Shown here: one piece after another, positions 1-64,000 of the stretch
How positions within the stretch are numbered: position 1 is the stretch's first letter
How the letters are laid out: the number at the start of each line of letters is the position of its first letter
Assembly (NCBI GenBank): GCA_949296965.1
Contig: CASFQL010000010.1
Coordinates: 194,115-258,114 of the forward strand
Source: an uncultured Christensenella sp.
GTDB lineage: Bacteria > Bacillota > Clostridia > Christensenellales > UBA1242
DNA length: 64,000 nt
Direction of reading: 5' to 3'
Notes under the pieces: model-generated
The model's input: the letters and a program-made list of their open reading frames with translations, nothing else
Told to the model about the DNA's origin: nothing
The model's database searches: none
Program-made: the position numbers and the translations under genes

Positions 1-308
1 CGATTGCTATTTTATTCGCAATTTTGAGATTAAGACCAATGCCTTTCTGTTTGTTGGACGAAATTGAGGCAGCACTTGACGACACAAATGTTTCAAGGTT
101 TGCTCAATATCTTAAAAATTTCTCAAAAGAAACACAATTTATTGTCATTACTCACCGTAAGCCAACTATGATGCTTACAGATTCCTTATATGGTGTTACT
201 ATGGAAGAACCTGGGGTTAGTAAGATTGTTTCAGTTAAACTTGAAGATGCTATTAAAAACTCTTCCGAAGAACAAAATACAAATGTTAAGTCTAAAAAAG
301 AAGATTAA
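1..308 (+). CDS. smc: SMC chromosome condensation ATPase, C-terminal fragment (gene begins upstream of window)
   Basis: The frame is open from the window edge. It contains LLDEIEAALD (Walker B/D-loop) and SMC head C-terminal sequence, and ftsY follows as in Bacillus smc-ftsY. Confidence 0.85.
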   Translation, partial: IAILFAILRLRPMPFCLLDEIEAALDDTNVSRFAQYLKNFSKETQFIVITHRKPTMMLTDSLYGVTMEEPGVSKIVSVKLEDAIKNSSEEQNTNVKSKKED

Positions 309-339
309 TGTTTAAAATATATAAAAGGTTTTAAGATTT

Positions 340-1236
340 ATGGGTTTTTTTTCTAAAATAAAGAACGGTCTAAAAAAGACAAAAGATGCTCTAATTAGTA
401 AACTCAATGCCGTTTTCCGCGGTGGAGATATAGATAATGATTTCTATGAAGATTTGGAATTTGCCTTGATAAGTAGTGATATGGGGGTTGAAACTTCTCA
501 AAGTATTATTAAATCACTAAAAGATAGATTAAGGGAAAAACATATTGTTAAACAGGAAATTGCTAGAAATGAATTAAAATCTATTCTAGTTGATGTTTTA
601 AATAGTTCTCAAAAACAAGAATTTTCTTACCCTTTAATTATTACAATAGTGGGAGTTAATGGAGTTGGTAAAACTACTACAATAGGTAAACTTGCTAACT
701 ATTTTAAAGAGCAAAAAAAGTCAGTTACTCTCGTGGCGGGGGATACTTTTAGGGCTGCTGCTTCTGAGCAATTAAACGAATGGGCAAAAAGGGTTAATGT
801 AAAAATTGTTAAGCATCAAGAAGGTGCTGATCCATCTGCTGTTGTTTATGACGGAATTGCTAGCGCTAAGGCAAAAAAGACAGATGTTTTAATTGTTGAC
901 ACTGCTGGTAGACTTCATACAAAAGTTAATTTAATGGAAGAACTTAAAAAGATTAATAGAATTGAAGAAAGAGAATGGAAAGAGGCTCAAAAACTTAACT
1001 TTATAATTGTCGATGCTACTATTGGTCAAAATTCTCTTATTCAAGTTAATGCTTTTAAAGATGCTGTTGGAATTGATGGAATAATTGTCACTAAGCTTGA
1101 TGGGACTAGTAAAGGGGGAATAGTTTTTCCTATTATTAAAGAACTTAATACTCCCGTTTATTTTGTTGGTGTGGGCGAGGGAGTTGAAGATTTGGAAGAA
1201 TTTGATGCTGAAAAATTTGTCGATGGTATTTTATAA
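340..1236 (+). CDS. ftsY: Signal recognition particle receptor FtsY
   Basis: SRP-GTPase motifs GVNGVGKTTTIGKLA, DTAGRLH and TKLDGTSKGG. Synteny smc-ftsY-ylxM-ffh. Confidence 0.95.
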   Translation: MGFFSKIKNGLKKTKDALISKLNAVFRGGDIDNDFYEDLEFALISSDMGVETSQSIIKSLKDRLREKHIVKQEIARNELKSILVDVLNSSQKQEFSYPLIITIVGVNGVGKTTTIGKLANYFKEQKKSVTLVAGDTFRAAASEQLNEWAKRVNVKIVKHQEGADPSAVVYDGIASAKAKKTDVLIVDTAGRLHTKVNLMEELKKINRIEEREWKEAQKLNFIIVDATIGQNSLIQVNAFKDAVGIDGIIVTKLDGTSKGGIVFPIIKELNTPVYFVGVGEGVEDLEEFDAEKFVDGIL

Positions 1237-1288
1237 TAAAAAAAATTTAAAAAATCAAAATTTATTTTTGATTTTTTTTATTTTTATA

Positions 1289-1316
1289 TTGACAAAACTT
1301 TTTTGATAGGTATAAT
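1289..1316 (+). promoter_or_regulatory. Sigma-A type promoter reading into structured leader and ylxM-ffh
   Basis: TTGACA (1289-1294), 16 nt spacer, TATAAT (1311-1316). Confidence 0.6.
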
Positions 1317-1346
1317 ATGTGTGTAAAGTAAATTTGCTTTACATTG

Positions 1347-1442
1347 CGGGCTTTGTAGTGTGAAAATTTTAAAATAAAATTTTCACTGCGAAGTTTTATA
1401 AAAAACTTCGCACAAAAGTTTCACTTTTGATACAAAGCCCCG
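1347..1442 (+). repeat. Four-way-junction intergenic element, copy a (G+C-richer closing stem)
   Basis: Closing stem CGGGCTTTGTA / TACAAAGCCCCG encloses three hairpins: GTGAAAATTTT-aaaat-AAAATTTTCAC (1360-1386), GCGAAGTTTT-ataa-AAAACTTCGC (1388-1411) and CAAAAGT-ttc-ACTTTTG (1413-1429). Confidence 0.8.
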
Positions 1443-1499
1443 TGTTTGTTGTCGTAGACATTATAAGTTGTATTCTTGTAAAATTATAAAAGAAAAAAT

Positions 1500-1835
1500 A
1501 TGAAAATAGAAGAAAATTTAAAATTAAGTTTATTATTTGATATTTATAAAAATTTGCTTACACAAAAGCAGAAAGAAGTGCTATCTGATTTTTTAGACAA
1601 TAACATATCATTAACAGAACTTGCACAAATCAACAATTCCACTAGGCAGGCAGTTAATGATTTAGTAAAAAGAACGATAAAAGTTTTAGAAAATTATGAA
1701 GGTAAACTTTGTCTGCTCGCAAAATTTGAAAAAGTTAAAGAAAGCATTGCAAATTGTGAGCATATTTTAAAGGAAAATAAAATTAATTTACCTTCCTTAG
1801 TAAAAGAACTTAATTGTGTGTTGGAGGTCTTGTAA
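1500..1835 (+). CDS. ylxM: YlxM/UPF0122 putative DNA-binding protein
   Basis: About 110 aa HTH-like protein immediately upstream of ffh and abutting it, the conserved ylxM-ffh arrangement. Confidence 0.85.
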   Translation: MKIEENLKLSLLFDIYKNLLTQKQKEVLSDFLDNNISLTELAQINNSTRQAVNDLVKRTIKVLENYEGKLCLLAKFEKVKESIANCEHILKENKINLPSLVKELNCVLEVL

Positions 1836-1837
1836 TA

Positions 1838-3151
1838 ATGGGAATGTTCGCCAATTTGTCGTTAAGACTAAATCATATTTTTTCCCACCTAACAAAAAGG
1901 GGAAAACTTACAGAACTTGAAATCAAGGAGGCAATGAGAGAGATTAGAGTTGCATTACTTGAAGCAGATGTTAACTTTTTGGTTGCTAAAAATTTTATAA
2001 ATAGGGTTAGTCAAAGGGCTGTTGGGCAAGAAGTGTTAAATAGTTTAACCCCCGGACAACAAGTTATTAAAATAGTTAATGAAGAACTTATTTCACTTTT
2101 AGGGCAAACAAATAGTAAATTAGCAGTTTCTAGTTCGTTGCCGACAATTATTTTACTTTGTGGTTTACAAGGAAGTGGTAAGACTACAATGTGCGGGAAA
2201 CTTGCTTCTATGTTAAAAAGTCAAGGTAAAAAGCCAATGTTAGTTGCTTGTGATATATATAGACCAGCAGCAATCAATCAATTACAAGTTGTAGGAAAAA
2301 CCGCAAATGTCGAAGTTTTTGAGAAAGGCACGCAAGCACCACTCAAAACTTGTAAGCAAGCAATTGAATATTCAAAGAAAAAATTGTATGATACCATCAT
2401 TGTTGATACTGCTGGAAGACTTTCTATTGATGAGAAACTTATGCAAGAGTTAAAAGAATTGAAACAGGGCATTAATCCTACCGAAATTTTATTGGTAGTT
2501 GATGCTATGAATGGACAAGAATCTGTTAATGTCGCACAGTCATTTAATGAAGTACTTGATATTACAGGTGTAATTTTAACCAAACTTGATGGTGATACTC
2601 GTGGTGGTTGTGCGTTGTCAATTAGCGAAATAGTTAAAAAGCCTATTAAGTTTTGCGGTATAGGTGAAAAGATCAACGATATAGAACCTTTTTACCCAGA
2701 TAGAATGGCATCGAGAATTTTGGGAATGGGAGATGTATTAACACTTATTGAAAAGGCACAAAATGCAGTTAGCGAAGAAGAAGCTAAACAGTTAGAGAAA
2801 AAATTTAGAGAAAGTAGTTTTACCTTTGAAGACTACCTTGACCAAATGGACAAAATTAATAAAATGGGTAATATTAATGACTTAATTGGTATGATACCGG
2901 GACTAAATAAAAAAATGGCTGGAACACAAATTAACGAAAAAGACCTAGAGAAAAATAAAGCAATTATACAAAGTATGACACCAAAAGAAAGAAGAAACCC
3001 AGATTTGATTAAGGGTAGTCAAAAAAAGAGAATTGCTGACGGAAGTGGAACTCAAATCCAAGATGTAAATAGACTTATAAAACAATTTGAGCAGTCAAAA
3101 CTTATGATGAAGAAAATGAAAGGTGGCGGGCTTAAAAATTTTAAGTTTTAA
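1838..3151 (+). CDS. ffh: Signal recognition particle protein Ffh
   Basis: GLQGSGKTT, DTAGRL and TKLDGDTRGG motifs plus a Met-rich M domain. I trimmed the start to ATG 1838, 9 nt after GGAGG (1824-1828); the ORF-track start 1814 overlaps ylxM. Confidence 0.95.
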   Translation: MGMFANLSLRLNHIFSHLTKRGKLTELEIKEAMREIRVALLEADVNFLVAKNFINRVSQRAVGQEVLNSLTPGQQVIKIVNEELISLLGQTNSKLAVSSSLPTIILLCGLQGSGKTTMCGKLASMLKSQGKKPMLVACDIYRPAAINQLQVVGKTANVEVFEKGTQAPLKTCKQAIEYSKKKLYDTIIVDTAGRLSIDEKLMQELKELKQGINPTEILLVVDAMNGQESVNVAQSFNEVLDITGVILTKLDGDTRGGCALSISEIVKKPIKFCGIGEKINDIEPFYPDRMASRILGMGDVLTLIEKAQNAVSEEEAKQLEKKFRESSFTFEDYLDQMDKINKMGNINDLIGMIPGLNKKMAGTQINEKDLEKNKAIIQSMTPKERRNPDLIKGSQKKRIADGSGTQIQDVNRLIKQFEQSKLMMKKMKGGGLKNFKF

Positions 3152-3245
3152 TTAAAATAGTTTTTTAAAATTTTTTTGAAAAGTTTACAAAAGAAATTTT
3201 TTTAAAAAAATTCAAAATATATATTTTTTATAAAGGAGTAAGAAA

Positions 3246-3548
3246 ATGGCAGTTAGAATTAGACTTACAAGATTAGGAGATAAGAAAAGTCCTTTTTACA
3301 GGGTTGTTGTTGCTGATGCAAGAACAAGTAGAGATGGTAAAGTTATCGACAATTTAGGATACTTTAATCCTTTAACTGAAAAAGATAACTTGAAAATCGA
3401 CAAAGAAAAGACTTTAAATTGGTTAAAAAATGGTGCACAACCAACTGAAACCGCTAGAACTTTGCTCGTTCAGGCTGGTGTTGTAGAAAATCCTAAACCT
3501 TATGCTAGTAAGAAAATTGTTCCAAAGAAAAAAGACGCAAAGGCATAA
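3246..3548 (+). CDS. rpsP: 30S ribosomal protein S16
   Basis: [25 protein letters not shown]-terminus; RBS AAAGGAG. Confidence 0.97.
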
Positions 3549-3573
3549 TCCTAGTATAAGAGGAGATTTTTAG

Positions 3574-3801
3574 ATGGAAGAATTACTTAAATTCATTTTA
3601 GATAATCTTGTTGATGATAAATCTTCAATTTCAATAGAGAAAAGAGAAGATGACAAAAGCGTTGTTTTTGAAGTTAGTGTTAGTGAACAAGATAAGGGTA
3701 AGGTTATTGGTAAAAACGGTAAAGTTGCTCAGGCAATAAGAACTGTTCTACATTCTGCATCTTATAAAGATGACAAAAAATATATTTTAAAGATAAAATA
3801 A
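3574..3801 (+). CDS. KH-domain RNA-binding protein (YlqC family)
   Basis: KGKVIGKNGKVAQAIRTV GxxG KH motif. Position between rpsP and rimM. Confidence 0.9.
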   Translation: MEELLKFILDNLVDDKSSISIEKREDDKSVVFEVSVSEQDKGKVIGKNGKVAQAIRTVLHSASYKDDKKYILKIK

Positions 3802-3805
3802 AGTT

Positions 3806-4294
3806 ATGATAGATGTTGCAAAGGTATTAAAACCACAAGGACTTAAAGGAGAAATTAAAGTTCAATGCTTCACTTTTGATATGGATTTTTGGAAAAATTT
3901 GAGAGAGATTTATATTGATAATGTTTTGTATGAGATTGAAAATGTTAGATTCTATAAATCTTTTGGTTACATTAAACTAACCCAAATAAATTCACAAGAA
4001 GAAGCCCAAGCATTACGAAATAAATTGTTACGAGTTAAAAAAGAAGATTTAAAACTTAAAAAAGATGAATTCCTCATATCTGACCTTGTGAGTTGTCAAG
4101 TTTTTGATGAAAAAGGAAATTTTGTCGGTAGTATAGAAAGCGTTGAAAAATATGGCTCTGCTGATATTATTAATATTTTACTTGGTGGGGCTAGAAACAG
4201 TTTTCCTTTTATTCAAGGACTATTTATTGAAACTGATTTTATTAATAAGAAGATTATTGTTAATAGGGAAAAACTAGATGAGGTATTGGTATGA
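3806..4294 (+). CDS. rimM: 16S rRNA processing protein RimM
   Basis: VAKVLKPQGLKGEIKV N-terminus. Synteny with trmD, with a 4-nt ATGA-type overlap. Confidence 0.9.
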   Translation: MIDVAKVLKPQGLKGEIKVQCFTFDMDFWKNLREIYIDNVLYEIENVRFYKSFGYIKLTQINSQEEAQALRNKLLRVKKEDLKLKKDEFLISDLVSCQVFDEKGNFVGSIESVEKYGSADIINILLGGARNSFPFIQGLFIETDFINKKIIVNREKLDEVLV

Positions 4295-4977
4295 ACATAA
4301 CAATCTTAACAATTTTTCCTGAGATGTTTGATGCTCTTAATCATAGTATTTTGAAAAGAGCCCAAGATAATAATTTAATAAACATAAAAATTGTTAATAT
4401 TAGAGATTTCTCAAAAGATACTAATAAAAGATGCGACGACTATTCTTTTGGTGGTGGTGCGGGTATGATTATGACTCCACAACCACTTTTTGATGCTATA
4501 AACAGTGTTAAAACTAAAAATTCTTATGTGATTTATATGTCGCCAAAAGGGAAAACACTTACTCAATGTAAAGTAGAAAAAATTTTTAATCTAAAAAAAG
4601 ATTTGATTATTGTCTGTGGACATTATGAAGGGATAGATGAAAGAATTATTGATTTGTGTGTTGATGAAGAAATTTCTATTGGAGATTATGTTTTGACTGG
4701 TGGGGAACTTCCTGCAATGATTTTAATAGATTGTATTTCAAGGTTTATTCCAAATGTGTTGGGAAATAGTTTGACTACTATGGAAGAAAGTTTTAATGAA
4801 AATTTGCTTGAATATCCTCAATATACTAGACCTAGAAATTTTAATGGGAAAGAAGTCCCAGAGATTTTGCTTAGTGGTAATCATAAAGAAATAGCAAAGT
4901 GGCGACTTGATAAATCTATCGAAATTACTAAAACAAGACGACCAGATTTGTATGAAAAATATCTAAATAAAAAATAA
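4291..4977 (+). CDS. trmD: tRNA (guanine37-N1)-methyltransferase TrmD
   Basis: ILTIFPEMF, CGHYEGIDERI and GDYVLTGGELPAM motifs. Confidence 0.96.
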   Translation: MNITILTIFPEMFDALNHSILKRAQDNNLINIKIVNIRDFSKDTNKRCDDYSFGGGAGMIMTPQPLFDAINSVKTKNSYVIYMSPKGKTLTQCKVEKIFNLKKDLIIVCGHYEGIDERIIDLCVDEEISIGDYVLTGGELPAMILIDCISRFIPNVLGNSLTTMEESFNENLLEYPQYTRPRNFNGKEVPEILLSGNHKEIAKWRLDKSIEITKTRRPDLYEKYLNKK

Positions 4978-5006
4978 ATTATGTCTACTATAAATTATTT
5001 TTAAAG

Positions 5007-5105
5007 ACGAACTTTGTGCTGTAAAAATTTTATTAAAAATTTTTACAATTAGATTTTGCTTTGCAAAATCTAATGCAAAAGTGAAACTTTTGGCACAAAG
5101 TTCGT
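5007..5105 (+). repeat. Four-way-junction intergenic element, copy b
   Basis: 13-bp closing stem ACGAACTTTGTGC / GCACAAAGTTCGT encloses TGTAAAAATTTT-att-AAAAATTTTTACA, ATTAGATTTTGC..GCAAAATCTAAT and CAAAAGT-gaa-ACTTTTG. Confidence 0.85.
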
Positions 5106-5269
5106 TTAATCGTCATTTAGTTGCAGTAAACAAAACTAATTTTTAAAAATTTTACTATTTTTTATATAGATAAAATAGGTTTCTAGTGATAATTATTATT
5201 TTATTAATTTTAATTGTTATAAATATTAATTAGTTTGTTTAAATCTAATTAGTTGTTAAGAGGTAAAAT

Positions 5270-6070
5270 ATGTATGGTGCAATAATAGGAGATTTAGCAG
5301 GTTCAATTTATGAATATTCTCAAATAAAAAGCGTTCAAAAAGTAGAGTGTAAAAATTTGATTGAGAAAAATAGTTTTTATAGTGATGATACAATTTTAAC
5401 TATTGCAATATTGGATGCTATTATAAATAAAAAGGATTATGAAACTTGTTTAAAAGAGTATATAAGGAAATATGAAAACTACAAGCCAAATTTTAAGCCA
5501 TATTTTAGTTCTCCTTTTTCGCCAAGGTTAACAAAATGGGCAAATGGCAAAATTAAAGGCGATAGTAATGGGAATGGGGCAATGATGAGAATTTCTCCTA
5601 TTGGTTATCTTTATGACACAGAAGAAGAAGTGATTAAAAATACTTTTTTAGCAACAATACCATCACATAATAGTATAGAAGCAATTAAAAATGCTACTTT
5701 TGTTTCTCTTATAATTTTTTATGCTAGAAAAGGTCTTTGTAAAAAAGAAATAATAGAAAAATTAAATCTTAATATAAGAGAAACTAAATTGGATAATTTT
5801 AATATAACTTGTTCAACAACTATTGATGTCTGTTTATTTTCACTTTTTACATCAAATTCATTTGAAGAAAGTATTAGAAAAGTTTTATCTTACGGTGGGG
5901 ATACTGACACAAATGCTTGTATTGTTGGCTCAATGGCAGAGGCATTATATGGCTTAGATAAAAATTTAATAAGATTAGCAGAAAACTATATTCCCACTAA
6001 TTTTAGAGATTTACTTGAACAAGGTTATAGAAGAATTCAAAAAGAAAATAATAATGATTTACAAAAATAA
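5270..6070 (+). CDS. ADP-ribosylglycohydrolase family protein
   Basis: N-terminal GAIIGDLAGSIYE and C-terminal GGDTDTNACIVGSMAEALYG, both characteristic ARH-family metal-site motifs. Confidence 0.85.
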   Translation: MYGAIIGDLAGSIYEYSQIKSVQKVECKNLIEKNSFYSDDTILTIAILDAIINKKDYETCLKEYIRKYENYKPNFKPYFSSPFSPRLTKWANGKIKGDSNGNGAMMRISPIGYLYDTEEEVIKNTFLATIPSHNSIEAIKNATFVSLIIFYARKGLCKKEIIEKLNLNIRETKLDNFNITCSTTIDVCLFSLFTSNSFEESIRKVLSYGGDTDTNACIVGSMAEALYGLDKNLIRLAENYIPTNFRDLLEQGYRRIQKENNNDLQK

Positions 6071-6147
6071 AAAATTCTTATTTGATTTAGTTTTACATAA
6101 ATTATTCTTATAATAAAGAAAATTTATTCTTTTAGGAAAGTTTACAT

Positions 6148-6999
6148 ATGAAGATAAAAGAAGTTAAAGTAAAGAATTTATTATCAAAATCTAATTTACC
6201 TTCGTGTGACTATACAATTAATCCTTATATAGGTTGTCCTCATGCTTGTAAATATTGTTATGCTTGTTATATGAGAAAATTTACAAATCATACTGAACAG
6301 TGGGGAGAATTTGTTGATGTCAAAATATGCGATAACAAAATACACGATAGTAAATTAGTTAATAAAAACATATTCATTTCATCTGCAACTGATTGTTATA
6401 ATGGATTAGAAAAGAAATATGAAGTAACAAGAAAAATTTTAGAACAATTAAAAGATATACCATGTAATATAACTATTTCAACTAAGTCAAGTTTAATATT
6501 AAGAGATATAGATTTGCTTAAAGAATTTAAAAATTTAAAAGTATGTTTATCAATTAATACTTTAAATGAAAGATTTAAAAATGATATGGATAGAGCAAGT
6601 TCAATAAAAGAAAGATTGGAAACTTTAAAGAAATTACATCTAAATAAAATAAATACTATTCTATTTATGTCACCGATTTTCCCAGAAATAACAGAGTGGA
6701 AGGAAATTATAGATATATCTAAAGATTTTGTAGATGAATATTGGTTTGAAGATTTAAAGTTAAGAGCAGATTATAAACCTAAGATTTTGAAATATATTAA
6801 ACTTAGATATCCTAATTTATTTAAACTTTATGATGAAATTTATAATAAAGATAAAGATGATTATTGGAAGTCATTGGCACAAGATATAAAGAATTATTGC
6901 CTAAAAATTAAAGTTAATTATGAAATTTTATTTTTTAATAAAAAATCAACAAAAATTAAAGTAAAAGAAAATAAAGACACACAATTAAGTTTTTTGTAA
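6148..6999 (+). CDS. Radical SAM protein (SplB/COG1533-like)
   Basis: CPHACKYCYA is a CxxxCxxC cluster motif near the N-terminus. Size and layout resemble spore-photoproduct-lyase-family radical SAM proteins. Confidence 0.75.
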   Translation: MKIKEVKVKNLLSKSNLPSCDYTINPYIGCPHACKYCYACYMRKFTNHTEQWGEFVDVKICDNKIHDSKLVNKNIFISSATDCYNGLEKKYEVTRKILEQLKDIPCNITISTKSSLILRDIDLLKEFKNLKVCLSINTLNERFKNDMDRASSIKERLETLKKLHLNKINTILFMSPIFPEITEWKEIIDISKDFVDEYWFEDLKLRADYKPKILKYIKLRYPNLFKLYDEIYNKDKDDYWKSLAQDIKNYCLKIKVNYEILFFNKKSTKIKVKENKDTQLSFL

Positions 7000-7178
7000 T
7001 TTATTTTAGATTAACTAATTTTTAAAGTTTTATTAATTTTAAGATAATAAATTCAAAAATTTTTTTTATTTTTTATTTATAATATAAAAAAGTTTATTTA
7101 GGTTAAACATTACCATTTATAAGATTATAAATTAAATAAGATTATAAATTAAATAGGACAGATTGAAAGGGGGGTAAA

Positions 7179-8030
7179 ATGAGCGAAAATAAATTAAATA
7201 TCAACTGGTTTCCTGGACATATGACAAAGGCTTTAAGGCAAATGGAAAAAGAACTTAAAAATATTGATTTACTTTTTTATTGCCTTGATGCGCGTGCTCC
7301 TTTTTCTTGTCTTAATCCAAAATTAACTCAACTTGCTATCAATAAAAAAATTATTTATGTTCTAACAAAAGCCGATATGGTTGAAAAAAAGGACTTAGAT
7401 GATTATATTGCAAAATTAACAACAAAAAATGCAGTTGTTGTTGAAATAAATAGCACTCAATCTAATTCAGCAAGTATTCTTTTTAAAATCGCAAAAGATA
7501 TTTTGAAAGAAAAATTACAAAATAAGAGTGAAAAAGGGATAAATTATAATCTAAAAGCAATGGTTGTTGGCGTTCCAAATGTTGGTAAAAGCACACTTAT
7601 AAACAATTTATGTGCTAAATCTAAAACAATAACGGGGAATAAACCCGGAGTAACTCGTGGTAAACAATGGGTTATGACAGGAGATGGTTTGGTTCTACTT
7701 GATACTCCCGGAACACTCTGGCCATCTTTTGAAGATAATAAAATTGCTAGGAACTTAGCCTATATAGGAAGCATTAAGGATGAAGTATTAGATACAACGG
7801 ACTTAGCCTTTTATTTTCTAAAAGATATAGCAAATAGATATAAAAATTTAATAGAAAATAGATATTCTATCAAAATTGAAGATGGTGAAGAAACTTTGCA
7901 AACTTTTGAGAAAATTTGCATCGCAAGAAAATGTCTTTTAAAGAAAGAAGAATTAGATTATGATAGATGTGCAAAACTTATTTTAGATGATTTTAGAAAG
8001 GGAAGACTTGGAAAAATAGTCTTAGATTAA
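7179..8030 (+). CDS. rbgA: Ribosome biogenesis GTPase A (YlqF/RbgA)
   Basis: Circularly permuted GTPase order: LTKAD (G4), then GVPNVGKSTLIN (G1), then DTPG (G3). Upstream of rnhB as in Bacillus. Confidence 0.93.
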   Translation: MSENKLNINWFPGHMTKALRQMEKELKNIDLLFYCLDARAPFSCLNPKLTQLAINKKIIYVLTKADMVEKKDLDDYIAKLTTKNAVVVEINSTQSNSASILFKIAKDILKEKLQNKSEKGINYNLKAMVVGVPNVGKSTLINNLCAKSKTITGNKPGVTRGKQWVMTGDGLVLLDTPGTLWPSFEDNKIARNLAYIGSIKDEVLDTTDLAFYFLKDIANRYKNLIENRYSIKIEDGEETLQTFEKICIARKCLLKKEELDYDRCAKLILDDFRKGRLGKIVLD

Positions 8031-8033
8031 AAT

Positions 8034-8624
8034 ATGTTTGATTACGAAAATGAATATAAAAAATTTGGTTTAGTTGCAGGAATTGATGAAGCAGGTCGTG
8101 GCCCACTTGCTGGACCTGTTGTTTGTGCTTGTGTAATTATGCCACTTGAAGAAGACAAGATTATTGAAGGTATAAATGATAGTAAAAAACTGAGTGCAAA
8201 AAAAAGAGAATTTCTTTATGAAAAAATTAAAGAGAATGCTATTTCGTATTCAATTTATGTTATAGATGAAAAGAAGATTGATGAGATTAATATTTTGCAA
8301 GCAACTAAATTAGGTATGAAAAAAGCCCTAGAAAGTCTAAATATTGTGCCAAATACGGTTTTAATTGATGCCGTTAAAATAGACACAGACATTAATCAAG
8401 TCCCAATAATAAAAGGGGATAGTCTAAGTTATAATATTGCCGCCGCATCAATTTTAGCAAAAGTATATAGAGATAAATTGATGGAAGAATATGCAAGAGA
8501 ATATCCGCTCTATAATTTTGAAAAGCACAAAGGTTATGGAACAAAAGAACATATTTTGCTTTTGAGAAAATATGGGAAATGTCCAATACATAGGAATAGT
8601 TTTATTAAAAATTTTATAAAATAG
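8034..8624 (+). CDS. rnhB: Ribonuclease HII
   Basis: GIDEAGRGPLAGPVV active-site motif; HKGYGT near the C-terminus. Confidence 0.95.
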   Translation: MFDYENEYKKFGLVAGIDEAGRGPLAGPVVCACVIMPLEEDKIIEGINDSKKLSAKKREFLYEKIKENAISYSIYVIDEKKIDEINILQATKLGMKKALESLNIVPNTVLIDAVKIDTDINQVPIIKGDSLSYNIAAASILAKVYRDKLMEEYAREYPLYNFEKHKGYGTKEHILLLRKYGKCPIHRNSFIKNFIK

Positions 8625-8771
8625 TTGACAAATCAGTTTTATTTTAGTTGCGGTGTTTCAATATATTTTTATTAATGTATTGTGCGTATGTTTTTTTATA
8701 ATATTGTCTTTTTTATTGTAAATTTTATTTGTATTTGTTTTTTTATATATAGATATATTTAGGAAATTAAA

Positions 8772-9134
8772 ATGTTTAATGATAAAAAATTAACGGGAAA
8801 AATTGGAGAAAATTTTGCTGTATATTTATTAGAGCAAAAGGGATATAAAATAATTGAAACTAATTTTAGAAATAAAATTGGAGAAATTGACATAATAGCA
8901 AAAGATGAAGATGTTTTTGTTTTTGTAGAAGTTAAACTTAGGAATAATTTAGATTTTGGTTTCCCACAGGAAGCAATCAATAAAAAGAAGCAGTTTAATA
9001 TAAAAAATACAGCCCTTTCTTATCTAAAATCTAAGGGGCTTCTTGGTCAAGTTCAAATAAGATTTGATTGCATTTCAATTATCGGTGAAAACTATTATGA
9101 TTGTGAGATTAATCATATAGAGAACATTTTTTAG
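8772..9134 (+). CDS. YraN family (UPF0102) endonuclease-like protein
   Basis: GEIDIIAKD...VFVFVEVKLR motif; about 120 aa. Confidence 0.85.
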   Translation: MFNDKKLTGKIGENFAVYLLEQKGYKIIETNFRNKIGEIDIIAKDEDVFVFVEVKLRNNLDFGFPQEAINKKKQFNIKNTALSYLKSKGLLGQVQIRFDCISIIGENYYDCEINHIENIF

Positions 9135-9196
9135 TCTATTTTTAATGTTTTAAAACAATTTCTAGCAAGTTAGTTGTTTTAAATGTAAAAAAACAC

Positions 9197-9225
9197 TTGC
9201 AAAATTTTTGTTTGTGTGATATTAT
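9197..9225 (+). promoter_or_regulatory. Sigma-A type promoter for rplS
   Basis: TTGCAA (9197-9202), 17 nt spacer, TATTAT (9220-9225), with TG at 9217-9218 (extended -10). Confidence 0.55.
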
Positions 9226-9253
9226 AACTTGCAATTTGAATGGAGGTGAAAAT

Positions 9254-9595
9254 ATGAACCTTGTAGATGTTATTGAAAAGGAAAGTGTTAAAGATTCGGT
9301 CCCTGAATTCGGTATTGGTGATACTGTTAAAGTTTATTACAAGATTAAAGAAGGTAATAAAGAGAGAGTTCAAGGTTATGAAGGCACTGTTATTGCTCGT
9401 AAACATGGTGGTATTAGAGAAAATTTTACAGTTAGAAGAATTTCCTTTGGTATTGGCGTAGAAAGAACATTTCCACTCCATAGCCCAAGAATTGATAAGA
9501 TTGAAGTTCTAAAAAAAGGTAAAGTTAGAAGAGCAAAATTATTCTATCTTAGAAACCTTTCAGGTAAAGCAACTAATATTAAAGAAGCAAGATAA
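9254..9595 (+). CDS. rplS: 50S ribosomal protein L19
   Basis: [10 protein letters not shown]...FGIGDTVKV...[10 protein letters not shown] trimmed the start to ATG 9254 behind GGAGGTG; the track start 9197 lies inside the promoter. Confidence 0.95.
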
Positions 9596-9598
9596 AAG

Positions 9599-9627
9599 AC
9601 TTTGTTTAATTTAACAAAGTTTTTTTA
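9599..9627 (+). terminator. Intrinsic terminator after rplS
   Basis: ACTTTGTT (9599-9606) pairs with AACAAAGT (9613-9620), followed by T7. Confidence 0.7.
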
Positions 9628-9723
9628 TTTTAAAATTCTATTTTTTACTATTTAGGTAAATGTTTTTTACTATTTTGAAATATAAATTTATTAGTAATTT
9701 TTGGTATATATTTAGTTTTTAGG

Positions 9724-9810
9724 GAACTTTGTGCTGTAAAAATTTAAAAAATTTTTACTATGAAATTTTAAAAAATTTCATTCAAAAGTAGAACTTTTGG
9801 CACAAAGTTC
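9724..9810 (+). repeat. Four-way-junction intergenic element, copy c
   Basis: Closing stem GAACTTTGTGC / GCACAAAGTTC encloses GTAAAAATTT-aaa-AAATTTTTAC, ATGAAATTT..AAATTTCAT and CAAAAGT-aga-ACTTTTG. GTTTT follows. Confidence 0.85.
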
Positions 9811-10000
9811 GTTTTATTATAAGTAGACAAAATATATAAATGAGTTTAGCAACAAATTAAATATATTTTTCATTAATTGAACAATTTTTAATTACAAATC
9901 AAAATAAATGTATCAATATATCTTTTAAAGCAAAAAAATAATTGTCGAACAATGTTATTTTGTTATATAATGACTTTTGAATAAAATAAAGGGGAGTGTG

Positions 10001-11539
10001 ATGTTATCAATAATTAACTCTTTTGGACTACTTGGACTTGATGGATATCTTGTTAAAGTAGAAGTTGATATTAATAAAGGTTTGCCTAGTTATGATGTAG
10101 TAGGACTTGCTGATGCTTCAATTAAGGAATCTAAACAAAGAGTTGTTTCGGCAATAAAAAATCAAAAATATAAATATCCTGTAAATAAAATTACAATTAA
10201 TCTTGCCCCAGCAGATACAAAGAAAGAGGGCTCAATATATGACTTACCAATTTCGATAGCCATTTTATCTGCTACAAGTCAAATTGAAATGAAGAAAGAA
10301 GAATTAAAAGATTTTGCTTTTATAGGAGAACTTTCGCTTGACGGCTCTTTAAGAAAAATTAAGGGCGTTCTACCAATTTTAATAACTGCTAGAAAATTAA
10401 AAATTAAAAATGTAATTGTGCCTTTTGAAAACGGAAGTGAGGCTAGATTTATTGAAGGTTTGACTGTTTATCCTGCTAAGAATTTGGAAGATGTTGTTAA
10501 GTTTTTAAATAAAGAAATTGACTTAACGCCTGTAATGAATTTATCTTATGATGAAATTAAAACAACAAATAGGACATCAAGTGATTTTTCGCACATAAAA
10601 GGGCAAGCAAGTGCTAAAAGAGCACTTGAAATCTCTGCTGCTGGTGGGCATAATGTTTTGATGATTGGACCGCCAGGAAGCGGGAAAACAATGCTTGCTA
10701 AGGCTTTTCCAACAATTTTACCCGATATGACCTTTGAGGAAGCCCTTGAAAGCACTAAAATTCATAGCATAGCAGGCACACTTGATAATGATGTTGGCAT
10801 TATCGCTGAAAGACCTTTTAGGTCGCCACATCACACTACAACAATTGTTGCTCTTGCTGGTGGTGGAGCCAAGGCAAAGCCAGGTGAGATTAGTCTTGCT
10901 CACAACGGAGTATTGTTTTTAGATGAAATGCCTGAGTATAATCTTCATACATTAGAAGCACTTAGACAACCTCTTGAAGATGGAGTTATAACAGTTTCAA
11001 GGAATATGCAAACAGTTGTCTACCCAGCAAATTTTATTTTAATTGCGAGTATGAACCCTTGTCCCTGTGGCAATTATGGTTCAACATTAAAACCTTGCAA
11101 GTGTTCGCCAAGTCAAATACATAAATATTTAAGCAAACTTAGTGGACCATTGATGGATAGAATTGATATGTATATTGAAGTAGATAGTGTTAGTTATAAT
11201 GACATAAGCACAAAAGCACAAGAAGAAAGTTCAAGTGAGATTAAAAAAAGAGTTGACGCAGCAAGAAAAATTCAGTCAAATAGATATAAGGGTAAAAAAA
11301 TATATAGTAATAGCAAAATGACAAATCAGATGATAAAAGAATTTTGTGTGCTAGACGATGAATGTAATGCTTTACTTGAAAATGCTTTTGCTAAATTAAA
11401 ATTGACCGCTAGGGCATATAGTAGAATTTTAAAAGTTGCTAGAACTATTGCCGATTTAGATAATAGTTTGAATATAAAAATGGAGCATTTAATTGAAGCA
11501 ATAAATTATAGAAATTTGGACGATAAATATTGGACTTAA
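10001..11539 (+). CDS. YifB/ComM family Mg-chelatase-like ATPase
   Basis: MIGPPGSGKTMLAK Walker A, GVLFLDE Walker B and a Lon-protease-like N domain. I trimmed the start to ATG 10001 behind AAGGGGAG. Confidence 0.9.
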   Translation: MLSIINSFGLLGLDGYLVKVEVDINKGLPSYDVVGLADASIKESKQRVVSAIKNQKYKYPVNKITINLAPADTKKEGSIYDLPISIAILSATSQIEMKKEELKDFAFIGELSLDGSLRKIKGVLPILITARKLKIKNVIVPFENGSEARFIEGLTVYPAKNLEDVVKFLNKEIDLTPVMNLSYDEIKTTNRTSSDFSHIKGQASAKRALEISAAGGHNVLMIGPPGSGKTMLAKAFPTILPDMTFEEALESTKIHSIAGTLDNDVGIIAERPFRSPHHTTTIVALAGGGAKAKPGEISLAHNGVLFLDEMPEYNLHTLEALRQPLEDGVITVSRNMQTVVYPANFILIASMNPCPCGNYGSTLKPCKCSPSQIHKYLSKLSGPLMDRIDMYIEVDSVSYNDISTKAQEESSSEIKKRVDAARKIQSNRYKGKKIYSNSKMTNQMIKEFCVLDDECNALLENAFAKLKLTARAYSRILKVARTIADLDNSLNIKMEHLIEAINYRNLDDKYWT

Positions 11540-11646
11540 TTTTAAATTTGAGATGATTATTGGACTTAAAATTTTTATTAAACGAGATTTTATGCGTAAA
11601 TTATTGCTTTTGGGTTTATAAAAGATAAGTTTTTTATGAGGGTAAA

Positions 11647-12738
11647 ATGAATAATACGGATAAAGCACTTATTTGGTTTGATAGTTTTGACTTTATTAGT
11701 TACAATAAAAAGGCAAGAATAATTGAAATTTTTAAAAATCCTTGTGAAATTTGTGTTAAGAGTAAATTAATTGAGAAAAAATCACTTCTACTTAAAATAT
11801 TAAAAGAAGAAGAATTCTTAACTTTGGTAAAAGAGGCAAATGAAGAAAGTGTTAATAAAGTTTTAAATAGTTTAGAAAATTTAAAAATTAATGCTATTAC
11901 AAAATTTTCGCAAGAATACCCAGAAACTCTTTTAAATATTGACTCGCCACCTTTTGTTATTTACTACAAAGGCGATATTAGTTTGATGAATTCTAATTGT
12001 TTTAGTGTAGTTGGTTCAAGGACAATTACAAACTATGGAAAAGTTGTAACAGAAAAATTTGTTAAAGGACTTGTTGAAGTAGGCTTTACGATTGTTAGTG
12101 GTCTTGCTAGTGGAGTAGATACAGTTGCCCATAGAACAACTTTGCAAAATAACGGAAAGACAATCGCCGTTTTAGCAGGTGGACTTGATGAAATTTATCC
12201 TGTAACAAACACAATGTTAGCACAAGAAATTGTTCAAAGTGGTGGGTTACTTATTTCAGAAACAAGACCTAAAAAGAAAGCAGAAGCCTTTATGTTTCCA
12301 ATAAGAAACAGAATTATTGCTGGTCTTAGCCGTGCTGTTATTGTAACAGAGGCAAGAGAAAATTCGGGTTCTATACATACTAAAAATTATGCTATTGACT
12401 ATGGTAGAGATGTATTTGCCGTTCCTGGTAGTATTTTTGATGCTTCAAGTTATGGAACTAATAAAATGATTGTTGATAATGAAGCAAAAGCGGTAGTAAG
12501 TGTTGACGATATTTTAGAAGAATATAGCATAAGAAGATTTGCAGTTAAACCTGCAAAAAGTAATTTCACAGCAGAAGAAACTATTATAATAGAGTTGTTA
12601 AGAGAAAAAGAAAGGTCGTTCCAAGAACTTGTCGAAACTTCGGGGTTAGAAGTTAAAAAGCTTAACACTTTGTTGACATTGCTTTCAATTCGTGGAATAA
12701 TTAAAAAACTTGCAGGAAATGTTTATTATTTGAATTAA
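11647..12738 (+). CDS. dprA: DNA processing protein DprA
   Basis: VVGSRTITNYG...SGLASGVDTVAHR Rossmann-like DprA core. Upstream of topA as in Bacillus. Confidence 0.92.
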   Translation: MNNTDKALIWFDSFDFISYNKKARIIEIFKNPCEICVKSKLIEKKSLLLKILKEEEFLTLVKEANEESVNKVLNSLENLKINAITKFSQEYPETLLNIDSPPFVIYYKGDISLMNSNCFSVVGSRTITNYGKVVTEKFVKGLVEVGFTIVSGLASGVDTVAHRTTLQNNGKTIAVLAGGLDEIYPVTNTMLAQEIVQSGGLLISETRPKKKAEAFMFPIRNRIIAGLSRAVIVTEARENSGSIHTKNYAIDYGRDVFAVPGSIFDASSYGTNKMIVDNEAKAVVSVDDILEEYSIRRFAVKPAKSNFTAEETIIIELLREKERSFQELVETSGLEVKKLNTLLTLLSIRGIIKKLAGNVYYLN

Positions 12739-12751
12739 AAAGAAGGTAAAA

Positions 12752-14869
12752 ATGAAATTAGTTATTATAGAAGGTCCTGGTAAAAGAGAAACTTTAAAAA
12801 AATATCTAGGTTCAGATTATCAAGTAGTGGCCACCAAAGGTCATGTTAGAGATTTGCCTGTTAAGTCTATTGGTGTTGATATCTCCAAGAATTTTGAACC
12901 ACAATATGAGATAATGGAAGGGAAAGAGAGCATTATTAAAGAACTTAAAAAAATGGCTAGTAAATCAAGTCAAGTTCTTCTTGCTACCGACCCTGATAGA
13001 GAAGGAGAGGCTATTTCTTGGCATATAAGTCATATTTTAAATATTGATGAAAACGAACCTTGCAGAATAGAATTTAATGAAATTTCTGAAAGTGTTGTAA
13101 AAAAGGCTTTACTTAATCCAAGAAAAATAAATATGAATTTAGTAAATGCTCAGCAAGGTAGAAGAATTTTAGATAGATTGGTAGGGTATAAGGTTTCGCC
13201 TATAATTTGTAGAAAAATAAAACCTAATCTGAGCGCTGGTAGAGTTCAATCTGTTTGTTTAAAACTTATAGTTGATAGAGAAAAAGAAATTACTAACTTT
13301 AAGCCACAAGAGTATTGGTCAATTAATTTGTTAGTTGAAAAAAATGGCACGAAATTTAAGGCAAATTTGGCTACAAAATGTGCTAAGAAGTTTGTCCCAG
13401 CAAATCAACAAGAAACAAATGAAGTTGTAGAATATATAAAAGATAAGGATATTATTGTAAAAGATATCAAAAGAACTGTTACAAAATCTAATCCGCCCGC
13501 ACCTTTTATTACTAGCACACTTCAACAAGATGCTCTAAATAAAATAGGTATGTCAATACCACAGACGACAAAGAGTGCACAAGTTTTATATGAAGGTGTA
13601 GAACTTGGTAGTGAAGGAAAAGTTGCTCTTATTACTTATATAAGAACAGATTCCACCCGTGTTTCGCCTGAGGCACAACAAAAGGCAAAGGATTACATTG
13701 TTAAGACCTATGGCAAGGAGTATGCTCCTGAGAAGTTTAATGTCTATAAAACAAAGAAAAACGCCCAAGATGCCCACGAGGCAATAAGACCTATTAGTTT
13801 AGAAAGAACCCCTGAAAGTGTAAAACAGTTTATGTCTAGCGAGAATTATAAACTATATAAGTTAATTTATGAAAGGTTTGTTGCTAGTCAAATGACTCAG
13901 GCAACATATGATTCTCAGGTTGTAAACATTGAAGTAGGTGATTATGGCTTTAAAGCCACAGGAAAGACACCGATTTTTGCTGGATATACAAGAGCATATA
14001 AAGTTTATGAAGAAACAAATAACGAAGATGAACAAAACGAAGCAAAACTTCCTGTATTAAAGGAACTTGATAAACTTAATCTTGTTGACATTTTAAAAGA
14101 ACAAAAATTTACAAAACCACCAGCAAGATTTACTGAGGCAACAATAATTAAAAGTATGGAAGAAAAAGGTATTGGTAGACCTGCAACATATGCGCCAACG
14201 GTAATGACTTTGTCTTATAGAAAGTATGTTGAAAAAGAAGGTAAATTTTTAAAACCTACCGAACTTGGAACTGTTGTTACTGAGTTTTTAGAAAAGTATT
14301 TCCCTGATATAATGAATGTTTCTTTCACAGCAGAAATGGAAGATAAACTAGATGAGATTGAAGAGGGACATGTAAAGTGGCAAGATGTTGTTGGGAAATT
14401 TTACCTAGCATTTGAGCAAGAGGTTCGTTCTGCTTTTAGAGAGTCTAAAAAAATGAGCGTTGCTCCACAAGTTAGTGATGTTATTTGTGAAAAGTGTGGG
14501 GCAAAGATGGTAATTAGAGAGGGCAAATACGATAAATTTCTTGCTTGTCCAAATTATCCAAGATGCCAAAATATAAAGAGTTTGGAAACGAAAAAGAAAA
14601 TAGTTTGTTCCTGCCCTGAATGTGGTAAAGATGTTGTTGAAAAATATACAAAAAACGGTAAACTTTTCTATGCCTGCTCTGGCTATCCATCTTGTTCTTT
14701 TGCAAGTTGGGAAAAACCTACTAATTTAAGATGTCCTAAATGCAAGAGTTATTTAACAGTTAGAGAAGGCAAGACTATTTATACTTATAAATGTTCAAAC
14801 AAAGAGTGTGATTATGAAAAGAAAGAAGATGCGCCAAGGGAAATAAAAAATGACAATGAAGAAAACTAG
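12752..14869 (+). CDS. topA: DNA topoisomerase I
   Basis: Toprim N-terminus LVIIEGPGK, active-site ITYIRTDS, and several C-terminal CxxC...CxxC zinc ribbons. Confidence 0.97.
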   Translation: MKLVIIEGPGKRETLKKYLGSDYQVVATKGHVRDLPVKSIGVDISKNFEPQYEIMEGKESIIKELKKMASKSSQVLLATDPDREGEAISWHISHILNIDENEPCRIEFNEISESVVKKALLNPRKINMNLVNAQQGRRILDRLVGYKVSPIICRKIKPNLSAGRVQSVCLKLIVDREKEITNFKPQEYWSINLLVEKNGTKFKANLATKCAKKFVPANQQETNEVVEYIKDKDIIVKDIKRTVTKSNPPAPFITSTLQQDALNKIGMSIPQTTKSAQVLYEGVELGSEGKVALITYIRTDSTRVSPEAQQKAKDYIVKTYGKEYAPEKFNVYKTKKNAQDAHEAIRPISLERTPESVKQFMSSENYKLYKLIYERFVASQMTQATYDSQVVNIEVGDYGFKATGKTPIFAGYTRAYKVYEETNNEDEQNEAKLPVLKELDKLNLVDILKEQKFTKPPARFTEATIIKSMEEKGIGRPATYAPTVMTLSYRKYVEKEGKFLKPTELGTVVTEFLEKYFPDIMNVSFTAEMEDKLDEIEEGHVKWQDVVGKFYLAFEQEVRSAFRESKKMSVAPQVSDVICEKCGAKMVIREGKYDKFLACPNYPRCQNIKSLETKKKIVCSCPECGKDVVEKYTKNGKLFYACSGYPSCSFASWEKPTNLRCPKCKSYLTVREGKTIYTYKCSNKECDYEKKEDAPREIKNDNEEN

Positions 14870-16163
14870 AGTTAGTGTAATTGGCGCTGGTCTTGCAGGT
14901 TGCGAAGCAAGTTACCAACTTGCAAAAAGAGGAATTGAAGTAGATTTGTATGATATAAAACCCAATTCTTTCACACCTGCCCATAAAAATAAAGATTTTG
15001 CAGAGATTGTTTGTTCTAATAGTTTAAAATCTTGTGATGAACTGTCTGCATCTGGTCTTTTAAAAAAAGAAATGCAAGAGTTTGACAGTTTAATCTTAAA
15101 GTGTGCCTATTTAAATAGAGTGCCGGCGGGCAATGCTCTTGCTGTTGATAGAGAGAAGTTTTCTCGTATGGTAACTGAAACTATAAAGAGTTTTAAAAAT
15201 ATTAATTTTATATCAAAAGAAGTAACAAACCTTCCAAAAGGAATTTGTATAGTTGCAACGGGACCTCTTACTACTGACAAATTAAGTAAAGAACTCTTCT
15301 CAATTATAAAGACTGATAATTTATATTTTTATGATGCATCAAGTCCAATAGTTGAGGCTAGTTCTATTGATATGTCAAAGGCATATATAAAAGACAGGTA
15401 TGATAAGGGCACGGGCGATTATATAAATTGCCCTATGAAAAAGGACGAGTATTTAAAGTTTTATAATCAACTAATTGAGGCTAAAAGAGTTGAACTTAGA
15501 GATTTTGAAAAAAAAGACATTTTTGAGGGTTGTATGCCAATAGAAATCATGGCTTCAAGGGGAGAAGACAGTCTTAGATATGGTCCATTAAAGCCTATTG
15601 GGTTAGATAACCCCATTACAAAAGAAAAATATTATGCAGTAGTTCAATTAAGAGCAGAAGACAAAGAAAAAAGGTTGTATAACCTTGTTGGATTTCAAAC
15701 AAATTTGCTTTTTAAAGAACAAAAAAGAATATTTAGTCTTATTCCCGGACTTGAAAAAGCAAAATTTGTTAAATATGGAGTTATGCATAGAAACACATAC
15801 ATTAATTCTCCACAAGTTTTAAATAACACATATGCATTAAAATCTAACGAAAAAATTTTTATTGCAGGACAGTTGAGTGGTGTTGAGGGGTATATGGAAA
15901 GCACTATGAGTGGTTTAATATGTGGAATTAATGCTTATCTTTTGTTAAATAATAAACCATTATTGAGTTTGAGTTCTAACACTATGATGGGCGCAATTAC
16001 AACTTATATTACTTCTGCTAGTAAAAAGAACTTTCAACCTATGAATGCTAATTTTGGTATTTTAAATTCACTTGACTATTTTGAGAAAGATGACAAAATA
16101 AAAAGGAGCAAACAAGTTATCCGCTCACTTGAAGAAATAAAGAATGTAGTAAATAATTTATAA
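14850..16163 (+). CDS. trmFO: Methylenetetrahydrofolate--tRNA-(uracil-5-)-methyltransferase TrmFO
   Basis: VIGAGLAGCEASYQLAKRG FAD-binding motif and GQLSGVEGYMES. topA-trmFO synteny. The start could be 14850 or 14856. Confidence 0.93.
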   Translation: MTMKKTRVSVIGAGLAGCEASYQLAKRGIEVDLYDIKPNSFTPAHKNKDFAEIVCSNSLKSCDELSASGLLKKEMQEFDSLILKCAYLNRVPAGNALAVDREKFSRMVTETIKSFKNINFISKEVTNLPKGICIVATGPLTTDKLSKELFSIIKTDNLYFYDASSPIVEASSIDMSKAYIKDRYDKGTGDYINCPMKKDEYLKFYNQLIEAKRVELRDFEKKDIFEGCMPIEIMASRGEDSLRYGPLKPIGLDNPITKEKYYAVVQLRAEDKEKRLYNLVGFQTNLLFKEQKRIFSLIPGLEKAKFVKYGVMHRNTYINSPQVLNNTYALKSNEKIFIAGQLSGVEGYMESTMSGLICGINAYLLLNNKPLLSLSSNTMMGAITTYITSASKKNFQPMNANFGILNSLDYFEKDDKIKRSKQVIRSLEEIKNVVNNL

Positions 16164-16173
16164 GGAGATTATT

Positions 16174-16710
16174 ATGGAAGGAATGAGAAGCACAACTATT
16201 GTTGCTGTAAAAAGGGATGGAAAGACTGCTATTGCAGGCGATGGACAAGTAACAGTAGGCGAAAAATTTATTGTTAAAAATAATGCAATAAAAGTTAGAA
16301 GAATTTATAACGATAAGGTTATTATTGGGTTTGCAGGCTCTGCTGCCGATGCTTTTAGTTTGTCCCAAAAATTTGAAGAATTATTGCAAAAATTTAGCGG
16401 TAACCTTATGAGAAGTGCCGTTGAACTTGCAATAGGTTTTAGAGAAGATAAGTATACTAGAAAACTTGATGCTCTTATGCTTGTAGCGGACAAGGATAAT
16501 CTATTATATGTTTCAGGCAATGGCGATGTCTTTGAACCAGAATACGGAGTTGCTGCTATTGGTAGTGGTGAATTTTATGCTCTTGCTGCTTCAAGGGCTT
16601 TAATTGAAAATACAAATTTATCCGCAAGAGAAATTGCTTTAAAGGCATTACAAATTACAAGCGATATTTGTGTTTTTACAAATGGTCATGTAACTATTGA
16701 GGAGGTTTAG
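16174..16710 (+). CDS. hslV: ATP-dependent protease subunit HslV
   Basis: TTIVAVKRDGKTAIAGDGQVT with the N-terminal Thr nucleophile region. Confidence 0.95.
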   Translation: MEGMRSTTIVAVKRDGKTAIAGDGQVTVGEKFIVKNNAIKVRRIYNDKVIIGFAGSAADAFSLSQKFEELLQKFSGNLMRSAVELAIGFREDKYTRKLDALMLVADKDNLLYVSGNGDVFEPEYGVAAIGSGEFYALAASRALIENTNLSAREIALKALQITSDICVFTNGHVTIEEV

Positions 16711-16713
16711 AAT

Positions 16714-18036
16714 ATGGACTATACACCAAAACAAATTGTTGAAGAACTTGATAAATATATAGTTGGACAAGATAAAGCAAAAAAGGCAGTTGCAATAGCA
16801 TTGAGAAACAGATATAGAAGAAGCAAACTTTCTAGGCAAATGCAAGAGGAAATAACTCCAAAAAATATTATTATGAAAGGTCCAACAGGAGTAGGTAAGA
16901 CTGAAATTGCTAGAAGACTTGCAAAACTTGTGAAAGCACCTTTTATAAAAGTTGAAGCAACTAAATACACAGAAGTTGGCTATGTTGGTAGAGATGTTGA
17001 AAGTATGGTTAGAGATTTAGTTGAAGCATCATTTAGACTTGTAAAAGATGAAAAGGTTAACGAAGTTACCGAAAAAGTTAAACCAATGGTTGATAAAAGG
17101 CTTTTTGATTTAATCTATCCACTTAAAAAGTCTAGTGTTGATGGGGTTGATGTTAATGGGGAAGAATTTAAAAATCACATTATGAAAAACCTTACTGAAA
17201 ATAAATATGATGATGAATTTATTGAATTAGAAGTTAAAGAAGCCCCAAAATCTTTTGATATGATGCCAGGTGGTGGCGGACTTGAAATTAATATCGGTGA
17301 TATTATGGGAGGTATTTTCCCACCTAGGAAGAAAAGAAGAAAACTAACTATTAGGGAAGCCCGTGAGATTTTAAACCAAGAAGAATGTGACAAAGTAATT
17401 GACCTTGATGCGACAAAGTCAGAGGCAATAAGGAGAGCAGAACAAGAGGGAATTATCTTTATTGATGAAATTGACAAAATTGCAGGAACAGGTGCTAGGT
17501 CAAGTGGCCCAGAAGTTAGTAGAGAAGGTGTGCAAAGAGATATCCTTCCAATAGTTGAGGGATGCACAGTAAATACTAAATATGGTATTATTAAAACTGA
17601 TTATATTTTATTTATTGCAGCAGGTGCTTTCCATGTTTCAAAGGTGGAAGACTTAATACCAGAATTGCAAGGGCGTTTCCCTATAAGAGTTGAACTTGAT
17701 AATCTTACGGCAGATGACTTTTATAAAATTTTGACAGAACCAAAGAACGCTGTTACACTTCAATATAAAGAACTTTTAAAAGTTGACAATATTAATTTGA
17801 TTTTCAAAGAAGACGCTTTAAGGGAACTAGCAAATTATGCTCAAACTGAAAATGAAACAAGTGAGAATTTAGGTGCAAGAAGACTTCACACAGTCCTTGA
17901 ACTTTTGCTTGAAGATATCAGTTATAATGCAGGTGGAGAACACTCAATGATAGATGTCGTTATTGATAAAAAATATGTCGAAAATGCTTATCAAAATTTC
18001 AATAAAGAACATGACCTTAGAAAATATGTTTTGTAA
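16714..18036 (+). CDS. hslU: ATP-dependent protease ATPase subunit HslU
   Basis: TPKQIVEELDKYIVGQDKAKKAVAIALRNRYRR and GPTGVGKTEIARRLA Walker A. Confidence 0.96.
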   Translation: MDYTPKQIVEELDKYIVGQDKAKKAVAIALRNRYRRSKLSRQMQEEITPKNIIMKGPTGVGKTEIARRLAKLVKAPFIKVEATKYTEVGYVGRDVESMVRDLVEASFRLVKDEKVNEVTEKVKPMVDKRLFDLIYPLKKSSVDGVDVNGEEFKNHIMKNLTENKYDDEFIELEVKEAPKSFDMMPGGGGLEINIGDIMGGIFPPRKKRRKLTIREAREILNQEECDKVIDLDATKSEAIRRAEQEGIIFIDEIDKIAGTGARSSGPEVSREGVQRDILPIVEGCTVNTKYGIIKTDYILFIAAGAFHVSKVEDLIPELQGRFPIRVELDNLTADDFYKILTEPKNAVTLQYKELLKVDNINLIFKEDALRELANYAQTENETSENLGARRLHTVLELLLEDISYNAGGEHSMIDVVIDKKYVENAYQNFNKEHDLRKYVL

Positions 18037-18103
18037 TTTGATAATAATTGTTTGTATTTTAATCTAATAATGTATATAATAATAGTTATAAAGGAGTTTA
18101 GTT

Positions 18104-18424
18104 ATGGAATTAAAACATTTAAGTTCAGAAGAATTTTCTTCAACAATAAAGAATAGTGATAAAGTTGTGTTAATTGATTTTTTTGCAACATGGTGCGGTC
18201 CTTGTAGAATGTTGGGACCAATCTTAGAAAATGTCCAAGATGAATTACAAGGGAAAGCAGAAATTTATAAGGTAGATATTGATGAGTGTGAAGATATTGC
18301 TAGACAATTTGGGATAATGAGTGTTCCTACAATGATAGTCTTTAAAGATGGTAAAGAAGTTGATAAAATGGTAGGACTTAGACAAAAAGACCAGATTGTT
18401 AATCTTTTAAATTCTCATATGTAG
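18104..18424 (+). CDS. trxA: Thioredoxin
   Basis: WCGPC active site; 106 aa. Confidence 0.95.
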   Translation: MELKHLSSEEFSSTIKNSDKVVLIDFFATWCGPCRMLGPILENVQDELQGKAEIYKVDIDECEDIARQFGIMSVPTMIVFKDGKEVDKMVGLRQKDQIVNLLNSHM

Positions 18425-18491
18425 ATTTTGATATTGAAAGACGCTAATTAAATAACTATGTGAGTTAATCAAAAAGTTAGTTAATCTAAAA

Positions 18492-18520
18492 AGAGTTGGG
18501 TTATGTGCAACTCTTTTTTT
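18492..18520 (+). terminator. Intrinsic terminator after trxA
   Basis: AGAGTTG (18492-18498) pairs with CAACTCT (18508-18514), followed by a T-run. Confidence 0.7.
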
Positions 18521-18553
18521 ATATACATATTCAACATATTTTTAGTTTAGGTA

Positions 18554-18581
18554 TTGACAAATTTATATAAAAATGTAAAAT
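18554..18581 (+). promoter_or_regulatory. Candidate sigma-A promoter for nifS-nifU
   Basis: TTGACA (18554-18559), 16 nt spacer, TAAAAT (18576-18581) preceded by TG. Confidence 0.5.
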
Positions 18582-18609
18582 TTTAATAGATAAAAGAGAA
18601 GGTGTTAGT

Positions 18610-19782
18610 ATGCAAAGAATTTATCTTGATAATGTTGCAACAACAAGTGTTTCTAACGAAGTTTTGACTGAAATGTTACCTGTTTTTTGTGAAAATTTTG
18701 GTAATCCTAACAGTTTACATTCAGTTGGTAGAGATGCTCAGGCTCTCGTAGACAACGCAAGAGATAGAGTTGCAAATTTAATTAATGCTGACAGGGGCGA
18801 AATATTTTTCACTTCTGGTGGAACAGAAGGAAACAACTGGGCTTTATATGGGCTTGCTATGGCAAACAAATCAAAGGGTAATCATATTATTACTTCACAA
18901 ATTGAGCATCATAGTGTGCTTGATATGTGTAAAAGACTTGAAAAGAATGGTTTTGAAGTAACATATCTCCCTGTTGATAAAAATGGCTTAGTTGATATTT
19001 CAATGCTTTTACATTACATTAGTCAAAAGACAATTTTAGTTTCTATTATGGCTGCAAATAATGAAGTAGGGACAATTCAAAATCTTAAAACAATTTCTAA
19101 AATCTGCCACGAAAAGAATGTTTTATTCCATACTGATGCTGTTCAAGCACTTGGTAATTTTAGAATTGATGTTAAAGATTTAGAAATAGATGCAATGACA
19201 ATAAGCGCTCATAAAATTCATGGACCTAAGGGCGTTGGTGCATTGTTTGTAAAGAAGGGAATAAAAATTGAAGGACTTATTGCAGGTGGAGAGCAAGAAA
19301 GAGGCAAAAGAGGCGGAACTCTCAACACTGCTGGTATTGTGGGCTTTGGTAAGGCTTGTGAAATTGTGATGAATAATCATATAGTCGACGGGAAAAAAAT
19401 TAAATATTTAAGAGATTATTTTATTTCTCAGGTTGCAGAACAGATTGAAAATGTTACCATAAATGGACACCCTCATCAAAGAATTGCTAGTTTGGCTAGT
19501 ATTTCATTTGACTGTGTTGACGGTGAGGCACTTATGTATTTACTTGACCTTGCAGAAATTTGTGTTTCAACAGGTTCGGCTTGTTCAAGTGGAAGCCACG
19601 AAATTTCACATGTCCTTCTTGCTATGGGCAGAACACCAGAGGAAGCACAAAGCACTGTTAGATTTTCTTTTGATGTTAACAATACAAAAGAAGAGATTGA
19701 TTATGTTGTTAAAGAACTTAAAAAGAGTGTAGAAAAGTTAAGAACAATTTCTCCACTAAAATTGACAAAGAAGAAAGTTTAA
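18610..19782 (+). CDS. nifS: Cysteine desulfurase (NifS/IscS family)
   Basis: SAHKIHGPKG PLP-lysine motif and GSACSSGS active-site Cys loop. Confidence 0.93.
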   Translation: MQRIYLDNVATTSVSNEVLTEMLPVFCENFGNPNSLHSVGRDAQALVDNARDRVANLINADRGEIFFTSGGTEGNNWALYGLAMANKSKGNHIITSQIEHHSVLDMCKRLEKNGFEVTYLPVDKNGLVDISMLLHYISQKTILVSIMAANNEVGTIQNLKTISKICHEKNVLFHTDAVQALGNFRIDVKDLEIDAMTISAHKIHGPKGVGALFVKKGIKIEGLIAGGEQERGKRGGTLNTAGIVGFGKACEIVMNNHIVDGKKIKYLRDYFISQVAEQIENVTINGHPHQRIASLASISFDCVDGEALMYLLDLAEICVSTGSACSSGSHEISHVLLAMGRTPEEAQSTVRFSFDVNNTKEEIDYVVKELKKSVEKLRTISPLKLTKKKV

Positions 19783-19798
19783 AAGGTGGTGGAAAGTG

Positions 19799-20203
19799 AT
19801 GTATTCTAAAAAAATCATTGACAGGTTTGTTAAAGCAAAAAATAGCGGTCTTTTAAAAGGGGCTAGCGGTGTAGGTTTATTAGTTGATGAAAAAAGTGCC
19901 CAAACTATTAAACTTTACATTAAAGTCGAAGATGATGTAATTGTTGATAGTAAATTTAAAGTTTTTGGTTGTGTTGCAACAATTTCAATTATGGATGCTT
20001 TTGTTGACTTAATTAAAGGAAAGACTATTGAACAGAGTTTAGATGTATCAAAAGATGATATACTATATTTAGTTGGGAATATTCCTTGCGAAAGTGAGTT
20101 ATATCTTTCATTTGCACACGAAGTTTTAAATTTAGCAATTATAAATTTTAGAAAAAAACAAGAAAAACTCTTAAAGAAACTTGAAGAAAGTATGAAAGAT
20201 TAA
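19799..20203 (+). CDS. NifU/IscU-like protein with degenerate cluster ligands
   Basis: Overall IscU-like layout (MYSKKIIDRF..., KLYIKVEDDVIVDSKFKVFGC...LIKGKTIEQ). The canonical CGD and HC motifs are replaced (see findings). ATG 19799 sits behind AAGGTGGTGG. Confidence 0.75.
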   Translation: MYSKKIIDRFVKAKNSGLLKGASGVGLLVDEKSAQTIKLYIKVEDDVIVDSKFKVFGCVATISIMDAFVDLIKGKTIEQSLDVSKDDILYLVGNIPCESELYLSFAHEVLNLAIINFRKKQEKLLKKLEESMKD

Positions 20204-20475
20204 TTTTTGATAATTAACAACTTTATTTAATTAAAGTTTTTTAATAAAAGATATCTAAGTTATGTTTAATGTTTAAATTTATATGACTTATTCCTCTTAC
20301 TTATTTAGAAAAATTTTATCTATTCGTTACTTGATTAAAAAATTTTTATCTATTCGTTAACTGTTTAATAAATTCTTATTTCTTAAATCATTTTTTTAAA
20401 ATTTTTTAATTTTACTTAAAATATAGATAACACTAGATTAGTTATTTTTCTTTTTATAAATTATGCAAAAAACTA

Positions 20476-20504
20476 TTGCATAATTTTTTTTTGTATGATA
20501 GAAT
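20476..20504 (+). promoter_or_regulatory. Sigma-A type promoter for rpsB-tsf
   Basis: TTGCAT (20476-20481), 17 nt spacer, TAGAAT (20499-20504), with TG at 20496-20497 (extended -10). Confidence 0.55.
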
Positions 20505-20510
20505 AAGTCG

Positions 20511-20609
20511 TTTTAAAATTCGCACCTAGAAACTTTCTTGTGCCTAACTATTTAGGTAAGTGTTTTCACAATTTCTAGGGAGGATTAACAAGAAGGAGGA
20601 TTTATTTTT
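20511..20609 (+). promoter_or_regulatory. Structured 5' leader of rpsB (candidate S2 autoregulatory leader)
   Basis: CCTAGAAA (20525-20532) is complementary to TTTCTAGG (20572-20579) and encloses hairpin CCTAA-cta-TTAGG. This sits just upstream of SD GAAGGAGG. Confidence 0.3.
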
Positions 20610-21392
20610 ATGCCAGTAATTTCAATGAAACAATTATTAGAGGCAGGGGTTCATTTTGGTCATCAATCAAATAAGTGGAACCCAAAGATGAAGAAGTATA
20701 TTTTTACTACAAGAAATGACATTCATATCATTAATCTTGAGGATACTTCGGTTTTATGTGATAAGGCTTATTTCTTTATAAGAGATATGGTCGCAAGCGG
20801 TAAGAGTGTTTTGTTTGTTGGAACAAAAAAGCAAGCCCAAGAAGCAATCGAACAAGATGCAAAGAGATGCGGTATGTATTACATTGTCAATCGTTGGCTT
20901 GGTGGGACTTTGACAAACTTTAAAACAATTAGAGCAAGAATTACAAGACTTAATAGACTTAATCAAATGGAGCAGGTTGGAGAATTTGAACTACTTCCTA
21001 AGAAAGAAGTCGCTAAGTTGATAGCAGAAAGGGATAAATTGGAAAAAAATCTCGGCGGTATCAAAGATATGACTGAACTTCCTGGACTTTTATTTGTGGT
21101 TGATCCTAAAAAGGAACATATTGCAGTTAAAGAAGCACATTCTTTAAATATTCCTGTTGTGGGTATTGTTGATACAAATTGCGATCCTGATGATGTCGAT
21201 TATCCAATTCCTGCAAATGATGATGCAATAAGGTCAGTTAAATTGATTGTAAGTGCTATGGCCGATGCTGTTATTGAAGCAAAAGAAGGTGTCGCACCAA
21301 GACTTAATAACGAAGAAGATTTTAGTCAAAGCGAAGACCAAGAAGAATTAAAAATGGCAGATATGCTTAAAGAAGAAAGCCAAAAAAATTAA
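20610..21392 (+). CDS. rpsB: 30S ribosomal protein S2
   Basis: [20 protein letters not shown]-terminus. Confidence 0.97.
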
Positions 21393-21421
21393 TTTATACC
21401 TAAAAAGGAGATTTTTACACT

Positions 21422-22069
21422 ATGATTAATGCTAGTGATATTAAAGAATTAAGAGCAAAAACAGGTGCTGGTATACAAGATTGCCAAAAAGCACTTGCAG
21501 CAAATAATGGGGATATGGAAAAAGCAGTTGCTTATTTAAGAGAAAAGGGTATTGCCTCCGTTGCTAAGAAGGCTTCTCGTATTGCAGGGGAAGGTGTTGT
21601 TGGTAGTTATATTCATATGGGCGGAAAGATTGGCGTTTTAGTAGAAATTAATTGCGAAACAGATTTCGTTGCAAAGAGTGCTGAATTTAATGAATTAGTA
21701 AAAGATGTTGCTATGCAAATTGCTGCTGCTAAACCTGAATTTGTTAGAATTGAAGAAGTCCCAGCAGAAAATGTAGAAAAAGAAAAAGAAATTTTAATTG
21801 CACAAGCAAAAAATGAAGGGAAACCTCAAAACATTGCTGAAAAAATGGTAGAGGGTCGTATTAAAAAATACTACAAAGATGTTTGTCTTATGGAACAAGA
21901 GTTTGTTAAAGACCCATCTAAAACTATTTCAGACCTTATTACCGAGGCTACTTTAAGGATTGGCGAAAAGATAACTATTAGAAGATTTGTTAGATTTGAA
22001 ATGGGTGAAGGCCTCGAAAAAAGACAAGATAACTTTGCTGAAGAAGTTATGAGCCAAATGAAAGGTTAA
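21422..22069 (+). CDS. tsf: Elongation factor Ts (short form)
   Basis: [22 protein letters not shown]-like N-terminus; rpsB-tsf synteny. Confidence 0.95.
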
Positions 22070-22082
22070 AATTATTTAAAAG

Positions 22083-22106
22083 GTGCAATTTATTTGCACT
22101 TTTTTT
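22083..22106 (+). terminator. Intrinsic terminator after tsf
   Basis: GTGCAA-tttat-TTGCAC followed by T7. Confidence 0.65.
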
Positions 22107-22176
22107 GTGTCAAAAATGCTTTTAATTTTATTTTTTTTATGATATTATAAAATCGTAATTTATTGTTGAGGTTTTT

Positions 22177-22590
22177 ATGCGTAAGATGGGGATTGATTAT
22201 GGAGATGTTCGCATTGGCATTGCTTTTAGTGATTTGCTTGGTATTATTGCTAATGGATACGAGTCATATACAAGGATTGATTTAGACAAAGATTTAGATT
22301 ATCTTACAAAACTTGCTAAAAATAACGAAGTCGATGATATTATAATGGGTTTGCCTATCAATATGGACGGAACTGAGGGAGAAAGAGCAATAAAGACAAG
22401 AGAATTTGGCTCCTTGCTCGAAGAAAAGTCTGGGTTAAAGGTAAAATATGTCGACGAGAGGTTGACTAGTGTGAGTGCAGAGAGATTGCTTATTGAAGCA
22501 GATGTAAGAAGGGAAAATAGAAAGAAAGTTATTGATAAAATCTCAGCAACAATAATATTGCAAAGTTATTTGGATAGAAACTCAAAATAA
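22177..22590 (+). CDS. ruvX: Putative pre-16S rRNA nuclease / Holliday junction resolvase-like YqgF (RuvX)
   Basis: MGIDYGDVRIGIAFSD N-terminal RNase H-fold motif; about 137 aa. Confidence 0.9.
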   Translation: MRKMGIDYGDVRIGIAFSDLLGIIANGYESYTRIDLDKDLDYLTKLAKNNEVDDIIMGLPINMDGTEGERAIKTREFGSLLEEKSGLKVKYVDERLTSVSAERLLIEADVRRENRKKVIDKISATIILQSYLDRNSK

Positions 22591-22603
22591 AGGAGATAGA
22601 AAA

Positions 22604-22978
22604 ATGAGTGAAAAAAATAAAGATGAAATAAAAAATCCAATTGATTGTTTGTTTGACGAAAATGACAACAGCCCAATTTCATTGTTTAACGAAAAGGGAG
22701 AAGAAGTTAAGTTTGAACAAATTGCAATCATTCCAATAGAGGAACAAATTTACGCAATTTTAAAACCAATGGAAGAAATGGAGGGTATTGGCGAAGACGA
22801 GGCTCTTGTTTTTGAAATTGTTGAAGGCAATGAAGATGATAGCGAAGATGGGGGAGATTTCTTAAATCTTGTTTCTGATATTGATGTTATAGATAAAGTT
22901 TTTGATGTTTATAACAAATTAATGGACGAAGAAGAAGCAAAACAAAATATTGATAAGAATAACAAAGGGAAAAAATAA
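22604..22978 (+). CDS. DUF1292 family acidic protein
   Basis: Small acidic protein directly after ruvX, with the pattern DENGNE..FE..A conserved in the Firmicute ruvX-DUF1292 pair. Confidence 0.7.
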   Translation: MSEKNKDEIKNPIDCLFDENDNSPISLFNEKGEEVKFEQIAIIPIEEQIYAILKPMEEMEGIGEDEALVFEIVEGNEDDSEDGGDFLNLVSDIDVIDKVFDVYNKLMDEEEAKQNIDKNNKGKK

Positions 22979-24444
22979 TGGACTTACAAAATTTATCCAG
23001 CGAGATTGATGTTAGAAAAGAAAAAATTAAAAAGTTAAAAGAACAAGGTTTTGTCGTATATAAAGAAAAATATGATAGAACTCATACATTACTTGAAGCA
23101 AAGACTTTACCTGATGGAGAAAAAGTTAAAGTTTGTGGTCGTATAACTTTTAGAAGAATTATGGGCAAACTTAGTTTTTTTGCAATTGAAGATGTCAATG
23201 CTAGACTTCAAGTAAGTATTAGTAGAAATGAAATTTCAGAAGAAGACTATGCATTTTTTAAATCAATGGTCGACACGGGTGATTTTATTGGTGTTGAAGG
23301 GGAATTATATACCACTCATACGGGAGAAAAAACCGTTAGAACTCATAATTTTGATTTGCTTTCAAAGGCAATTTTACCTTTACCAGAAAAATTTCACGGG
23401 CTTACTAATATGGACCAAAGATACCGTGAAAGATGTATGGATCTTGTTAGTAATGAAGAAAGTAGAAAAGTTTTCTTAAAAAGAAGCAAGTTCTTAACTT
23501 TTTTACGCAATTTTTTAGGAGAAAATGGTTTTATTGAAGTTGAAACCCCTATTTTACAGAGTGCTGTTTGTGGTGCAAGCGCAAAACCTTTTTTCACAAA
23601 ACATAATGCACTTAACAAAATTTGTAATTTAAGAATTGCCCCTGAGGTTTATTTAAAACAAGTTATTGCTGGTGGTTTTGATAGAGTTTTTGAAGTCGCA
23701 AAATGTTTTAGAAATGAAGGTATGGACCCTAGTCATTTACAAGAGTTTACTATGGTTGAGTGGTATGCTTCTTATTGGAATTTTGAAGATAATATTAAGT
23801 TTTTCACTAAATTTATTAGAGAAGCAATTAATTGTGTTTGTGATGGTAATATGATTGTCAATTTTAAAGGTAAAGAACTTGATTTTTCAAAAGAATTTAA
23901 AAGAATTAATTATACCGAAAGAATTAATGAAATTTTAGGATTTAATGTCCTTGATTATACTGATGTCAATAAATTAAAATCAAAGATTGTTGAAACGGGG
24001 CTTTTTTCTATGAATGATTTTGAAGATTGCAAAACAGTCGGCGGTGTTATTGATTTCATATATAAGAGAAAAATTAGAGAAAATATTGTTGAACCAACTG
24101 TTCTATTTAATTATCCTGCTTGCCTTGTTCCACTTGCAAGAAGAAATGACGAAGATAGTAGAAGAATTGATATGTTTCAAGTCCTTGTATGCGGGGACGA
24201 GATTTGTAAAGCATATTCAGAACTCGTTGACCCTATTGTTCAAAGGGAAACTCTTGAAGAACAAGCAAACGCCCGTAAACAAGGTGATGATGAAGCAATG
24301 GAACTTGATGAAGACTTTTTAAATGCAATGGAACATGGTATGCCACCAATTTCAGGGCTAGGATTTGGTGTTGATAGAATGATGTGTTTACTTACAGGAC
24401 AAGAGTCTGTCCGTGATGTTGTGCTTTTCCCACTTATGAAATAA
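22978..24444 (+). CDS. lysS: Lysine--tRNA ligase (class II)
   Basis: OB-fold N domain, CFRNEGMDPSHLQEFTMVEWY motif 2 region and GFGVDRMMCLLTG motif 3. Confidence 0.95.
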   Translation: MDLQNLSSEIDVRKEKIKKLKEQGFVVYKEKYDRTHTLLEAKTLPDGEKVKVCGRITFRRIMGKLSFFAIEDVNARLQVSISRNEISEEDYAFFKSMVDTGDFIGVEGELYTTHTGEKTVRTHNFDLLSKAILPLPEKFHGLTNMDQRYRERCMDLVSNEESRKVFLKRSKFLTFLRNFLGENGFIEVETPILQSAVCGASAKPFFTKHNALNKICNLRIAPEVYLKQVIAGGFDRVFEVAKCFRNEGMDPSHLQEFTMVEWYASYWNFEDNIKFFTKFIREAINCVCDGNMIVNFKGKELDFSKEFKRINYTERINEILGFNVLDYTDVNKLKSKIVETGLFSMNDFEDCKTVGGVIDFIYKRKIRENIVEPTVLFNYPACLVPLARRNDEDSRRIDMFQVLVCGDEICKAYSELVDPIVQRETLEEQANARKQGDDEAMELDEDFLNAMEHGMPPISGLGFGVDRMMCLLTGQESVRDVVLFPLMK

Positions 24445-24457
24445 AAATCAAAAGAAA

Positions 24458-24488
24458 AGGATTAAGAAAAAGGTCTTAATCCTTTTTT
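24458..24488 (+). terminator. Intrinsic terminator after lysS
   Basis: AGGATTAAG (24458-24466) pairs with CTTAATCCT (24475-24483), followed by T-run 24483-24488. Confidence 0.75.
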
Positions 24489-24893
24489 GCTTTTACAAAT
24501 TTATTAAATAATAAAATAATTTGCTTATTAAAAAAATTAAGAGTTTTAAATTCTGTTTTATTGTAGATTTTAAATATTTTTTCTAATTTTAGTTAAAGGA
24601 TATCTTTCTAAAAATTCTTAGTGCAAGTATGTTAAGCAAGGTTCTTTCTTCTTTTAAAAAGTATATTTATTAAATAAAAAAACTTATATTATGGAGATTA
24701 AAAATGTTTTGAGAAAAAATTTATTCTCACAAAAGACAAACTGTAATGCTTATAAATTATTAAAATTTGTAAAAAGTTTTAAGATTACATAAATTTATTA
24801 AATATTTTTATTTTTAATAAAATACAAATTCTTTAAAAATTTTACTTTATTTTACAAATATTATTTTTTATATTGTGAGTATTACATAATTAA

Positions 24894-25673
24894 ATGCATA
24901 AAATAGTCATAGGTTTAAATTATATGTGGGAATATTGTATTTGTTTTGAAAGCGACATAGAAGCAAAAGTTTTTGTTGATAAGATTTTTAATTATGTAAA
25001 AAGCAACAAAGGAATTGTTGTTAATATTTCCTCATGTGGTTTTTATAAGGTTTTAGTTGCTGTGCCTGTGGAAAAGAAAAAATTTGTTACAATTTATTTA
25101 TGTGAAAGACTTGCGGAAGTTATTTTGACCGTTTATAAGAAAAATTATATTAAGAACGGACTAAATTTTGAACAACCTCAAACTACAAATATGAATATTT
25201 TTTTGCAGGCGCTTTATTGTTTTGATAGTGATATTGACAAGCAAATTATTTTAGAAAGAATAAAACTAAAAGATAAATTATATCTAGGCTCGTTTATTGA
25301 TTTTAGATTAAAGTTCCTCAAATGCAAATGGGATGAATTAGTTACTCTTGCAAACGATAACATAATGTATCTTTTAAGTGATGACAGTTTTATTGAACTA
25401 ATTAAATTTCTAATTAGCAATTTAGACCATAGGGTATATGCTGTTAATATTTTTTCAAAAGAGAATTGCTATCTTTTATGCGACTTAGAAGGGAAAGTCA
25501 TTAATGACTTTTTACTTGATAGGAACATTGTTTATGATGATGGTAAATTACTCACTTCACTAATTGCTTTAAACCCAGAAAAAATAATTTTACACTGCAA
25601 TAGTTTTTTGAAAGACAATTTAATTAAAAATTTATATAATTTATTTTCTAATAGAATTGAAATTTGTAAATAA
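24894..25673 (+). CDS. ytxC: Putative sporulation protein YtxC-like
   Basis: Call rests on position immediately upstream of the thrS T-box leader (as B. subtilis ytxC-thrS) and on size (~260 aa). I can cite no strong motif. Confidence 0.5.
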   Translation: MHKIVIGLNYMWEYCICFESDIEAKVFVDKIFNYVKSNKGIVVNISSCGFYKVLVAVPVEKKKFVTIYLCERLAEVILTVYKKNYIKNGLNFEQPQTTNMNIFLQALYCFDSDIDKQIILERIKLKDKLYLGSFIDFRLKFLKCKWDELVTLANDNIMYLLSDDSFIELIKFLISNLDHRVYAVNIFSKENCYLLCDLEGKVINDFLLDRNIVYDDGKLLTSLIALNPEKIILHCNSFLKDNLIKNLYNLFSNRIEICK

Positions 25674-25691
25674 TTTTTTATAGATTATTTA

Positions 25692-25720
25692 TTGACATTA
25701 TTTTATATTCATATTAAAAT
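25692..25720 (+). promoter_or_regulatory. Sigma-A type promoter of thrS leader
   Basis: TTGACA (25692-25697), 17 nt spacer, TAAAAT (25715-25720). Confidence 0.6.
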
Positions 25721-25726
25721 AAAAAA

Positions 25727-25975
25727 GTAATCATAGTTAAGGCATTTGACAAGTAGGACTTAATATGGCTTTACCAGAGAAGGCAACAAATGGTGGAAGT
25801 TGCGTAAAAGTTCAGTTTTGTTACGAAACCACAAATTGCTCTATGTATTTTCGTAATTTTTAGAAAAAAATTACATAAAGTGGTTAATTTTTTAACAATA
25901 AAGGTGGAACCGCGGAAAAAGATATTGTTTTTTCGTCCTTTAACAATTTTTTAATTTGTTAAAGGGCTTTTTATT
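25727..25975 (+). promoter_or_regulatory. T-box riboswitch leader, threonine specifier (ACC)
   Basis: Stem I AGAGA and TGGTGGAAG distal-loop motifs. Specifier-loop context GAA-ACC-A (ACC at 25828-25830). T-box sequence AAAGGTGGAACCGCG (25900-25914). Terminator CCTTTAACAA / TTGTTAAAGG (25937-25966) plus T-run. Confidence 0.88.
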
Positions 25976-26000
25976 TTTATTAAAAAGGGGAAAGTTTAAA

Positions 26001-27728
26001 ATGGCTGAAAATAAATTAAATATGTATAGACACAGTTGTAGCCATGTTCTAGCAAAAGCAGTCGACAAGTTATTTAAAGATGTAAAAAATACAATAGGTC
26101 CTGCAATTAATGATGGATTTTACTATGATTTTGATTTGAAAGAAACGATTACACCAGATGATTTTAAAAAAATAGAAAAGGAAATGAAAAGAATTATTTC
26201 GCTTGATGAAAAATTTGAAAGAAAGGTTGTAAGTAAATCACAGGCACTTGATATTTTTAAAGACAATCCTTACAAAGTAGAACTAATTGAGAATTTACCA
26301 GAGGATGAACAAATTTCAATTTATACTCTTGGCGATGATTGGTGTGATTTGTGTAGGGGCCCTCATGTAGAGAGTTCTAAACAGTTGAAAAATTTTGCTT
26401 TTAAAGTAAACAGAGTAAGCGGGGCATATTGGCACGGTGATGAAAAAAATAAAATGCTTCAAAGAGTTTATGTTTTTGGTTTTGAAAGTCAAAATGAACT
26501 TGATGAACATATTAAATTTTTAGAAGAAGCAAAAAAGAGAGACCATAGAAGGTTGGGGAAAGATTTGGGACTTTTCTTTATTTCAGATTATGCACAAGGT
26601 ATGCCTTTTTATATGCCAAAAGGTTTAATTGTCAAAAATTTATTGATTGATTTTTGGAGAGAAGAACATAAAAAGGCTGGTTATATTGAAATTGAAACTC
26701 CTATTGCACTAGATAAAAGTTTATGGGAACTTTCTGGGCATTGGGACCATTATAAAAAGAATATGTATACCTTTGCGGTTGAAGATACTGAATTTGCAAT
26801 AAAACCTATGAACTGCCCAGGCGGAATGCTTTATTATAAAGAAAATTTACATTCTTATAAGGAATTTCCTTTGCGTGTTGGAGAACTTGGTAAAGTCCAT
26901 AGACACGAGGCTAGTGGGACATTGCACGGACTTTTTAGAGTTAGAAGTTTTACCCAAGATGATGCTCATATTTTTATGTTACCAGAACAAATTGAGAGCG
27001 AAGTTTCAAATGTATTAAAACTAGTTGACAAAATGTATTCTGCTTTTGGACTTACTTATCACCTTGAAATTTCTACAATGCCAGACGACCATATTGGAGA
27101 TGAAAAGACTTGGAGAGATGCTGAAACCGCTTTAAAAAATGCACTTAATAAGATTGGTAAAGATTATATAATAAACGAAGGCGATGGGGCTTTTTATGGA
27201 CCTAAAATTGATATTCATATTAAAGATGCTATTGGTAGAACTTGGCAATGTGGAACTATTCAGTTAGATATGAATTTGCCAAAGAGGTTTGGACTAGAAT
27301 ATACTGACAGCGATGGTTCTAAAAAAGAACCTGTTATGATTCATAGAGTAATTTATGGATCAATTGATAGATTCATTGGAATAATTACTGAGAATTTTGC
27401 AGGTGCTTTCCCATTGTGGCTTGCCCCTGTTCAAGTTAAAATTTTAAACATCAATGACGCAGTTCTTCCATATGCAAGGGAAGTCCAATCAAAATTAGAA
27501 CAATGTGGGTTTAGAGTCGAACTTGATGATAGAAATGAAAAAGTTGGTAAAAAAATTAGAGAGGCTCAACTTAATAAAATTCCTTATATGTTGGTTCTTG
27601 GGGAAAAGGAAATGCAAGAAAAAAATATTTGTGTTAGAAGTAGAGCACAGGGCGATTTAGGAAGCCAAGATTTAGATAGTTTTATTCTTGCACTTAAAGA
27701 AGAACGAGATAGTAAAAAGATTATGTAA
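26001..27728 (+). CDS. thrS: Threonine--tRNA ligase (no N-terminal TGS domain)
   Basis: RHSCSHVLAKAV editing-domain start, FRVRSFTQDDAHIF motif 2 and GTIQLDMNLPKRF. I trimmed the start to ATG 26001 behind AAAGGGGA; the track start 25956 lies inside the T-box terminator. Confidence 0.95.
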   Translation: MAENKLNMYRHSCSHVLAKAVDKLFKDVKNTIGPAINDGFYYDFDLKETITPDDFKKIEKEMKRIISLDEKFERKVVSKSQALDIFKDNPYKVELIENLPEDEQISIYTLGDDWCDLCRGPHVESSKQLKNFAFKVNRVSGAYWHGDEKNKMLQRVYVFGFESQNELDEHIKFLEEAKKRDHRRLGKDLGLFFISDYAQGMPFYMPKGLIVKNLLIDFWREEHKKAGYIEIETPIALDKSLWELSGHWDHYKKNMYTFAVEDTEFAIKPMNCPGGMLYYKENLHSYKEFPLRVGELGKVHRHEASGTLHGLFRVRSFTQDDAHIFMLPEQIESEVSNVLKLVDKMYSAFGLTYHLEISTMPDDHIGDEKTWRDAETALKNALNKIGKDYIINEGDGAFYGPKIDIHIKDAIGRTWQCGTIQLDMNLPKRFGLEYTDSDGSKKEPVMIHRVIYGSIDRFIGIITENFAGAFPLWLAPVQVKILNINDAVLPYAREVQSKLEQCGFRVELDDRNEKVGKKIREAQLNKIPYMLVLGEKEMQEKNICVRSRAQGDLGSQDLDSFILALKEERDSKKIM

Positions 27729-27863
27729 ATAAATATTTTTATTAAAAGTTTTTAATATTTTTATTAGATTTTCATATTATATTAGTGATTAATAATTTTA
27801 ACCTATTTAAAAAAAATTAAAAAAATGATAAAATAAGTTAGTTGGTAAGCAATTAATCTATGC

Positions 27864-27950
27864 GGGGCTGTGAGTGGCGGGCTTTAAGCCCGCAAAACAC
27901 GAAAGTTTCGTGTTTTCAAATTTGATTTTATCAAATTTTCTCACAGCCCC
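27864..27950. repeat. Four-way-junction intergenic element, copy d (divergent, G+C-rich)
   Basis: Closing stem GGGGCTGTGAG / CTCACAGCCCC encloses GCGGGCTT-taa..GCCCGC, AAAACACGAAA-gtt-TCGTGTTTT and AAATTTGAT-ttt-ATCAAATTT. Confidence 0.75.
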
Positions 27951-28010
27951 AAACTATACTAGTATAAGTTTGGGTAAAAAGAAATAATTTAATAAATATT
28001 TAATTTTTCA

Positions 28011-28039
28011 TTGACAAAATGATATTAATATGTTAATAT
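28011..28039 (+). promoter_or_regulatory. Sigma-A type promoter of infC-rpmI-rplT operon
   Basis: TTGACA (28011-28016), 17 nt spacer, TAATAT (28034-28039). Confidence 0.6.
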
Positions 28040-28044
28040 TCTAA

Positions 28045-28156
28045 TGTTTTAAGAAGAAGTGCCACTTCTCACCGTTTAATAATTAGGTTCAAACGGTTAA
28101 ATGCAATTATATTTTGATTGTTATAAGTGGGCTCCTTCCGAGTTCACTTTTTTTGT
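28045..28156 (+). promoter_or_regulatory. Candidate L20-type leader/attenuator upstream of infC
   Basis: Hairpin ACCGTTT..AAACGGT (about 28069-28097), then stem AAGTGGGCTC-cttcc-GAGTTCACTT (28125-28149). That stem has two G.U pairs valid only on the + strand RNA and is followed by T7. Firmicute infC operons are known to use an L20-responsive terminator leader. Confidence 0.5.
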
Positions 28157-28193
28157 TTGAACAAAAATGTAGCAAAAATGGAGGTATTTTGTT

Positions 28194-28709
28194 ATTAAAA
28201 ATCAGCAACTTATAAATGAAAACATTAATTTACCACAGGTTAGATTGATTGGACCTAATAATGAGCAGTTAGGGATTATGTCTAGCAAAGAGGCTTTGTC
28301 TATTGCAGAAGAACACAATTTAGATTTGGTGCTATTTTCGCCAAACGCAGAGCCACCTGTTTGCAAAATAATAGATTATGGTAAATTTAAGTTCGATCAA
28401 GCAAAAAGATTGAAAGAACAAAGAAAGGCACAAAAAGTCGTTGAAATAAAAGAAGTTCAATTATCTATGACTATTGATAAGCATGATGTTGAAATAAAAG
28501 CAAAACATGCACAAAGGTTTTTGTCAGAAGGGGATAAGGTAAAAGTAAGTATTCGTATGAGAGGTCGTCAGCAGGCAAGACCAGAGATTGGAGTTGAGAT
28601 TATGAATTCTTTTTATGAGATGATAAAAGAATTTGGTGTTGTAGAAAAAGCACCTGAAATTATGGGTAGGAATATTTTTATGATTCTTGCTCCAAACAAA
28701 GCAAAATAA
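28194..28709 (+). CDS. infC: Translation initiation factor IF-3 (non-canonical ATT start)
   Basis: The in-frame extension from ATT 28194 gives IKNQQLINENINLPQVRLIGPNNEQLGI, the normal IF-3 N-terminus. GGAGGT (28180-28185) lies 8 nt upstream. AUU starts on infC are well established. The track start 28245 (TTG) truncates the N domain. Confidence 0.85.
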   Translation: MKNQQLINENINLPQVRLIGPNNEQLGIMSSKEALSIAEEHNLDLVLFSPNAEPPVCKIIDYGKFKFDQAKRLKEQRKAQKVVEIKEVQLSMTIDKHDVEIKAKHAQRFLSEGDKVKVSIRMRGRQQARPEIGVEIMNSFYEMIKEFGVVEKAPEIMGRNIFMILAPNKAK

Positions 28710-28730
28710 TGAGATTAAGGAGATTGTAAA

Positions 28731-28925
28731 ATGCCAAAACAAAAAACAAATAGTGCAGCAAAAAAGAGATTTATAGTTAAGAAGTCAGGTCTTATTAAAA
28801 GATCAAAGCAAGGTAGAAGACATATTTTAACTAAGAAAACAACTTCAACAAAAAGAAATTTGAGAAAGTCGGCTTATGTAAGTAAGGCTCAAAGTAAGAC
28901 TATTAAACAAATGGTTCAAGGTTAA
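28731..28925 (+). CDS. rpmI: 50S ribosomal protein L35
   Basis: [15 protein letters not shown]-terminus; 64 aa, basic. Confidence 0.96.
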
Positions 28926-28946
28926 TAAAAGAAGGAGCAAGAGAAA

Positions 28947-29291
28947 ATGAGAATTAAAAGAGCAGTAAATAAAAATAAACATAAAAGAGCAATCTTAAAA
29001 CAAGCAAAAGGATTTTGGGGTTCTAGGAGCAAACTTGTTAGAGTTGCTAATCAAGCAGTAATGAAAAGTTTAATGCATGCTTATATTGGTAGAAGATTGA
29101 GAAAAAGGGATATGAGAAGACTTTGGATTTCAAGAATTAATGCAGCATGCAGAGTTAATGGTATTAGTTATAGTAAGTTTATAGGTGCTATGAAAGTTAA
29201 AAATATTAATCTTAATCGTAAAGTGCTTGCTGATATGGCAGTTAATGATAAGTCAGCATTTGCAAACCTTGTAAAAGAAGTTCTTGCTTAA
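28947..29291 (+). CDS. rplT: 50S ribosomal protein L20
   Basis: MRIKRAVNKNKHKRAILKQAKGFWGSRS N-terminus. Confidence 0.96.
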   Translation: MRIKRAVNKNKHKRAILKQAKGFWGSRSKLVRVANQAVMKSLMHAYIGRRLRKRDMRRLWISRINAACRVNGISYSKFIGAMKVKNINLNRKVLADMAVNDKSAFANLVKEVLA

Positions 29292-29307
29292 TTAAAAGGA
29301 TATTGAT

Positions 29308-30069
29308 TTGGAAATAATTACATCAATTAAAAATCCAATAATTGTTAAAACTTTAAAAATAAAAAAAGATTGTAAAAATAAAATATTTTTAGAAGGTGTT
29401 AAGTTAATTTTAGATGCGCTAGATTATGGTTTAAATATAGATTATTTATTAATTTGTAAAGATAAAGAAGAATTTTTTAAAGAAAAATATCCATTTTTGT
29501 TTAAAAAAACAGCATATATTATTAGTAACAATGTTTTAAATTCTTTATGCGATACAAATACCCCACAAGGAATAGTAGCAATTTTTGATTTTAAAAAATT
29601 TGACATAGACATTCCTAAAAATAATTTTATTGTTTTAGATAATATACAGGATCCCGGGAACTTAGGAACTATTATTAGGTCAGCATCGGGGACAAGTTTT
29701 AAAGAATTATTTCTCATAAACTGTGTTAATCCTTTTAATCAAAAGGTTATTCGCAGTTCTATGGGAGGGATTTTTAAGGAAAAAATTTATTTTATTAATT
29801 CTATTAAAGACTTTATATCCTTTGCAACTAATAATAAGTTAAAATTACTTGTTGCGACAATGGAAGGTAGTAATATTTTTGAATTTAGTAAACCTGAAAG
29901 CCCTTTTGGTCTTGTTGTAGGTAATGAAGGAAAAGGAGTTAGCCCTGAGTTAAAAAATATCACAACTAATAAAATCTCCATTCCTATGAAAAATGGACTT
30001 GAATCACTTAATGCTGGTGTTAGTTGTTCTATAATTATATATTGTCTTGATAATATGAAATCTAATTAA
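29308..30069 (+). CDS. TrmH/SpoU family RNA 2'-O-methyltransferase
   Basis: SPOUT motifs LDNIQDPGNLGTIIRSA, VVGNEGKGVS and IPMKNGLESLNAGVSCSIIIY; TTG start. Confidence 0.88.
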   Translation: MEIITSIKNPIIVKTLKIKKDCKNKIFLEGVKLILDALDYGLNIDYLLICKDKEEFFKEKYPFLFKKTAYIISNNVLNSLCDTNTPQGIVAIFDFKKFDIDIPKNNFIVLDNIQDPGNLGTIIRSASGTSFKELFLINCVNPFNQKVIRSSMGGIFKEKIYFINSIKDFISFATNNKLKLLVATMEGSNIFEFSKPESPFGLVVGNEGKGVSPELKNITTNKISIPMKNGLESLNAGVSCSIIIYCLDNMKSN

Positions 30070-30084
30070 AAAAGGAGATAAAAT

Positions 30085-30642
30085 ATGATTTCTGCGGGAG
30101 AATTTAGAAAAGGTGTTACATTTGAACTTGATGGTAACATTTACAATGTTGTTGATTTTCAACATGTTAAACCAGGTAAAGGGGCTGCTTTTGTTAGAAC
30201 TAAAATAAAAAATATTATAACAGGTCAGGTCCTTGAAAGAACTTTTAACCCAACTGAAAAGGTTGAGGAAGCAAAAATTGAAAGAAAAGAGATGCAATAT
30301 CTTTATAATGATGGTGAAATTTATTATTTTATGGATATGGAAACTTTTGAGCAAATTCCACTTAATTATGAGCAAGTTGAAGATGCTATGAAATATGTAG
30401 TAGAAAATATGATGGTTTCTATTCAATTCTATAAAGGAAAGGCTTTTTCTGTTTTACCTCCTATGTTTGTTGAACTTAATATTACTGAATGTGAACCTGG
30501 TATACAAGGAGATACTTCAAAGGCAGGTAATAAGCCAGCAACACTTGAAACAGGAGTTACAATTCAAGTTCCTCTTTTTGTCAATCAAGGAGATAGAATT
30601 AGAGTTGATACAAGAACAGGTTCCTATATGGAAAGAGTTTAG
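30085..30642 (+). CDS. efp: Elongation factor P
   Basis: [19 protein letters not shown]...[17 protein letters not shown]. Confidence 0.96.
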
Positions 30643-30650
30643 ACTTTAAA

Positions 30651-30684
30651 GGTAACAATGCTTTTAGTGTTGTTATCTTTTTTT
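30651..30684 (+). terminator. Intrinsic terminator after efp
   Basis: GGTAACAA (30651-30658) pairs with TTGTTATC (30670-30677), including one G.U that is valid only on the + strand. T7 follows. Confidence 0.7.
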
Positions 30685-30818
30685 AAGTTAATTATGATAT
30701 TTTTATAAGTTAATTATGATATTTTTATAAGTTAATTATGATATTTTTATAAGTTAATTGAGATATTTTTATAAGGTTATTAAAAGATTTTTCTATAAGT
30801 TAATTGAAAGATTTTTAC
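30685..30818 (+). repeat. Tandem array of 22-bp direct repeats (about 6 units)
   Basis: AAGTTAATTATGATATTTTTAT occurs at 30685, 30707 and 30729. Variants are AAGTTAATTGAGATATTTTTAT (30751), AAGGTTATTAAAAGATTTTTCTAT (30773) and AAGTTAATTGAAAGATTTTTAC (30797). Units abut with no spacers. Confidence 0.9.
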
Positions 30819-30858
30819 TAGATAAAATATATTTAGTGGGATTAAACTTATTTAAAAA

Positions 30859-30956
30859 GGGAACTATGTGCAAAAGTTAAACTTTTGCACGAAATTTTAA
30901 AAGTTTTTAAAATTTCGTTGTAAAATTTTTTTAAAAATTTTACTCACATAGTTCCC
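30859..30956 (-). repeat. Four-way-junction intergenic element, copy e (inverted hairpin order)
   Basis: Closing stem GGGAACTATGTG / CACATAGTTCCC encloses CAAAAGT-taa-ACTTTTG, ACGAAATTTTAAA-agtt-TTTAAAATTTCGT and GTAAAATTTT..AAAATTTTAC. A T-run follows on the minus strand. Confidence 0.85.
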
Positions 30957-31080
30957 GTATCTTATATAGTTTTTGTCAATATTATATATCTTATTTTTTT
31001 ATAGTTTGTAATAAAAAGTTGTTTAAATGATAAAAATTAAAAATATTAAATCTAGTAATAACTATAACTAATTTTATAAG

Positions 31081-31575
31081 AAGTTAAGGTAAAAGAGAAA
31101 ATTTATTTTCAATTTTACTTAACGACGACGAATCAAAATTATGTGACAAAAATGCTAATTTTTGAATTTAAAATTTAACTTAGTTAAATTCTAATAGTTG
31201 TTATTTTATTTTACAAAAATACAACAGCACATAATTTATATTATAGGAAGTTAAGGTAAAAGAGAAAATTTATTTTCATTTTTACTTAACGACGACAAAT
31301 CAAAATTATGTATCAAAATGCTAATTTTTGAATTTAAAATTTAACTTAGTTAAATTCTAATAGTTGTTATTTTATTTTACAAAAAATACAACAACACATA
31401 ATTTATATTATAGGAAGTTAAGGTAAAAGAGAAAATTTATTTTCAATTTTACTTAACGACGACAAATCAAAATTATGTGACAAAAATGCTAATTTTTGAA
31501 TTTAAAATTTAACTTGCTTAAATTTTAAAGGTTGTGATTTTATAAAAAATCACAACAACACATAATTTATATTAA
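31081..31575. repeat. Three head-to-tail copies of a 167-nt composite structured element
   Basis: AAGTTAAGG recurs at 31081, 31248 and 31415, giving a 167-nt period. Each unit has a long hairpin, then linker GACGAC(G/A)AAT, then closing stem AAATTATGTG / CACATAATTT around three hairpins. Confidence 0.9.
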
Positions 31576-31760
31576 TAAGTTTTTATTAGAAAAAATAAAG
31601 TAATAAGAAAAAGATGTTGCAAAAAAGTAATAATTATTATTAACACAAACTGTGAGTATAAGGTTATAAATAAATTATTTTTTAAAATATATATTTTTTG
31701 CAATATATTTACAAAAAATGAGCTATGCAAAACATATTTTCAATAAATCTAAAAACAAAA

Positions 31761-31797
31761 AATAGCAATACTTTTGTAGTATTGTTATTTTTTTTGT
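31761..31797 (+). terminator. Orphan + strand intrinsic terminator with no upstream annotated gene
   Basis: 12-bp stem AATAGCAATACT (31761-31772) / AGTATTGTTATT (31778-31789), with one G.U that is valid only on the + strand. T8-9 follows. Confidence 0.65.
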
Positions 31798-31856
31798 CGT
31801 TTTAGTTGTTTTGATAAAAAATCATAATATACATAAATAAAACAAGGAGACAGAGA

Positions 31857-32768
31857 ATGTTTGAAAAACTTTTCCCTCAATATATATTAAAAGCCTTAAA
31901 TTTAACACCAATTAATAAAATAAATGAAATAAGAATTAGAGAAAATAAAGCAATTATAGTTACAATTTCAAACAAATCATATTTTCTATCACAAGAAGGT
32001 TTAACAGGTAAATTAGAAAAAGCGATTATCGCTGAAAAATTTTTAATAGATGAGATAGTAAAACGGGCATGTGAGAATTCTGTATATGCCTTTTCAAATC
32101 AAATAAGAGAGGGCTTTATTACAACGCAAGGAGGAATTAGAATAGGTCTTGGAGGCGAGGGAGTATATGAAAATAAGAGTTTAAAGACATTAAAAAATAT
32201 AAATAGCCTTTCAATTAGAATACCAAGGGAAGTAAAAGGTTGTGCGATAAAAATATTAGAATATTTATTTAAACAAGATTTTTTAAATACTCTAATAATT
32301 TCTCCGCCAGGGGCAGGGAAAACAACTTTGATAAGAGATATAATTTATCAATTATCTCAAAAAAATTATTGTTATAACATTTTGTTAGTAGATGAAAGAT
32401 TTGAAATAGCAAATTGTTTTAATGGGCTTGCTACCTTAGATGTTGGTAATTTTTGCGACATTTTAAGTGGGGTGAGTAAAAGATACGCTTTTGAAAATGG
32501 AATTAGAAGTTTAAGGCCAGATATCATTGTAACTGACGAAATATCTAATCTAAGTGATTATGATAGTATTCTTTATGCTTGTAATTCTGGAGTAAATATT
32601 CTCGCTTCAATTCACGCTAAAACTATTGATGATTTAAAATATAAAAAAGATTTTGAATCTATACTTAAAAATAAAGTTTTTTCACGCTTTATCGTTTTAT
32701 CTTCAAGGGACGGACCGGGGACAATTGAAGCAATTTATGATGAAAATTTAAGGTGTATTAGTTATTGA
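31857..32768 (+). CDS. spoIIIAA: Stage III sporulation protein AA (ATPase)
   Basis: SPPGAGKTTLIRD Walker A and IVTDE Walker B. First gene of an 8-gene spoIIIA-type operon after efp, as in Bacillus. Confidence 0.92.
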   Translation: MFEKLFPQYILKALNLTPINKINEIRIRENKAIIVTISNKSYFLSQEGLTGKLEKAIIAEKFLIDEIVKRACENSVYAFSNQIREGFITTQGGIRIGLGGEGVYENKSLKTLKNINSLSIRIPREVKGCAIKILEYLFKQDFLNTLIISPPGAGKTTLIRDIIYQLSQKNYCYNILLVDERFEIANCFNGLATLDVGNFCDILSGVSKRYAFENGIRSLRPDIIVTDEISNLSDYDSILYACNSGVNILASIHAKTIDDLKYKKDFESILKNKVFSRFIVLSSRDGPGTIEAIYDENLRCISY

Positions 32769-33262
32769 TGAAAATTATTTTAATTATTGTTGTATTTATT
32801 TGTTGTGTATTTATTGGATTAAAAATAAGTCAATATTATAAGAAGAGAAAGAAATTTTTTAATAGTTTGTGTTCGTATTGCGATAATTTAAAAATCTCAA
32901 TATCTTATAGCCAAGAAAAACTAAATAATATTACACAAAAATTTATAAAAGAACAACAAGATGAGTTTGCAAAGTTACTAAAAGATTTTGAATTTTTTAT
33001 TCAAAATAAAATTAGTGAAAATGAATTTAGAAATTGTAAAGAATTGTATTTTTTAAATAAAGATGAAAAAGAAGATATAATGTGCTTTTTTTGTTCTCTT
33101 GGAAATATGGCAAAAGATGAGGAGATAGAAAAGATAGAGATATCTACTTTAAAATTTCAAAATTATTACAAAAAAGTGAGTGATGATTATAAAAAATTTT
33201 CTTCTTTATATCTAAAACTATTTATTGTAATTGGACTTGCTGTGGTAATCATATTCATTTAA
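32768..33262 (+). CDS. spoIIIAB: Stage III sporulation protein AB
   Basis: About 165 aa with N- and C-terminal TM segments. Operon position. ATG 32768 overlaps the spoIIIAA TGA. Confidence 0.85.
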   Translation: MKIILIIVVFICCVFIGLKISQYYKKRKKFFNSLCSYCDNLKISISYSQEKLNNITQKFIKEQQDEFAKLLKDFEFFIQNKISENEFRNCKELYFLNKDEKEDIMCFFCSLGNMAKDEEIEKIEISTLKFQNYYKKVSDDYKKFSSLYLKLFIVIGLAVVIIFI

Positions 33263-33277
33263 TTTAGGGGTAAAAAT

Positions 33278-33475
33278 ATGGATTATAACATAATATTTAA
33301 AATTGCCGCAATTGGAATTTTAACGGCGGTTGTAAGCCAAGTTTTAAAAAATATTGGTAAAGATGAGATTTCTACATTTACAACACTTGCTGGGGTTATC
33401 ATTGTTTTAATTATGTCTATTAATTTAATTTCTGAACTTTTTGAGGCAGTAAAGCAGTTATTTTTAATTTACTAG
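33278..33475 (+). CDS. spoIIIAC: Stage III sporulation protein AC
   Basis: 65-aa two-TM protein with IFKIAAIGILTAVVSQVLKNIGKDE, typical of SpoIIIAC. Confidence 0.9.
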   Translation: MDYNIIFKIAAIGILTAVVSQVLKNIGKDEISTFTTLAGVIIVLIMSINLISELFEAVKQLFLIY

Positions 33476-33485
33476 GGAAAGATTT

Positions 33486-33872
33486 ATGGAAATTTTTAAA
33501 ATAGTTGCTATTGGTTTACTAACTTGCTTTGTTGGGTTGCTTATAAAACAAATTAGACCTGAGTTCTATATCTTAGTAATATTAACAGGCGGAATTGTCA
33601 TTTTATTTATGATAATTGACCAATTAAGTGTAGTTTTCAATTATTTTTTAACCATATTTAATAAAACAAACCTAAATTATTCACTTTTTTCTAATATTCT
33701 AAAAATTGTTGGAGTTGGATATTTGACAGAATTTGCAAATGGAATTTGTTGTGATACGGGAAATTCAAGTATTGGAGATAAAATAGTCCTTGCTGGGAAA
33801 ATTCTAATAGTCTGTTTATCTTTTCCTATTTTAACTGAATTATTAAATATTATTATAGAGATTTTACCGTGA
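33486..33872 (+). CDS. spoIIIAD: Stage III sporulation protein AD
   Basis: 128-aa multi-TM protein with IVAIGLLTCFVGLLIKQIRPEF; operon position. Confidence 0.9.
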   Translation: MEIFKIVAIGLLTCFVGLLIKQIRPEFYILVILTGGIVILFMIIDQLSVVFNYFLTIFNKTNLNYSLFSNILKIVGVGYLTEFANGICCDTGNSSIGDKIVLAGKILIVCLSFPILTELLNIIIEILP

Positions 33873-35113
33873 GAAAATTTTTAAAAATTTTATTTTGTTT
33901 TATTTTTATTATTTTTGCTCTCTATTCTTCTTGTTTACATTTTTTAAATTTAGAAAATGAAAGAAAAGAAGAATTTTTAGTAGAAGAAGATGTTTTTTGT
34001 GCAACTTCAAACACTGATGATATTGAGCAAGAATTAGAAGAAAATATTAATGACCAATTAAATAAAATTGAATTTGGAGAAATTGAAGACTTAATTAATA
34101 ACCTAGATGCTCAAACTAAGTTTGTCTTTTCTTCAAATTCATTTTTAGATATTGTAAAAAAGTTTATAACAGGGGAAGATACGGAACTTTTTTCTAGTTT
34201 TGTGCCGTATGCTTTAAACTTAGTATTTAGTAATATTTTACAATATGTTCCGTATTTTGCTATTATAATTGCTATTGCTATTGTATATAGCATTATTAGT
34301 GGTATTTCTAGCGAAAAAAATAAATCTATTTCTTTACTTATTAATATAGTTTGTTTTAGTGCTATTGCAGTAATTATTTTAAGTATAATTCTTCAACTTC
34401 TTAAATCTTCATTGCAGTCAATTCAGGTTATGGAAAGACTAATGGAAATTATTTTTCCTATAATACTTACATTAATTACTGCTATTGGAAGTGTAGTTAC
34501 TGCATCATCATTTCAGCCTTTACTTGTAGTTTTATCTAGTGGAATAACAAAAATATTTACGGTAGTTTTAATACCAATTTTCATATTTTCAATTATTTTC
34601 GGAATAATAGGTAACTTATCAAAAAACATAAAATTAGATAAATTTTCAAAATTTTTTTCTAGTTTATTTAATTGGATTATTGGAATAGTTTTTACTATTT
34701 TTATGTCTTTTTTAACTTTACAAGGTCTTACAGTTTCAAGTATTGATACTATTTCAATTAAGACAGCGAAGTTTGCAATAAAAAATTACATTCCAATCGT
34801 TGGCTCCTATCTTGCTGACGGAATGGGGTTAATAGTGGCAAGTAGTGTGCTTATAAAAAATGCAATTGGAATTTCTGGCATACTCTTATTATTTTCAGTC
34901 GTTTTTTTACCTGTTATTCAAATTGCTATTGTTGGTCTACTTTTAAAACTAACTTCGGCAATTTTAGAGCCTGTTTGCGATAAAGAAGTCTCAGACTTTT
35001 TATTTTCAATATCAAAGAGTTTAAATATGTTAATAGTATGTTTAGTTGCAATAGGATTTATGTTTTTAATTTCAGTTTCGCTTTTAATGTGTTGTGCAAA
35101 TGTCGTCTTTTAA
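33869..35113 (+). CDS. spoIIIAE: Stage III sporulation protein AE
   Basis: About 414-aa polytopic membrane protein with a signal-like N-terminus. GTG start overlaps the spoIIIAD stop. Confidence 0.88.
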   Translation: MRKFLKILFCFIFIIFALYSSCLHFLNLENERKEEFLVEEDVFCATSNTDDIEQELEENINDQLNKIEFGEIEDLINNLDAQTKFVFSSNSFLDIVKKFITGEDTELFSSFVPYALNLVFSNILQYVPYFAIIIAIAIVYSIISGISSEKNKSISLLINIVCFSAIAVIILSIILQLLKSSLQSIQVMERLMEIIFPIILTLITAIGSVVTASSFQPLLVVLSSGITKIFTVVLIPIFIFSIIFGIIGNLSKNIKLDKFSKFFSSLFNWIIGIVFTIFMSFLTLQGLTVSSIDTISIKTAKFAIKNYIPIVGSYLADGMGLIVASSVLIKNAIGISGILLLFSVVFLPVIQIAIVGLLLKLTSAILEPVCDKEVSDFLFSISKSLNMLIVCLVAIGFMFLISVSLLMCCANVVF

Positions 35114-35122
35114 GGAGGGAAA

Positions 35123-35605
35123 ATGAGTGCTATTTCAACTTGGATATTGTCAATAACAGGTATTGTGCTTGTTGGACTTTTATTTGATATTCTTTTACCT
35201 AATGGAAAGACAAATAAAATAGTTAAGAGCGTTGTTGCATTATTTACTGTTTTAGTAATTGTTTCGCCATTAAAAAATATTGACTTAAACAATTTTGACT
35301 TTTCAAATCTTTTTGAAAACTTTAATATAGATAGCCAATTTGTATCAAGTATTACGGAGGATATGGTTCAAACTTTAAAAGATGATATACAAGAAAATCT
35401 ATATGAAAATGGTTATTCGGGTGTAAAAATTGATTTTGAAGTATCTTCAAGCCAAGAAAATTTACAAATAAAAACTGTTTTTGTCGATTTAAGTAATTTA
35501 GTTCTTTTAGACAATAATTTGAATATAAATAAGTATACAAACATTGTGGCAATAATAAAAAGTCTAGTCGATATAAAAGAGGATAGTATAATTTTTTATG
35601 AGTGA
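35123..35605 (+). CDS. spoIIIAF: Stage III sporulation protein AF
   Basis: Two N-terminal TM helices plus a soluble domain; operon position. Confidence 0.82.
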   Translation: MSAISTWILSITGIVLVGLLFDILLPNGKTNKIVKSVVALFTVLVIVSPLKNIDLNNFDFSNLFENFNIDSQFVSSITEDMVQTLKDDIQENLYENGYSGVKIDFEVSSSQENLQIKTVFVDLSNLVLLDNNLNINKYTNIVAIIKSLVDIKEDSIIFYE

Positions 35606-36164
35606 AGAAAAAAAACAAACAAAAAAACCTTTTCAAAATTTGTTTAATAAAATAAAAAAAATTAAACACCTTGACATCATTTTAACAGTTTTATTTATTG
35701 CTATAATTTTGCTAATATATTTTTCTAGTTTTAGTTTTACACAAACAAAAGAAAATAGTAATTCAAATTCAAATACACAACAAGGACAAGCATCTACAAC
35801 ATTTGAAGAATATGTTTTAAGTTTGACAAATCAAATAGAAAACATTGTTAGTTCAATAAAAGGTGCTGGAAATACAAAAGTTATGCTCTATTTTGAAGAA
35901 GGTATAAAAACTGAGATAGCATACTCAACTGAAACAAAAACTCTTAGTGATGGAACAAAAGTTGAGGTAAAGAGTCCTGTGCTAGTAACAAAAAATGGAC
36001 AAGATGAGCCGATAGTTCTGCAGGAAACAATGCCTAAGCCTGTCTCAATAATAATTGTTGCTAACGGAGCGGAAAACACAAATGTAAAACTTGAAATTTT
36101 AAGGTTAGTTCAAGCAATGTTCGAGATTGGTTCATCAAAAGTAGAAATTTTTGCAGGTAATTAA
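35598..36164 (+). CDS. spoIIIAG: Stage III sporulation protein AG
   Basis: Single TM, then GAGNTKVMLYFEEG... ring-building-motif-like domain; operon position. Confidence 0.85.
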   Translation: MSEEKKQTKKPFQNLFNKIKKIKHLDIILTVLFIAIILLIYFSSFSFTQTKENSNSNSNTQQGQASTTFEEYVLSLTNQIENIVSSIKGAGNTKVMLYFEEGIKTEIAYSTETKTLSDGTKVEVKSPVLVTKNGQDEPIVLQETMPKPVSIIIVANGAENTNVKLEILRLVQAMFEIGSSKVEIFAGN

Positions 36165-36180
36165 GGAGGATTAAATTAAA

Positions 36181-36663
36181 ATGTTAACAAAAAAGAAAAA
36201 AATTATTGTATTAGTATCTATGCTTGCTTTGTTAGTAATTACGGGAGTTTTGAATGTTTTTCTAAACAGTTCTACTCAAACAACGGAAACAAATGCTGGT
36301 TATGATTATTCTTCTGCTTCGTTTTTTGCAACTTGTAGGGAAGATAGGACAAACACTAGAAATGAAAGCATTGAGCATTATAAGCAAATAATTGAAAGTT
36401 CTGCAAGTAGCGAGGAAGCAAAGACAAATGCCGAAGCAAGTATGGAGGCTTTAATTGAAGCAATGACAATAGAAACTTCTATGGAGGGTTTAATTAAGGC
36501 AAAAGGATTTACTGATGCACTTGTAAATTATACTTCAACTTACATAAATGTCATTTTAAGAAGTAGCGAACTTACAGAAACAGAAGTTGCTAAGGTTGTT
36601 GAAATAATTCAATCACAGGTTGAAAGAGATATAGATTATATAAAGATTATTCCTGTTGAATAG
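36181..36663 (+). CDS. spoIIIAH: Stage III sporulation protein AH
   Basis: N-terminal TM, then SFFATCREDRTNTRNESIEHYKQII, the SpoIIIAH-like F(F/Y)A..R..R motif; last gene of the operon. Confidence 0.82.
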   Translation: MLTKKKKIIVLVSMLALLVITGVLNVFLNSSTQTTETNAGYDYSSASFFATCREDRTNTRNESIEHYKQIIESSASSEEAKTNAEASMEALIEAMTIETSMEGLIKAKGFTDALVNYTSTYINVILRSSELTETEVAKVVEIIQSQVERDIDYIKIIPVE

Positions 36664-36736
36664 AGAATAGAGAAAATTTAATTGCATAAAATTCATTTGC
36701 ATGTTATACTAAACTCAATTATAGAGGTAGTAAAAT

Positions 36737-37117
36737 ATGTTCAATAATGATTTATTCGAAAAGAATGATGATGGAAAAGTTTATTGCGGTAAAAATATAA
36801 TGTTGTCTATTATCAATCTTTCTGCAAAAGAAATTAGCGGAGTTGCTTCACTTTGCAAAAATTTCGCTAGCAAGTTTAAAAGGCTTTTCTCAAACAATTA
36901 CTTTGAGGGAGTAAAGGTTTCATATACTCAGAGTAAAAACTTGATTATTGACATTTACCTAAATGTTTATTTCGGATATAGTGTTGCTGATGTTGCATAT
37001 CGTGTTCAAGAAAATGTAAAAAATGGTATATCAAATATGATAAGTGCGAAAATTGACAGCATTAATATTCATGTTTTAGGAGTGGAATTTTCAAGAGAAG
37101 ATTTGGCTAAATTTTAA
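36737..37117 (+). CDS. Asp23/Gls24 family envelope stress protein (YqhY-like)
   Basis: Asp23-like pattern IAAKEISGVASL...V.V.Y; located upstream of nusB as B. subtilis yqhY. Confidence 0.82.
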   Translation: MFNNDLFEKNDDGKVYCGKNIMLSIINLSAKEISGVASLCKNFASKFKRLFSNNYFEGVKVSYTQSKNLIIDIYLNVYFGYSVADVAYRVQENVKNGISNMISAKIDSINIHVLGVEFSREDLAKF

Positions 37118-37181
37118 ATATAAAATTTTCCCTTGTTATTATCTTAGCAAGGGTTTATTTTTGTTTTTATAGGAGATAATT

Positions 37182-37565
37182 ATGAGTAGAACGGGTGCAC
37201 GAGATGTAGGGTTTAAATTAGTATTTCAATATTTGTTTAGTAAAGATTTTGATTTAGAAGACTTTTTAAAGGAATGTGAAATTGATGATAGTGAAAAAGA
37301 GTATTCACTTTCAGTTTTAAATGCTGTAAAAAATAATATTGATGTGTTAAATGAAAAACTTAATAACTCTCTAAAAAATGATTTAAAACTAAATGATTTA
37401 TATACATTAGACCACGCGATTTTACTTGTTTCAATGGCTCAAATTGATTATTTACAAGAACCCAAAGGAATTGTAATAAACGAAGCGGTTAGGACTGCAA
37501 AAAAATATTCAACAGATAGAAGTCCTTCTTTTATTAACGGAGTTTTATCGTCTATTTATAATTAA
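37182..37565 (+). CDS. nusB: Transcription antitermination factor NusB
   Basis: RTGARDVGFKLVFQ N-terminus and INEAVRTAKKYSTDRSPSFINGVLSSI C-terminus. Confidence 0.92.
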   Translation: MSRTGARDVGFKLVFQYLFSKDFDLEDFLKECEIDDSEKEYSLSVLNAVKNNIDVLNEKLNNSLKNDLKLNDLYTLDHAILLVSMAQIDYLQEPKGIVINEAVRTAKKYSTDRSPSFINGVLSSIYN

Positions 37566-37579
37566 TTTGAAGGTTTGGT

Positions 37580-38752
37580 ATGTTAAAAGCATTAAGTGTT
37601 ACACAAATAAATACTTATATTTCTAATGTCTTTGAGGCAGAAGAATTATTACAATATGTTAAAGTATATGGGGAAATTTCTAACCTTTCATATGTTAGGG
37701 GAAATCTTTATTTTAATTTAAAAGATAAAGATGCTTTGTTGCCGTGTATTATGTTTGGAGTAGGTTCCTGTGATGTTAAAGAGGGCGACCAAATAATAGC
37801 AAGTGGCGGAATTAAGTTTTATGCTAAGGGTGGTAGAATAAATTTATATGTAAATTCAATCGCTCCTTATGGAAGTGGTGAACTTTATAAAGCATTTATA
37901 GAACTTAAAAACAAGTTAGAAGTAGAAGGTGTATTTGATAAAAAGTTTAAAAAACCTTTGCCAAAACAGATTTCAAAGATAGGAGTTATTACATCTTCGA
38001 CAGGGGCAGTTTTACACGATATTGTCACAGTTAGTCATAGAAGAAATCCCACACTTAATATTGATGTTTATCCAGCAAGGGTTCAAGGCAAGGGAGCTGA
38101 AAAAACTATAATTGATGGACTTAAATATTTTGATAATTGTGATGATATCGATGTTATAATAATTGCAAGAGGTGGCGGCTCTATCGAAGATTTACAGCCG
38201 TTTAATACCGAAACTCTTGCCCGTGAGATTATAAAAAACTCAAAACCCGTTATCTCAGCGGTTGGGCATGAAGTAGATTTTACAATATGTGATTTTGCTT
38301 CGTCAATAAGGGCGGCAACGCCGTCAGAGGCAGCAGAACTCGTTGCCCAAGATATATTTGCAGGCTTTGATTTATTTAAGAACAATTTAAGTAAATTAAA
38401 CTATTTGATATACAATATGATTGATGACAATGCTTTTTTAGTAGATAACAATCTAAAAAAACTAAATGCCAATTACAATCAATTTATTTATAAAAAGAAG
38501 TCTAAGTTTGATTTAATTGTTTCAAAATTTATGAACTTAAATTTTGTTGATAAGATTGAAAAAAATTTGACAATTAATTATAATAAGTTGCTAACTATCA
38601 ATCCAAAGTCAATCTCAAAAATGGGCTGGGCAAAAATAGTTAAAAAAGATTTAATTATTAATTCAATAAATGATATAAAAAAAGATGACAATGTCGAAAT
38701 TCAGTTATTTGATGGTAACTTTGAAGCAAAAGTTTTAAAAGTTAATAATTAG
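37580..38752 (+). CDS. xseA: Exodeoxyribonuclease VII large subunit
   Basis: OB-fold N-terminus, GVITSSTGAVLHDI and ARGGGSIEDL motifs. Confidence 0.94.
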   Translation: MLKALSVTQINTYISNVFEAEELLQYVKVYGEISNLSYVRGNLYFNLKDKDALLPCIMFGVGSCDVKEGDQIIASGGIKFYAKGGRINLYVNSIAPYGSGELYKAFIELKNKLEVEGVFDKKFKKPLPKQISKIGVITSSTGAVLHDIVTVSHRRNPTLNIDVYPARVQGKGAEKTIIDGLKYFDNCDDIDVIIIARGGGSIEDLQPFNTETLAREIIKNSKPVISAVGHEVDFTICDFASSIRAATPSEAAELVAQDIFAGFDLFKNNLSKLNYLIYNMIDDNAFLVDNNLKKLNANYNQFIYKKKSKFDLIVSKFMNLNFVDKIEKNLTINYNKLLTINPKSISKMGWAKIVKKDLIINSINDIKKDDNVEIQLFDGNFEAKVLKVNN

Positions 38753-38763
38753 GAGAAAAAGAG

Positions 38764-38976
38764 ATGAATTTTGAAGAAAGTAATAAAAGATTACAAGAAA
38801 TAATACAAAAGTTAGAAAAAAATGATATTTCAATAGAGGAAGGCACTGCTTTATACGAAGAAGGAGTCAAACTTTCAAAAAATTGTTATGAGATTTTGGA
38901 AAAAAGTAAGGGAAAAGTAAATATATTAAAGAACGAATTAAGTAGTCTTACAAATGGTGAAGATGAAGATTTTTAG
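38764..38976 (+). CDS. xseB: Exodeoxyribonuclease VII small subunit
   Basis: FEESNKRLQEIIQKLEKNDISIEEGTALYEEGVKL; 70 aa, directly after xseA. Confidence 0.93.
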   Translation: MNFEESNKRLQEIIQKLEKNDISIEEGTALYEEGVKLSKNCYEILEKSKGKVNILKNELSSLTNGEDEDF

Positions 38977-38987
38977 GAGAAAGAAAA

Positions 38988-40697
38988 ATGAAGTTAAGTA
39001 AGTTGGTCGCAGATAGGACAAAAGAAATTCCAAGTGATGCTAAAATGAAAAATCATATTTTGCTTCTAAGAGCAGGATATATGAAACAAATTGCAAATGG
39101 AATATATACTTTAACAAGTTTAGGACAAAAGGCTTGTTTAAATATTGAAAATATAATTAGAAAGGAAATGAATTTTTATGATGGACAAGAAGTAAAATTT
39201 CCTGTTGTTATGCCAAAGGAGTTGTGGGATATGTCAGGTCGATATTCTTCAATAGGTAGTGAAATGGTAAGGTTTAATGATAGACAAAATAGACCTATGC
39301 TACTTGGTATGACACACGAGGAGGCTGCTGTTCATTTAGTTAAAAATTGGGTGAATAGTTATAATCAATTACCTTGTATGATTTATCAAATACAAACAAA
39401 ATTTAGAGATGAGGCAAGAAGTAGGGGTGGACTTGTTAGGGTAAGAGAATTTACAATGAAAGATGCATATTCTTTCCATATGACACAGGAAGATTTAGAT
39501 GAATATTACTTTAAGATGCACAAGGCATATGAAGACATTTATAAAAAGATAGGATTAAAAAATGTCATATCAGTTAAGAGCGATAATGGAATGTTTGGTG
39601 GAAATATGTCGCATGAGTTTATGTATTTAAACGCTGACGGCGAAGATGAACTTGTTTTATGCTCAAATTGTGATTATAAGGCAAACCAAGAAGTAGCAGA
39701 ATGTATTTACAATATAAAAGATACTTGTGAAATGTTAGAGTTAGAAGATGTTTATACCGGGCAGGCAAAAGATATTGCTCAAGTTTGTGAATATCTAAAT
39801 GTAAAGCCAACCGAATGTGTAAAGGCAGTTGTGTTTGCTATAAAAGGTGAGCAAGGTAGCATTTTGTGTTTCACAAGGGGCGATAAAGAAATTAATGAAA
39901 CAAAATTAAGAAAATTATGTGGAAAAGAAGTTGTTCCATATGATGCTTCAAATGATAAAGAATATTGTGTGGGAAATATTGGTCCTCTAAATTTGAAAGT
40001 GTCAAATGTGAAAATCTATTTTGATTTAAGTCTAAAAAATAGAAGAAATTTAGTTGTTGGAGCAAATAAGCCAGAATATCATTTAAAGAATTTTAATATT
40101 GAAAGAGATTTAGGTGAAGTTGAGTATTATGATTTATCTAAGGTAAAAGACGGAGATGTATGTCCAATATGTGGGAAAAAGTTAAAGGTATCAAATGGTG
40201 TAGAAATAGGTAATATTTTCCAATTAGGGACAAAATATACTCATTCAATGGGTATGTTTGTTAAGACAAAAGAAGGCAAAGATATAAATCCTATGATGGG
40301 GTGCTATGGTATTGGAATAGGTAGAAATCTTGCATGTGTAATTGAAGAAAATAGTGACGAAAAGGGAATTTGTATGCCTGTTAGCGTTGCTCCTTATAAG
40401 GTTCATATTGTTCCACTTAGAAACGATGATAAGAATGTAAATAAAATTTCAACTACCTTATACAATAAATTATTAAAAAACGAAATTGAAACAATTTATG
40501 ACGACAGAGATTGTGGGGCGGGGGTAAAGTTTGCAGATGCAGATTTAATAGGAATGCCAATTAGAGTGGTCGTAAGTCCAAGAAGTTTAGAACAGAATAT
40601 GGTTGAAATAAAACTAAGAAAATCAGGCGAAGTGTTTATGGTCCATACTAATAAGGCATACAAAAAAATAATTGATTTAATTAAAGAGAATAGTTAA
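38988..40697 (+). CDS. proS: Proline--tRNA ligase (bacterial type with insertion/editing domain)
   Basis: RAGYMKQIANGIYT, class II motif 2 GLVRVREFTMKDAYSF and C-terminal anticodon-binding domain; 569 aa. Confidence 0.94.
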   Translation: MKLSKLVADRTKEIPSDAKMKNHILLLRAGYMKQIANGIYTLTSLGQKACLNIENIIRKEMNFYDGQEVKFPVVMPKELWDMSGRYSSIGSEMVRFNDRQNRPMLLGMTHEEAAVHLVKNWVNSYNQLPCMIYQIQTKFRDEARSRGGLVRVREFTMKDAYSFHMTQEDLDEYYFKMHKAYEDIYKKIGLKNVISVKSDNGMFGGNMSHEFMYLNADGEDELVLCSNCDYKANQEVAECIYNIKDTCEMLELEDVYTGQAKDIAQVCEYLNVKPTECVKAVVFAIKGEQGSILCFTRGDKEINETKLRKLCGKEVVPYDASNDKEYCVGNIGPLNLKVSNVKIYFDLSLKNRRNLVVGANKPEYHLKNFNIERDLGEVEYYDLSKVKDGDVCPICGKKLKVSNGVEIGNIFQLGTKYTHSMGMFVKTKEGKDINPMMGCYGIGIGRNLACVIEENSDEKGICMPVSVAPYKVHIVPLRNDDKNVNKISTTLYNKLLKNEIETIYDDRDCGAGVKFADADLIGMPIRVVVSPRSLEQNMVEIKLRKSGEVFMVHTNKAYKKIIDLIKENS

Positions 40698-40785
40698 TTT
40701 TTTATCTTATTTTGATTTTAAATTTATATTTTTATAAAATGTCTCATATATATAAATGAGGCATTTTTTTATGTCAAAATGATTT

Positions 40786-41394
40786 ATGGTAATAATTAGC
40801 AGTAACGATAAAAATGAAATAGAAATTAAGAAAAAAAAGTGTAGAAGACGCAAATGGTTTTGGATAATTAAGATAAGTCTTCTTGCTTTTTTATTGTCAT
40901 TGCTACTAAGTTTATTTTCAGAAATAATTTTAAACAAGTCAAATGTAGTTATTGCTATAATATTACTCATAATCTTTATGCTACTAAATATATTTTCTGA
41001 TATGTTAGGACTTGCTATAACATCTTGTCAAATAGAAATCTTAAAACAAGAACAGTTAGAAAAAAGACTATATGATAGGTGTATTAAGTTAATAAAAAAT
41101 TCAGATAAAGTTTCATCTTTGCTGTGTGATGTAGTAGGGGATATATGTGGAATTTTATGTGGAGTTAGTGGGACAATGATTTCATACATTATAATGAAGC
41201 ATATTTTTTTTAGCAATGTTGGATTTGTTTTAGGGGCTCTAACAAGTGCCGTTATTGCGGGATTAACTGTGTTTTTTAAAGCAATTTCAAAAAATTATGC
41301 GGTTAAAAACTCTACAAAAATTGTTAAGAAAACTGCAAGTTTTTTATTAGTCTTAGAAAAATTTAAGAGAAGAAAAAATGATAAAGTTTGCTAA
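40786..41394 (+). CDS. Hypothetical polytopic membrane protein
   Basis: Basic N-terminus followed by about 4 hydrophobic segments. I recognise no family. Confidence 0.55.
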   Translation: MVIISSNDKNEIEIKKKKCRRRKWFWIIKISLLAFLLSLLLSLFSEIILNKSNVVIAIILLIIFMLLNIFSDMLGLAITSCQIEILKQEQLEKRLYDRCIKLIKNSDKVSSLLCDVVGDICGILCGVSGTMISYIIMKHIFFSNVGFVLGALTSAVIAGLTVFFKAISKNYAVKNSTKIVKKTASFLLVLEKFKRRKNDKVC

Positions 41395-41477
41395 AATAAA
41401 GGGAATTAGCGTAATTTTATATTTATTCATAAATACATTTATAAATATTAGTTATTTTGCATAAAAATAAATTATAA

Positions 41478-41559
41478 TTATGAATATTTATACAAAAGGC
41501 ATTGCATAAAAATTTAATAAATTGTATAATTAACTCGGGTGAAATGAATAATTATTTGG
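41478..41559 (+). promoter_or_regulatory. argR promoter region with ARG-box-like operators
   Basis: TTGCAT (41502-41507), 17 nt spacer, TATAAT (41525-41530). It is flanked by TTATGAATATTTATACAA (41478-41495) and AAATGAATAATTATTTGG (41542-41559), which resemble the TNTGAATWWWWATTCANW ARG box. Confidence 0.45.
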
Positions 41560-41568
41560 GGGTTAATT

Positions 41569-42024
41569 ATGGCAAGGACCAATAGGCAATCAAAAATATT
41601 AGAGTTAATTTCACTTTATGAAATTGAAACTCAGGAAGAATTGGTTTCAAGGTTAAGTTCAAGTAACTTTGATGCAACTCAGGCTACTATTAGTCGTGAT
41701 ATAAAGGAGTTGGGACTTATAAAAACAATTTCGCAACAAACGGGAAAATATAAGTATTCTTTACCCGAAGCAAGTGGGCAAACTCCAAATAAATACATAT
41801 TTATTTTAAAAGAAAGCGTCATATCTTATAATGTTGTTAATAATTTGATTGTCATTAAAACTTTAAAAGGTGTTGCAGAAAGTGTTTGTAGTATCATTGA
41901 TAGTTTAAATCTTCAAAATGTTTTAGGAGTTGTTAGTGGACTTGATACTGTTATGGTTATTTTTGCCGATGCTATTAAGGCTGAATATTGTTTAAACAAG
42001 ATTGACTCCATAATTAATTTTTAA
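41569..42024 (+). CDS. argR: Arginine repressor ArgR/AhrC
   Basis: RQSKILELI...TQEELV...TQATISRDIKELGLIK winged-helix N domain. argR-recN synteny. Confidence 0.93.
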   Translation: MARTNRQSKILELISLYEIETQEELVSRLSSSNFDATQATISRDIKELGLIKTISQQTGKYKYSLPEASGQTPNKYIFILKESVISYNVVNNLIVIKTLKGVAESVCSIIDSLNLQNVLGVVSGLDTVMVIFADAIKAEYCLNKIDSIINF

Positions 42025-42088
42025 GGTTATGTTAACCTTTTTGTTTTATAGTTCTAAGGTCTTTAATTTAATTAAAAGATTGCTTATG

Positions 42089-42127
42089 ATAATCTTATGT
42101 CTACATAATTACATAAGATTATTTTTT
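42089..42127 (+). terminator. Intrinsic terminator downstream of argR
   Basis: 12-bp stem ATAATCTTATGT (42089-42100) / ACATAAGATTAT (42111-42122), followed by T5. Confidence 0.55.
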
Positions 42128-42221
42128 ATCTTATAATTTTATTTTTCTTTATTTATATTATTACTTAATTTATTTATATAATATAATTGAAAATTTTTTT
42201 AAAATAATCTATAATAATATT

Positions 42222-43925
42222 ATGTTAAAAACTTTGGAAATACAAAATGTTGCTCTTATTGATAATATCTCACTGGATTTTTGTGATAAGTTAAATGTTT
42301 TGAGTGGAGAAACGGGAGCAGGTAAAAGTATAATTGTTGATTCATTAAATTTTGTTATTGGTGGAAAATTAAACAAAAGTTTAATAAGACAGGGTTGCGA
42401 CTTTATGAAAGTTGTCGCTTGTTTTTCTGTGCCATTCCCACAAGAAGTCGTCGAGATTTTAAAAGATTTTGACATAGATTTTGATGATGAGATTTTAGTT
42501 TCAAGGAAATTGTCAATTGATGGAAAAAGCGATTTGCGTGTAAATGGTAAACTTTTTCCAACAACAAATTTTAAAAAGTTATGTGTCTATTTAGTAGATA
42601 TTCACTCTCAGCATGAACATCAAAAATTGGCTAAGGAAAAATTTCACCTTGAAATAATTGACTCTTTTATAAAGGATAAAACTATTTTTGTTGACTATTT
42701 TAAAGCATATGAACAACTAAGAAGTATTAATTTAGAGATTAATAAATTAAATGGTTCAACTCAAAACCAAGAGAGAATGCTTGATTTGCTCGATTACCAA
42801 ATTAAAGAAATTGAACTTGCTAATCTAAGAATTGGTGAAGATGAAGAACTTGAACAGAAAAAGATTGTAATGCAAAATTATGAAAAAATTTATGATGGTT
42901 TAAACAATGCTTTTAATGAGATTGAAAATTCGCCATCGGTGGTTGATAGTTTGAAACATGCATCTAATTATCTTTCTTCCATTCAAAAATATGATGAACA
43001 ATTGAGTTCTTTGATTGAGAGATTGGACAGTATTAAATATGAAATAATGGATATTTCATCTAGTATAAAAGATAAAAGAGATGATTGCAATTTTAATGAG
43101 TATGATTATGAAGAAATTGATAATAGACTTGATAAAATTAAACAATTAAAGAAAAAATACGGGCCAACGCTTGAGGATGTCTTAAAGTTTTTAGATAATT
43201 CAAAAAATGAATATTCTCAGATTTTAAATAGTAAAGACTTGCTCATACATAAATTAAAGGAAAAAGAAAATGCTCTTTCTAATGTTTATGATTTGGCAGT
43301 TAAAATTAGTGAAGTTAGAAAGACAACTGCAAAAGTGCTTGAAAGTAAAATAAATAATGAACTTGTCGATTTGGGTATGAAAAATGCAAGGTTTAAAGTC
43401 TTATTTAATAATCTTCCAAGTATTAATAATTTTGAAGATTTTTTAAATTCGACAGGTATAGACGAAGTTAAATTTTTATTTTCTGCTAATTTGGGGCAAG
43501 ATTTAAAACCATTGAGTGAAATTATTTCAGGTGGTGAAGCAAGTAGATTTATGTTAGCACTTAAAACTATTTTAGCAGATGTAGATAATGTTTCATTGAT
43601 GGTATTTGATGAGATAGACACAGATATAAGTGGACAAATGGGTTATAAAGTTGCTTGTAAATTGGCTCAAATTTCAAAAACACACCAGGTTATATCTATT
43701 TCTCACTTGCCTCAAATTTGTGCAATGGCTGATAATAATATAATGGTAAAAAAATTTGCCAAAGATGGAAACACAATTGTTAGTGTTACATCATTAGATA
43801 ATGTAAATGCATTAAAAGAAATTTCTAGGTTGTCTGGTGGAGAAGAAAGTAGTGAAAATTCCCTTAAACACGCAAGGGAATTAAAGGAAAAATGCGATAA
43901 CTTTAAAAAAACTTTAAAATATTAA
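42222..43925 (+). CDS. recN: DNA repair protein RecN
   Basis: MLKTLEIQNVALIDN...LSGETGAGKSIIVDSL Walker A, a long coiled coil, and C-terminal SGGEASRFMLALK signature. Confidence 0.95.
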   Translation: MLKTLEIQNVALIDNISLDFCDKLNVLSGETGAGKSIIVDSLNFVIGGKLNKSLIRQGCDFMKVVACFSVPFPQEVVEILKDFDIDFDDEILVSRKLSIDGKSDLRVNGKLFPTTNFKKLCVYLVDIHSQHEHQKLAKEKFHLEIIDSFIKDKTIFVDYFKAYEQLRSINLEINKLNGSTQNQERMLDLLDYQIKEIELANLRIGEDEELEQKKIVMQNYEKIYDGLNNAFNEIENSPSVVDSLKHASNYLSSIQKYDEQLSSLIERLDSIKYEIMDISSSIKDKRDDCNFNEYDYEEIDNRLDKIKQLKKKYGPTLEDVLKFLDNSKNEYSQILNSKDLLIHKLKEKENALSNVYDLAVKISEVRKTTAKVLESKINNELVDLGMKNARFKVLFNNLPSINNFEDFLNSTGIDEVKFLFSANLGQDLKPLSEIISGGEASRFMLALKTILADVDNVSLMVFDEIDTDISGQMGYKVACKLAQISKTHQVISISHLPQICAMADNNIMVKKFAKDGNTIVSVTSLDNVNALKEISRLSGGEESSENSLKHARELKEKCDNFKKTLKY

Positions 43926-44023
43926 ATTAAAATTAGTGGTTTTTTATTTATAATATTTATTTGAAAAAAATGTAAGAGACTATCTTACATATTTTTTCTT
44001 TTATCAATTAAACTAAATATATT

Positions 44024-45277
44024 ATGGTTAATAGAAAGTTAAAGAAAAAAATTACTTTTCTTATTTTATTTGCTGTTTCTCTAATTTTAATAGTTGGAGT
44101 ATTTTTTAGTATTCCTTTTGAAAAAATCAACACTTTTTTTGATTGTCCATTTATAACGACAAGCGAATTTGAACAAATTAAAGAAAAAAGTTATTTTGGA
44201 CCCTTTATTAAGACTTTTGTGAAAGAAAATAGCGTTATTGATGTTGTAAATAGCAGTAAGAGTGAAACATACGAGCCAGAGATTGAATTTAGATTGTTTA
44301 ATTTAATTCCTATTAAGTCAAAAAAAATTAAGATAATTCATTCAAATAAGGTTCTAGCAAGCGGTTCTGCTATTGGTCTTGTTCTAAAAACTGATGGAGT
44401 TTTAGTTATTGGCTCTAGCCCTGTAACTACTTTACAGGGAGAAAAAGATGTTTTAGATGATAATATTATTCAAATTGGAGATGTTATAAAACAAATAGAA
44501 GATGAAACTATTGAAAATGTATCGAGCATTTCAAAAATTATAAACGAGGAGAAAAATAGAGATAAAGAATTAGAAATAAAACTTTTAAGAAAAAATAAAG
44601 AAATAACAACAAAAATTAAACCTTGCTATGACGTTAAGAGTAAGAATTATAAATTAGGGGTTTGGGTAAGAGATGACGCATCAGGTATTGGAACATTAAC
44701 ATATATAAGTAAAAACAATAGATTTGGAGCGTTGGGACATCCAATTTGTGATAATGATACAAAAAGTAAAATTTCTTTAAAAGAAGGTAAAGTTTATAAT
44801 TGTTCAGTTTTAGGTGTAAATAAGGGAACAAGTGGCGATCCTGGCGAGATTAAGGGTTTATTTATGCAAGGGAAAAATGAACAGGGTGTTATAGAGAAAA
44901 ATAATAATTACGGTGTTTTTGGTAATTTAAATGAAAATAGTAATTTACTTGAAAAAACAGAAGAATTTGAAATTGGGGGGAGATTATCTGTTAAGCCTGG
45001 GAAAGCACAAATTAGATGTTGTATTGACGGAACAAAAGTTGAAACTTTTGATATTGAAATTATAAAGACTAATTATCAAAACTATTCAAATGATAAAAGT
45101 ATGGTTATAAGAGTAATTGATAATGACTTATTAAATAAAACAGGGGGAATTGTGCAAGGAATGAGTGGAAGTCCTATTATTCAAAATGGGAAAATAGTTG
45201 GTGCTGTTACTCATGTTTTTGTTAGTGATCCAACAAAGGGATTTGGAGTTTATATTGATTGGATGTTAGACCAATAA
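44024..45277 (+). CDS. spoIVB: SpoIVB peptidase (S55)
   Basis: N-terminal TM, PDZ region, GIGTLTY and GIVQGMSGSPIIQNGKIVGAVTHVF catalytic Ser motif. recN-spoIVB-spo0A synteny. Confidence 0.93.
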   Translation: MVNRKLKKKITFLILFAVSLILIVGVFFSIPFEKINTFFDCPFITTSEFEQIKEKSYFGPFIKTFVKENSVIDVVNSSKSETYEPEIEFRLFNLIPIKSKKIKIIHSNKVLASGSAIGLVLKTDGVLVIGSSPVTTLQGEKDVLDDNIIQIGDVIKQIEDETIENVSSISKIINEEKNRDKELEIKLLRKNKEITTKIKPCYDVKSKNYKLGVWVRDDASGIGTLTYISKNNRFGALGHPICDNDTKSKISLKEGKVYNCSVLGVNKGTSGDPGEIKGLFMQGKNEQGVIEKNNNYGVFGNLNENSNLLEKTEEFEIGGRLSVKPGKAQIRCCIDGTKVETFDIEIIKTNYQNYSNDKSMVIRVIDNDLLNKTGGIVQGMSGSPIIQNGKIVGAVTHVFVSDPTKGFGVYIDWMLDQ

Positions 45278-45400
45278 ATTAAAAATTTTTAATTATTTTA
45301 ATTAGGTTTATTTAACACTTTATGTATTTAGAATTTTAATTATATTTGAATTTATATTTATATTTATATTTACAATTTTTATATTCTAGGAAGTTAAGGT

Positions 45401-45560
45401 AAAAAGGAAAATTTATTTTTATTTTTACTTAACGACGACAAATTCAAATTTTGTGCCAAAAATGTTAATTTTTGAATTAAAATTTAACCTAGTTAAATTT
45501 TAATAGTTGTTATTTTGTTTTTACAAAATTACAACAGCACATAATTTATATTTATGTAAT
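45401..45560. repeat. Solo copy of the 167-nt composite structured element
   Basis: Sequence AAGTTAAGGTAAAAAGGAAAATTTATTTTTATTTTTACTTAACGACGACAAAT...GCACATAATTTATA is colinear with the units at 31081-31575. Confidence 0.88.
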
Positions 45561-45624
45561 TATAGTTTTATTTTAAATATATATGAATTTTTATATGAAA
45601 TTATATGTAAAAAAAATTATATAT

Positions 45625-45718
45625 GGAACTATGTGCTGTGAAAATTAGAAAATTTTCACTGTGAAATTTTAAAGTTCTAAAATTTCACGCAAAAGTGAAA
45701 CTTTTGGCACATAGTTCC
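45625..45718 (+). repeat. Four-way-junction intergenic element, copy f
   Basis: Closing stem GGAACTATGTGC / GCACATAGTTCC encloses GTGAAAATT-agaa-AATTTTCAC, GTGAAATTTTA-aagttc-TAAAATTTCAC and CAAAAGT-gaa-ACTTTTG. T6 follows. Confidence 0.85.
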
Positions 45719-46018
45719 TTTTTTACATAACTAATTTTAGTAGTAATATAAATTTTTCATTTAATAGGTCATAAAAGTAAAAATCATCTAAAAATATAAT
45801 TTTTGTTAAAAAATAAATATTTTACAAATTTTGAATAATATTTGAAAAAATTGTAAAAAAAAATAGACAAATGTATTTTTATATGATATTATCTTGCTAT
45901 TAAAAAGTTATACAAAAATATTAAAAAGAATAAATAATGTTCAATATTCATTCAAAATTAATATTTTAAACAATTTTTTTAATAACAAATTTTTATAATA
46001 AAAGGAAGTTTTAAATTT

Positions 46019-46741
46019 ATGATTAAATATAATGATGTAATTTTCTATTCAAAAGAGCATAATATTTTGCTTGCAAGTAAAGTAAAAGAAATTCTTTCTA
46101 AAAAAGAAAGAGGTGTTAATAATATTGATGACATTGATGATATTTTTATAAATGGAAAATTATCTTTTAAATATTTAATCTTAGATTTTAGTAAATCATC
46201 ACTTGATGAAAGATCAATAACAATTTTACAAAAGATGCTTAAAGGCAACTTAATACAAGAAATTGTAATTATAACTAACAATAATCTTTTTAAAATTCCT
46301 GAATTTATATATGTTAATTTAGATGAGGATTTTACATATAATTTTAGTAGGACTTTTGATAAAATAATCGAAAGGGAAATTAATACAATTAATGAAGTGG
46401 CTGGCATATGGAGAAAAATTATTAGTCAACAACTTTGCGATTGGGGATTTTCTTCAAATACAATGGGATACCTTGAAATTATTGATAGTATTATATATTA
46501 TGCAGAACGAAAAGGTGTAATAAAAAATTTTAATAAGGAAGTTTATATCTACTTGTCAAATAAGTATAGAGCCACTACAACATGTGTAGAATTAAGTATA
46601 AGAAAAGCAATTAAAAAGGCTTCTTTAAAGAAAGATAAATTCCCAAGAATTGAGAAATTAACTAACAAAGGTTTTATAACTTACGCTATTTCACAATTAT
46701 ATGATAATTTAATTGAAAATAGAGTTATAAAAACGGCTTAG
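46019..46741 (+). CDS. spo0A: Spo0A-like sporulation regulator with atypical receiver domain
   Basis: The C-terminal half aligns by eye to Spo0A_C: GFSSNTMGYLEIIDSI.., FNKEVYIYLSNKYRATTTCVELSIRKAIKKAS, KLTNKGFITYAISQL. It lies downstream of spoIVB. The N-terminal REC-like half lacks the acidic pair and conserved Lys. Confidence 0.8.
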   Translation: MIKYNDVIFYSKEHNILLASKVKEILSKKERGVNNIDDIDDIFINGKLSFKYLILDFSKSSLDERSITILQKMLKGNLIQEIVIITNNNLFKIPEFIYVNLDEDFTYNFSRTFDKIIEREINTINEVAGIWRKIISQQLCDWGFSSNTMGYLEIIDSIIYYAERKGVIKNFNKEVYIYLSNKYRATTTCVELSIRKAIKKASLKKDKFPRIEKLTNKGFITYAISQLYDNLIENRVIKTA

Positions 46742-46759
46742 TAAAAATATATTTATTAT

Positions 46760-47368
46760 GTGATAACAAGTAGACATTATTTTTTTGACAATTTAAAAAG
46801 ATTTTTTTCTTTAAATAAATCACTTGTATTTTTTATTATCTCAATTTTTCTTTTAGGTGGAATCACAGGCGTATTTTGTGTAGTAAAAAGCAACTCAATT
46901 TTTAATATTTTATCAATAAAAGATTATGCTTTGAGGCTTTTTTTGCTTGATAGAATATCATTATTTGGTTACTTTTTTTTAAAATGTTTAATTATTCTTG
47001 CAGTAGTTTTTATTATATATTTCTTATCATATTTCAAATTTTGTGGTGTATTATTTACTTTATTACTTATTTATTTAGGATTTTTATTAGGCGTAGACAC
47101 GGCAATAATCATAATAGTTTTTCCTAGTCTAAAAGGAATCTTAATATCTTTACTTATTTGTTTACCAATTAAAATAATTTTATTCTTTTTTATCTCTGTA
47201 TTTGCTTATAAAATGATTTCTATCAATTGTCAAATCTCAAAATACGGGAATTGCTATATTAATGGTTCTCAGTCAAAAATATTATTATTTGTTTGTCTAA
47301 TATCTATTTTCATAATTCTAGTTCAAACAATTTTACTTTTTATTCTTTTTAATTTCTTTTTTATTTAG
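46760..47368 (+). CDS. Polytopic membrane protein, possibly SpoIIM-like
   Basis: About 200 aa with about 5 TM segments and a GTG start. The order (this gene, punA, dacF) mirrors B. subtilis spoIIM...pupG-dacF. No motif-level support. Confidence 0.45.
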   Translation: MITSRHYFFDNLKRFFSLNKSLVFFIISIFLLGGITGVFCVVKSNSIFNILSIKDYALRLFLLDRISLFGYFFLKCLIILAVVFIIYFLSYFKFCGVLFTLLLIYLGFLLGVDTAIIIIVFPSLKGILISLLICLPIKIILFFFISVFAYKMISINCQISKYGNCYINGSQSKILLFVCLISIFIILVQTILLFILFNFFFI

Positions 47369-47419
47369 TAGTCTAATATATTTTTTTGTGTTATAATATG
47401 TTTTGTAAGGAGAAAAGTT

Positions 47420-48232
47420 ATGGCACATATTGTCGATGAAACTGCTAAATTTTTAAAACAAAAATTAAGCATAAAAGAAAATCCTATTGCGATAATTTTA
47501 GGTTCGGGGTTTAGTGATTTTCTAAACTTTTTTGATACTAAAAAAGAAGTTAAATTTAGTGAAATACCTAATTTTCATGTTGTTAGTAAAGACGAGAATA
47601 ATAAAATAATTTATGGTAAAATTAAAGAGCAACATGTTCTTCTTGTTTTAGGTCGACTTCATTATAATTATGGCTATGAAGCAAATGATATTGCTAATTT
47701 AATTTTTACTTTGAAGGAAATAGGGTGCAGAAGTCTAATTATAGGTGCTTCTGTTGGTTCTATTAACTCAAAAATGAAAGTAGGGGATATTGTCAGTGCT
47801 TATGACCATATAAATTTGACGGGAAGGAATCCTTTATTTAAGAGTAATTACGAAAAATATGGTAAACTTTTTGTTGATATGGTCGAGCCTTATAGTTTGC
47901 ACATGCTTGATACATTATCAACTGTTGCAAAGAAAATGAGGATTAAAGTGAAGAAAGGTGTTTTTGCTGAATTTAATGGCCCTAGCATTGAAACGGTTAG
48001 TGAATCAAAGTTTGCTAAGATTATTGGAACAGATTTTGTTGGTTTTAATGTTTGTTGTGAGGTTATTGCTTCAAATTACTGCAAATTGCCGGTTTGTTTA
48101 TTTGGTCTTGTTACTAATTTTGGAACATCATACTCGGCTAGTAAAATAGAGCATGAAGATATTGTTTATAATAGAAAATGTGCAAGTGGGTATTATTCAA
48201 AATTATTAGAGAGTTTTGTTTTGAGTTTATAA
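47420..48232 (+). CDS. Purine nucleoside phosphorylase (PunA/PNP family I)
   Basis: ILGSGFSDF, GRLHYNYGY and GPSIETVSESKFAKIIGTDFVGFNVCCEVI, matching PunA-type motifs. Confidence 0.88.
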   Translation: MAHIVDETAKFLKQKLSIKENPIAIILGSGFSDFLNFFDTKKEVKFSEIPNFHVVSKDENNKIIYGKIKEQHVLLVLGRLHYNYGYEANDIANLIFTLKEIGCRSLIIGASVGSINSKMKVGDIVSAYDHINLTGRNPLFKSNYEKYGKLFVDMVEPYSLHMLDTLSTVAKKMRIKVKKGVFAEFNGPSIETVSESKFAKIIGTDFVGFNVCCEVIASNYCKLPVCLFGLVTNFGTSYSASKIEHEDIVYNRKCASGYYSKLLESFVLSL

Positions 48233-48504
48233 ATATTTTATTTTAAAAGTTTGAAACAAGGGAAATACGAGTTTTAAGAATTTATTTGTTTATCTTATTT
48301 AAAATTTATGGGCTTAAAGGTTTTTAAAAAAAAGGTGATAAGTTTCATTATCGCTCTTTTTTATATTTAAGAATTTGATTTATATAAAAATTTATTTTAT
48401 ATAATTAATAAAAAAATGTTAAAGGTTTAGAATTTAAGAAACAAAGTATTTGTTATAATATTTTTTTTTAAATTGCAAACACTATAAATAAAGAGGTGAA
48501 CAAT

Positions 48505-49677
48505 ATGAAAAAAAATATTATTTCTTTTGCACTTATTATGTGTCTTTCATTACTTTACATATTTAATATGAATTTTTTTATGGCAAGTGCTAAAACACAA
48601 GAAGAAAATTTTACGGCAAAATCTCTATACTTAATTGATTATAATTCAAATCAAGTATTGTTTGAGAAAGATGCTGAAAAAAAGTTGCCCGTTGCTAGCA
48701 TTGTAAAACTTATGACTATTGATTTGGTTTGTGAAGAAATTCAAAATGGGAATCTTAATATTGAAGATAAAGTAATTGTTTCTGATAATGCTCAAAACAT
48801 GGGAGGTTCGCAGGTTTTTATTGAAGCAAATGCCGAGTATAGTGTTGGAGATTTATTAAAATCAACAATTATAAGTTCTGCTAACGATGCTAGTGTTGCG
48901 CTTGCTGAAAAAATTGCTGGTAGTGAAGATGAATTTGTAAAATTAATGAATAAAAAGGCAAAAGAGTTAGGACTTAATAACACTAATTATGTTAATTGCA
49001 CGGGGCTTCCTGCAAGTAATCAATTTTCTTGTGCAAAAGATACTGCTACTTTACTAAGAGATGTTACAAAATATGAAATTTATCATAAATATAGCACTAT
49101 TTGGATGGATAAATTAGAGCATCCAAAGGGTAGAGAAAGTGAACTTGTCAACACAAATAAACTAATAAAATATTATGAAGGTTGCGATGGCGGTAAAACA
49201 GGTTCTACAAGTGAAGCAGGTTATTGCCTTGCTTCAACGGCAAAAAGGGGCGATTTAAGATTAATAAGTGTTGTGCTAGGTGCAAAGAGTGGGAAAGATA
49301 GGTTTAGTGAAAGTTCAAAGTTATTAAATTATGGATTTGGTAATTTTGAAAATAAAAAAGTTGTTGATAGTAGTTCAGTATTAGAAAAAACTATTAGAGT
49401 AAAACAAGGACAATGTGACTATGTTAATGTAAAACCTTTAGAAGATATCTATGTTTTAAACAAAAAACACAATAAAGATAGCGAAATTATAGTTGAATAC
49501 AAATTATACGATTATATCTCTGCACCTGTAAAGATGGGAGATAAGGTAGGTGAATTGTTTGTAATAAAAGATGGGGAAGTTGTATCTAAAACAAATCTTA
49601 TAAGCGTTCAAGATGTAAATTCTGCTTCTCTATATGATATTGTTAATAGAGTTGTAAAAAATTGGAAAGTAAGATAA
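48505..49677 (+). CDS. D-alanyl-D-alanine carboxypeptidase (S11; DacF/DacB-like)
   Basis: Signal peptide, SIVK (SxxK), SSAND (SxN) and KTGST (KTG) motifs. ATG 48505 sits behind AGAGG. Confidence 0.9.
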   Translation: MKKNIISFALIMCLSLLYIFNMNFFMASAKTQEENFTAKSLYLIDYNSNQVLFEKDAEKKLPVASIVKLMTIDLVCEEIQNGNLNIEDKVIVSDNAQNMGGSQVFIEANAEYSVGDLLKSTIISSANDASVALAEKIAGSEDEFVKLMNKKAKELGLNNTNYVNCTGLPASNQFSCAKDTATLLRDVTKYEIYHKYSTIWMDKLEHPKGRESELVNTNKLIKYYEGCDGGKTGSTSEAGYCLASTAKRGDLRLISVVLGAKSGKDRFSESSKLLNYGFGNFENKKVVDSSSVLEKTIRVKQGQCDYVNVKPLEDIYVLNKKHNKDSEIIVEYKLYDYISAPVKMGDKVGELFVIKDGEVVSKTNLISVQDVNSASLYDIVNRVVKNWKVR

Positions 49678-49796
49678 ATACAAAATACGCTATAATGCGT
49701 GCAAATAACAATAAAAATGTTTGCTTAATTATAAATAATATAATATAATAAAAAGGCTAGTTTTATAGTCTTTTTATTTTTTAAAGGGAATTTGCT

Positions 49797-50465
49797 ATGC
49801 TATTTGACATATTTTTTACAAATCAATATATACCGTTTGAGCAAAAGGTAATAATATTTCTTACCTTTACTTTTGCAGTAATTTCAGCACTAACTTTGCA
49901 CGAATTTGCACATGCTTATACTGCAAATAAATTAGGTGATAATACTGCAAAGTTACAAGGAAGATTGTCAATTAATCCAATGGTCCATCTTGATCCTATT
50001 GGTATTTTATGCTTTTTGTTTCTAGGTTTTGGTTGGGCTAAACCTGTTCCTGTAAATACATATAATTTTTCAAAAATTAAAAGGGATACATTTTTAGTTA
50101 GCATTTCAGGCATTTGTGTAAATATTATTTTAGCATTTATTTTTTATCCTCTTTTTATTTTACTAGCAAGGGTTGCTAATCAAAACATTTTTTATTTTAT
50201 ATTGTTTTGTTTATGCCTTTATATGTTTGATGTAAATTTAGTTTTTTGTGTTTTTAATTTATTACCAATCTATCCACTTGATGGATTTAATGCTATTGCC
50301 GCATATTGTAAATATGACAATCCTTTTGTAGTTTTTATGTATAAATATGGCTCAATCATTCTTTTATTTGTTGTAATTTTATTTTCATATTTAAATGTTT
50401 TTGATTGGCTAATCTCTGTTGTTGGTTACCCAATTTCGTGGTTTTGGGGGTTAATTTTAGGTTAA
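49797..50465 (+). CDS. Site-2 protease family (M50) zinc metalloprotease
   Basis: HEFAHA (HExxH) in a TM segment and NLLPIYPLDG second motif. Confidence 0.85.
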   Translation: MLFDIFFTNQYIPFEQKVIIFLTFTFAVISALTLHEFAHAYTANKLGDNTAKLQGRLSINPMVHLDPIGILCFLFLGFGWAKPVPVNTYNFSKIKRDTFLVSISGICVNIILAFIFYPLFILLARVANQNIFYFILFCLCLYMFDVNLVFCVFNLLPIYPLDGFNAIAAYCKYDNPFVVFMYKYGSIILLFVVILFSYLNVFDWLISVVGYPISWFWGLILG

Positions 50466-50476
50466 AGGGAAGAATT

Positions 50477-51268
50477 ATGAAAGTTGAAGTTAATAAAGAT
50501 TTATTAGAACAATTAAATCATATTAATACAGGCTATGAATTTAAGTTGGACAATTTTTCAGGGCCAATTGAACTCTTGTGGCATATGATAAAAGAGACTA
50601 AACTTGAAATTACCGAAGTTAAATTAGCAGATTTAACAGAGCAGTATCTCGAATATATGGCTGGACTTGATGAACTTGACCTAGAAAAAGCAAGTGATTT
50701 TATTGAAATAGCAGCAACTTTAATTGAGATTAAATCTAAGTCACTTTTGCCAAGAGAAGAAGAAGTAGTTGAAGATGAAGAAGACCCTGAGGCACTGCTT
50801 TTAATGCGAATTAAAGAATATGATATGTTCCAAGAAATAATACAAAAACTTAAACCACTTGAAAATGTAAATAGATTTTATAAACCTGCTGACGAGAAAG
50901 TTAATGATTATAGGTATATTTTAGGCGAACTTACAATGGAAGGACTTATGGACGCTTTTGCTAAAATGTTAACAAGAGTTAAAAAAGAGGAGCAAGAGAT
51001 AATACCTAAGAAAATTGAAAAAGATAGATTTACAGTGGCAGAAAAAATTATTTCAATTAGGGAAAATATTTTACAGAAAAAGAAAATGCATTTTTCAGAT
51101 TTTTATAGTCCAGATTTTACAAAAAGTGAAATGATTAATTTATTTTTAGCAGTTTTGGAACTTTTAAAAATGCAAGAAATTAGAGTAATGCAACAATCAA
51201 TTTTTGATGATATTGAGATTGAGTTGAAAGAAAAGGAGGCAGAAGGAATTTCTGATGCAACAAGATAA
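50477..51268 (+). CDS. scpA: Segregation and condensation protein A
   Basis: FSGPIELLWHMIKETKLEITEVKLADLTEQYLEYM. I trimmed the start to ATG 50477; the track start 50405 overlaps the M50 gene. Confidence 0.92.
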   Translation: MKVEVNKDLLEQLNHINTGYEFKLDNFSGPIELLWHMIKETKLEITEVKLADLTEQYLEYMAGLDELDLEKASDFIEIAATLIEIKSKSLLPREEEVVEDEEDPEALLLMRIKEYDMFQEIIQKLKPLENVNRFYKPADEKVNDYRYILGELTMEGLMDAFAKMLTRVKKEEQEIIPKKIEKDRFTVAEKIISIRENILQKKKMHFSDFYSPDFTKSEMINLFLAVLELLKMQEIRVMQQSIFDDIEIELKEKEAEGISDATR

Positions 51269-52184
51269 ATCACATTTAAAAAATATTGTCGAAGGGATTT
51301 TATTTGTTTCTGGACAAGGTGTTGAGATAAAAGATATAGCAGAAAAACTTGAAGTTAGCGAAAAAGAAGTTAAGGAAGTTATTGAACAACTAAAAGAAGA
51401 ACATAAAGACGATGGAATTAATGTCATAACATATAAATCAAGTGCTCAAATGTGTTCAAATCCAATTTATGCTGATGACATTGCAACTGTATTAAATCCT
51501 ATAAGAGAAAAACAACTTACAAAGGCTGCACTTGAAACTCTTGCTATTATAGCATATAAGCAACCTGTAACAAGACTTGACATTGAGCAGGTTAGGGGGG
51601 TTAACTGCGATTATGCAATGCAAATTTTGATAAATTTTAATCTAGTTGAAGTCGTTGGAAGAAAAGATGTTATTGGTAAACCATTACTTTTTGGGACTAC
51701 CGATGAATTTTTAAAGAGATTTGATTTAAATTCAATTGATGATTTGCCAGATTATGAAGAATTGCTAAGCAGAATTAAAGTTTTACACGAAAGTGTTTCA
51801 AATTCATTATATAAAAGCACTGAAATTATCCCAGAAGAAGAATTGCCAGATAGTAAAGCAAGGCTTGAAAAAGAAAAAGCGAAAGATGATAATAATTCTA
51901 GTTTGGATAATAATATAATAAGTGATGAAGAAAGTAAAAGTTCTTCAAATGATACTTTTATGGATAATTTAAAAGAAAAAGATTTTTCAAAGACTGAAAA
52001 TGATGATTTTTCTAATATGAATGGTCAATTATTTGAAAATTTAGAACAATCAGTCGGCGATGAAACCCTGAAAAATGGTGAAAACTATGAAACTGAATTT
52101 ACTGAGATAAAAGTAAGAGAAACACTATCAAATGAATTTGAAAATGAAGATTTTTTTAACGAAAAAGATGATGATTTATTATAA
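51255..52184 (+). CDS. scpB: Segregation and condensation protein B with long acidic C-terminal tail
   Basis: LKNIVEGILFVSGQGV, winged-helix repeats and GKPLLFGTTDEFLKRF, plus a low-complexity acidic tail of about 130 aa. Confidence 0.92.
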   Translation: MQQDKSHLKNIVEGILFVSGQGVEIKDIAEKLEVSEKEVKEVIEQLKEEHKDDGINVITYKSSAQMCSNPIYADDIATVLNPIREKQLTKAALETLAIIAYKQPVTRLDIEQVRGVNCDYAMQILINFNLVEVVGRKDVIGKPLLFGTTDEFLKRFDLNSIDDLPDYEELLSRIKVLHESVSNSLYKSTEIIPEEELPDSKARLEKEKAKDDNNSSLDNNIISDEESKSSSNDTFMDNLKEKDFSKTENDDFSNMNGQLFENLEQSVGDETLKNGENYETEFTEIKVRETLSNEFENEDFFNEKDDDLL

Positions 52185-52233
52185 AAAATAATTTTTTAAG
52201 AAAAGAATTTCGACTATCTAGTCGGTTATTTTA

Positions 52234-52259
52234 AGTCCCTTAAAAAAGGGGCTTTTTTT
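52234..52259 (+). terminator. Intrinsic terminator after scpB
   Basis: AGTCCCTT (52234-52241) pairs with AAGGGGCT (52246-52253), including one G.U that is valid only on the + strand. T7 follows. Confidence 0.7.
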
Positions 52260-52512
52260 ATAATTTATATTAAAAAACTAAAATTAATATTAGACACAAA
52301 ATGCTCTCTAAAAAACATTTAACAGATTATTTATAAAAGTTAATATAAAAAATTTAGTGTAAACATTACTATATAAATTATAAATTTTTTTGACTTATAT
52401 CTAACTACTATTAATATTTTATAAAGTAAGTTTACAAATATCTGTTCAAACATATATTCAAAGGTAAATTATAAATGCAATAAAACATAATTTATCAAGT
52501 TCTATACAAATT

Positions 52513-54771
52513 TTATAAGATATAGATTAATATTTCGTTACTTTTTTTGCTTTTTGTATCTATTTGTGGTTTATTTGAAAAATAGGCAACACAGTAGTAT
52601 TTATAAAATTCTCTTATCTTTAAATCTTTATGGACAAACGAGATTGGTCCTTGTTTGTCTTGTATTGTTGCTAATTTATATATTTTGTTATCGTTTTCAC
52701 AAAATACTTCATATTTTAGATATTTATCGACATTTAGTGTTAATTCAACACTATCATTGTTTAACTTTTTTGCGTAAATTTTGAAAGTTTCTATATTATT
52801 AAACATTGACGATGTTTCTTTTGGTAAATTGTCAATAGAGAAAAGGGCTTTCATTTTATATCTATCTGGGGTGTTAGGACTTGCAAGTAATATTTTATTA
52901 TTTTTAGTATATTCTATTTCGTTAATTTCTACTTCCTTAACTGAATTAGGGATGCTAAAATTTGAATTATCCCTTTTTGCTTGTAAGTATATCCTTTGGG
53001 CTATTTCACAAGGAGCATTTGAGCCTGTAATTTTGCTTGAAAGTAGTTTGTCGTTATTTGTTGAACCAAGCCAGACACACATTGTTTGATTTGGCGTATA
53101 TGATATATTCCAAGCATCACTATTCTCGTTGTAATCTGAGTTAGCACTTGCCACTGTTCCTGTTTTTCCCGCAATATTTAATCCGTTTAACTTTAACTTT
53201 CTACAAGTTCCATTATTAACACATTCTCTTAGCATATCTGTAATTAGGTAACTAGTTGACTCTTTCATAACTTGTTTTTTAGTTTCATTATTTGAATAAA
53301 GAATTTTTCCGTTTTCATTTTCTATTGATTTTATAAAACTAGCCTTAATATATTTTCCACTATTTGCAAATGCTTGATAACAATTAGTAATATCTTTTAT
53401 TTTTAAGCCATTTGTTAGCCCGCCAAGTGCAATAGAATATCCTGCATCTAATTCGTCAAATTGTATATTTAGTTGTCTTGCAAATGTTTTTGCTCTATCA
53501 ATTCCCACATAATCGAGTGTTTTTATGCTTGGAATGTTATATGAATTAGCAAGGGCATTTTTTACACTTATCCAGCCGTGGTATGTATTTTTGTAATTGT
53601 TTGGACTATAACCATTAATGTTTATTTTTTCATCAAGTATTGGAGTGATTGGTGTCAATACATTATATTCAATGGCAGGGGCATATGCAATTATTGGCTT
53701 AAAAACTGAACCTGGTTGTCGTTTTATATTTAATAAATTATAGTCACTTTTTCCACAAAAAGCGGTAATTCCACCTGTTTTGTTATCAATAGTCATAACT
53801 AAGCCATCAATATCTTGTTGTTTTGTATAGGAAGAAATATTATTTATTTGTTTTTCAACTATATTTTGTAAGTCTGTATTAAGATAAGTTTTAATTTTAA
53901 AATTTTTTAAAACCAAATCTTTTTCACTGATTTTTAGTATGTCGCAGGCTTCGTCAATGCAAGCATTATAATAAGTGTTATTATTTAGAAAATTTTGATT
54001 AATGTTTAAATTTAGCCCTTGATTTATGGAATTTTGATACTCTTCATTTGAAATTTTTTTGTCTTTAAGCATTTGTTTTAATACTAGATTTCTTCTCTTT
54101 ATGCAATTACTTGGATTTGTTATTGGGGAATATGTCTTTGGCGATTTTATTAACCCAGCAAGCATTGCAGACTCATTTAGATTTAATTCATTAGCATTTT
54201 TAGAAAAATATCTCTGTGAAGCCTGATTTATTCCAAACGCACCATTACCAAAATAGATTGCATTTAGATATGCCGTTAGAATTTCATCTTTTGTCAATGT
54301 ATTTTCAAGTTCTTTTGTGAGAATTAACTCGTTAAATTTTCTTTTTAAAGTCTTTTCGCTTGATAAATGTGTGTTTTTTATAAGTTGCTGTGAAATTGTT
54401 GACGCTCCTTGACTATATTTTCTACTAGTAATATTTTTTAAGGTCGCTTTTACAATTCTTTTATAATTTATTCCATTGTGCTCATAAAAGTTTTTATCTT
54501 CAATACTTATAAAAGCATTTATTGTATTTTTTGGAATTTGATTTAACGATAAGTTTTTTTGATTGTCTTTATTTTGTATTAATTCATTGCCGTCTTTATC
54601 AAAAACTTCAATTTTTGATGCAACATAATTTAGTTTTGTTTTATCAAACTTAACTTCGGCAAAATTGTCAAGTAGTCCAAAATTAAATAAGCAAAACAAT
54701 AAAGTTACAACAAAGAGAATTGAAATTAGAATAAAAAATGATATTTTGACGACCTTTTTAAATATTCTCAT
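52513..54771 (-). CDS. Bifunctional class A penicillin-binding protein (PBP1A family)
   Basis: Glycosyltransferase motifs EDKNFYEHNGI and GASTISQQLIKN. Transpeptidase motifs SVFKP (SxxK), NSYN (SxN) and KTGT. N-terminal TM anchor. Confidence 0.94.
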   Translation of the reverse strand: MRIFKKVVKISFFILISILFVVTLLFCLFNFGLLDNFAEVKFDKTKLNYVASKIEVFDKDGNELIQNKDNQKNLSLNQIPKNTINAFISIEDKNFYEHNGINYKRIVKATLKNITSRKYSQGASTISQQLIKNTHLSSEKTLKRKFNELILTKELENTLTKDEILTAYLNAIYFGNGAFGINQASQRYFSKNANELNLNESAMLAGLIKSPKTYSPITNPSNCIKRRNLVLKQMLKDKKISNEEYQNSINQGLNLNINQNFLNNNTYYNACIDEACDILKISEKDLVLKNFKIKTYLNTDLQNIVEKQINNISSYTKQQDIDGLVMTIDNKTGGITAFCGKSDYNLLNIKRQPGSVFKPIIAYAPAIEYNVLTPITPILDEKININGYSPNNYKNTYHGWISVKNALANSYNIPSIKTLDYVGIDRAKTFARQLNIQFDELDAGYSIALGGLTNGLKIKDITNCYQAFANSGKYIKASFIKSIENENGKILYSNNETKKQVMKESTSYLITDMLRECVNNGTCRKLKLNGLNIAGKTGTVASANSDYNENSDAWNISYTPNQTMCVWLGSTNNDKLLSSKITGSNAPCEIAQRIYLQAKRDNSNFSIPNSVKEVEINEIEYTKNNKILLASPNTPDRYKMKALFSIDNLPKETSSMFNNIETFKIYAKKLNNDSVELTLNVDKYLKYEVFCENDNKIYKLATIQDKQGPISFVHKDLKIREFYKYYCVAYFSNKPQIDTKSKKSNEILIYIL

Positions 54772-54862
54772 ATATATATTATCTATTATTTAGAATATTT
54801 TATTATATAAAACTAAAATTTTTGTTGAAAAATGTTACTTAATTTTATATAATATTCTCGTT

Positions 54863-56197
54863 ATGGAAAAATTGGGAAAAGATAAATTTTATTTAATTGA
54901 AACATTTGGTTGTCAAATGAATATACACGACTCAGAAAAAATCGCTGGTATGCTAAGAGATTTGGGTTATAAAAGCACAGAGAAGAAAGAACTTGCAGAT
55001 ATAATTATTTTTAATACTTGTTGTATTAGAGAAACTGCTGAACTCAAAATTATGGCAAAAATTGGGGAAACAAAGGCTCTAAAAAAAGCAAATAATGATT
55101 TGTTAATAGTCGTGTGTGGGTGTATGACTCAACAAAAAGGTATGTCAGAATTATTAAAAAAGAGATTTCCTTTTATTAATCTTGTTATTGGGACACATAA
55201 CCTTGAAGAACTTGAAAATTACATTAAAGAATACAATAAAAAATTAAAATTTAAGAGCATTATTTGGGAACAAGAGGGTAAAGTTGTTGAATTTGATAAG
55301 GTTTATAGGACAAGCGGAAATAATGCTTGGGTTAACATAATGTATGGGTGTAATAATTTTTGCACTTACTGTATTGTTCCTTATGTTAGAGGCAGAGAAA
55401 GAAGTAGAAAAGTAATTGATATTGTAAACGAAGTTAAAAATCTTGCTAAGAATAAAGAATATAAGACAATCACTTTATTAGGTCAAAATGTTAATTCTTA
55501 CGGGCTTGATTTTAAAGATGGTAAAACAAATTTTGTTTATTTGCTAAATGAATTATGTAAGATTGAAGGCGATTTTAAGATTAAGTTTATGACCTCACAC
55601 CCGAAAGACTTTTCTTCTAAGTTGATTAGATTTATTGCCACCCACGATAAAATGAGTAAAGCGCTTCATTTACCTGTTCAAAGTGGGAGTAGTAGAATAC
55701 TTAAAGCAATGAATAGACATTATGATATTGAACATTATAAAAATCTTGTAAGTGAGATTTATAGAACAATACCAAGCGCTACTTTAACAACTGATATCAT
55801 AGTTGGTTTCCCAGGAGAAACTGATGAAGATTTTGAAGAAACTTGTAAGTTGCTTGAATTTGTTAAATATTCAAGCATTTTTGGATTTGTTTATTCAAAA
55901 AGAGAAGGGACGCCTGCTAGTAAATTTGAAAATCAAATAAGTGCTAAGGTTAAACAAAAAAGGATAACTAAGTTATTTGAAATTCAACACAAAATTTCAA
56001 AAGAACAACTTTTAAATATGGTTGGGAAGGTTTTTGATGCATTACTTGAAGAAGATGAAAATCACAAAATTATAGCAAGAACGGACAGCGGTAAAACTCT
56101 TTGTCCTGTCAATTTAAAAGATGTTAAACCTAATACTTTTTGTAAAGTCAAAGTTTTAGAAATAAATGGAAATGAACTTACTTGCGAGATTATTTAA
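54863..56197 (+). CDS. miaB: tRNA-2-methylthio-N6-dimethylallyladenosine synthase MiaB
   Basis: FGCQMNIHDSE (UPF0004 domain), CNNFCTYCIVPYVRGRERS radical SAM motif and C-terminal TRAM. Confidence 0.93.
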   Translation: MEKLGKDKFYLIETFGCQMNIHDSEKIAGMLRDLGYKSTEKKELADIIIFNTCCIRETAELKIMAKIGETKALKKANNDLLIVVCGCMTQQKGMSELLKKRFPFINLVIGTHNLEELENYIKEYNKKLKFKSIIWEQEGKVVEFDKVYRTSGNNAWVNIMYGCNNFCTYCIVPYVRGRERSRKVIDIVNEVKNLAKNKEYKTITLLGQNVNSYGLDFKDGKTNFVYLLNELCKIEGDFKIKFMTSHPKDFSSKLIRFIATHDKMSKALHLPVQSGSSRILKAMNRHYDIEHYKNLVSEIYRTIPSATLTTDIIVGFPGETDEDFEETCKLLEFVKYSSIFGFVYSKREGTPASKFENQISAKVKQKRITKLFEIQHKISKEQLLNMVGKVFDALLEEDENHKIIARTDSGKTLCPVNLKDVKPNTFCKVKVLEINGNELTCEII

Positions 56198-56261
56198 CAT
56201 TTTTGTTCTAGTAAGATAAATTTAAAAAGGATAAAAATATTTATTTAAGAGAGAGAAAGAT

Positions 56262-58856
56262 ATGTCAGAAACAGCAAAATATTCGCCAATGATGGTTAAA
56301 TATTTTTCAACAAAAGAAAATTATAAAGATTGCTTATTGCTTTACAGATTAGGCGATTTTTATGAACTCTTCTTTGATGATGCTAAGATTGCATCTAAAA
56401 TTTTAGATATTGCTTTGACCGCTAGAAATTGTGGAAATGGAATGAAAGCCCCAATGTGTGGAGTCCCATACCATGCGGTTGACAGTTATATTTCAAAATT
56501 AATCGAAAGAGGATATAAGGTAGCAATATGTGAACAATTAACGGAACCTGTTGCTGGTCAAATTGTTGAAAGAGATGTTACTAGGGTTGTTACACCTGGG
56601 ACTGTTATTGAGTCTGAAATGTTAAACGAAAGTTTAAACAATTATATTCTTAGCATATATAAGAAAAACGATTGCTTAGGATATTCTTATTGTGATGTTT
56701 CGACAGGAGAATTTAAGGTTAGTCAATTTGAGAAAAATGTGATGTCGCAATTTATAGATTTACTATCAAGGATTAGACCTGTTGAAATTATTTGCAATTT
56801 TGAGGCGTTTGAACTTTCAACAAATAAAGAGTTAAAGTCGCTTGATTTTCTTCCAAATTTTTCAAAGCAAATTGATAATGATTTTGATTTAGATAATGCA
56901 AAGGAAAGCATAAAAAAACAATTTAACATTTTTTCTTTTGAAGGACACGATTTTGCAAAATTAAATTATGCTATTTGTTCAACGGGGGCATTAATAAAAT
57001 ACTTACTTGAAACTCAAAAGAGAAGTTTAAACCATATTAATAAAATAATTACTGAAAATAATACTGATTTTCTTCATATTGATTATAATGCTTGCAAAAA
57101 CCTCGAATTAATTGAAAACATTAAAGATAGAAAGAAAAAAGGTTCGTTATTAGGTCATTTAAGTTATACGAAAACTGCTATGGGTGCTAGACTCCTTCAA
57201 AGATGGATTTTACAGCCACTTAGGTCCCCAAAAGAAATAAATTCAAGGCTTGATTGTATTGAAGAGCTTTTCTATTCATCACTTATGCAAAGCGATATAA
57301 TTGAAGCACTTGGAGAAATTAATGATATAGCAAGAGTCTGTTCTAAAATTTCATATGGCTCAATATTACCAAGAGATTGTATCTCATTAAAAAATTCGTT
57401 AAATGGTGTCATTAATTTATATAATTTGGTAAAAGATTTAAAAAATGAAAAATTTTCTTGTTTGTTTAAAGATATTGACAGTATTTCAAATCTTGCAACT
57501 TTACTTGAAAATGCTTTTGTTGAAAATCCGCCTGCTGTAACTTCACTTGGTGGATATATTAAAGAAAGTTTTAATAGCGATTTATTTGATTTAAAAAATA
57601 TTTCAACTCAGGCAAATCAGTGGCTTGTTAACTTAGAGGCAAAAGAAAGAGAAGAAACAGGGATTAAAAATCTTAAAATAGGTTACAGTAGAGTTTTTGG
57701 CTATTATATTGAAGTTAATAAATCCCAAGAAAAATTAGTTCCTTATAAATACGAAAGAAAACAAACAATTTCTAACCACGAGAGATTTGTTACTGATGAA
57801 TTAAAAAGCATTGAAGAAAAAATTCTTAATGCACAAGATTTATCTATAAAATTAGAAAATACCATCTTTAACAAAATTAAAGATGAGTTAAAAAGTATGG
57901 TAGAGATAATTCAACAAACTGCAAGCGATGTTGCTTTTGTTGATGTTATTTCATCTTTATGTAAAGTTGCTCAAGAATGTAACTATGTTAGACCAAAAGT
58001 AAGTTCAAAATTTAAACACATTAAAATATCTAATGGTAGGCATCCTATTGTGGAAGCAAGTTTAAAGGGTGATACTTTTGTTCCAAATGACACTTATTTA
58101 GATGAAAATAATGATACAACAATGATTATTACAGGGCCTAATATGGCAGGTAAAAGCACTTATATGCGACAAATTGCTTTAATAGTTATAATGGCACATA
58201 TGGGGTCTTTTGTTCCTGCAACAGATACGGAAATTTGTATTGTTGATAGAATATTTACTAGAATTGGTGCTAGCGATGACTTGAATAGTGGACAAAGCAC
58301 TTTTATGGTTGAAATGGTGGAAGTTGCAAATATTTTAAATAATGCTACAAGTAAAAGTTTAGTTTTGCTTGACGAAGTGGGCAGGGGAACTGCTACATAT
58401 GATGGTATGAGTATTGCTTGGGCAGTCCTTGAATATATTAGTCAAAAAATTAAATCTAAAACTCTTTTTTCTACTCATTACCACGAAATAACAACATTAG
58501 AAGGTAAACTTGAAGGTGTTAAAAACTATAAAATAAGTGTAAAAGAATTTAATGATACAATAATCTTTTTACGAAAAATCACTCGTGGGACGGCAGATAA
58601 AAGTTTTGGTATTGAAGTTGCAAGTTTATCTGGTATATATGATGAAATAATAAAAAGAGCAAAAAATATTTTAAATCAATTAGAAAAAAATTCGGTAAAA
58701 TTTGAAATTAAAGCAAGCAATGATAAAACAGAAGATTTATCTCAAAGTCAAAAAGAGAATATTATAAATGAAATAAGAAATATCGATGTAAATAAACTTA
58801 GCCCAATGGAGGCCTTTGAGATTTTAGTCGATTTAAACAAGAAAGTTAGTAGGTAG
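56262..58856 (+). CDS. mutS: DNA mismatch repair protein MutS
   Basis: YSPMMVKYF...LYRLGDFYELFFDDA mismatch-binding domain; GPNMAGKSTYMRQ Walker A. Confidence 0.97.
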   Translation: MSETAKYSPMMVKYFSTKENYKDCLLLYRLGDFYELFFDDAKIASKILDIALTARNCGNGMKAPMCGVPYHAVDSYISKLIERGYKVAICEQLTEPVAGQIVERDVTRVVTPGTVIESEMLNESLNNYILSIYKKNDCLGYSYCDVSTGEFKVSQFEKNVMSQFIDLLSRIRPVEIICNFEAFELSTNKELKSLDFLPNFSKQIDNDFDLDNAKESIKKQFNIFSFEGHDFAKLNYAICSTGALIKYLLETQKRSLNHINKIITENNTDFLHIDYNACKNLELIENIKDRKKKGSLLGHLSYTKTAMGARLLQRWILQPLRSPKEINSRLDCIEELFYSSLMQSDIIEALGEINDIARVCSKISYGSILPRDCISLKNSLNGVINLYNLVKDLKNEKFSCLFKDIDSISNLATLLENAFVENPPAVTSLGGYIKESFNSDLFDLKNISTQANQWLVNLEAKEREETGIKNLKIGYSRVFGYYIEVNKSQEKLVPYKYERKQTISNHERFVTDELKSIEEKILNAQDLSIKLENTIFNKIKDELKSMVEIIQQTASDVAFVDVISSLCKVAQECNYVRPKVSSKFKHIKISNGRHPIVEASLKGDTFVPNDTYLDENNDTTMIITGPNMAGKSTYMRQIALIVIMAHMGSFVPATDTEICIVDRIFTRIGASDDLNSGQSTFMVEMVEVANILNNATSKSLVLLDEVGRGTATYDGMSIAWAVLEYISQKIKSKTLFSTHYHEITTLEGKLEGVKNYKISVKEFNDTIIFLRKITRGTADKSFGIEVASLSGIYDEIIKRAKNILNQLEKNSVKFEIKASNDKTEDLSQSQKENIINEIRNIDVNKLSPMEAFEILVDLNKKVSR

Positions 58857-58860
58857 AGAG

Positions 58861-60828
58861 ATGTCAAAAATAAATGTTTTAAGTAGTAAAGTTTATAATA
58901 GAATTTCCGCTGGCGAAGTTGTAGAAAATCCAGCATCAATAGTTAAAGAACTTGTAGAGAACGCCATTGATGCTGGAAGCACCTTTATTACAATAGAGAT
59001 TAATGATGGGGGCATCAAACAAATTAGGATAACAGATAATGGTTGCGGAATTTTGTTTGAAGATTTAGAAAAAGCATTTTTACCTCACGCTACAAGTAAA
59101 ATTTCTGTTGCAGAAGATTTAGATTGCATTGAAACACTTGGGTTTAGGGGTGAAGCATTAGCAAGTATTGCGTCCGTTTCTCAAATTGAGTTAATATCTA
59201 AGGCAAAAGAAGAAGATTTAGGCGGGAAAATTACTTTGTCTGGGGGCGAAGTTTTAGATTTAACACAATATAGTTGTAAGGATGGGACTATTATTTGTGT
59301 TAAAAACTTATTTTATAATACTCCTGCAAGATTAAAATTTTTAAAATCAAGTAAAAGAGAAGAAAGTCTAGTTACTAATATTGTAAACAGACTTATACTT
59401 GCTAATCCAAATTTGGCTTTTAAATATGTCATTGATGGTAAAATAATTTATAATTCAATTTTGAGTGGACTTAAAGAAAAAATTTTTAATGTCTATGGTA
59501 AAACTACAATAGAAAATTTAGTTTTTATACAAAACCAAAATGAAAAATATAAAGTATCTGGCTATATTTCAAAACCAGAGTTTTGCAAAAGTAACAAAAC
59601 CTATCAAACTCTTATTGTCAATGGTAGATATGTGGTAAACTCAACAATTTCTGTTGCTGTATCAAATGCGTATGAAAATTTTTTGATGAAGGGTAAATTT
59701 CCGTTTTTTGTTTTAAATTTAGACTTACCACTAGAAGATTTAGATGTAAATGTTCATCCTAGCAAAATGGAAGTTAAATTTAAAGATAACAACCATATTT
59801 ATACATTTATCTATTCAAGCATTTTAAAAGTTTTAAGCGAAAGTAACTATGCAAAAGCACTTTTATTTGAAGAAAATGAGAATAGTATTTTTGAAAAAAA
59901 TATTATAAACAAAGAAAATACAAATAATAACTTAAAAGAAGTAAAGGGCGGATTTAGTTTTAGTAATCTTAATAAACTTACAGAAGAATTAAAAAACATA
60001 TCAGTCCAAATGCCAAGTTATAATAAAGAAGTTACAACATTAAACAGCGACATTTCTTTGGAGTTTGATAATAATAATTTATATAAAACTTGTAAATATA
60101 ACGAAAGTTATGATACTGTTTCTAGTCAAAAAGATAAAGCGGATAATTTTGATAATTTTAATAATGTTTTTGCTAAAATAAACAAAGAAGATAATTCTTT
60201 TGTAAGTTTTGAGAGTAAAAAACAATTAAGAGAGCAAAAAGAATTTGAGAATTTAGACCTAAATTATAAAGTTATTGGAACACTTTTTAATACATATCTT
60301 TTGATAGAAAGTTCAAATAATTTTTATTTGATTGACCAACACGCAGGGCACGAAAGAGTTTTATTTGATAAGTTACTCAAAAATTTTGAGGATAAAAAAC
60401 AAATTTCTCAACCACTCTTAGTTCCATATGTTTTTGAAGTTAATAGTATTGAAAAAGATTTAGTCTTAGACAATATGCAAGTTTTTTTTGATTTAGGTTT
60501 TGAGATTGAACTATTTGGAAATAATTCATTCAAAATCAACACAATACCATTAGTCTTATCAGGTATTAATCTTGAAAGTTTTGTTAGTGATGCTTTAAAA
60601 AATATAAATAAAATTTCATCAACTAATAATGAAATTAAATATCATTTCGCAAAATGTGCTTGTAGAAGTGCAATTAAGGCGGGCGACCAACTTAGCAAAG
60701 AAGAAATCGAATTTTTATTAAATCAAATTATTACAAATAAAACTATTTTACTATGTCCACACGGTAGACCAATTTTTATAAGATTTTCACAAACAGAAAT
60801 AGAAAAAATGTTTAAAAGGATTGTTTGA
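58861..60828 (+). CDS. mutL: DNA mismatch repair protein MutL
   Basis: NRISAGEVVENPASIVKELVENAIDAG GHKL ATPase motif, a low-complexity linker and a C-terminal dimerisation/endonuclease domain. Confidence 0.96.
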   Translation: MSKINVLSSKVYNRISAGEVVENPASIVKELVENAIDAGSTFITIEINDGGIKQIRITDNGCGILFEDLEKAFLPHATSKISVAEDLDCIETLGFRGEALASIASVSQIELISKAKEEDLGGKITLSGGEVLDLTQYSCKDGTIICVKNLFYNTPARLKFLKSSKREESLVTNIVNRLILANPNLAFKYVIDGKIIYNSILSGLKEKIFNVYGKTTIENLVFIQNQNEKYKVSGYISKPEFCKSNKTYQTLIVNGRYVVNSTISVAVSNAYENFLMKGKFPFFVLNLDLPLEDLDVNVHPSKMEVKFKDNNHIYTFIYSSILKVLSESNYAKALLFEENENSIFEKNIINKENTNNNLKEVKGGFSFSNLNKLTEELKNISVQMPSYNKEVTTLNSDISLEFDNNNLYKTCKYNESYDTVSSQKDKADNFDNFNNVFAKINKEDNSFVSFESKKQLREQKEFENLDLNYKVIGTLFNTYLLIESSNNFYLIDQHAGHERVLFDKLLKNFEDKKQISQPLLVPYVFEVNSIEKDLVLDNMQVFFDLGFEIELFGNNSFKINTIPLVLSGINLESFVSDALKNINKISSTNNEIKYHFAKCACRSAIKAGDQLSKEEIEFLLNQIITNKTILLCPHGRPIFIRFSQTEIEKMFKRIV

Positions 60829-61775
60829 TGGATAAAACGATTTTAATTATTACAGGCCCGACCGCTAGTGGGAAGACAGATTTTGGAATATATTGTGCTA
60901 GAAAATTAAATGGAGAAATTGTTTCGTGCGACTCAATGCAAATATATAAAGACTTAAATATTGGAACCGCAAAACCAACTCAAACTGAACAATCTCAAAT
61001 TAAACATTATATGTTAGATGTTGTTAATCCAAAAGAAGATTTTAGTGTCCAACAATATGTTTTACAAGCAGAAAAATGTATAGATGAGATTTTTAAGAAA
61101 AATAAACTACCAATTATTGTTGGTGGAACAGGTTTATATATAAGGTCTTTAATTCACCCTTATTCATTTTGTTCATCAAATAAAGATGATAAAATAAGAG
61201 AGCATTATAACAATGTTTTAAAAGAAAAGGGGAAAGAATATTTATATTCTTTACTTAAAGAAAAAGATTTTGAGGCAAGCAAAAAAATTCATATGAATGA
61301 TACAAAAAGAATTATTCGTGCACTTGAAATTTTTGATACAACAGGTAAGAGTAAATCTCAGTTAAATGGAAATGATGAGATAAAACAAAATAAGTTCAAA
61401 TACATCTTAGTCGTCTTAAATATGGATAGACAAAAACTATATGAAAAAATTAATAAAAGAGTTGATGATATGCTGAGTAGAGGATTGCTAGATGAAATTA
61501 AAAATTTAGTTGATAGTAAAATTGTTGATAAGAATTGTCAATCAATGCAAGCAATAGGTTATAAAGAATTTTTTGATTATTTTGAAAACAAGATTACACT
61601 TGAACAAACGATTGATTTAATAAAAACTAATTCAAGGCATTATGCAAAAAGACAATTAACTTTTTTTAGGGGTTTTGATGACGCAGTGTGGTTTGATATA
61701 GAAAAAGATGGGAAAGAAAGAATTTTAAAATATATTGAAGAAAGGTTAGGAAAAATACAAAATGATAATAGATAG
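60828..61775 (+). CDS. miaA: tRNA dimethylallyltransferase MiaA
   Basis: ITGPTASGKT P-loop and CDSMQIYKDLNIGTAKPT. ATG 60828 overlaps the mutL TGA. Confidence 0.95.
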   Translation: MDKTILIITGPTASGKTDFGIYCARKLNGEIVSCDSMQIYKDLNIGTAKPTQTEQSQIKHYMLDVVNPKEDFSVQQYVLQAEKCIDEIFKKNKLPIIVGGTGLYIRSLIHPYSFCSSNKDDKIREHYNNVLKEKGKEYLYSLLKEKDFEASKKIHMNDTKRIIRALEIFDTTGKSKSQLNGNDEIKQNKFKYILVVLNMDRQKLYEKINKRVDDMLSRGLLDEIKNLVDSKIVDKNCQSMQAIGYKEFFDYFENKITLEQTIDLIKTNSRHYAKRQLTFFRGFDDAVWFDIEKDGKERILKYIEERLGKIQNDNR

Positions 61776-62985
61776 TAATATTGTAAAAGCAGAAGAAGAA
61801 TTAAAAGATGATTTTAAAAAGGCAGAAGAAATTGCATTAAAAAATTCTAACAAAATATTAAACGCATTTAAAAATAACAGAATTGGGGCAAACCATTTCT
61901 ATGGCTCAACAGGTTATGGATATGATGATGCGGGTAGAGAAAAATTACAAAAAGTTTTTGCCGATAGTTTTGGGGCAGAAGATGCTATTGTTTCCCAAGC
62001 AATTTCTTGTGGTACTGAGGCGTTAACCACTGTATTATATGGATTATTAAGACCAGGAGATACAATGCTTGCAATTACAGGTAAACCATATGATACACTT
62101 GATGAAACGATTTTTGGTCTTAAGGATGGCGATAATGGAAGTTTGAAAGACTTTGGAGTAAAATATAAGGCAATAGAACTTATAAACGGCAACTTTGATG
62201 AAGAAAAGATTATTGAAGCAGTAAAAGAAAACCCTAAGATGATTTATATTCAAAGGTCATGTGGTTATTTGCTTAGAAAAGCCATTAGAATTAATACATT
62301 GGAAGACATTATCAAAAAAATTAGAGCAGTTAATACTTCTAGTATTATTATGGTGGATAATTGTTATTGTGAATTTGTTGAAGAAAAAGAACCAACAGAA
62401 GTAGGTGCAGATGTAACCGCTGGCTCTCTTATAAAAAATCCGGGTGGCGGACTTGTTTCTAACGGCGGATATATTTGTGGTAAGAAAAAGTATATTGACT
62501 TGATTGCTGGTAGATTTACTTCACCATCTTTAAAAACGGAATTAGGTTCTTTTGAAGCAGGTTATAGACTTATGTATCAGGGAATTTTTATGTCCCCACA
62601 TACAGTTTTGCAAGCAAAAAAAGGTTCGATGCTTCTCGGTAGAGTTATGAAAAATTTAGGATATAAATTAGTTGATGACTCCAATGACCTTGCAGACATT
62701 GTTAGATCAATATATTTTGAAGATAAGGAAGACTTAATTAGTTTTTGTCAATCTGTTCAAAGTATGTCCCCTGTTGATAGTTTTGTTACTCCTATACCTA
62801 GTCCAATGGCTGGCTACGAGTGTGATATTATTATGGCTGCGGGGTGTTTTGTTCAAGGTAGCACGATGGAATTAAGTTGCGATAGTCCACTAAGAAAGCC
62901 ATATGTTCTTTATATTCAGGGGGGTCTTACTTATGAACACGTGAAATTGGCTTTAAACGATTATTTATTAAAAAGAAATGTTTAA
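61762..62985 (+). CDS. Aluminium-resistance / methionine gamma-lyase-like PLP family protein (YnbB-like)
   Basis: HFYGSTGYGYDDAGREKLQKVFADSFGAEDAIV is typical of this family. Commonly found near mutSL-miaA in Firmicutes. Confidence 0.85.
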   Translation: MIIDSNIVKAEEELKDDFKKAEEIALKNSNKILNAFKNNRIGANHFYGSTGYGYDDAGREKLQKVFADSFGAEDAIVSQAISCGTEALTTVLYGLLRPGDTMLAITGKPYDTLDETIFGLKDGDNGSLKDFGVKYKAIELINGNFDEEKIIEAVKENPKMIYIQRSCGYLLRKAIRINTLEDIIKKIRAVNTSSIIMVDNCYCEFVEEKEPTEVGADVTAGSLIKNPGGGLVSNGGYICGKKKYIDLIAGRFTSPSLKTELGSFEAGYRLMYQGIFMSPHTVLQAKKGSMLLGRVMKNLGYKLVDDSNDLADIVRSIYFEDKEDLISFCQSVQSMSPVDSFVTPIPSPMAGYECDIIMAAGCFVQGSTMELSCDSPLRKPYVLYIQGGLTYEHVKLALNDYLLKRNV

Positions 62986-63072
62986 ATTTTGTTTTTAAAA
63001 AAAATATTAAAATCTTATTATAAAAATATAAATAAAACAATCTAACTTGATTCTGAAAGGTTAGAAAAAAGG

Positions 63073-63161
63073 GGAACTCTGTGTCAAAAGTTTCACTTTT
63101 GGGTGAAGTTTGAAAAACTTCACTGTAAAAATTTTGTAAAAATTTTTACGCACAGAGTTCC
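63073..63161 (-). repeat. Four-way-junction intergenic element, copy g (inverted hairpin order)
   Basis: Closing stem GGAACTCTGTG / CACAGAGTTCC encloses CAAAAGT-ttc-ACTTTTG, GTGAAGTTT-gaaa-AACTTCAC and GTAAAAATTTT-gta-AAAATTTTTAC. T6 follows on the minus strand. Confidence 0.85.
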
Positions 63162-63213
63162 ATTTTAAATTAAATATAGTTTTAGGAAAATATTATAATA
63201 AAAACATAAACAT

Positions 63214-63275
63214 AAGTTAAAATCAATAAGTTAAAATAATAAGTTAAAATCAATAAATTAAATAAGTTGATTTTA
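63214..63275 (+). repeat. Short tandem AAGTTAAAAT(C/A)AAT repeats
   Basis: AAGTTAAAATCAAT (63214), AAGTTAAAATAAT (63228) and AAGTTAAAATCAAT (63241), then degenerate AAATTAAAT and AAGTTGATTTT. Confidence 0.75.
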
Positions 63276-63314
63276 ATATGAAGTATAAAAGTAAAAATAT
63301 ATTTATATAAAAAA

Positions 63315-63335
63315 ACTCCCATTTTAAATGGGAGT
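63315..63335. terminator. Hairpin terminator between convergent genes
   Basis: ACTCCCA-ttttaaa-TGGGAGT. A7 lies upstream and TATCTTTTT downstream, so on the minus strand the hairpin is followed by T7, terminating the 63343-64000 gene. Confidence 0.7.
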
Positions 63336-63342
63336 TATCTTT

Positions 63343-64000
63343 TTATAAATTTGGGGTTTGTTCATCAGGGTGTTCAATTGACGGTTTATCAGTGCTTGAA
63401 GTATTAGGGTCTTGTGTATTTCCACCAGAACTTCCACCAGATGAATGACCACCACTCCTATCTATTGTATAAGTTGTAGGCTTAAACAATTCATGTTGCC
63501 TTATTGATTTTTCAACTTGTGGGTTTTTACTATCAAAAGAATAAACTCCACCAATTCCAGCAGAGAAATTTGTATCAAATAAATTATTTATGGAAGATCC
63601 AACTTTTGCATACAATGTAAGAGTATCTTTATCATTATTTACAGGTATATTGACTCCACCAAATGCAGACAATTCTGTTGTTGGGTTAGTAGGAACACCA
63701 GAAACTCCTGCTTCTCCACCAACAAAGCCAGAAACTTTTCTTTTATCTCCATTATTATCTTGGCTATTGATTTCAATATAATTATTTCTTTTATCTTCAC
63801 TATTTAATTGACTTAAATTTGATAGATTAATATTTGGGTCATTTTTCATTGTTTCAATAATCTTTTTATATTCATCAATTGTTGGATTTTCAAGATCTAA
63901 TTGACTTAAATTTGATAGATTAATATTTGGGTCATTTTTCATTGTTTCAATAATCTTTTTATATTCATCAATTGTTGGATTTTCAAGTTGTTCAACTTTT
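63343..64000 (-). CDS. Hypothetical tandem-repeat protein, partial (frame stays open past the right window edge)
   Basis: The 93-nt / 31-aa unit MKNDPNINLSNLSQL(D/N)(L/S)ENPTIDEYKKIIET is repeated, with DNA repeat starts at 63808 and 63901. The same frame continues as ...VEQLENPTIDEYKKIIET to position 64000. The C-terminal part is Gly/Ser-rich with no family I recognise. Confidence 0.65.
   Translation of the reverse strand, partial: KVEQLENPTIDEYKKIIETMKNDPNINLSNLSQLDLENPTIDEYKKIIETMKNDPNINLSNLSQLNSEDKRNNYIEINSQDNNGDKRKVSGFVGGEAGVSGVPTNPTTELSAFGGVNIPVNNDKDTLTLYAKVGSSINNLFDTNFSAGIGGVYSFDSKNPQVEKSIRQHELFKPTTYTIDRSGGHSSGGSSGGNTQDPNTSSTDKPSIEHPDEQTPNL

What the first reader, a model, noticed from the sequence alone, without database searches (positions are those of the whole stretch)
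5007..5105. Seven copies in 64 kb of a ~90-100 nt intergenic element that folds as a closed four-way junction (closing stem plus three hairpins)
Copies lie at 1347-1442, 5007-5105, 9724-9810, 27864-27950, 30859-30956, 45625-45718 and 63073-63161, and every one is intergenic. In the exemplar (5007-5105), a 13-bp closing stem ACGAACTTTGTGC/GCACAAAGTTCGT encloses three hairpins with only 0-2 nt between helices. Hairpin A is TGTAAAAATTTT-att-AAAAATTTTTACA, hairpin B is ATTAGATTTTGC..GCAAAATCTAAT, and hairpin C is CAAAAGT-gaa-ACTTTTG. The architecture is kept while the sequence changes in base-pair-preserving ways. The third pair of hairpin A is G-C in the copies at 1360 and 45638 but A-T in the others. 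The first two pairs of hairpin B read GC/GC (1388), AT/AT (9760), GT/AC (45661), AC/GT (30889) and GT/AC (63103). The closing stems GAACTTTGTGC, GGAACTATGTGC and GGAACTCTGTG each have a matching 3' strand. Two copies (30859, 63073) carry the hairpins in inverted order C-B-A. Read in the A-B-C sense, four copies are followed directly by a T-run: 9811 GTTTT, 45719 TTTTTT, and the minus strands of 30859 and 63073. This gives the element a polarity and suggests it is transcribed and ends at, or acts as, an intrinsic terminator. One copy per ~9 kb is very dense for a structured repeat in a compact genome. I do not recognise it as a named RNA family, REP/BOX/MITE type or riboswitch. Candidate roles are a structured RNA (3'-UTR stabiliser, complex terminator or sRNA), a single-stranded DNA fold recognised by an HUH/Y1 (RAYT-like) enzyme encoded elsewhere, or stacked palindromic protein-binding sites.
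Basis: seen in the sequence. Interest (0 to 1): 0.85.

Follow-up and report, generated by a model that had tools for sequence, protein, structure and literature searches.

The report
Nested-palindrome four-way-junction intergenic repeat
An uncultured low-GC gut-type Clostridia bacterium carries many copies of a ~90-base intergenic repeat that folds into a stem closing three perfect hairpins; it behaves like a new family of small DNA-level palindromic (mobile-type) repeats, some of which probably double as transcription terminators, and not like a dedicated structured RNA.

Summary
All seven listed copies fold as a closing stem plus three hairpins (z -7.7 to -11.2). A sequence-blind scan finds this shape only in family members.

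I found more copies: one 10 kb upstream on the same scaffold, three in a sister-species MAG, four degraded ones inside a 167-nt repeat, and a variant next to thrS in both species. Nothing matches in Rfam, GTDB genomes, JGI metagenomes, viral contigs, plasmids or phages.

Covariation is very strong: 16 of 36 pairs show double changes, none in 500 shuffles reach this. It is of an unusual kind:
- 415 Watson-Crick pairs to 1 G-U, with no one-sided changes.
- Both strands fold equally well.
- The conserved bases lie in the stems, not the loops.
- Hairpin loops occur as reverse complements of each other.

This points to DNA-level palindromy rather than a strand-specific RNA. Five orthologous intergenic regions in the sister species lack the element, yet copies at different loci in the two species are up to 87% identical. 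This suggests turnover of a mobile-type repeat.

I found no target duplications and no transposase. About half the copies carry a T-run placed to terminate the neighbouring gene; two sit in 5' UTRs.

Verdict: a new variant of the REP/MITE/BOX class with an unusual closed four-way architecture. The mechanism is unproven.

The parts
1348..1440 (+). Main-family copy. Closing stem GGGCTTTGTA/TACAAAGCCC with hairpins A, B and C. It lies about 30 nt downstream of a perfect TTGACA-16-TATAAT promoter, so it is in the ylxM-ffh 5' UTR. No T-run.
   Evidence: (93.7 bits)
1289..1316 (+). Sigma-70-type promoter (12/12 match) of ylxM-ffh. It is conserved in the sister species, where the element is absent.
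5007..5105 (+). Exemplar copy, 30 nt after the trmD stop. It sits at the left edge of a 1.17-kb segment (element plus an ADP-ribosylglycohydrolase gene) that is absent from the sister species.
   Evidence: 89.6 bits
9724..9810 (+). Main-family copy about 100 nt beyond the ordinary rplS terminator (9600-9625). Followed by GTTTTATTAT.
   Evidence: (93.7 bits)
27864..27950 (.). Variant junction in the thrS-infC spacer. It has the same architecture and a related closing stem (GGGGCTGTGAG), but unrelated hairpins and no T-run. The sister species has a 70-nt counterpart in the same spacer.
   Evidence: (no CM hit)
30859..30956 (-). Main-family copy in minus sense, with a T-run on the minus strand. 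It lies inside a ~1-kb repeat-rich insertion between efp and spoIIIAA.
   Evidence: (85.7 bits)
31136..31237 (-). Degraded junction inside unit 1 of the 167-nt tandem repeat.
   Evidence: (24.1 bits, E 0.009)
31303..31404 (-). Degraded junction inside unit 2 of the 167-nt tandem repeat.
31470..31568 (-). Intact junction inside unit 3 of the 167-nt tandem repeat. Closing stem AAATTATGTG/CACATAATTT.
   Evidence: (40 bits, E 2e-6)
45446..45547 (-). Junction inside the dispersed fourth 167-nt unit (45378-45552), in the spoIVB-spo0A spacer.
   Evidence: (33.8 bits, E 5e-5)
45625..45718 (+). Main-family copy followed by TTTTTT, downstream of spoIVB and upstream of the conserved spo0A promoter region.
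   Evidence: (94.6 bits)
63073..63161 (-). Main-family copy between convergent genes. CCTTTTTT follows on the minus strand. The minus-strand gene also has its own simple terminator at about 63311-63345.
   Evidence: (88.9 bits)

Best explanation
The element is a small, non-coding, interspersed DNA repeat of the REP/MITE/BOX kind. It is a nested palindrome: a 10-13 bp terminal inverted repeat encloses three short palindromes. It has spread to, and been lost from, intergenic sites in one narrow lineage of uncultured low-GC sporulating Clostridia.

Shown:
- It is multicopy: 8 intact junctions in about 74 kb, plus 4 inside a 167-nt repeat.
- It occurs in both orientations.
- It is absent from five orthologous spacers of the sister species, although that species carries copies elsewhere.
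- Copies at non-orthologous loci in the two species stay up to 87% identical.
- Every stem is perfectly Watson-Crick on both strands, and all stem variation is double-sided.

Inferred:
- The arms are kept perfect by a DNA-level process, namely intrastrand template switching or hairpin-templated correction. This process homogenises inverted-repeat arms and inverts their spacers. Selection on a single RNA strand is the less likely cause.
- The conserved stem sequences (junction-proximal TGTG/CACA, hairpin A GTAAAAATTT, hairpin C CAAAAGT) are what a trans-acting mobilising or binding protein recognises. This probably happens on the folded single strand.
- When transcribed, the element forms a very stable four-way-junction RNA. 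About half the copies have a T-run next to the closing stem, and there it serves as an intrinsic terminator or 3'-end block for the adjacent gene. Copies tolerated in 5' UTRs or operons lack the T-run.
For: - Fold and significance.
- Family size and spread.
- Covariation: 98.6% of cells paired; 16 pairs and 34 cells with double changes; 0 one-sided changes; 0 of 500 shuffles reach this; slid controls near zero.
- 415 Watson-Crick pairs to 1 G-U, with equal energies on both strands. By contrast, the ordinary conserved terminator near 31762-31800 contains a G.T position, read directly.
- Hairpin C loops occur as reverse complements: GAA x4 versus TTC, and AAA versus TTT.
- The thrS-linked junctions of the two species align better when one is inverted, score 14 versus 6.
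- The sister species lacks the element at ftsY-ylxM, trmD 3', rplS 3', efp-spoIIIAA and spoIVB-spo0A.
- Copies do not cluster by genome: 76% identity within the window species, 75% between species, and the best cross-species pair is 87%.
- Assemblies from other samples break at the repeats.
- T-run: 5 of 12 sense flanks against a 12.7% background, and 5 of the 6 T-run copies face the upstream gene.
- Template switching is documented to homogenise inverted-repeat arms, invert spacers and produce apparent compensatory changes (PMC8794818, PMC8604942).
Against: - No target-site duplication and no conserved insertion target.
- No transposase, integrase or HUH gene in the roughly 74 kb of this genome that could be read.
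- Four strains at 99.76-99.98% identity show no gain, loss or flip of any copy, so mobility rests on between-species comparison only.
- Three sequence-unrelated versions (main family, thrS-linked, 167-nt unit) all keep exactly three hairpins and a closed junction. The thrS-linked one sits in the same spacer in two species. Both points hint at selection for the architecture itself, which a purely selfish repeat does not predict.
- There are no decayed solo hairpins.
Confidence: 0.5

Rival explanations
1. A host-selected, orientation-independent (bidirectional) complex transcription terminator or RNA 3'-end stabiliser family. The four-way junction is selected at the RNA level on both strands, which would also forbid G-U pairs. 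The copies are functional punctuation rather than selfish DNA.
For: - All copies lie at gene ends or between operons.
- A T-run adjoins 6 of 24 flanks, and 5 of those 6 face the upstream gene.
- In the sister MAG, L007:2872 lies 22 nt after a stop codon with T7 on the coding strand.
- The sister species has a plain GAACTTTTT/AAAAAGTTC+T7 terminator where the window has the 45625 copy.
- The architecture is kept in three sequence families.
- Hairpin clusters have been proposed as termination units (PMC8355165).
Against: - Half the copies have no T-run on either side.
- w1347 and L002:7736 lie just downstream of promoters in 5' UTRs of essential or large genes.
- rplS and the 63343-63942 gene already have their own simple terminators upstream of the element.
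- w30859 has its T-run on the strand opposite to efp.
- The element is absent from the same gene ends in the sister species.
- The overall T-run enrichment is weak (p about 0.07).
Confidence: 0.2
2. A strand-specific structured non-coding RNA (cis-regulatory element, sRNA or riboswitch-like four-way junction).
For: - Strong covariation and very stable folds.
- The T-run is biased toward the A-B-C sense: 5 of 12 sense flanks against 1 of 12 antisense.
- TATAAT-like boxes lie upstream of some copies.
Against: - No G-U pairs and no one-sided changes.
- Both strands fold equally well.
- Conservation lies in stems, with variable A/T-only loops and 0-2 nt junction linkers, so there is no conserved single-stranded ligand or target site.
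- Loops occur as complements.
- Orientation is mixed relative to genes and to the leading strand.
- There is no positional conservation between species.
- No Rfam match.
Confidence: 0.07
3. Stacked palindromic double-stranded DNA binding sites for dimeric proteins (a nucleoid-associated protein, regulator or partition-type protein). The closing stem would then be simply an outer inverted repeat.
For: - Hairpins A and C have conserved arms with variable 3-4 nt spacers, the classic operator layout.
- Two copies lie next to clusters of ATAAGTTAA direct repeats, at 30705-30803 and 63212-63247.
Against: - Hairpin B and the outer closing stem vary freely, yet always with perfectly matched partners up to 70-90 nt apart. 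Sequence-specific dimer binding does not require this.
- The thrS-linked and 167-nt versions keep the architecture with different sequences.
Confidence: 0.08

Closest known systems
Pneumococcal BOX / RUP / SPRITE small interspersed repeats (PMC3049150)
   Same: - Firmicute, AT-rich, about 100 nt, intergenic and multicopy.
- Tightly folded, with the terminal inverted repeats paired to each other.
- Modular interior (boxA-B-C).
- SPRITE is a terminator-like repeat with a U-rich tail.
- Species-restricted, with slow turnover.
   Different: - No sequence relation is known or was tested.
- BOX and RUP are described as MITEs whose inverted-repeat ends resemble those of IS elements.
- Here there is no target duplication and no IS partner.
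- The interior here is three independent perfect palindromes forming a closed four-way junction, and all stem variation is Watson-Crick compensated.
REP / BIME / REPIN elements with RAYT (Y1 HUH) transposases (PMC3116915, PMC3333891, PMC8266576)
   Same: - Extragenic palindromes at gene ends with no target duplication.
- Recognised as folded single strands.
- Persist as within-genome populations.
- Reported roles in termination and mRNA stability.
   Different: - REPs are single, imperfect, G+C-rich hairpins of about 20-40 nt with a conserved 5' tetranucleotide, often arranged in inverted pairs.
- This element is a 70-100 nt, A+T-rich nested palindrome with three hairpins.
- No RAYT gene could be sought.
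Neisseria Correia elements and other bacterial MITEs
   Same: - About 100-150 bp with terminal inverted repeats.
- Intergenic, in either orientation.
- Form stable RNA stem-loops when co-transcribed and can create or end transcripts.
   Different: Correia elements have 26-bp inverted-repeat ends and a TA duplication, and they fold as one long hairpin. This element has none of these features.
Intrinsic (Rho-independent) terminators, including hairpin clusters (PMC8355165)
   Same: A G/C-clamped stem is directly followed by a T-run in about half the copies, and these face the upstream gene.
   Different: - The stem closes a multibranch loop rather than a simple loop.
- Half the copies lack any T-run.
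- Some copies lie in 5' UTRs.
- The element is a repeated, sequence-conserved family.
Parvovirus/AAV inverted terminal repeats and other nested-palindrome DNA ends
   Same: An outer palindrome closes small inner palindromes into a branched single-strand fold. Flip and flop orientations are expected from such symmetry.
   Different: AAV ends form a three-way (T-shaped) fold at genome termini and are processed by a Rep HUH nuclease. The elements here are four-way, chromosomal and interspersed, and no such enzyme has been identified. This is resemblance only.

Membership tests
Any Rfam 15 RNA family | Covariance-model score at or above the gathering threshold | tested here: not met
   No hit on any copy at gathering score or at E<=10 over the whole window. 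The only matches were the sub-threshold T-box and L20 leader elsewhere.
MITE | Terminal inverted repeats | tested here: met
   A perfect 10-13 bp inverted repeat bounds every copy.
MITE | Target-site duplication flanking the element | tested here: not met
   Flanks of 12 copies show no direct repeat and no common target.
MITE | Insertion/absence polymorphism at orthologous sites | tested here: met
   Five spacers are occupied in the window and empty in the sister species. No polymorphism was seen among four near-identical strains.
MITE | Partner IS/transposase with matching inverted-repeat ends in the same genome | not testable with these tools
   Only about 74 kb of this genome and about 58 kb of the sister genome are reachable, and neither holds a transposase.
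REP/REPIN-RAYT | Short, imperfect, G+C-rich hairpin with a conserved 5' tetranucleotide, typically as inverted pairs | tested here: not met
   The element is A+T-rich (24-33% GC), 70-100 nt long, has three perfect hairpins inside a closing stem, and occurs as single units.
REP/REPIN-RAYT | Cognate RAYT (Y1 transposase) gene in the genome, flanked by the repeats | not testable with these tools
IS200/IS605-derived PATE | Subterminal imperfect hairpins and insertion 3' of a fixed tetra- or pentanucleotide | tested here: not met
   The 5' flanks are unrelated (cattgc, ttaaag, tttagg, agatac, tatatat...).
Intrinsic terminator | Stable stem directly followed by a U-tract on the transcribed strand | tested here: inconclusive
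   6 of 24 flanks carry a T-run against a 12.7% background (p 0.07). On the sense strand it is 5 of 12. Five of the 6 T-run copies face the upstream gene. Six elements have none.
Structured functional RNA (generic) | Covariation that includes G-U intermediates, strand asymmetry, and conserved unpaired nucleotides | tested here: not met
   415 Watson-Crick pairs to 1 G-U, 0 one-sided changes, equal energies on both strands, and variable loops that occur as complements.
Integron attC | A single imperfect hairpin (R''-L''/L'-R') with extrahelical bases, in an array next to intI | tested here: not met
   The element has a perfect branched fold with no extrahelical bases, is dispersed among housekeeping genes, and no integrase is present.

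The most novel reading that the evidence does not exclude
The closed four-way junction itself may be the selected unit: a single-stranded DNA (or symmetric DNA/RNA) structure read by a structure-specific enzyme or machine that is not yet described for such a substrate. Examples would be an HUH/Y1-type or junction-specific recombinase that copies, flips and maintains the elements, or a host system using them as replication or transcription punctuation.

The evidence leaves this open. Three sequence-unrelated versions all keep exactly three hairpins, 0-2 nt linkers and a junction-proximal TGTG/CACA. The thrS-linked version sits in the same spacer in two species with almost complete sequence turnover and an apparent inversion. 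No decayed copies or solo hairpins exist.
Probability: 0.2. Interest if true: 0.8.

Novelty: new variant of a known kind. Interest (0 to 1): 0.5.

Why it matters
Small palindromic repeats (REP, BOX, Correia) shape bacterial transcription and genome plasticity, but almost all known families are simple hairpins from cultured Proteobacteria or streptococci.

This family comes from an uncultured, reduced-genome Clostridia lineage and has a branched, perfectly self-complementary architecture. Its variation is entirely double-sided, which makes it a clean natural case for separating RNA-level selection from DNA-level arm homogenisation as the cause of "compensatory" covariation. Covariation statistics alone would have called this a structured RNA, so it is also a warning for RNA discovery pipelines.

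The repeats break metagenome assemblies of this organism. If a dedicated junction-recognising enzyme exists, it would be a new type of mobile-element machinery.

Tried and rejected
- Rfam search at gathering score and at E<=10: no match on any copy.
- Pattern scans for hairpin C plus the closing stem. GTDB species genomes gave only two true hits, both in one sister MAG; the rest were chance hits. JGI metagenomes gave 11 chance hits. IMG/VR viral contigs gave 1 chance hit.
- BLAST against plasmids and phages: nothing.
- Target-site duplications, a conserved insertion target, or a conserved 3' tail shared with the 167-nt unit: no consistent flank conservation, and the tail similarity is not above shuffles.
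- Solo closing-stem hairpins as precursors or excision footprints: only the rplS terminator matches (ACTTTGT..ACAAAGT, present in both species). I treat this as a possible coincidence.
- Decayed solo hairpins A or C: nothing above chance.
- Strain-level polymorphism or flip-flop: four strains are too similar, and the only SNP is in a loop.
- Transposase or HUH genes: none in the readable DNA.
- tblastx of the sister loci L002 and L007 against the window returned nothing usable, so orthology of those sites could not be examined.
- Literature searches for a described four-way or cloverleaf interspersed repeat found none.

Full report
**1. What is there**

The window is about 28% G+C with a strong positive GC skew and almost all genes on the plus strand. 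It carries housekeeping and sporulation genes: ftsY, ylxM-ffh, trmD, rplS, yifB, dprA, topA, thrS, infC, efp, spoIIIAA-AH, xseA, spoIVB and spo0A. It lies on a 263-kb metagenomic scaffold, ENA ERZ16268208 scaffold_72. Related proteins are labelled "Clostridia" or "Christensenellales" MAGs.

All seven listed sequences fold as a 10-13 bp closing stem enclosing exactly three hairpins with 0-2 nt linkers. RNA energies are -31 to -48 kcal/mol, z-scores are -7.7 to -11.2, and no shuffle folds as well. With DNA parameters, both strands give the same shape and nearly the same energy.

A conserved-motif pattern gives 6 hits against 0.00 expected. A scan that ignores sequence (perfect outer stem, at least 3 hairpins, under 25% unpaired, strong energy) returns only these elements in the window and in the sister species. 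It returns none in 85 kb from four related loci.

**2. Extent of the family**

Six window copies are clear sequence relatives: 1348, 5007, 9724, 45625 in plus sense, and 30859, 63073 in minus sense. I found four further members:
- One lies 10 kb upstream on the same scaffold, at L037:1702-1797 between dapA and dapB.
- Three lie in MAG GCA_949290565.1, the closest relative (YifB 84% identical): L002:7736-7817, L007:2872-2951 and L007:5826-5915.

A covariance model built from nine copies scores all of them at 82-95 bits. It also detects weaker minus-sense junctions inside a 167-nt repeat, with E-values of 2e-6, 5e-5 and 9e-3. That repeat has three tandem units at 31068-31576 and a fourth at 45378-45552; the units are 93% identical and each holds a junction plus an extra hairpin.

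The copy at 27864 is not recognised by the model. It has the architecture and a related closing stem (GGGGCTGTGAG), but different hairpins. The sister species has a 70-nt junction (GGCTGTGCAAA...) in the same thrS-infC spacer. The two align better when one is inverted, score 14 versus 6.

Nothing else matches:
- Rfam, at gathering score and at E<=10.
- 185,579 GTDB species genomes: only the sister MAG.
- JGI metagenomes.
- IMG/VR viral contigs.
- Plasmids and phages.

Loci from relatives at 75-78% YifB identity, and a third species at the same XseA distance as the sister, have none.

**3. The nature of the covariation**

On the 10-copy alignment, 98.6% of the 355 pair cells are standard pairs. 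Sixteen of 36 pairs (34 cells) show changes on both sides. No shuffle in 500 reaches this, and sliding the 3' partners abolishes the signal (the 9-copy version is).

Not one pair varies on one side only. In the minimum-free-energy folds of the 11 clean junctions (nine main-family copies and the two thrS-linked ones) there are 415 Watson-Crick pairs and 1 G-U, and sense and antisense energies differ by about 1 kcal/mol in most copies and by at most 2.9. An ordinary terminator conserved in both species (window about 31762-31800) does contain a G.T position (sequence), so this genome does not avoid wobble pairs in general.

Three further features stand out:
- Conserved bases are in the stems: closing-stem CTNTGTG, hairpin A GTAAAAATTT and hairpin C CAAAAGT.
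- Loops and hairpin B vary.
- Hairpin C loops occur as reverse complements of one another: GAA four times against TTC, and AAA against TTT.

These are signatures of DNA-level palindromy. They are not what selection on a single RNA strand produces; that tolerates G-U, is strand-asymmetric, and usually conserves unpaired nucleotides. Intrastrand template switching is documented to homogenise inverted-repeat arms, invert their spacers and create apparent compensatory substitutions in one step (PMC8794818, PMC8604942). I infer, but have not shown, that this or hairpin-templated repair keeps the arms perfect.

**4. Turnover**

The sister species is syntenic over most of the window, yet it lacks the element at five of the orthologous spacers:
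- **ftsY-ylxM:** the promoter and a small leader hairpin align, and the element is an extra block in the window.
- **After trmD:** trmD overlaps the next gene in the sister. The window has the element plus an extra ADP-ribosylglycohydrolase gene.
- **After rplS.**
- **efp-spoIIIAA:** 213 nt in the sister against 1,214 nt in the window.
- **spoIVB-spo0A**.

Only the thrS-infC spacer is occupied in both species.

Copies do not cluster by genome. Mean identity is 76% within the window species and 75% between species, and L007:2872 is 85-87% identical to w5007 and w45625. The surrounding spacers are barely alignable. So the family predates the species split, its stem sequences are constrained, and individual insertions come and go. 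This is the behaviour of REP/REPIN or MITE populations.

Against simple cut-and-paste transposition, there are no target duplications, no common target and no conserved tail. No transposase lies in the reachable DNA. Four strains at 99.76-99.98% identity carry identical copies, with one SNP in a loop, so recent mobility is not demonstrated. Contigs from other samples end inside the 9724 copy or the 167-nt repeats, as expected for multicopy sequence.

**5. Relation to transcription**

The copy at 1348 lies about 30 nt downstream of the best promoter match in 20 kb (TTGACA-16-TATAAT, 1289-1316). It is therefore inside the ylxM-ffh leader. L002:7736 likewise follows a TGnTATAAT box upstream of an 887-aa gene. 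Neither copy has a T-run.

A T-run (at least 5 T in 6, within 2 nt of the stem) adjoins 6 of 24 flanks, against 12.7% of positions in this window's intergenic DNA (p about 0.07). On the A-B-C sense strand it is 5 of 12, against 1 of 12 antisense. Five of the six T-run copies are oriented to stop the neighbouring upstream gene: rplS, spoIVB, dapA, the 63343-63942 gene, and the L007 1741-2850 gene. The last of these works in the C-B-A sense.

Where the window has the 45625 copy, the sister species has a plain terminator, GAACTTTTT-TATA-AAAAGTTC+T7. The rplS gene and the 63343 gene keep their own simple terminators upstream of the element.

A terminator or 3'-end role is thus plausible for about half the copies. 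It is not a property of the family as a whole, and it does not depend on the order of the inner hairpins.

**6. Best explanation and rivals**

The best-supported reading (about 0.5) is a new family of small interspersed nested-palindrome DNA repeats:
- They are maintained at the DNA level.
- They are probably recognised through their conserved stems by an unidentified trans-acting protein.
- They are secondarily used as terminators or RNA-end blocks where a T-run is present.

The rivals are:
- a host-selected bidirectional terminator family (about 0.2);
- stacked dimer-binding sites (about 0.08);
- a strand-specific ncRNA (about 0.07).

What keeps the terminator reading and more exotic readings alive is the fidelity of the architecture. 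There are three sequence-unrelated versions, always with three hairpins, always closed, and always with TGTG/CACA next to the junction. One spacer is occupied in both species despite sequence turnover. No decayed remnants exist.

**7. Comparison with known families**

The element works most like the pneumococcal BOX/RUP/SPRITE repeats and like REP/REPIN elements, but it fails defining features of each:
- MITE: no target duplication.
- REP: not a short, G+C-rich, imperfect hairpin.
- PATE: no fixed target.
- Any RNA family: no Rfam membership.

Partner genes could not be tested. I rate it a new variant of a known kind, with interest about 0.5. I give a 0.2 chance that the four-way junction is the substrate of a dedicated, undescribed structure-specific system, which would be much more interesting.

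Noticed in passing
window 31068-31576 and 45378-45552: A 167-nt repeat with three tandem units plus one dispersed unit 14 kb away; the units are 93% identical. Each unit combines a degraded or intact four-way junction with an extra bulged hairpin (GTTAAGGTAAAAG...TTTTACTTAAC). There is no Rfam match. Contigs from two other samples end inside it.
   Followed up: partly
window 30670-30826 and 63212-63247: 22-nt tandem repeats (TTATGATATTTTTATAAGTTAA, about 6-7 units) and a second cluster of the shared core ATAAGTTAA. There are 10 matches in the window against 4.4 expected, and 7 of them fall in these two clusters. Each cluster lies 30-150 nt from a minus-sense element. They look like iterons or protein-binding sites.
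   Followed up: partly
window 30643-31856: The efp-spoIIIAA spacer is 1,214 nt here but 213 nt in the sister species. The extra ~1 kb consists entirely of repeats (22-nt array, one junction element, three 167-nt units) inserted upstream of a terminator-like hairpin (about 31762-31800) that is conserved in both species.
   Followed up: partly
window 4978-6147: An ADP-ribosylglycohydrolase gene (5270-6070) together with the 5007 element is absent from the sister species, where trmD overlaps the radical-SAM gene directly. The element sits at the left edge of this lineage-specific insertion. No second element lies at the right edge.
   Followed up: partly
window 9600-9625; L031 about 18440-18475: The ordinary rplS terminator (ACTTTGT..ACAAAGT+T7, conserved in both species) and the sister's spoIVB terminator (GAACTTTTT..AAAAAGTTC+T7) resemble the core and outer part of the element's closing stem. 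This may be a clue to origin (hairpins added inside a terminator loop), or it may be coincidence in A+T-rich DNA.
   Followed up: partly
window 25736-25943 and 28045-28161: A T-box leader upstream of thrS (52.8 bits, below the gathering score of 93) and an L20 leader upstream of infC-rpmI-rplT (53.9 bits, below 58.7). Both are full-length matches in the expected positions, so they are likely genuine but divergent.
   Followed up: no
window 52178-52264: Three unrelated hairpins enclosed by an A-run/T-run pairing between the convergent scpB gene and a class A PBP gene. It looks like an ordinary bidirectional terminator cluster and is not a member of the family.
   Followed up: no
window 63781-63966: Two 93-nt tandem copies (90% identical). 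The first lies inside the minus-strand ORF 63343-63942, which has no Pfam hit at E<=1e-5; the second runs past that ORF's start codon.
   Followed up: no
window 46019-46741: The spo0A homologue (240 aa) hits only the Spo0A C-terminal domain in Pfam at E<=1e-5. No receiver-domain hit is listed for it here or for its orthologues in L031 and L033.
   Followed up: no

Follow-up and report, generated by a model that had tools for sequence, protein, structure and literature searches.

In dif, two 11-bp arms lie around a 6-bp central region, and strands are exchanged at the borders of that region (PMC4246890; PMC3025954). IMEXs carry no recombinase; the TLCphi site joins a good XerC arm and central region to a degenerate XerD arm, and CTXphi integrates in tandem (PMC4246890; PMC3025954). 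According to three reports (PMC12907356, PMC6449649, PMC13141974), dif-like sites occur elsewhere than at the main dif as well, and the dif modules of Acinetobacter, discrete pieces of DNA between XerC/XerD-type pdif sites, are thought to be Xer-mobile. Small non-coding repeats have meanwhile been described in several bacteria. BOX is a composite interspersed repeat of Firmicutes with a tandemly iterated module, a length that varies between strains and extensive folding; it clusters with and inserts into other repeat families, and no mobilising enzyme is known for it (PMC3049150). REPINs and REPs are non-autonomous extragenic hairpin repeats mobilised by RAYTs, in which compensatory changes are common and tandem arrays occur, and for which a single-stranded DNA intermediate has been proposed (PMC3116915). 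REPs themselves are GC-rich palindromes of 20-40 nt that bear a conserved tag, GTAG or CGTC (PMC3733652).

The DNA considered here, referred to as the window, is a 64,000-nt stretch from an uncultured Christensenella sp. (contig CASFQL010000010.1). Between efp and spoIIIAA it contains a tandem array at 31074-31574, with a period of 167 nt, 3.0 copies and 92% matches (Tandem Repeats Finder). The string AAGTTAAGG stands at 31081, 31248 and 31415, an exact 167-nt period, so the three tandem units listed by a first-pass annotation are borne out. Unit 1 (31074-31240, plus strand, delimited by Tandem Repeats Finder, alignment and folds) consists of a 5' hairpin at 31083-31123, the linker GACGACGAATCA at 31124-31135 and a closed three-hairpin junction at 31136-31237. 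Units 2 (31241-31407) and 3 (31408-31574), both on the plus strand, were delimited by alignment and fold. Unit 2 is 95% identical to unit 1 and carries a 1-nt deletion which weakens its closing stem and first inner hairpin; unit 3 is about 91% identical to units 1 and 2 and has the best-paired last hairpin among them. Another strain (assembly L003) has a single unit, closest to unit 3, which is a chimera of units 1 and 3. The solo copy announced at 45401-45560 does exist, between spoIVB and spo0A on the plus strand, but alignment and fold place it at 45384-45552 (with AAGTTAAGG at 45391), its 5' hairpin at 45393-45433 and its junction domain at 45446-45547. Inside the array there is no ORF of at least 50 aa on either strand, and 167 nt is not a multiple of 3; the sole other ORF nearby is one of 52 aa on the minus strand. 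All long copies are oriented like the flanking genes.

Unconstrained minimum-free-energy folds recover the plan that had been read from the letters alone: first the 5' hairpin, then GACGACNAAT as an unpaired linker, then three hairpins inside a closing stem. Two details needed correction. The linker had been written as GACGAC followed by G or A; GACGAC holds, but the next base can be G, A or C. In the last hairpin of unit 3 pairing is indeed gained, a bulged T giving way to a G-C pair (T to G, with a C added), but this is not the pair-for-pair swap that had been described. The folds have z-scores of -4.5 to -6.0 with RNA parameters and -8.1 with DNA parameters (0 of 200 shuffles as stable), and the minus strand folds as well as the plus strand. 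The proposed helices are kept in copies from another species, with 96.9% of cells paired versus 44-53% when partners are slid. Double changes are found in 5 of 55 pairs in the long form and in 11 of 41 pairs in a short, 95-nt form, and G-U pairs number 0-2 among 37-58, so that on either strand nearly all pairing is Watson-Crick. The DNA-parameter fold is just as good, and the RNA identity implied in the first-pass annotation gains no support. Its failure to match any known ncRNA was confirmed: Rfam 15 gave 0 matches in the whole window at the gathering threshold, and a search at E up to 10 brought only sub-threshold chance matches (eukaryotic miRNA models and one CRISPR repeat model).

The short form is a family of 90-100-nt closed four-way junctions, with 8 copies in about 74 kb. 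A covariance model built from these copies alone matches the 3' domain of the long units over its full length at 19-42 bits, which confirms that long and short forms belong to one superfamily; no free-standing 5' module was found in about 150 kb with a covariance model of that module. Copy C (30859-30956, plus strand), a closed four-way junction, lies 117 nt upstream of the array, and copy D (45624-45719, minus strand) 72 nt downstream of the solo copy and in the opposite orientation to it. Copy F (1346-1442, minus strand; closing stem GGGGCTTTGTA/TACAAAGCCCC) is found between ftsY and ylxM, copy A (5007-5105, minus strand) downstream of trmD, copy B (9722-9812, minus strand) between rplS and a Mg-chelatase-like gene, and copy E at 63072-63162 on the plus strand. 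Copy G (27863-27951, plus strand), between thrS and infC, retains the four-helix plan although every helix differs in sequence and is GC-rich. The copies end in an inverted repeat that is the 10-13-bp closing stem itself, and their flanking repeats do not exceed chance.

The efp-spoIIIAA spacer measures 1215 nt in the window and only 360, 214 and 125 nt in the relatives L090, L089 and L093; no copy lies in this spacer in the sister species BRZ_bin128 or in the other relatives examined. The element is therefore a lineage-specific insertion rather than something conserved at the spoIIIA or spo0A loci. Within the expanded spacer the efp terminator (30648-30680, plus strand) lies upstream of all else, and a terminator-like hairpin with a T-run (31764-31795, plus strand, read directly from the sequence) stands between the array and spoIIIAA. 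This second hairpin is the sole part of the spacer conserved in L089, and beyond one terminator-like hairpin the relatives' spacers do not align with that of the window. BRZ_bin128 has two copies that share exactly 174 nt at 100% identity and have unrelated flanks, one being in a chromosomal spacer (L027) and the other in the structural-gene region of a phage contig (L033, assigned by its major head protein, E 2e-52). Because of this identity over exactly 174 nt in chromosome and phage, a discrete block has moved recently between the two. Related phages found via the head protein (46-56% identical) lack both elements, and for the gene that precedes the L027 copy no homologue exceeds 67% identity. 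When an invariant 17-mer was scanned across genome, metagenome and viral contig collections, 2 of 79 hit loci were real, both from BRZ_bin128, whose assembly holds no other copies with the 17-mer; blastn searches of plasmid and phage collections with the long unit and one 95-nt copy gave only short chance matches. The insertion data thus comprise four loci in two species, three of them upstream of the sporulation genes spoIIIAA, spo0A and spoVT and the fourth in a phage. That the 167-nt unit is mobile non-coding DNA is very likely; its insertion status, the chromosome-phage movement and the dif-like joint described below had all escaped the first reading.

What could move such a block? On the minus strand the joint between units reads ACTTCCTATAA-TATAAA-TTATGTGCTGT and agrees with Firmicute dif at 23 of 28 positions, the reference being a set of Firmicute sequences (PMC3025954) whose table holds no further Clostridia and which may differ from the host's own dif. 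At the unit 1/unit 2 joint (31224-31251) the XerC-type arm matches at 11/11 positions, the central region at 5/6 and the XerD-type arm at 7/11; the unit 2/unit 3 joint (31391-31418, minus strand; ACTTCCTATAA TATAAA TTATGTGTTGT) also scores 23/28. The left boundary of the array (31057-31084, minus strand; ACTTCTTATAA AATTAG TTATAGTTATT) combines the element's XerC-type arm (10/11) with flank and has an atypical central region, AATTAG instead of TATAAA, and the right boundary (31555-31582, minus strand; AAACTTATTAA TATAAA TTATGTGTTGT) combines a flank arm and TATAAA with the element's XerD-type arm. For the solo copy, the left boundary (45367-45394, minus strand; ACTTCCTAGAA TATAAA AATTGTAAATA) scores 21/28, with a XerC-type arm identical to that of Bacillus subtilis dif, and the right boundary (45534-45561, minus strand; AATTACATAAA TATAAA TTATGTGCTGT) scores 18/28. 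All boundaries (12/12) have the attL/attR-type hybrid order of element arm, central region and flank arm, and all except the left boundary of the array share the central region.

Matched with up to 3 mismatches, the 23-nt core of Firmicute dif occurs in the window at the two inter-unit joints only, with 1 mismatch each, and 0 times in 100 shuffles. By the 28-mer score the joints reach 23 against a shuffle maximum of 19-21 (30 shuffles), and of 128,000 window positions the first three ranks go to the two joints and the solo copy's left boundary; across 220 kb of related DNA a score of at least 20/28 is reached only at the left boundaries of the BRZ copies. The joint is dif-like beyond chance, with some look-elsewhere effect because the resemblance was first spotted by eye. 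The breakpoints of the moved 174-nt block fall at the edges of the 6-bp central region, its ends reading TTATAGGAAG... and ...CAGCACAT. The same core, AATTTATA, flanks all four insertions; from it the direct repeat runs on in one direction in L027 and in the other in L033, which fits recombination at a homologous core and not target duplication by a staggered cut.

On the evidence of the sequence, there is about an even chance that the unit is a gene-less integrative mini-element moving by Xer-type site-specific recombination. It would be a non-autonomous piece of DNA, hosted by a small clade of uncultured, low-GC, spore-forming Clostridia, and its composite body is made of a 5' module (the hairpin and the GACGAC linker) and a closed three-hairpin junction probably derived from the abundant 95-nt family of the genome. 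Where its ends meet, as between array neighbours and as they would in a circle, they form one complete 28-bp dif-like site, in which the Firmicute XerC-type arm is perfect, the 6-bp central region is TATAAA and the XerD-type arm is degenerate in part. This joint would be recombined by a tyrosine recombinase provided in trans, most likely XerC/XerD of the host, with AT-rich secondary sites that have the central region in common with it, leaving the element between two hybrid sites; a second integration into a hybrid site, or unequal exchange between the two, would then give a spacer-less head-to-tail array whose period is one element. We infer from the site and its boundaries the action of Xer, or of any tyrosine recombinase, as well as the circular intermediate and the route of array growth. 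As for the hairpins, they may be inherited from the 95-nt parent or may be needed in a single-stranded intermediate. The mimicry of a Xer site by the joint suggests a new miniature route of hijacking the Xer machinery. A fuller version of this proposal is tentative and, on balance, rather improbable: a 166-nt circle-forming, gene-less mini-IMEX hijacking host XerC/XerD, which would be the first miniature IMEX, the first in Clostridia and the first to spread to secondary sites off dif, including a phage, with a four-way-junction fold serving a single-stranded intermediate like the folded attachment site of CTXphi, and with the 95-nt family as a structurally selected parent having a separate mobilisation route.

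A number of observations stand against Xer-type movement. The four insertion sites, one of them in a phage, are not chromosomal dif: the two window loci are 14 kb apart in a region of uniform GC skew and gene strand, no switch of either being seen anywhere in the window, and the two BRZ sites are a chromosomal spacer and the phage site. The reconstructed targets are weakly dif-like, at about 15-17/28, a score that more than 100 window sites reach. The outer half of the XerD-type arm is poor (GCTGT versus AAACT), and no Xer, integrase, transposase or RAYT-like gene was found among about 40 window ORFs tested. A double-stranded circle of 166 bp is small for synapsis by a tyrosine recombinase. 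The hairpin-rich fold, with its invariant hairpin-1 stem and GACGAC linker, is unaccounted for by such a model, and the chimeric unit of L003 is better explained by homologous unequal exchange, or by collapse during assembly, than by recombination at the joint.

Compared with known systems, the element is closest to IMEXs in lacking a recombinase of its own (PMC4246890), in its 28-bp dif mimic, where a near-perfect XerC arm and central region precede a degenerate XerD arm as in TLCphi (PMC4246890), and in the hybrid sites with a common central region that bound integrated copies and the tandem arrays that form (PMC4246890). However, known IMEXs are several-kb phages, satellites and islands with genes, described in Vibrio, Neisseria and Xanthomonas and integrated at chromosomal dif, whereas the window element is a gene-less 166 nt in Clostridia, with insertions at four non-dif, weak-arm sites, one of them inside a tailed-phage-like contig. 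Of the traits that define IMEXs, the dif-like site, the lack of a recombinase and the hybrid boundaries are present and integration at dif is absent; because its insertion sites differ from chromosomal dif, the element is not a canonical IMEX. The dif modules of Acinetobacter carry genes and are found mainly in plasmids, whereas the window element is gene-less and chromosomal or phage-borne. Their flanking sites stand in alternating orientation, unlike those of the window element, which are direct repeats. Among small repeats, BOX, RUP and SPRITE of pneumococcus form a class to which the element can be likened (PMC3049150). In BOX, however, iteration is confined to the internal boxB, flanked by boxA and boxC, and does not take in the entire unit as it does here; BOX also has terminal inverted repeats, no dif-like site and no sequence similarity to the window element. 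A likeness to REPINs is strongest for the 95-nt family, with its absence of flanking duplications and its two orientations, but unlike REPs and REPINs the window units are 90-167 nt long, have four to five helices and carry no GTAG/CGTC tag; no RAYT gene was seen in about 74 kb of the genome. The intergenic mosaic elements of Neisseria are arrays of 50-150-bp non-coding RS units bounded by dRS3, which is a phage integration site. They belong to other bacteria, their bounding repeat is not dif-like and they show no four-way-junction fold.

The main competitor to Xer-type movement is a miniature element moved by a transposase, a MITE in the broad sense, which would duplicate 8 bp of its target and strongly favour sites like AATTTATA. 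On this view the dif likeness would be a coincidence of AT-rich sequence and of the TATGTG closing stem taken from the 95-nt family, and the array would come from slippage or unequal crossing-over between flanking repeats. The element is small, AT-rich, intergenic, multi-copy and highly base-paired, as are described MITEs (PMC10969869; PMC3049150), and an 8-nt direct repeat flanks it. The closing stem, which has a similar form in the 95-nt family, shares bases with the XerD-type half of the site, the target sites are poor dif mimics, and the L003 chimera suggests homologous exchange. Yet the body is a composite without terminal inverted repeats (it begins with TTATAGGAAG and ends in ...GCACAT), the same 8-mer recurs at all four independent insertions while the repeat extension differs between L027 and L033, a XerC-type arm of 11/11 with a central region of 5/6 is far beyond chance, and the roughly 40 window ORFs tested include no transposase. 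We regard this explanation as unlikely, though it keeps appreciable weight. A classical MITE is another matter and was rejected, with no terminal inverted repeat and a flanking core that is the same at all loci and not locus-dependent; contrary to the earlier remark that the units match no MITE, however, they do look like small mobile repeats of known classes.

A quite improbable alternative is a structured RNA transcribed from the spacer, acting as a small RNA or as a cis element that would stabilise, process or insulate transcripts, with the DNA copies and the array arising by duplication of its gene. Its best arguments are the very stable predicted folds (z-scores from -4.5 to -11), the double changes that preserve helices in both families, the identical architecture of copy G built from entirely different helices, the co-directionality of all long copies with flanking genes and a consensus TTGACA-17-TATAAT promoter just upstream of copy F. 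Compensatory hairpin changes are, however, also known from mobile DNA, in REPINs (PMC3116915); Rfam stays silent with E relaxed to 10, the helices contain hardly any G-U pairs, the two strands fold equally well, the short copies occur in both orientations relative to transcription, the same loci lack the element in the sister species, and it enters a phage as a discrete DNA block. In addition, the efp terminator precedes the array, which sits between two terminator-like hairpins, and promoter-like matches occur at chance frequency. Still less probable is a DNA site serving the host, such as clustered sites for a recombinase or a nucleoid protein, or an array regulating sporulation genes, even though three of the four loci precede sporulation genes and the hairpin-1 stem and GACGAC linker are invariant between species where the rest of the unit is 11-16% different. 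BRZ and other relatives have no copy upstream of spoIIIAA, the BRZ assembly contains just two copies with the 17-mer, the fourth locus is in a phage, and a terminator-like hairpin stands between array and spoIIIAA; developmental genes, we infer, have long spacers that tolerate insertions. The least probable of all is that metagenome assembly triplicated one real unit. Three assemblies (L002, L086 and L088) do break inside or beside the element, and one (L003) has a single unit, but the 5-9% differences between units mean that three distinct sequences must exist, the 3' half of unit 3 and the right flank recur letter for letter in L088, an independent assembly, and the solo and BRZ copies show the element itself to be real.

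Several other identities were tried and dropped. A type III toxin-antitoxin array does not suit a locus whose downstream gene is spoIIIAA (spo0A for the solo copy), with no ToxN-type toxin gene. Integron attC sites have the reverse box order (hairpin 1 reads GTTAAGG...CTTAAC versus RYYYAAC...GTTRRRY), and no integrase was found among the approximately 40 window ORFs tested. For IS200/IS605 ends, hairpin 1 (GTTAAGGTAAAA...) bears no relation to the last one (GTTGTTATTTT...), and in the alignment the bases 5' of the hairpin feet differ, GGAA versus AATA or AAAG. In the case of a self-cleaving ribozyme, the hairpin-ribozyme-like AGAGAAA and TATATTA are never opposed in any helix, and the ribozyme models of Rfam give no match. 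At the unit end, a sigma-K-type -10 match (CATAATTTA) holds little information and is followed downstream by a terminator-like hairpin, an ArgR-box-like string in the middle hairpin has the wrong spacing, a loop resembling the CS-6 of single-strand origins is not conserved in BRZ, and a role specific to sporulation was set aside as the position differs between species.

Whatever the mechanism, two related repeat families are now defined that have no counterpart in Rfam or in the phage and plasmid collections, and they break metagenome assemblies of this lineage. The 95-nt family also offers a compact natural example of a closed four-way junction maintained by compensatory change. If movement by Xer is the true explanation, the enzymes of dimer resolution would spread a DNA parasite that is little more than an attachment site, and this spread would reach ordinary intergenic sites and phages. 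The size range of Xer-exploiting elements would be widened by more than an order of magnitude, these elements would be extended to a new bacterial class, and a simple mechanism would be at hand for the formation of spacer-less tandem arrays in bacteria.

The long element is a 167-nt composite unit iterated in tandem at 31074-31574 (period 167, 3.0 copies, 92% matches by Tandem Repeats Finder), in a window of about 28% GC whose genes are almost all on the plus strand; AAGTTAAGG starts at 31081, 31248 and 31415, and no ORF in the array reaches 50 aa. The fourth, solo copy described in the first-pass annotation exists, but it lies a few bases away from where it had been placed, at 45384-45552. 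Unconstrained folding of each unit recovers the composite plan previously proposed, namely a 5′ hairpin, the linker GACGACNAAT left unpaired, and three hairpins within a closing stem, with z-scores of -4.5 to -6.0 and equal stability in 0 of 200 shuffles. Rfam, plasmid and phage collections return zero matches, in keeping with the initial failure to match the units to any known ncRNA.

The host, a spore-forming Firmicute, is represented only by metagenome-assembled genomes bearing the label “Clostridia bacterium.” Its array occupies the efp-spoIIIAA spacer, in which the efp terminator (30648-30680) is followed by a 22-nt minisatellite, a 95-nt element (copy C, 30859-30956), the array, a second terminator-like hairpin (31764-31795) and finally spoIIIAA. 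This spacer measures 1215 nt in the window and is much shorter in relatives: 360 nt in the sister species BRZ_E_bin128 (BRZ; contig L090, SpoIIIAA 79% identical to that of the window), 214 nt in L089 (81%) and 125 nt in L093 (73%), with neither element present in any of the three. At this locus the long element is an insertion. Another strain of the window species (L003) has a single unit at the efp site, a chimera of units 1 and 3 that points to unequal homologous exchange or to collapse during assembly, and copy-number polymorphism is therefore not proven. The solo copy sits in the spoIVB-spo0A spacer, with a 95-nt element coming next.

Several further features of these loci may be recorded. 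The efp terminator and the terminator-like hairpin 5′ of spoIIIAA are alike and L089 has the second only, so that a repeat block of ~1.1 kb sits between two diverged copies of one terminator. The minisatellite (TTTTTATAAGTTAATTATGATA, 5.7 copies, 30678-30805) immediately precedes copy C on its 5′ side, and counts 4.3 copies in L003. Three of the four long-element insertion loci are directly 5′ of sporulation genes (spoIIIAA at 31857 and spo0A at 46019 in the window, spoVT at 4257 in the BRZ contig L027), a proximity that may only reflect long, insertion-tolerant spacers, since the positions are not conserved between species. The protein at the spo0A position (46019-46741, 240 aa) matches in Pfam only the Spo0A C-terminal domain (E 1e-9), with no receiver domain at E up to 0.001; its N-terminal half may therefore be highly divergent.

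When the invariant 17-mer was searched against genome, metagenome and viral collections, only two real copies were found, both in BRZ. One is located 5′ of a spoVT-like gene on the chromosomal contig L027, and the other on L033, a contig carrying a phage major head protein (E 2e-52) and a virion structural protein. Their identity is 100% over a stretch of exactly 174 nt that begins with AATTTATATTATAGG and ends with CACATAATTTATA; their flanks are unrelated, and the element is missing from phages related to L033. Recent movement of a discrete unit between chromosome and phage follows from this. On L027, the ORF 5′ of the element (3205-3999, encoding the C-terminal portion of a glycosyltransferase of family 2) extends into it and takes its last codons and stop codon from element sequence (within GGAAGTTAAGG). 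On L033, the region 2410-2830 holds a direct repeat of ~120 nt beside the inserted element, within an AT-rich spacer of 800 nt that separates a 125-aa ORF 3′ of the head gene from the structural genes that follow; like its relatives, this contig spans only 10-13 kb, and each may represent a small phage genome in full. In an independent assembly (ERZ17292904), contigs L002, L086 and L088 end or start inside or beside elements, at unit position ~81, so these repeats fragment short-read assemblies of the host lineage.

Every copy of the long element is preceded by at least 8-13 nt repeating its own 3′ end, and 174 nt minus the 8-nt repeat gives 166 nt, the array period. The flanking repeats of the two BRZ copies share the core AATTTATA and extend from it in opposite directions, which fits recombination at a short homologous core and not a staggered-cut target duplication. 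On the minus strand, the joint between units reads ACTTCCTATAA TATAAA TTATGTGCTGT, to be compared with the experimentally confirmed dif of B. subtilis, ACTTCCTAGAA TATATA TTATGTAAACT, and the predicted one of S. aureus, ACTTCCTATAA TATATA TTATGTAAACT (PMC3025954): agreement is complete in the XerC arm (11/11), with 5/6 positions shared for the central region and 7/11 for the XerD arm. The two joints are the only window matches to the 23-nt dif core with up to three mismatches, and 0 of 100 shuffles gave any. As a 28-mer the joint scores 23, against a maximum of 19-21 in 30 shuffles; the left boundary of the solo copy is the third-best site in the window (21/28), and in 220 kb of related DNA only the BRZ left boundaries reach at least 20/28. 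All twelve boundaries have a hybrid-site arrangement, in which left boundaries run from the element's XerC-type arm through the central region into a flank arm, and right boundaries from a flank arm through the central region into the element's XerD-type arm; at the left boundary of the array the central region differs. The breakpoints of the 174-nt BRZ block, defined before the resemblance to dif was noticed, coincide with the borders of the 6-bp central region, the points at which Xer recombinases exchange strands (PMC4246890).

The long element is very probably mobile non-coding DNA. On the favoured reading it would be a gene-less integrative mini-element whose joined ends make a dif mimic, moving by tyrosine-recombinase site-specific recombination, for which host XerC/XerD would be the simplest agents. 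We regard such a Xer-type mechanism as an evenly balanced proposition: the insertion sites differ from chromosomal dif, the target arms are weak, and the atypical central region at the array's left boundary also counts against it, as does the L003 chimera. It moreover leaves unexplained the fold, the invariant hairpin-1 stem and the GACGAC linker. Mobilization of a MITE-like element by a transposase is a rather unlikely alternative, and the composite long element has no terminal inverted repeat.

That the unit is a functional structured RNA we consider improbable. Its helices are preserved, with 96.9% of cells paired across the seven long copies against 44-53% when partners are slid, and double changes occur in 5 pairs (10 cells); this covariation evidence is thin because the seven copies represent only about three independent lineages. 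The minus strand folds as well as the plus strand, as do both with DNA parameters, and promoter-like matches in the efp-spoIIIAA spacer are at chance level (17 versus 13.2 ± 3.5 expected). G-U pairs number 0-2 among 37-58 on either strand, a scarcity more in line with nested DNA palindromes, or with copies that are young, than with an old RNA. A DNA site serving the host is very improbable, and an assembly artefact still more so.

The 95-nt family numbers eight copies in ~74 kb of host genome, all intergenic between housekeeping genes and in both orientations, each with exactly four helices (z-scores -7.7 to -11.1). Pairing survives two-sided changes at 11/41 pairs in five aligned copies, and copy G (27863-27951) follows the same plan with every helix different in sequence and GC-rich. 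The proposal that long and short forms belong to one superfamily is supported, because a covariance model built from 95-nt copies alone finds full-length matches in the 3′ domain of the long units, with plus-strand scores of 42 bits (BRZ), 37 (solo copy), 35 (L003), 34 (unit 3) and 19 (unit 1), against 14-17 on the minus strand. No free-standing 5′ module (hairpin 1 plus linker) occurs in ~150 kb, and the 95-nt copies have neither flanking repeats beyond chance nor dif-like sites at their ends. Copy F (1346-1442) has a perfect TTGACA-17-TATAAT consensus ~30 nt upstream (1291-1319) and is thus probably transcribed within the ylxM-ffh leader. Immediately 3′ of copy E is a 14-nt repeat (ATAAGTTAAAATCA, 3.7 copies, 63212-63262) sharing with it the string ATAAGTTAA. 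Further on, a 93-nt tandem duplication (63805-63987, 100% identical, 2.0 copies) falls mostly within a minus-strand ORF lacking a Pfam family (63343-63942), and could be a genuine in-frame repeat (93 nt being 31 codons) or a misassembly close to the window end.

Among known systems, the 95-nt family behaves most like REPINs, in that it shows compensatory change, occurs in both orientations and lacks target duplications. In looks the long element comes closest to BOX, as a Firmicute composite repeat iterated in tandem. Its joint recalls TLCphi, with a good XerC arm and a degenerate XerD arm, and its array the tandem integration of CTXphi. In its mode of working, by Xer recombination at a dif mimic, the long element would stand closest to IMEX (integrative mobile element exploiting Xer) and to the Acinetobacter dif module. 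It lacks defining features of each of these families and is not a canonical IMEX.
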